This document shows, piece after piece, positions 1 through 14,632 of a DNA stretch of 14,632 nucleotides. This DNA comes from Candidatus Hermodarchaeota archaeon. GTDB taxonomy: Archaea > Asgardarchaeota > Hermodarchaeia > Hermodarchaeales > Hermodarchaeaceae. Where the stretch lies: assembly GCA_016840065.1 (NCBI GenBank), contig JAEOTB010000087.1, forward strand, positions 1 to 14,632, read 5' to 3'. Numbering within the stretch: the first letter of the stretch is position 1; every line of letters begins with the position of its first letter. Under the pieces are notes generated by a model. That model saw only the letters and a program-made list of their open reading frames with translations. It did not search any database and had not been told where the DNA came from. The position numbers and the translations under genes are program-made.

Positions 1-603
1 GAGAACAATGTTGGTAGGTCTTCTGAGTTCTGGGAGTATTTCCTCCCCCGTCTCAACAAACACACCGGAAAGACCTTCAAGGACATCTCAGTCGAGCAGA
101 TGGTCCAAGCAGTCAACAACGTGGAACGTTCCAAGATACGCGTAGAAGCCGACGAACTCACCTATCTTCTCCACATTATTATCAGATTTGAGATAGAATA
201 CGACCTCTTTACAGAGAAAATCGCTTTCCCCGACCTCCCCAGTATCTGGAATGATAAATACGACAAATACCTTGGCCTTGAAATCGAGAACGACAGCGAA
301 GGAGTCATGCAGGATACTCACTGGGCTATTGCCTACTTTGGGTACTTCCCCTCGTATTCACTAGGGAACATCTATTCCGGTCAGTTCTTGGAAGTGTTAG
401 AAAAGGATCTGCCTGACTGGAAGACCCAAGTTAAGGGTGGCGATTTCGGACCCACAAGGCAGTGGCTGCTTGAGAAAGTACACAAGATGGGTGACCTCTA
501 TGACCCGGAGGACTTGGTCCGCCAAGTGTGTGGTGAAGGACTGAATGCCCAACCCTTTGTGAACTATCTTGAATCCAAGTATAAGCAGGTCTTCAATCTC
601 TAG
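1..603 (+). CDS. M32 family carboxypeptidase (carboxypeptidase Taq/PfuCP-like), C-terminal part; 5' end outside the window
   Basis: Frame is open from base 1 (ENNVGRSSEFWEYF...) to TAG at 601-603. M32 motifs present: ENxVGRS, IRVEADELTY, LHIIIRFEIE, GVMQDTHW, FGYFPSYSLG. Confidence 0.95.
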   Translation, partial: ENNVGRSSEFWEYFLPRLNKHTGKTFKDISVEQMVQAVNNVERSKIRVEADELTYLLHIIIRFEIEYDLFTEKIAFPDLPSIWNDKYDKYLGLEIENDSEGVMQDTHWAIAYFGYFPSYSLGNIYSGQFLEVLEKDLPDWKTQVKGGDFGPTRQWLLEKVHKMGDLYDPEDLVRQVCGEGLNAQPFVNYLESKYKQVFNL

Positions 604-621
604 CAAATACTACTAGGATCC

Positions 622-652
622 TATCAACCATCGGCTAGACCTATGGTTGATA
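622..652. terminator. 10-bp perfect inverted repeat between convergent genes; possible terminator or 3'-end stabilising hairpin
   Basis: TATCAACCAT (622-631) and ATGGTTGATA (643-652) with an 11-nt spacer, between the stops at 603 (+) and 710 (-). Function is inferred from position only. Confidence 0.45.
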
Positions 653-709
653 AGCTAGGACACTACGAACGAAGTGTGACTTCAGCCGAAGGTCTTCAGC
701 TGTGTTCTT

Positions 710-1762
710 CTATCTTCGCAATCGAACCTCGCCATCCCGAAACTGGAGGCGCTTCCGGCAGAGGGGGCAGACCTGTTTAACCTTTACCCATTCGCTCAGG
801 CAAGCATAGTGGCAAATCGCGCTACAACAGGGAGTTTTTTGGATTCGTTGTCCTGCCCGGTGCCGCAGATTACAGACTCCACAGAAACCCTCAGGAACTG
901 TTTCTTCCCTGGTGACGACTGGTTGGATAGTTTCTGTATCAGCGTCTAGTTGGATATTGAACCAGAAGCAGAGCTGATGAGCGGCAGCCAGTACTCGTTC
1001 AGCGTCATCTTGTTTCACCGGTGGAGAGCCAGGTTTGATGCCGCTCCGAATCCGATGGATTTCCTCAATAGTTGCCGCAGTTTGGTTTCCGCGGGGAAAT
1101 TGAGGTGTGAGCCGACGAATAATCTCCTTCACAGATAGAGAGACCGGTGGATCACCGAAGCTGATAGTGTAGAGTTTATTGAGGAGAGCATCTGTAGCCG
1201 TCCAAGAATGCTTCACTACCGTACGCCAGCGCTTCGCCTTGAATGACTTTTGTGCTGACTGCATAGACTTGACGATTTGCTGATCGAAGTGTTGGAACAT
1301 GCTACGACGTTCTGACCTAGAAATTCGTCTGGTACGGCGTGCAGGTCGCCTTGCTGGTTTTCTTTCCCTTCTTGGTTGAACCCGATGCATATCAACTGAC
1401 GACTGATCTAGAAATGCAGCTATAATCACTAGAATTCCAATCCCAAATCCTGTTATCAAACCGACAATTCCAGCAACCAGAAGCCCACGAAAGTGGGATG
1501 TTGAATTACCTCTCCTTGCTAGGCAGTAAATACCAAGTACCAAATCAATTATTCCAAAAATCATGTAAACCGTCGAAACCAATATGATTGGAAAGATGAT
1601 TGTAAAGAGAAAGACACCAAACCAAGGGTCCGACAAAAGGATCAGGAGAGGAACAATTCCTACTAGCCCCATAATACCAGAAACGAGTCCCGCCACAAAA
1701 GCGATGATAAATAGTATCCCAGCCACAAGTAGCAGGATCCCTGCAGTATCTTCTTTGCTCAA
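710..1762 (-). CDS. Membrane protein: N-terminal TM helices, Arg-rich linker, HEPN-like domain and C-terminal RING finger (putative E3 ubiquitin ligase)
   Basis: TTG start 10 nt after GGAGG. About 3-4 hydrophobic helices in aa 1-118. HEPN-like helical pattern at about aa 158-270. RING motif CGVC-x14-CC-x4-H-x2-C-LSEW-x6-CPLCR at aa 294-335 (nt 758-883). Confidence 0.8.
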   Translation of the reverse strand: MSKEDTAGILLLVAGILFIIAFVAGLVSGIMGLVGIVPLLILLSDPWFGVFLFTIIFPIILVSTVYMIFGIIDLVLGIYCLARRGNSTSHFRGLLVAGIVGLITGFGIGILVIIAAFLDQSSVDMHRVQPRRERKPARRPARRTRRISRSERRSMFQHFDQQIVKSMQSAQKSFKAKRWRTVVKHSWTATDALLNKLYTISFGDPPVSLSVKEIIRRLTPQFPRGNQTAATIEEIHRIRSGIKPGSPPVKQDDAERVLAAAHQLCFWFNIQLDADTETIQPVVTREETVPEGFCGVCNLRHRAGQRIQKTPCCSAICHYACLSEWVKVKQVCPLCRKRLQFRDGEVRLRR

Positions 1763-1856
1763 TTTCTCTTTTCCTCCATTTCTATAGCTTTACACCTGCA
1801 TTCTGTTCTCTGCTAGCTGGGATACTCTCCTACTTGACTTCCTTTTGATAATCTCT

Positions 1857-2501
1857 TCAACGCCACTCTCTAGCAAATTCGGTCACGAAGATAACGAATG
1901 ACTCCGCCATGAACGCTATGCCAGTAAAGAATAATCCGAGGGCTATGTCGTGTTCAATCGGTTCATACATAAGCATGATTTTTATCGCGACGAAGATTTC
2001 TGAACGTGTTATTATACTACCATTTATTGGGTTTTCTGTTGCTATTGATACGTTGATCCAGAAGCGGGTTATCGATGGAAGCTGAATTTCCTCAAAGCTG
2101 CCACCGTGTCCTATGTAAATGGTTTCAGTAGCTTCTGTCTCATTTCGGAATTCAATTTCTAAATGCGTTCCAGCGGGGGTGGAACGGAGACCTGCGGCAT
2201 CCTCGATCTCAATCTCAATTTGGACGAGTTCATGATAGAGTTCCAAGAAGGAAGGAATGTTCGTAGTATTGTGTCCATTTGCATTAATTGAAGCTATGAT
2301 GGTCACTTCATTAGGAGGAAGAGCCCAATTTCCGAAACTGTCCGACCTCGAAGCCAGATTCGTTGGCGATAGGGTGGAATCGAATTGCTGGTTGGCGGAT
2401 AAGCTACCGACAGCTGAAGTATTCATCCACAGCCATCCAGGAATAATCATGCAGATTCCTAGTATTAGCGTGAGTAGGGAAACCAATTGTACTTTTTTCA
2501 T
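1857..2501 (-). CDS. Hypothetical membrane protein (N-terminal signal/TM, extracellular domain, C-terminal TM)
   Basis: ATG preceded by AGGTGA ribosome site. Hydrophobic aa 5-25 and about 185-206. Several N-x-S/T sequons in the loop (NTS, NTT, NET, NVS, NGS). Confidence 0.8.
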   Translation of the reverse strand: MKKVQLVSLLTLILGICMIIPGWLWMNTSAVGSLSANQQFDSTLSPTNLASRSDSFGNWALPPNEVTIIASINANGHNTTNIPSFLELYHELVQIEIEIEDAAGLRSTPAGTHLEIEFRNETEATETIYIGHGGSFEEIQLPSITRFWINVSIATENPINGSIITRSEIFVAIKIMLMYEPIEHDIALGLFFTGIAFMAESFVIFVTEFAREWR

Positions 2502-2629
2502 TTTTTCTCACCTTAATCTAGGCTAGAATGTGCCTCTACCTGAGGGGTTTAGACTTATTTTTCTTTAGCTTGTTAGGGGTGATGGAAAAAGGCAAGGAAT
2601 TAATTAGAGTGGGAGAGACCGTATGCCTA

Positions 2630-3499
2630 ATGAAGCAAGTTACCACGTACGCTGATTCCTCACATCCGGTCGGTCCTTTTCCTGTGAGTCGAGTGTCAGC
2701 TGAGAAAGACATCCGAGGTGCTATTGATAAGGCGGTCGGTTTGTTGGGTGATTTCGGTAGTTTCATCAAGCGAGGTGATACGGTCACCATTAAGCCGAAT
2801 CTGAACACTGCTGACCCATATCCTGCTTCAAGTGATCCCCTTTTCATTAAGGCCCTTGGAGAAGCGATTCTAGAGGCGGGGGCATCGAAGCTTAAGATAA
2901 TGGATAGTTCGACCATACGTACATCAACCAGGAAGGTTGCTGAAAAGATCGGATTAACTCCAGTAGCAGAAGATCTAGGCGCTGAGCTGATTTACCTTGA
3001 TGAGCACCCTTGGGTTGGACAGAGGCTGCCGGGGGTATATATGACCTCCTGCGATATTGGCGAGCCAGTTATGAGTATGGGAAAGCTGGTGCTTGCGCCA
3101 TGTCTTAAGACTCATCGGCTTGCCCGGTTCACTGGGGCGATGAAGCTTCTTGTTGGGATGATGAAACCTTCCCACAGGGTACGGAAGCTCCATCTTCGAA
3201 AGCTGCAGCAGAAGGTTACAGATCTTGCTTCCTACTTTCAGCCAGCGCTAGTTGTTATGGATGCACGTGAGGTCTTTGTAACAGGAGGTCCAACAAACGG
3301 GCAACGAGAACACCCCGGAGTCATCATGGCAAGCCCAGATATGGTAGCAATTGACGCTGTAGGCGTCGAGATCTTACAAGGTTACAAGGCAAAGAACAAG
3401 CTCAATCTTCCCGTATGGGAGATGCCACAGTTTGAACATGCATCTAAATTACGGCTAGGAGCGAGATCTGCAGACGATGTTATATTGGTTGAAGCCTAG
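2630..3499 (+). CDS. DUF362 family protein (no fused ferredoxin domain)
   Basis: Motifs VTIKPNL, PCLKTH, FTGAMK, GGP, DMVAID. Start moved to ATG 2630 because an AT-rich TATA-like AATTAATTA lies at 2598-2606 and the longer N-terminus in the ORF track does not look like part of the domain. Confidence 0.88.
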   Translation: MKQVTTYADSSHPVGPFPVSRVSAEKDIRGAIDKAVGLLGDFGSFIKRGDTVTIKPNLNTADPYPASSDPLFIKALGEAILEAGASKLKIMDSSTIRTSTRKVAEKIGLTPVAEDLGAELIYLDEHPWVGQRLPGVYMTSCDIGEPVMSMGKLVLAPCLKTHRLARFTGAMKLLVGMMKPSHRVRKLHLRKLQQKVTDLASYFQPALVVMDAREVFVTGGPTNGQREHPGVIMASPDMVAIDAVGVEILQGYKAKNKLNLPVWEMPQFEHASKLRLGARSADDVILVEA

Positions 3500-3966
3500 C
3501 TTGAGACTTGCACGATATTGTCGTAGAAGCCCGAACGTATCTTGTTAATAACTACAAAGGAGCGGGTACGTTCAACGTATGGCAGAGCACGTATCTTCTC
3601 GACAATCTCTTCAAAGCAGCCCATATCACGGCACACGATTCGGATGAACAGGTCAAACTCCCCAGTGATGGTGAAGATGTCCACGATTTCGTCAATGCCT
3701 TGGAGTGCCTTAGCAACCTCAGAGCCAGGCTTGTTCCCGACATTCAACCCTAAAATCACTGTAATGGGATATCCTAGCCGATTATAGTCGAGGCTTACAG
3801 TGAATCGGTCGATGACCTTGTGCTCAACGAGTCGATCAATACGGTGACGTACTGCGGATTCAGAGAGGCCTAAACGGCGTGCCAGCCCAGCAACAGACTG
3901 CCGTGCGTCACGAACTAGGTATCGTAGAATCCGCCTGTCATTTCCATCTATTCGCAAATCGGTCAT
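3496..3966 (-). CDS. Lrp/AsnC family transcriptional regulator
   Basis: HTH region DGNDRRILRYLVRDAR...LARRLGLSESAVRHRIDRL and RAM-domain motif ITGEFDL. Likely start ATG 3966. Its stop overlaps the convergent DUF362 stop by 4 nt (CTAG 3496-3499). Confidence 0.95.
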   Translation of the reverse strand: MTDLRIDGNDRRILRYLVRDARQSVAGLARRLGLSESAVRHRIDRLVEHKVIDRFTVSLDYNRLGYPITVILGLNVGNKPGSEVAKALQGIDEIVDIFTITGEFDLFIRIVCRDMGCFEEIVEKIRALPYVERTRSFVVINKIRSGFYDNIVQVSS

Positions 3967-4010
3967 TTTCCGTCCATTCCGAAACACTTTTCAGGTAACT
4001 TCTGGGTGCG

Positions 4011-4143
4011 CAAATTCCCTTAGCTGAGGGGAGGAATTTGAAGGTTTCTGCTAGAATCAATGGTTTGTAGACACGGAATCTTTCAAAGAATCCGTTGATT
4101 TTGCTGGTATCTACGCTGCCTAAGGTATAATTGGTGCACCTTA
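4011..4143. promoter_or_regulatory. Inverted-repeat-rich divergent intergenic region between lrp and ilvE
   Basis: CAAATTCC/GGAATTTG (4011-4018/4033-4040); ACGGAATCTTT-C-AAAGAATCCGT (4073-4095, 10 of 11 matching); TAAGGT/ACCTTA (4121-4126/4138-4143). Confidence 0.5.
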
Positions 4144-5063
4144 TGACAAAGAATTACCTTGTCTATGTAAATGGTGAGTTTGTCTCTAGCCAAGAGGCTT
4201 CGGTTTCTGTTTTCGACCACGGCCTTTTGTACGGCGATGGTATATTCGAAGGTATTCGTGTATACGAAGGCGTAGTGTTCCAGCTTGAGGCACACCTTAA
4301 TCGGCTATACTTGGATGCTAAGGCAATCCATTTGTCAATACCTCTGTCAAAGGATGCCTTAGAGGAAGCAGTACTTGAGACACTTCGACAGAACAAACTA
4401 GTGAATGCCTACATCCGGCTGGTCGTCACTCGGGGGAAGGGTGACCTTGGCCTTGACCCACGAAAATGTCCTCACCCAACAGTCATTATCATTACAATGC
4501 CAGTGGATTCCTTGCATGGAGCTGAAGCCAAAGAGCGGGGGCTCCATGCAATCATTGCAACTACGCGTCGTCAATCAGTAGACTCGGCAAGCCACGAGCT
4601 GAAATCGTTGAATTATCTTAACAGCATCCTTGGTAAGCTAGAAGCTAACATGCGGGGTGCTGACGATGCTATCATGCTAGATTCCCGGGGCTTTGTTTCA
4701 GAAGCTACAGGGACAACCTTGTTTGCAGTAAGGAATGGACAGCTTCATACACCACCACTACACGCTAGCATACTCGATGGTATCACTCGGCGCTTCATCA
4801 TCTCAATAGCTCGAGATTTAGGATACACTGTTACTGAAGGAGATCTTACTGTCTTTCAACTACGTAATGCCGATGAGATATTTTTCTGCGGCACTCTAGG
4901 TGAAATAGTTCCGGTCGTTAGTGTAGACGGTCAACCAGTCGGACTAGGCAAACCGGGACCCGTCACACTTCGCCTAATGGAAGAATACACCCAACGGGTG
5001 AAGAACCCTCAATTCGGTACTCCAATCAAAGAGGGTGCGAATCCAACACCTTTGACTATGTAG
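4143..5063 (+). CDS. ilvE: Branched-chain amino acid aminotransferase (PLP fold type IV)
   Basis: Motifs FDHGLLYGDGIFEGIR, YIRLVVTRG, catalytic Lys in LKSLNYL, ILDGITR, EIFFCGT. ATG 4143 follows a GGTG ribosome site. Confidence 0.93.
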   Translation: MTKNYLVYVNGEFVSSQEASVSVFDHGLLYGDGIFEGIRVYEGVVFQLEAHLNRLYLDAKAIHLSIPLSKDALEEAVLETLRQNKLVNAYIRLVVTRGKGDLGLDPRKCPHPTVIIITMPVDSLHGAEAKERGLHAIIATTRRQSVDSASHELKSLNYLNSILGKLEANMRGADDAIMLDSRGFVSEATGTTLFAVRNGQLHTPPLHASILDGITRRFIISIARDLGYTVTEGDLTVFQLRNADEIFFCGTLGEIVPVVSVDGQPVGLGKPGPVTLRLMEEYTQRVKNPQFGTPIKEGANPTPLTM

Positions 5064-5076
5064 AGGAGTTGATTCT

Positions 5077-5625
5077 GTGGAAATGCGTGGTTTGTTAGCT
5101 AATCCATCAGTTCGACTAGCTTTACTAGCTGTGCTAACTGCCCTCACTGCAGTCCTGACTATGCTCATTGTGATTCCAATAGTAGCAACTGAGGGCTACA
5201 TCAACCTTGGAGATGTGGGAGTCTTCCTAGCTGGACTACTGCTAGGTCCAGTTGGAGGTATTGCTGGTGGGATCGGATCTGCACTGGCAGATTGGGCGCT
5301 GGGCTACATGACCTATGTCCCGATTACCTTCGTGGTCAAAGGTCTTGAAGGTGCGGTGACTGGCACAGTCTTCTATGCGCTCAAGCCCCATTGGAGAACA
5401 GTACCCAGACTCCTCCTTGCTCTGATATTGGGTTCTATTGTGATGGTGTCGGGATACTACCTCGCAGAGAGTTTGATGTACGGGGCAGCAGCTGCTGCTT
5501 TGGAAATTCCTGGAAACATTTTCCAGGTTGCCTTTGGTAGCATCATGAGCACTATAGTCTATTTTGCTGTGGACAAGATGCTCCAACAATATCAGATAGA
5601 ACCACGGATGGTCAAGGACAGCTAG
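5077..5625 (+). CDS. ECF transporter S component (COG4720-like, HmpT/PdxU2-type)
   Basis: Very hydrophobic, about 180 aa. Motifs GYINLGD, LLGPxGGxAGGIGSALAD, PxTxxVKGLEG and NIFQ. AGGAG lies just after the ilvE stop, suggesting an operon. Confidence 0.88.
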   Translation: MEMRGLLANPSVRLALLAVLTALTAVLTMLIVIPIVATEGYINLGDVGVFLAGLLLGPVGGIAGGIGSALADWALGYMTYVPITFVVKGLEGAVTGTVFYALKPHWRTVPRLLLALILGSIVMVSGYYLAESLMYGAAAAALEIPGNIFQVAFGSIMSTIVYFAVDKMLQQYQIEPRMVKDS

Positions 5626-5659
5626 TCAGAAAGTCGAGTAAGTCTCAACTGGGGAGAGG

Positions 5660-5675
5660 GTTCCTTTTTTCTGAC
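5660..5675 (+). terminator. Oligo-T tract; probable archaeal terminator of ilvE-ECF
   Basis: TTCCTTTTTTCT about 40 nt after the stop at 5625. Confidence 0.4.
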
Positions 5676-5719
5676 CCTGGTATGCTACTATTTATTTCAC
5701 TGCTCCTTGGGACGGAAAG

Positions 5720-5760
5720 TCTTTTAAACTGACCAATCGCCGCTGAAGTTCTGGAGGCGT
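5720..5760 (+). promoter_or_regulatory. TATA box and ribosome-binding site for the 5770-8327 operon
   Basis: GGAAAG (BRE-like) followed by TTTTAAA at 5722-5728. GGAGG at 5753-5757 ahead of TTG 5770. Confidence 0.6.
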
Positions 5761-5769
5761 TTTACCGCT

Positions 5770-7005
5770 TTGTCTACTCTGGGCCTGCGACGATGGGAGA
5801 AGCTTCTCTTCCAATTAATGGTGAGTCTTCTAGCCGTTGGCATACTGCAGGTCTTATTGGTAGCCCTTCTTTCTCCGACAGGGATTCTTCCTCCAAGCTT
5901 TATTGGACTTTCAGTCCCAACTGTGCTAGTGCTCCTCCTCAGCACCCTGGGAATCACTGTCCTGGCCCTTGTAGTAGTTCGTAGTTTTTCCAAAAGAGAG
6001 TCTGTGGCGAAACAGGATAAGGAAGGCTATGCAGAGATGATTCCGGTAAAGGTCACACCTGAATGTGTTGTGCTCTCATCCAATCAAGGCTTCAGCGCTC
6101 TAGGATTCGTCAGCATACCCCACGAATGGAATGAGTCGCTGGGTAGAAAAGTGCTCCAAACCATCTCTCAGTTAGAGATTCCTATCATCCTCGTTTTGGC
6201 AAGGACCCTCGATGGAAACATACACACTCATCTTATGCTTCGCAGTTCTGCTAGGGGAGCAGAATTGGCTATTCAAGACACAATGACCGCCTGCCAGGTT
6301 CTCCAACAAGCCTTGGTTAGTCAAGGGGTCGAGGCAGAAAGGGTGAAAGACGAGTTGGGAGTGGAGCAACTTTACTGGACCTGTGTGCTGGGGAAGGGCT
6401 TCCACGAGGAAGTTCTGCTTCGCGGCGAAGAAAACCTAGTCATCGCTCAGGTGGGGGGAAGAGGAGAACGACTTCTTGTGGCAGTTGATCTGCTGCACAG
6501 CACCCTACCAACGACTGATCAAGAGCGCCGACCATCTGGACTGCTGTCTCTTCTTCAACAGCCTCGCCCTCTTTTCCTAGCGGTAGCTCTGAAACCTGTA
6601 GCCCCAGGGACGGTCGCAAAACAGTTACAGGCAAGGGTAATGGATGCACCAGAGTTAAGCTTGCTAGTCGAAACAGTGGGTGAAGCCGCAGCAATCCAGA
6701 TTCTCAGTGATGAAAGGGCACCAACCATTGTAGAGCTTTCCACGCTCCTAGCTGGGAGAAAGGAGGGGCTATGGCAATGCAATGTTCATCTCGTCTGCAA
6801 ATTGACTGATACACCAATTCTGACCGAGGCTATCGGTCTGCCAGCTAACCTTCTAGAACCAAAGGGGTTCGCAGCAACAGCAACCGCAAAATCTCACCAA
6901 TCAGGACTCCTATTACCAACTAGTACGATATTCCAGATACTAGGAATTCAAACTAGACCTCAGACACACGAAGAAGGAACAGGAGAGCCTGCTGAAGGAG
7001 GATAA
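5770..7005 (+). CDS. Hypothetical membrane-anchored protein; resembles a VirB4-type N-terminal region without the ATPase domain
   Basis: 411-aa ORF with TATA and RBS. Two N-terminal TM helices followed by an alpha/beta soluble region. No Walker A motif. The ORF is well supported; the family resemblance is by eye only. Confidence 0.7.
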   Translation: MSTLGLRRWEKLLFQLMVSLLAVGILQVLLVALLSPTGILPPSFIGLSVPTVLVLLLSTLGITVLALVVVRSFSKRESVAKQDKEGYAEMIPVKVTPECVVLSSNQGFSALGFVSIPHEWNESLGRKVLQTISQLEIPIILVLARTLDGNIHTHLMLRSSARGAELAIQDTMTACQVLQQALVSQGVEAERVKDELGVEQLYWTCVLGKGFHEEVLLRGEENLVIAQVGGRGERLLVAVDLLHSTLPTTDQERRPSGLLSLLQQPRPLFLAVALKPVAPGTVAKQLQARVMDAPELSLLVETVGEAAAIQILSDERAPTIVELSTLLAGRKEGLWQCNVHLVCKLTDTPILTEAIGLPANLLEPKGFAATATAKSHQSGLLLPTSTIFQILGIQTRPQTHEEGTGEPAEGG

Positions 7006-7010
7006 TAAGA

Positions 7011-8327
7011 GTGGGACTAATGTTTTCACTGATAAAGATGGCAGCCAAAGTCGGAGTTGTGGTGTTTGGTACATACTTCCTCCAAATGGTTAGCCTAATC
7101 ATCCTTAGTTTCGTACCATTGCCTCCAGAAATTATAGGGCTAGCATTGCTAGTAGCTACACCCTGCTACGCGCTAGCTCTTCTCATACCTGTCTTTGGTG
7201 GAAACATACGCGGAATGAAATGGCCAATAATCATAGGCCTAGGATTCATATCCCTCACCCTCATCGCAGGGATTTCATTGTTAATCCTATCTCTGGTAGT
7301 GGTTAACCCTATTCTTCAGGTATTAGTGGTTGGCGACCTCCTCATCGCCTTCATAGCACTGTTGTTCCTGAATCGCCAATGGCTAAGGAATCTTGACCTT
7401 GTAGATCGTCACCTCCTTGTAGCCGCAGTTGAAATTCATCCAGAGCCTTCCTCCACCACCCGACCAAAAGTTACAGGCCCGAGCATGCACAGATTTCAGA
7501 GAGTTCTGGTCAACCTAGCCACTACAAGGATACCTGTTGGTCTTCGATTCCAGTTCCTTCCTGGCGGACATACTCGATTATTCCTCTTCACCGTTGCTGA
7601 ATCCAAAGAGCTTCTTCTGCATCGTCAGAAAAGACTCCATCAGTTTCTTGCGGTCCATTTACCCAATGTCACTCTTAGCCCCTGTCAGCTCCCTCCCCAT
7701 CCTCTCCCCTCATCAACACCAGCCGCTGTTGCCTACCTGTCAGGCCCCCCGAGTAACAAAGTAGATTTCATTACTTTCCTTCAGAAAACATTGCGCTCCC
7801 GGAAATTCTCTTCCCAGAAGGACCTCACAGCACCAGCCTTCATCTTCCAGGTGTTTACTGCGCCAAAGAGGCTAGAGAGACTTGATTTCTGGGTTGCTCG
7901 CCGCCGCTTAGAAGGGCGCGTCCAGAAAGCGCAGCGTTTACTTGCCGCTGCGACACTTCTCTCCAAGGGCATCCCACCACCCCCTAACCTTGCTGAGAAG
8001 CTAACCGATCCCAAGGCTCTGGCACAGGCCCACCTTGTCCTCCACCAATTTCGCCGCTTAACTGCACCTCTCCTCCTCCAATCACAAACTGCACTAGTCT
8101 GTTGGCACCCTGCGGGTCAAGAAGCAGCTCACAATACCGTTGAAGCCCTAGCTAATCGTCTTGTCAGCGAACTACAACCAATGACCCCAACCGCCCCTAT
8201 TTCAAGCCACTTACCACGCTTTAAGAACCGACAAATCCAGAGGCTGCTCCGTTGTGCACCCACGGGCCCAATCACCTTCCTTCTCCCAGAAGAAGCTGCT
8301 ACCTACTTTGGAACCCATAGCCAGTGA
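7011..8327 (+). CDS. Hypothetical membrane-anchored protein; resembles the N-terminal region of HerA/coupling-protein-like ATPases without the ATPase domain
   Basis: 438-aa ORF starting 5 nt after the upstream stop, with GGAGG inside the end of the upstream gene. About 4 N-terminal TM helices. Ends ...TFLLPEEAATYF. No Walker A motif. Confidence 0.7.
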   Translation: MGLMFSLIKMAAKVGVVVFGTYFLQMVSLIILSFVPLPPEIIGLALLVATPCYALALLIPVFGGNIRGMKWPIIIGLGFISLTLIAGISLLILSLVVVNPILQVLVVGDLLIAFIALLFLNRQWLRNLDLVDRHLLVAAVEIHPEPSSTTRPKVTGPSMHRFQRVLVNLATTRIPVGLRFQFLPGGHTRLFLFTVAESKELLLHRQKRLHQFLAVHLPNVTLSPCQLPPHPLPSSTPAAVAYLSGPPSNKVDFITFLQKTLRSRKFSSQKDLTAPAFIFQVFTAPKRLERLDFWVARRRLEGRVQKAQRLLAAATLLSKGIPPPPNLAEKLTDPKALAQAHLVLHQFRRLTAPLLLQSQTALVCWHPAGQEAAHNTVEALANRLVSELQPMTPTAPISSHLPRFKNRQIQRLLRCAPTGPITFLLPEEAATYFGTHSQ

Positions 8328-8419
8328 GTATTTTCTGGGGCAGAGAAAAAGAGAAAGAGCGAGGGCAACAATACCCTCACTAAAGCCATAGAATTGACGT
8401 AAAATGTCAAAAGAGTTGA

Positions 8420-8563
8420 TCACGGAGGTGGAACAGGTAATCTACCACGCCAGCCGCAGCGAGGGCATCTGAAAGGTGCAAACCATCCTCGTCGCCAGCG
8501 TCTTTTCCGGGGAGGGCCAATTCGCTTCATAGGAGCTCCGCAATGTGGGCAGGGCCTAGGCAT
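8420..8563 (-). CDS. 47-aa CPxCG-type zinc-finger microprotein (not in the ORF track)
   Basis: Manual translation: MPRPCPHCGAPMKRIGPPRKRRWRRGWFAPFRCPRCGWRGRLPVPPP*. GAGGTGA ribosome site at 8574-8568. Alternative in-frame ATG at 8566. Two CPxCG knuckles. Confidence 0.85.
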   Translation of the reverse strand: MPRPCPHCGAPMKRIGPPRKRRWRRGWFAPFRCPRCGWRGRLPVPPP

Positions 8564-8606
8564 CATATCACCTCGATTTGGGTGTACTACTCCATCTGTG
8601 ATTAGA

Positions 8607-8614
8607 TTTTAAAA
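8607..8614 (-). promoter_or_regulatory. TATA box for the microprotein gene
   Basis: TTTTAAAA about 45 nt upstream of the start, which leaves room for a short leader containing the RBS. Confidence 0.55.
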
Positions 8615-8701
8615 TGTTTGGGAGTATTAGGCTAGTCGAGTAAGCTAATTTTCTGTTGTTTTTGATTTCACAGGTTTTTGTCGTGGAGCCTGCGCTTTAC
8701 A

Positions 8702-9973
8702 CTAGTCTTTTTCCATTATCTTTGCAAACTGGTACACTTCATTGAAAGTGTTATAGAAGGGAACGGGTGCCACACGGATAACATCAGGTTCCCGCCAGTC
8801 GCAGTAGACACCAGCTTCTTTGAGTTGTTCGTAGAGCCCCTTGCCCTCGTAATGAGTTCTGATAGATATCTGACATCCTCGCTGATTAGGGTCACGGGGA
8901 GTTATAATGGTGAATCGGTCACTTTTGGTCTGGTTGATTAGAAATTCAAGGTAGCCTGTCATTAGTTCAGACTTTGCCCTTAATTTTGTCATACCAACCT
9001 CCTCAAAGAAGGCTAAGGAGGCTTCCAATGGTGCCAGTGTTAAGGGAGAGGCACAGCTAATCTGCCAGCCTCCAGCTCCAGGTGTAGGATCGAAATCTGG
9101 TTGCATAAGGAAACGCGTTTCCAGGCGGTTGCCCCACCAACCTTCAAAACGGGGAATGTCAGTTAGGCTTCCATGGTTCTCGTGAACAAAACAGCCTCCA
9201 GGACCTGCTGGTCCCCCATTCAAATATTTGTATGTGCACCAAACAGCAAAGTCTACCTGCCAATCATGTAATTTCAATGGTATGTTTCCTGCTGCGTGGG
9301 CGAGGTCATATCCAACAACACAACCTTTCCTGTGACCTGCTTTTGTAATGCGTCCCATCTCGAAAGCCTGCCCAGAGTAGTAGTTAATTCCTCCAAGCCA
9401 GATTAACGCAATGGTATCGCCCTTCCTTTCGATTATTGTCTCGATATCCTCTGTGCGGATTGAAGTCTCATCAGGTCGGGTCTTTAATTCGATTAAGGCA
9501 TCTTCTGGATCAATACCATGAAATCGCATCTGGGATTTGAGCGCGTATTGATCGCTGGGGAAGGTTTTCTCTTCGATTAGAACTTTGTACCGCTGCTTTA
9601 TTGGTCTGTAGAACGAGATGAACATCAGATGCATGTTGACGCTTAGCGAGTTCATCAGTATGACCTCGGAGGGCTTTGCTCCCATAATTGGTGCCATGCG
9701 TTCACTCAGCGTCTCAGAGTATTGTGTCCAAGGTTTTTCGCCGGTGGAGAATGCTTCGACGCCCCAACGCTCCCACTCCAACATAACCTCTTCAAGCCGT
9801 TCCCTTGCTGTTCTAGGCTGCAGACCCAGAGAATTACCTAGAAAGTAGATGGCTGGTTCCCCTGAGGATTTGCGGGGAATCAGGAACTGGTCCCTGTATC
9901 CTGCTAATGAATCGTTTTCATCCATGGAGTCAGCAAAGGCCTGACCAACTTCGAACTTTGGCAATCTATTCAC
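8702..9973 (-). CDS. kynU: Kynureninase (PLP fold type I, class V)
   Basis: Motifs IYFLGNSLGLQP, FPSDQYA, DLAHAAGN, FAVWCTYKYLNGGP (PLP lysine), GWWG, DWREPDVIRVAPVPFYN. Confidence 0.95.
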   Translation of the reverse strand: MNRLPKFEVGQAFADSMDENDSLAGYRDQFLIPRKSSGEPAIYFLGNSLGLQPRTARERLEEVMLEWERWGVEAFSTGEKPWTQYSETLSERMAPIMGAKPSEVILMNSLSVNMHLMFISFYRPIKQRYKVLIEEKTFPSDQYALKSQMRFHGIDPEDALIELKTRPDETSIRTEDIETIIERKGDTIALIWLGGINYYSGQAFEMGRITKAGHRKGCVVGYDLAHAAGNIPLKLHDWQVDFAVWCTYKYLNGGPAGPGGCFVHENHGSLTDIPRFEGWWGNRLETRFLMQPDFDPTPGAGGWQISCASPLTLAPLEASLAFFEEVGMTKLRAKSELMTGYLEFLINQTKSDRFTIITPRDPNQRGCQISIRTHYEGKGLYEQLKEAGVYCDWREPDVIRVAPVPFYNTFNEVYQFAKIMEKD

Positions 9974-10037
9974 ACCTAGAGGACAGCATCACTAGCTTTG
10001 TCGAGAAACGTGGCTTCTCTTTTATTTCTTTGTCACA

Positions 10038-10871
10038 CTACAGACGGGATCGTCTCATTCCATAACCTGAAATATAGCCCACAAGGAAACAGAGCGCAAG
10101 CGCCAATTCATAGTAGAGGAAAGGCAAGTTTGGGTCAATCACTGCTAGAGAGATGGCAAAGAGAACCAAGAACACGGGGTTGTAAACGGCGGCTATGTGT
10201 CCATAGGTTTCTTCAAGGTCTCTGAGGTTCTGCACGATTGTGTAGGCTAGGTTCAAGATTAAAGTGGTGATAAGAATCCAATAAACGATATTTGGTATTG
10301 GGATGATGGTGTAGAGTATGAGGTCCAGACCACCCACTCCAGGAACGGCGCTGACGGGAAGAAGGAACACTTGAATCGCGTAATAAATCACTGACCCCAA
10401 TGTGATTGCTAGAATGATGTAGGCGAAAATCCCACCCTTCTTTGCTTTTTGAAAGCCTTCGATTCCGGTACTTATGGCATTGAGATAAGCGGTGATGAAG
10501 ATTACGAAGAAGAGAACAAGCCCCTGAGTAAAGGGTAAGGCAGTGAGTGAACTGAAGAGAAGCAGTGCAAGGATTCCCATTGCAATTCGTTGATTCTTAT
10601 CAAGGGGGGATTCCTGGATGCCAGAGGCTAGATATACGGAATAAGCAAACCAAGGGGCGAAGAGAAAGACACAGGTAAGCCCTAGATAGTAGAAGACTGG
10701 TCCTTGATTGGCAAGTTCTGTGAAAAAGGTGTAGCTGAATAATGGATCATATGCGGAGTGAAACATACTCCCGATGTCTAGTAGGAAGAGAAAGAATGCT
10801 AGAATGTAACATGCAAAGATGGCGATAGTGTACGCGAGAAATTTTGAACCAAATTTAACCATGCGTTTCAC
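10038..10871 (-). CDS. Hypothetical polytopic membrane protein (about 8 TM)
   Basis: About 8 hydrophobic segments with short loops. Start is GTG 10871 or ATG 10862. Lies 64 nt upstream of kynU on the same strand. Confidence 0.8.
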   Translation of the reverse strand: MKRMVKFGSKFLAYTIAIFACYILAFFLFLLDIGSMFHSAYDPLFSYTFFTELANQGPVFYYLGLTCVFLFAPWFAYSVYLASGIQESPLDKNQRIAMGILALLLFSSLTALPFTQGLVLFFVIFITAYLNAISTGIEGFQKAKKGGIFAYIILAITLGSVIYYAIQVFLLPVSAVPGVGGLDLILYTIIPIPNIVYWILITTLILNLAYTIVQNLRDLEETYGHIAAVYNPVFLVLFAISLAVIDPNLPFLYYELALALCFLVGYISGYGMRRSRL

Positions 10872-10885
10872 AGCCTACTAAGGTT

Positions 10886-10924
10886 AAGGACTAATAGGTA
10901 GTCCTTCTTTAAATCCTTTAAATC
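10886..10924 (-). promoter_or_regulatory. Duplicated TATA-like element plus an adjacent 8-bp palindromic operator candidate
   Basis: CTTTAAATC twice in tandem (10907-10915, 10916-10924). AAGGACTA-N5-TAGTCCTT (10886-10906) lies directly downstream on the minus strand. Confidence 0.6.
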
Positions 10925-10963
10925 AAGCCAGCTTTTGTACTAGAAAGAGATTGGCTCCTATAA

Positions 10964-11341
10964 TCAGGGCTGCTTTTCTTCAGGGGGTGGTGCCCAGAGG
11001 CTCTCCCAAATCCGTTTGAGGTTCCTCCCAATGCTTTCAGGTGCCTGTTTCAAGAACTCCTCAAGCGTATCACAAGTGTAATTCGCACAGTGTGCACATG
11101 TCTTGACGCCTTTTTCGCTGGCACAAGCACGAACTTTACAGACTGCGCAGAACTTGAAGTGCACCCCGTCCTTTGATTTGCACCCATCGCAGTTGATGTC
11201 TGAAGGGGATACTGGAAATTCTGGGTTTGACCATTTTTCAGCAGTTTCTTCTCGAACTGCATCGTCGTCAGTTTGTTTTGCCATGTAGGCTGGGCATTCA
11301 GTGCATTCAATTCCACAATAGGCACATGTTTCCCATTTCAT
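10964..11341 (-). CDS. DUF3795 family Cys-rich (metal-binding) protein
   Basis: AYCGIECTECPAY...INCDGCK...CAVCKVRACASEKGVKTCAHCANYTC pattern. Confidence 0.88.
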   Translation of the reverse strand: MKWETCAYCGIECTECPAYMAKQTDDDAVREETAEKWSNPEFPVSPSDINCDGCKSKDGVHFKFCAVCKVRACASEKGVKTCAHCANYTCDTLEEFLKQAPESIGRNLKRIWESLWAPPPEEKQP

Positions 11342-11366
11342 AATACTCTACATTGATTTACTACCA

Positions 11367-11374
11367 GATATAAG
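11367..11374 (-). promoter_or_regulatory. TATA box of a probably leaderless DUF3795 transcript
   Basis: CTTATATC on the minus strand centred about 29 nt upstream of ATG 11341. No RBS visible. Confidence 0.55.
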
Positions 11375-11383
11375 CTAGTCGAT

Positions 11384-11827
11384 TTAGGGCTCCTCTTTGT
11401 GGGTGAAGAAGCAGCCGCAGGTGACTGTCTGACCCACTCCAGGTATCTGTCGTAGCTTGTTCACAACTAGCTCACCTATTTCCTGTAGGGAAGCTCCTCG
11501 AGCCTTTAGGATGAGGTCCCATTGTCCAGCCACGACATGGACTTCCGCTACATTTTCTAGTCGTGCGATTGCGCGAGCCACATCCTGTTGTGACACATTG
11601 TTAGTGGGATTGTAGGTGAGTAGTATGAAGGCTGTGACTGGTAGTCCGATTTTCTCATAGTTGGGGATAGCTACTGTCCGCTGGATTATTCCCGTTTCTC
11701 GCATTCGACTGATTCGGTGCTGGACTGTGGAGCGGGGTATACCGAGTTTTTGGGCCAGTCTCTGCACTGGTGTGTTTGCGTCCTGTTGTAAGGCTTTTAG
11801 AATCCGTTGATCCTTCTCGTCAAGCAT
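11384..11827 (-). CDS. Lrp/AsnC family transcriptional regulator
   Basis: MLDEKDQRILKALQQDA...LAQKLGIPRSTVQHRISRM HTH and VAGQWDL RAM motif. Start ATG 11827, with TTTTTAT about 27 nt upstream (leaderless). Confidence 0.95.
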   Translation of the reverse strand: MLDEKDQRILKALQQDANTPVQRLAQKLGIPRSTVQHRISRMRETGIIQRTVAIPNYEKIGLPVTAFILLTYNPTNNVSQQDVARAIARLENVAEVHVVAGQWDLILKARGASLQEIGELVVNKLRQIPGVGQTVTCGCFFTHKEEP

Positions 11828-11828
11828 G

Positions 11829-11884
11829 TTGGTAAAATACCAATTATCAGATAAAAATCTTGTTGATTGTCGGTTTTTTACCAA
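11829..11884. promoter_or_regulatory. Two Lrp/FFRP-type 15-bp operator sites
   Basis: TTGGTA-AAA-TACCAA (11829-11843, perfect palindromic arms) and TCGGTT-TTT-TACCAA (11870-11884; its reverse complement matches site 1 at 13 of 15). Confidence 0.7.
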
Positions 11885-11943
11885 TGCCGTTAGCAGAAAG
11901 CTTATTACAATGGGCGACTATTAGCATACATGGGTGCGCCAAA

Positions 11944-12960
11944 ATGCAAGAACCCTCTCCTTCCACAAAGAGCATACAGCAATCCTCCCCTCCAGACATG
12001 GTTACCGGAATCCGCTACCGGTACCGCTCCATCCGAACTCCTCGCGCTCGCGCTATCTTGCGAATACAGCACGAGGCGGCTAGAGCCATCCGACAGTTCC
12101 TAGATGAAGCCGGTTTCGTCGAGCTATTGGCACCTATCATAGGGCCAGTCACCGACCCCGGCATTCGAGGAGCAGCGGCGGTTCCAATCAAGTTCAATGG
12201 TGAAGTTTTCACTCTTATGACTTCCATGATCTTGTACAAGCAGATGGTCATGGCGACTCTACCCCGCATCTACAGCTTCTCCCCATGTGTTCGCCTTGAG
12301 CCCACTGCTAGTCGTGGAACCGGGAGACATCTAGCTGAATTCTATCAGGTAGATCTCGAAGTTGCCCGTGCTTCTTGTGAACAAGTGATGGACGTTGGAG
12401 ACGCTTTATTGGTTCAGGTCCTTCAGGCAGTGCGCAAGGAGTGTGAACCTCAACTGGAATTGCTGGGGCGCACCCTCCCCCTTTTTTCTGGCAGCTTCCC
12501 CCGCGTTACATTCGCTGAAGTTGTCGAGATGCTACGTGACGAGGGGATTGTACTGGACTCTAGAAGAGAGCTTCCTTGGAAGGCGGAACAAATCCTCTCA
12601 CAACGCTTCGAAACCCCCTTCTGGATTACCGAATACCCCACGGGTTCACGGGGCTTCTATTACCTCACGGACCCAGAACGGCCCAGCCTCCTCCGTTCCT
12701 TTGACTTCATACTTCCTGAAGGCTATGGTGAAATTGCCAGCGGAGGTGAGCGAGAACACACCCTGAAAGGAGTAATTGGAAAAATGCATCGAACCAGAGA
12801 AAAACCAGCCAAGTACAAGTGGTACATTGATATGCTTCGAGAGGGAATTCCTCCATCGGCGGGTTTTGGTATTGGCCTAGAACGTCTCACCCGTTACCTC
12901 TGTGGGGTTCCCCACATATGGGAATGTTCTCCTTTCCCGAAGGTACCTGGAGTTATATGA
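11944..12960 (+). CDS. asnA: Archaeal-type asparagine synthetase A (AS-AR; AsnRS/AspRS catalytic-core paralog lacking the anticodon-binding domain)
   Basis: Class II aaRS motifs: TDPG, SMILYKQ, SPCVRLE..TGRHLAEFYQVDLE, PEGYGEIASGGERE, PSAGFGIGLERL. No N-terminal OB fold. Start ATG 11944 after GGGTG, with a BRE/TATA-like GAAAGCTTATTA near 11896-11907. Confidence 0.88.
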   Translation: MQEPSPSTKSIQQSSPPDMVTGIRYRYRSIRTPRARAILRIQHEAARAIRQFLDEAGFVELLAPIIGPVTDPGIRGAAAVPIKFNGEVFTLMTSMILYKQMVMATLPRIYSFSPCVRLEPTASRGTGRHLAEFYQVDLEVARASCEQVMDVGDALLVQVLQAVRKECEPQLELLGRTLPLFSGSFPRVTFAEVVEMLRDEGIVLDSRRELPWKAEQILSQRFETPFWITEYPTGSRGFYYLTDPERPSLLRSFDFILPEGYGEIASGGEREHTLKGVIGKMHRTREKPAKYKWYIDMLREGIPPSAGFGIGLERLTRYLCGVPHIWECSPFPKVPGVI

Positions 12961-13025
12961 CCCCTAAGATAGGGGAACGGTTATTATTGTCTTGAGTTCT
13001 ATTATTTGCTAACAGGTGTCTATTG

Positions 13026-14351
13026 ATGGATGAGCAGCAAGAGGCGATTATCGCGAAGGTGAAACAGCACAAGATTGATTTTATCGACCTGATGTTCTCA
13101 GATCTCTACGGGCATTCAAAGAGTGTCACGATTTCCCCCCGAGAGCTTCCTGATTCCCTTGAGGTGGGCAAATGGTTCGATGGGTCTTCAATTGAAGGAT
13201 TCACGAGGATCCATGAGAGCGATATGTTGCTCATACCTGATCCTTCAACCTTCATCGAGTTGCCTTGGCTACGTGATGGTCGCAAGGCAGCACGTATAAT
13301 ATGTGACATCTTTGAGCCAGGAAGAATACTCTTTGAAGGCGCACCACGTTCCGTGCTTCGGCGGGTATTGAAGCGTGCAGAGGAGCAGGGATGGATCTAT
13401 AATACTGGTCCTGAACTTGAGTTCTTCCTGTTTGGTTCCAAGGATAATCCCTCTTTTAGTGACCGAGCAGGTTACTTCGATTTCTCACCCCAAGATTTCG
13501 CTACTGAAATCCGTGCTGTTATCGCCTCGGCCCTAGAAGGATTGGGGGTTAGAGTTGAAATGTCGCATCATGAATGTGCTCCCAGCCAACATGAAATTGA
13601 TATTGAATATGGTCCAGCGCTGAGAAGTGCTGATAATATCTTGGTTTCAAAACAGGCAATCAAGACCGTTGCCAGTAGTAAGGATTTGCATGCGACATTC
13701 ATGCCAAAGCCAAAGTTTGGTATCGCCGGGAGTGGTATGCATGTTCACCAGTCTTTCTTCAACAAGGATGGTGTCAATCTTTTCCATGATAAGGAAGACA
13801 ATTACCACCTCTCAGAGATAGCCTACCAGTTCATGGCGGGTCAGCTCAAATACGTTAGGGAAATGGCGGCAATCCTAAACCCCACCATTAACAGCTACAA
13901 GCGTTTGGTTCGGGGTTTTGAGGCACCAGTTTATGTCTGTTGGGCGCAGCGCAATCGCTCAGCACTAATTCGGGTACCTAGGTATAGTAAGGGGCGAGAA
14001 AAAGCTACAAGATTAGAACTACGGTGTCCCGATCCATCCTGTAACCCATATCTTGCCTTTGCAGTGATGCTGGCTGCTGGTTTACAAGGAATCACGGAGA
14101 AGCTGAAACCACCAAAACCTGTTGAAGAAGATGTGTACGAGTTTGATGACAGCAAACTTGCTCGATTCTATATCAAGACGCTACCCTCAGACTTGGGTGA
14201 AGCCTTAGGAGAATTTGAGAAGAGTAAATTCATGAAGGAAACGTTGGGTAGCCATGTTTTCACTAAATACCTTGAATTGAAAAAGGCAGAGTGGAAAACC
14301 TTCCAGCGAAGTATAACCGACTGGGAGCTCGAACGCTATATGGACTTGTAG
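13026..14351 (+). CDS. glnA: Glutamine synthetase type I (GSI-alpha-like)
   Basis: Motifs FDGSSIEGF, ESDM, GPELEFF, HHECAPSQHEI, TFMPKP, GSGMHVHQS, NSYKRLV, NRSALIRVP, RLELRCPDPSCNPYL. AGGTG RBS at 13014-13018. Start is ATG 13026 or TTG 13023. Confidence 0.97.
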   Translation: MDEQQEAIIAKVKQHKIDFIDLMFSDLYGHSKSVTISPRELPDSLEVGKWFDGSSIEGFTRIHESDMLLIPDPSTFIELPWLRDGRKAARIICDIFEPGRILFEGAPRSVLRRVLKRAEEQGWIYNTGPELEFFLFGSKDNPSFSDRAGYFDFSPQDFATEIRAVIASALEGLGVRVEMSHHECAPSQHEIDIEYGPALRSADNILVSKQAIKTVASSKDLHATFMPKPKFGIAGSGMHVHQSFFNKDGVNLFHDKEDNYHLSEIAYQFMAGQLKYVREMAAILNPTINSYKRLVRGFEAPVYVCWAQRNRSALIRVPRYSKGREKATRLELRCPDPSCNPYLAFAVMLAAGLQGITEKLKPPKPVEEDVYEFDDSKLARFYIKTLPSDLGEALGEFEKSKFMKETLGSHVFTKYLELKKAEWKTFQRSITDWELERYMDL

Positions 14352-14386
14352 CTTCATTCAGACCTCTATCACTTAAGAAAAATCTT

Positions 14387-14632
14387 CTAGGTTATTGTCT
14401 CTAGGATGGATACGAGCTTGTGGTATTTAGGCTCTTCTAGAATCATTGTTTTAACCCTGCTTTCAAGAGACAGTTCAACGGCCTGACGGAGCTGCTGAGT
14501 GGCTTCATCATCTTTACCTAACTCGATGAGCGCCCAGGCAAAATTAACAAAGACAGTGGGCGGAGCTTCAGGCATGGCTGCCGCTCGGGAGTAACACTCC
14601 TCGCCTTCTTTCCAGCGCTCTAGAAGGAGGTA
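14387..14632 (-). CDS. Tetratricopeptide-repeat protein, C-terminal part; 5' end outside the window
   Basis: Frame is open to the window edge: YLLLERWKEGEECYSRAAAMPEAPPTVFVNFAWALIELGKDDEATQQLRQAVEL..., a TPR-like helical pattern. Confidence 0.75.
   Translation of the reverse strand, partial: YLLLERWKEGEECYSRAAAMPEAPPTVFVNFAWALIELGKDDEATQQLRQAVELSLESRVKTMILEEPKYHKLVSILETIT

Follow-up and report, generated by a model that had tools for sequence, protein, structure and literature searches.

Organisation and conservation of the locus

The window analysed here, a 14,632-nucleotide stretch of contig JAEOTB010000087.1 from Candidatus Hermodarchaeota archaeon (GenBank assembly GCA_016840065.1), carries two genes on one strand, ORF1 and ORF2, which are separated by a gap of 5 nt (Table 1). 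We show that their products form a conserved, translationally coupled inner-membrane pair. The initial annotation had described two closely coupled frames of 411 and 438 aa behind an intact TATA box and ribosome-binding site. The short gap and the GGAGG preceding ORF2 bear out the coupling, and both GGAGG sites are present, while the TATA-like element is a putative one, read from the sequence. Database gene calls for the two proteins are shorter, at 395 aa for ORF1 and 429 aa for ORF2; we prefer the longer versions because the orthologues start at identical residues, MSTLGLR in ORF1 and MGFIFPLIK in ORF2.

Table 1. Coordinates of the genes, domains and putative expression signals discussed in the text (positions in the window).
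Feature	Position	Strand	Description
TATA-like element TTTTAAAC	5722..5729	+	~41–48 nt 5' of the ORF1 start; putative, read from sequence
GGAGG ribosome-binding site of ORF1	5753..5757	+	12 nt 5' of the TTG start
ORF1	5770..7005	+	TTG start, 411 aa; two-TM hairpin and probably cytoplasmic VirB4-NTD/EccE-like domain, without ATPase
ORF1 TM hairpin (residues 8–34, 49–79)	5791..6006	+	Helices of the AF2 model; hydropathy agrees
ORF1 VirB4-NTD-like domain (residues 85–393)	6022..6948	+	VIA-align and Foldseek
GGAGG of ORF2	6997..7001	+	Within the 3' end of ORF1, 9 nt 5' of the GTG start; translational coupling
ORF2	7011..8327	+	GTG start, 438 aa; four TM helices and VirB4-NTD-like domain, without ATPase
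ORF2 four-helix TM region (residues 2–120)	7014..7370	+	AF2 model and alignment
ORF2 VirB4-NTD-like domain (residues 127–438)	7389..8324	+	VIA-align
ORF2 end motif RLLRxxPTGxxTxLLPEEAAxYF (residues 411–433)	8241..8309	+	Conserved in alignments
Arg-rich 4-Cys zinc-ribbon ORF, 48 aa	8420..8566	-	Convergent to ORF2

The two genes are adjacent in four species, namely the source genome (G000) and three others (G001, G002 and G003), in which the flanking genes vary. A metagenome scan for distant homologues returned one short contig, and the pair is also adjacent on a distant metagenome contig, at 39–43% identity; the scan of genome contigs for distant homologues yielded none beyond the three contigs already known from Hermodarchaeota. 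The family is narrow: across 400 genomes sampled from the phylum, it is confined to a single genus. Neither reading frame is disrupted in the four species or in more distant lineages down to 35–38% identity. The dN/dS ratio, to be read with synonymous sites near saturation, was 0.19–0.27 for ORF1 and 0.13–0.17 for ORF2, with TM and soluble parts alike, as compared to 0.06–0.10 for the neighbouring genes, so that the pair is less strongly constrained than its surroundings. Given the homologues, these ratios and the conserved adjacency, ORF1 and ORF2 are real genes rather than chance ORFs. The test for purifying selection that the initial annotation had proposed thus gave a positive answer: judged by dN/dS, the pair is retained under such selection.

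The genes flanking the pair are of a housekeeping nature: an ilvE-type aminotransferase, an ECF S component, kynureninase, AsnA and GlnA. All neighbours with a family match are metabolic or regulatory, and their set differs between species. No flanking integrase or relaxase had been noticed previously, and family scans likewise detected neither among the window's genes; of the typical T4SS neighbours, VirB3, VirB6, VirB8, pilin, coupling protein and relaxase were all absent among the genes of the locus. The small zinc-ribbon ORF is retained just 3' of ORF2 in G003 and G001, though the genes beyond it differ. It is a conserved neighbour, and its membership in the module is uncertain.

Fold and family relationships of ORF1 and ORF2

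AF2 models of both proteins (pLDDT 90.7 for ORF2; moderately confident for ORF1, with pLDDT 67) contain N-terminal TM helices, two in ORF1 and four in ORF2, followed by an alpha/beta domain, in agreement with hydropathy and with the layout initially read from the sequence. Basic residues on both flanks of the ORF1 hairpin suggest an N-in, C-in topology, and the VirB4-like domains of both proteins are probably cytoplasmic.

Comparison of the models shows that both predicted N-domains carry the fold of the VirB4 N-terminal domain, which is also that of the T7SS protein EccE. Against a background in which unrelated rows score Z 5–8, the best structural match for both proteins was TrwK/VirB4 residues 15–400, with EccE3 next (Z ~12–13). 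The ORF1 domain aligned to TrwK 15–398 over 276 residues in VIA-align (Z 16.7, rmsd 4.8) and to EccE3 (6umm_A) over 193 residues (Z 12.9, rmsd 3.6), its fold match by Foldseek reaching E 4.5e-10. The ORF2 domain aligned to TrwK 15–400 over 260 residues in VIA-align (Z 16.4, rmsd 4.5), and scored Z 12.0 against EccE3. The resemblance of ORF1 to a VirB4-type N-terminal domain, first proposed from sequence patterns, is therefore borne out at the level of fold. The description of ORF2 as a HerA/TraD-like pre-ATPase domain was correct as to its homology, which is to the pre-ATPase part of HerA-clade ATPases, and has to be widened as to its fold, which is also that of the VirB4 N-domain.

At the sequence level, scans of ORF1 and ORF2 with Pfam, NCBIfam, PHROGs and PADLOC gave no match, in the case of Pfam even at E 10. 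CagE_TrbE_VirB (PF03135) matched neither protein, nor anything else in G000; DUF87, HerA_C and FtsK, as well as the NCBIfam models of CedD (NF053655) and CedB (NF041017), were without a match in ORF1 and ORF2. The ORF1-family profile found no match among PDB sequences. A search of the ESM Atlas with ORF1 produced only sub-0.9 leads, consisting of unannotated Bathyarchaeota and Actinomycetota clusters and a DUF8128 hint. Comparison of ORF1 and ORF2 with each other, another suggestion of the initial annotation, revealed no sequence relation (BLASTP; hhalign probability 0.3), and because of this lack of detectable similarity the case for common descent of their N-domains is one of fold.

ORF2 is homologous to the first ~435 residues of archaeal proteins of 992–1032 aa (26–36% identity, E 5e-50 to 2e-20). 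These full-length relatives comprise a TM anchor, a VirB4-like N-domain and a HerA-clade ATPase, the latter recognised by DUF87, by matches to HerA PDB entries and by Walker A. Their ATPase part gives sub-threshold matches to the NCBIfam models of CedD (NF053655; E 3e-16, with 59 bits where the cut-off is 600) and CedB (NF041017; E 1.4e-4). The Walker A sequence GxTxSGKT lies near residue 500–517 in all three full-length relatives checked; in keeping with the earlier reading that neither protein has Walker motifs, it is absent from ORF1, ORF2 and all 12 homologues checked. ORF1 and ORF2 both stop at the N-domain boundary, where an ATPase would start. The end motif of ORF2, already singled out in the initial annotation, proved to be conserved, and in the full-length relatives it leads straight into the linker and the ATPase. 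The loop joining TM2 to TM3 of ORF2 carries G-M-K-W-P, invariant across the aligned ATPase-less clade.

A library profile search recovered four separate ATPase-less clusters, which match profile positions 1–439 only. In the phylogenetic tree, the seven ATPase-less ORF2 sequences, which range down to 35% identity and end a few residues past LLPEEAAxYF, form one clade (SH-aLRT 100), nested with the full-length proteins P0016, P0017 and P0019 (SH-aLRT 96). This topology shows a single loss of the ATPase, ancestral to the ORF2 clade, whose members then diverged down to 35% identity; since the internal branches within the clade are long, the loss is old. The initial annotation had considered that a lack of VirB4-NTD likeness, or full-length orthologues, would speak against its proposal; the likeness is present, the full-length ATPases are paralogues, and the orthologues are all ATPase-less.

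The ORF1 family consists of stand-alone proteins of ~400 aa, and a search for longer relatives found none, which is weak evidence. At one locus (G001:C102) an ORF1 paralogue lies directly 5' of a full-length ATPase with zero spacer. On account of this arrangement, ORF1 is a natural ATPase-less partner, and the ancestral module probably consisted of an ORF1-like protein and a TM-NTD-ATPase protein. The 383-aa gene 5' of the G000:C78 ATPase was examined as a further ORF1-like partner and rejected, as it is unrelated to ORF1; an ORF1-like partner is therefore not universal in the full-length family, and none was present beside the full-length ATPases of G060 and G001:C51. Two of the full-length relatives examined are located in variable, defence- or element-like surroundings, one of them adjoining a Cas4-like nuclease and a class II pAgo; in both, a conserved ~800-aa protein with a weak HTH match then follows.

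Search for a dedicated motor and possible roles of the pair

The initial annotation had inferred a motor encoded elsewhere, which our searches do not support. No ATPase gene is present in the locus of any species examined. To look for an ATPase remnant, the window and its orthologous loci were searched by tblastn with the ATPase halves of three full-length relatives as queries, and the matches were noise (E above 2). A search of the genus's four genomes for the ATPase half of the ORF2 family uncovered no detached copy: matches corresponded to the full-length relatives in G000 and G001 and otherwise to distant proteins of ~25% identity, with no hit in G003, and no family member of any kind was found in G002 and G003. 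Because these genomes are 80–84% complete, the absence of a motor falls short of proof.

We consider it rather probable that the pair represents a motor-less membrane platform of two VirB4-like N-domain proteins. The N-domains of ORF1 and ORF2 would pair with each other, in the manner of the VirB4 N-domains in the central and outer VirB4 dimers of the R388 machine, and the two proteins may assemble into a hetero-oligomeric membrane platform. Such a platform would go on serving the parent machine's function of anchoring, docking or lining a channel and could not itself drive transport; it might serve a motor-free host function, or borrow an unrelated or incoming ATPase. A more specific version, which we put forward only tentatively, is that Hermodarchaeota have converted a membrane machine of the VirB4/CedB-CedD lineage to a two-protein membrane platform that is stable, has no motor and fills a new role in the host. 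That role could be, for instance, to scaffold the membrane or cell contacts, or to guard the cell by disabling incoming transfer ATPases. We know of no earlier account of such a machine whose two N-domain partners have both survived with no ATPase at all, and a literature search (Asgard, VirB4, EccE, HerA) found no description of an ATPase-less pair.

Less likely than the motor-less platform, and on the whole improbable, is that the pair acts as a decoy or exclusion factor, which would co-assemble with element-borne CedD-like translocases and poison their hexamers in a dominant-negative manner, limiting DNA transfer or element spread. Such a role would suit the contrast between the two full-length relatives in defence- or element-like settings and the pair among housekeeping genes, as well as the nature of the retained parts, the N-domain and TM region being putative assembly mediators. 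A guard against incoming elements would also be expected to persist in genomes without a full-length relative, and the pair does so in G002 and G003, in which none was found. However, 26–36% identity to the resident full-length relatives is low for co-assembly, and at a dN/dS of 0.13–0.27 the pair shows no sign of the rapid diversification that exclusion factors usually undergo. We give still less credence to a split machine, in which the pair would supply the membrane half of a functional translocase while a separate soluble HerA/FtsK-type ATPase docks on the N-domains. While ORF2 keeps intact the end motif that full-length relatives carry ahead of their ATPase, and G000 encodes five other DUF87/HerA-type ATPases (~490–780 aa), at least three of these five genes adjoin NurA or belong to an mre11-rad50 repair operon. 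The HerA gene C106, the one checked for co-distribution, was rejected as a motor acting in trans, being paired with NurA and present only in G000. The locus without an ATPase gene in every species, and the failure to find a detached ATPase of the same family in the four incomplete genomes, also weigh against a split machine.

It is very unlikely that the pair is a decaying relic, the truncated and now functionless leftover of a transfer system that has been lost. The missing ATPase, the narrow family and a selection weaker than on neighbouring genes would all be expected of a relic, but the frames remain intact in four species and in lineages down to 35–38% identity, the end point is identical in all sequences, adjacency and coupling of the pair are retained, and nothing left over from an ATPase lies 3' of ORF2. 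The low dN/dS, with synonymous sites near saturation, and the age of the ATPase loss, evident from the long internal branches, are equally at odds with decay.

Type IV secretion and archaeal Ced/Ted DNA exchange have VirB4-type ATPases as their signature component, and the N-domain is the least understood part of these ATPases. To our knowledge, DNA-exchange machinery in Asgard archaea is essentially uncharacterised; the full-length relatives of ORF2 now represent an ATPase family of the CedB/CedD-like kind in this group. A lineage that keeps only the anchor and the N-domain, in two partner proteins under selection, isolates the N-domain's own role, be it assembly, docking or regulation, and provides a natural minimal system to study the VirB4-type N-domain.

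Comparison with known systems

The N-terminal domain of TrwK, the VirB4 protein of R388 (PDB 7o41, 7o42, 7o43, 8rtb, 8rtd), matches the pair with Z 16–17 over 255–276 aligned residues, at a sequence identity of 6–11%. ORF1 and ORF2 differ from it in carrying TM helices on the same chain and in having no C-terminal ATPase. In the R388 T4SS structures, the VirB4 N-domain reportedly mediates membrane association as well as the VirB4-VirB4 contacts of the central and outer dimers.

CedB and CedD are crenarchaeal DNA-transfer ATPases composed of a TM anchor, a VirB4-like N-domain and an ATPase (Wu et al. 2025, PMC11868833). ORF1 and ORF2 are likewise archaeal, with a VirB4-like N-domain behind an N-terminal TM anchor; the identical three-part layout recurs in the full-length relatives of ORF2, and the joint action of two paralogous N-domain proteins can be likened to the ORF1/ORF2 pair. 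In contrast to ORF1 and ORF2, CedB and CedD both retain the ATPase. They also superpose on two different parts of the VirB4 N-domain, one for each protein, while TrwK 15–400 is covered by ORF1 and by ORF2 alike. No CedA-like or pilin-like genes were found in the locus.

According to the portions of Bell et al. (2024, PMC11090510) considered here, extended Type III-A CoCoNuT loci encode a VirB4-like ATPase that carries a fused EccE3-like domain. This defence-related joining of the N-domain fold to a HerA/VirB4-type ATPase resembles the setting of the full-length G000:C78 protein; the CoCoNuT proteins are bacterial and retain the ATPase, and those portions mention no ATPase-less pair.

EccE (EccE3/EccE5; PDB 6umm, 6sgz, 7b9f) is itself naturally ATPase-less and combines two TM helices with a cytoplasmic domain of this fold, a layout identical to that of ORF1, and it partners a membrane-anchored FtsK/HerA-superfamily ATPase. 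ORF2 differs in having four TM helices instead of two. EccE also belongs to bacterial ESX systems with EccB, EccC, EccD and WXG100 substrates and has no sequence similarity to the pair, and the EccB, EccC, EccD, MycP and WXG100 families are all absent among the window's genes. The pair points to a way in which a transport machine may become a non-motor membrane complex, and EccE possibly stands in a similar relation to VirB4-like proteins.

Gene pair and its neighbourhood

ORF1 and ORF2 are encoded on the same strand with a 5-nt gap between them, on a contig (C73) of an Asgard MAG that is 84% complete and whose relatives are recorded as Candidatus Hermodarchaeota. Both starts were chosen over shorter database gene calls because the orthologues begin at the same residues. 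The surrounding genes are ordinary, comprising DUF362, two Lrp/AsnC regulators, a branched-chain aminotransferase, an ECF S component, kynureninase, DUF3795, AsnA and GlnA. Neither ORF1 nor ORF2 matched any Pfam, NCBIfam, PHROG or PADLOC model.

Features of the gene pair, its surroundings and related loci (window positions unless a locus is named)
Feature	Position	Strand	Description
ORF1	5770-7005	+	TTG start, 411 aa
ORF2	7011-8327	+	GTG start, 438 aa
GGAGG		+	12 nt 5' of ORF1 start
Second GGAGG		+	within final ORF1 codons, 9 nt 5' of ORF2 start
Zinc-ribbon ORF	8420-8566	-	48 aa, arginine-rich, four Cys (CPHCG ... CPRCG), convergent to ORF2
Zinc-ribbon copy, G003	L031 ~2190-2381
Zinc-ribbon copy, G001	L033 ~1438-1605
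Extra ~176-aa gene, G003	L031 2895-3422 (G003:C137)		between zinc-ribbon gene and next conserved gene
Its G001 counterpart	L033 1800-2333 (G001:C330)		apparently split across two frames
RING-finger protein	710-1762	-	350 aa, C-terminal zf-RING_2
GC skew	7000-8500		strongly negative, -0.19 to -0.24, across ORF2
Gene row around full-length ORF2 relative	L019 3136-13721 (G000:C78:104000-118232)		relative of 1021 aa
NurA-HerA pair, G000	L039 3618-5196 (C106)		followed by two membrane proteins, each ending in a RING finger

Both ORFs are real genes. ORF1 has homologues with 66-72% identity within the genus and 38-43% in other metagenomic lineages, and ORF2 has homologues with 67-75% identity, plus 35-45% in three additional clusters defined at 50% identity. 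In each of the three other species of the genus the two genes stay side by side, although the flanking genes vary, and they also do so on a 1.8-kb metagenome contig that carries copies just 39-43% identical. The dN/dS check for purifying selection proposed in the initial annotation was run by the pairwise Nei-Gojobori method and returned 0.19-0.27 for ORF1 and 0.13-0.17 for ORF2, with similar values in the transmembrane (TM) and the soluble regions; the range for three genes nearby was 0.06-0.10. Across species, ORF1 has diverged less at synonymous sites (pS 0.41-0.53) than ORF2 and the neighbouring genes (0.48-0.81); codon bias or an additional constraint on the DNA or RNA might be the cause.

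The zinc-ribbon ORF has close copies just 3' of ORF2 in G003 and G001, two other genomes of the genus, with different genes beyond, and is perhaps a third gene conserved in this neighbourhood. The ~176-aa gene of G003 has no counterpart in the window. The negative GC skew is consistent with the many Pro, Leu and Ala codons of ORF2.

Predicted fold of both proteins

The AF2 model of ORF1, built from an 11-sequence alignment with moderate confidence (pLDDT 67, but 75-90 across most of the soluble region), features two N-terminal helices followed by an alpha/beta domain, while that of ORF2 (48 sequences, pLDDT 90.7) has four TM helices ahead of its alpha/beta domain, the general layout read initially from the sequence. 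The top PDB match by Foldseek was in both cases TrwK, the VirB4 of plasmid R388 (E = 4.5e-10 for ORF1 and 1.9e-4 for ORF2). VIA-align placed ORF1 residues 85-393 on TrwK 15-398 (Z 16.7, 276 aligned, rmsd 4.8) and ORF2 residues 127-438 on TrwK 15-400 (Z 16.4, 260 aligned, rmsd 4.5), against a baseline of Z 5-8 for unrelated alpha/beta proteins. From these models and superpositions, each protein is predicted to consist of a membrane anchor and a complete VirB4-type N-domain and to terminate where, in structural terms, the ATPase domain of VirB4 starts. The initial annotation had suspected both the VirB4 likeness of ORF1 and this end point. Since the TM helices are bordered by basic residues both towards the N-terminus and towards the domain, the soluble domains are probably cytoplasmic.

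Origin of the pair and search for a motor

A six-frame search of related genomes aligned ORF2 residues 2-433 with the N-terminal part of open frames of 785-1032 aa: one in the genome of the window (C78, 30% identity) and others in a single sister species (C102, 36%; C51, 34%; C109, 29%). The TM helices, the N-domain and the motif RLLRGxPTGxxTLLLPEEAAxYF are common to all; beyond the motif, the long proteins have a linker and then a P-loop ATPase that carries GxTxSGKT and an hhhhEEA Walker B, whereas ORF2 and its orthologues end 3-6 residues after it. The ATPase part matches DUF87/HerA, with profile E-values down to 5e-18 against solved HerA proteins, sub-threshold matches to NCBIfam CedD and CedB, and no profile match to VirB4. 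The long proteins thus share the three-part layout (TM anchor, VirB4-like N-domain, HerA-clade ATPase) described by Wu et al. for the crenarchaeal DNA-exchange proteins CedB and CedD (PMC11868833). The proposed likeness of ORF2 to the domain preceding a HerA-type ATPase therefore holds as homology to the pre-ATPase part of HerA-matching proteins, the fold itself being that of the VirB4 N-domain.

An exhaustive profile search recovered thousands of ATPase relatives, dozens of ~1000-aa proteins that also carry the N-domain, and only four ATPase-less clusters. A maximum-likelihood tree built on the N-terminal region and rooted at the midpoint only groups the seven ATPase-less sequences in a single clade (SH-aLRT 100), which nests with three full-length proteins (SH-aLRT 96). 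One change of state is enough for this topology, and the nesting makes a single, old loss of the ATPase the simplest reading even with such a root. No ATPase remnant was found 3' of ORF2 in the window or orthologous loci.

No sequence relation between ORF1 and ORF2 could be detected. In a sample of 400 genomes from the phylum, ORF1 was confined to the genus, and it yielded no longer relatives, which is weak evidence. A 400-aa paralogue of ORF1 (27-29% identity) lies immediately 5' of the G001:C102 full-length ATPase, without a spacer; an ORF1-like neighbour is absent beside the full-length relatives in G000:C78, G001:C51 and G060. Because the paralogue abuts the C102 ATPase, the ancestral module likely comprised an ORF1-like protein and a TM-N-domain-ATPase protein, and the window likely carries a derivative whose second gene lacks the motor.

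The initial annotation had inferred a motor encoded elsewhere. The ATPase half of one full-length relative, searched against the four genomes of the genus (80-84% complete MAGs), recovered only the full-length relatives themselves (one in G000, three in G001) and distant matches of ~25% identity, one of them in G002; G003 gave no match. G000 contains five other DUF87 ATPases, at least three of which adjoin NurA or sit within an mre11-rad50 repair operon, and the one on C106 is unique to this genome. Nothing supports a split gene, the absence of a motor being unproven at 80-84% completeness.

Possible role and comparison with known systems

In the R388 structure (PDB 7o41 and related), the VirB4 N-domain reportedly binds the membrane partners and forms the interface through which central and outer VirB4 subunits touch; next to the EccC ATPase, EccE has a similar peripheral role. 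Whereas the architecture, descent and selection of the pair are shown by the data, its mechanism is inferred: we propose that ORF1 and ORF2 would pair via their N-domains to build a membrane platform that is a hetero-oligomer. This platform would still serve for docking, anchoring or lining a channel and would be unable to drive transport on its own.

The pair could instead act as a decoy that poisons CedD-like translocases carried in by mobile elements. This fits the context, as the pair has a housekeeping setting and two of the full-length relatives examined have a defence or element setting: the C78 copy adjoins a Cas4-like nuclease and a class II pAgo, and 3' of both the C78 and C51 copies lies a conserved protein of ~800 aa that weakly matches an HTH. 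However, the identity of ORF2 to its full-length relatives is low (26-36%) and purifying selection on the pair is steady, both of which argue against a decoy; a truncated remnant of a lost system is likewise disfavoured. The motor-less membrane platform is our proposed main reading.

The gene row at C78 runs from the Cas4-like PD-(D/E)XK nuclease through the pAgo (PADLOC E = 8e-61), orphans of 135 and 383 aa and the TM-N-domain-HerA ATPase to a 793-aa protein, whose gene overlaps that of the ATPase and whose product is 48% identical to that of the gene 3' of the G001:C51 ATPase. Either a defence island or a mobile element could account for this row.

We found no description of a conserved pair with both partners motor-less in the full-text literature searched. 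That domains like EccE3, a type VII secretion protein, and VirB4-like ATPases belong together was noted earlier in a passage of PMC11090510. Because the defining ATPase is absent, the pair is not VirB4, CedB/CedD or HerA; closest in layout are EccE for ORF1 and an amputated CedD-like protein for ORF2.
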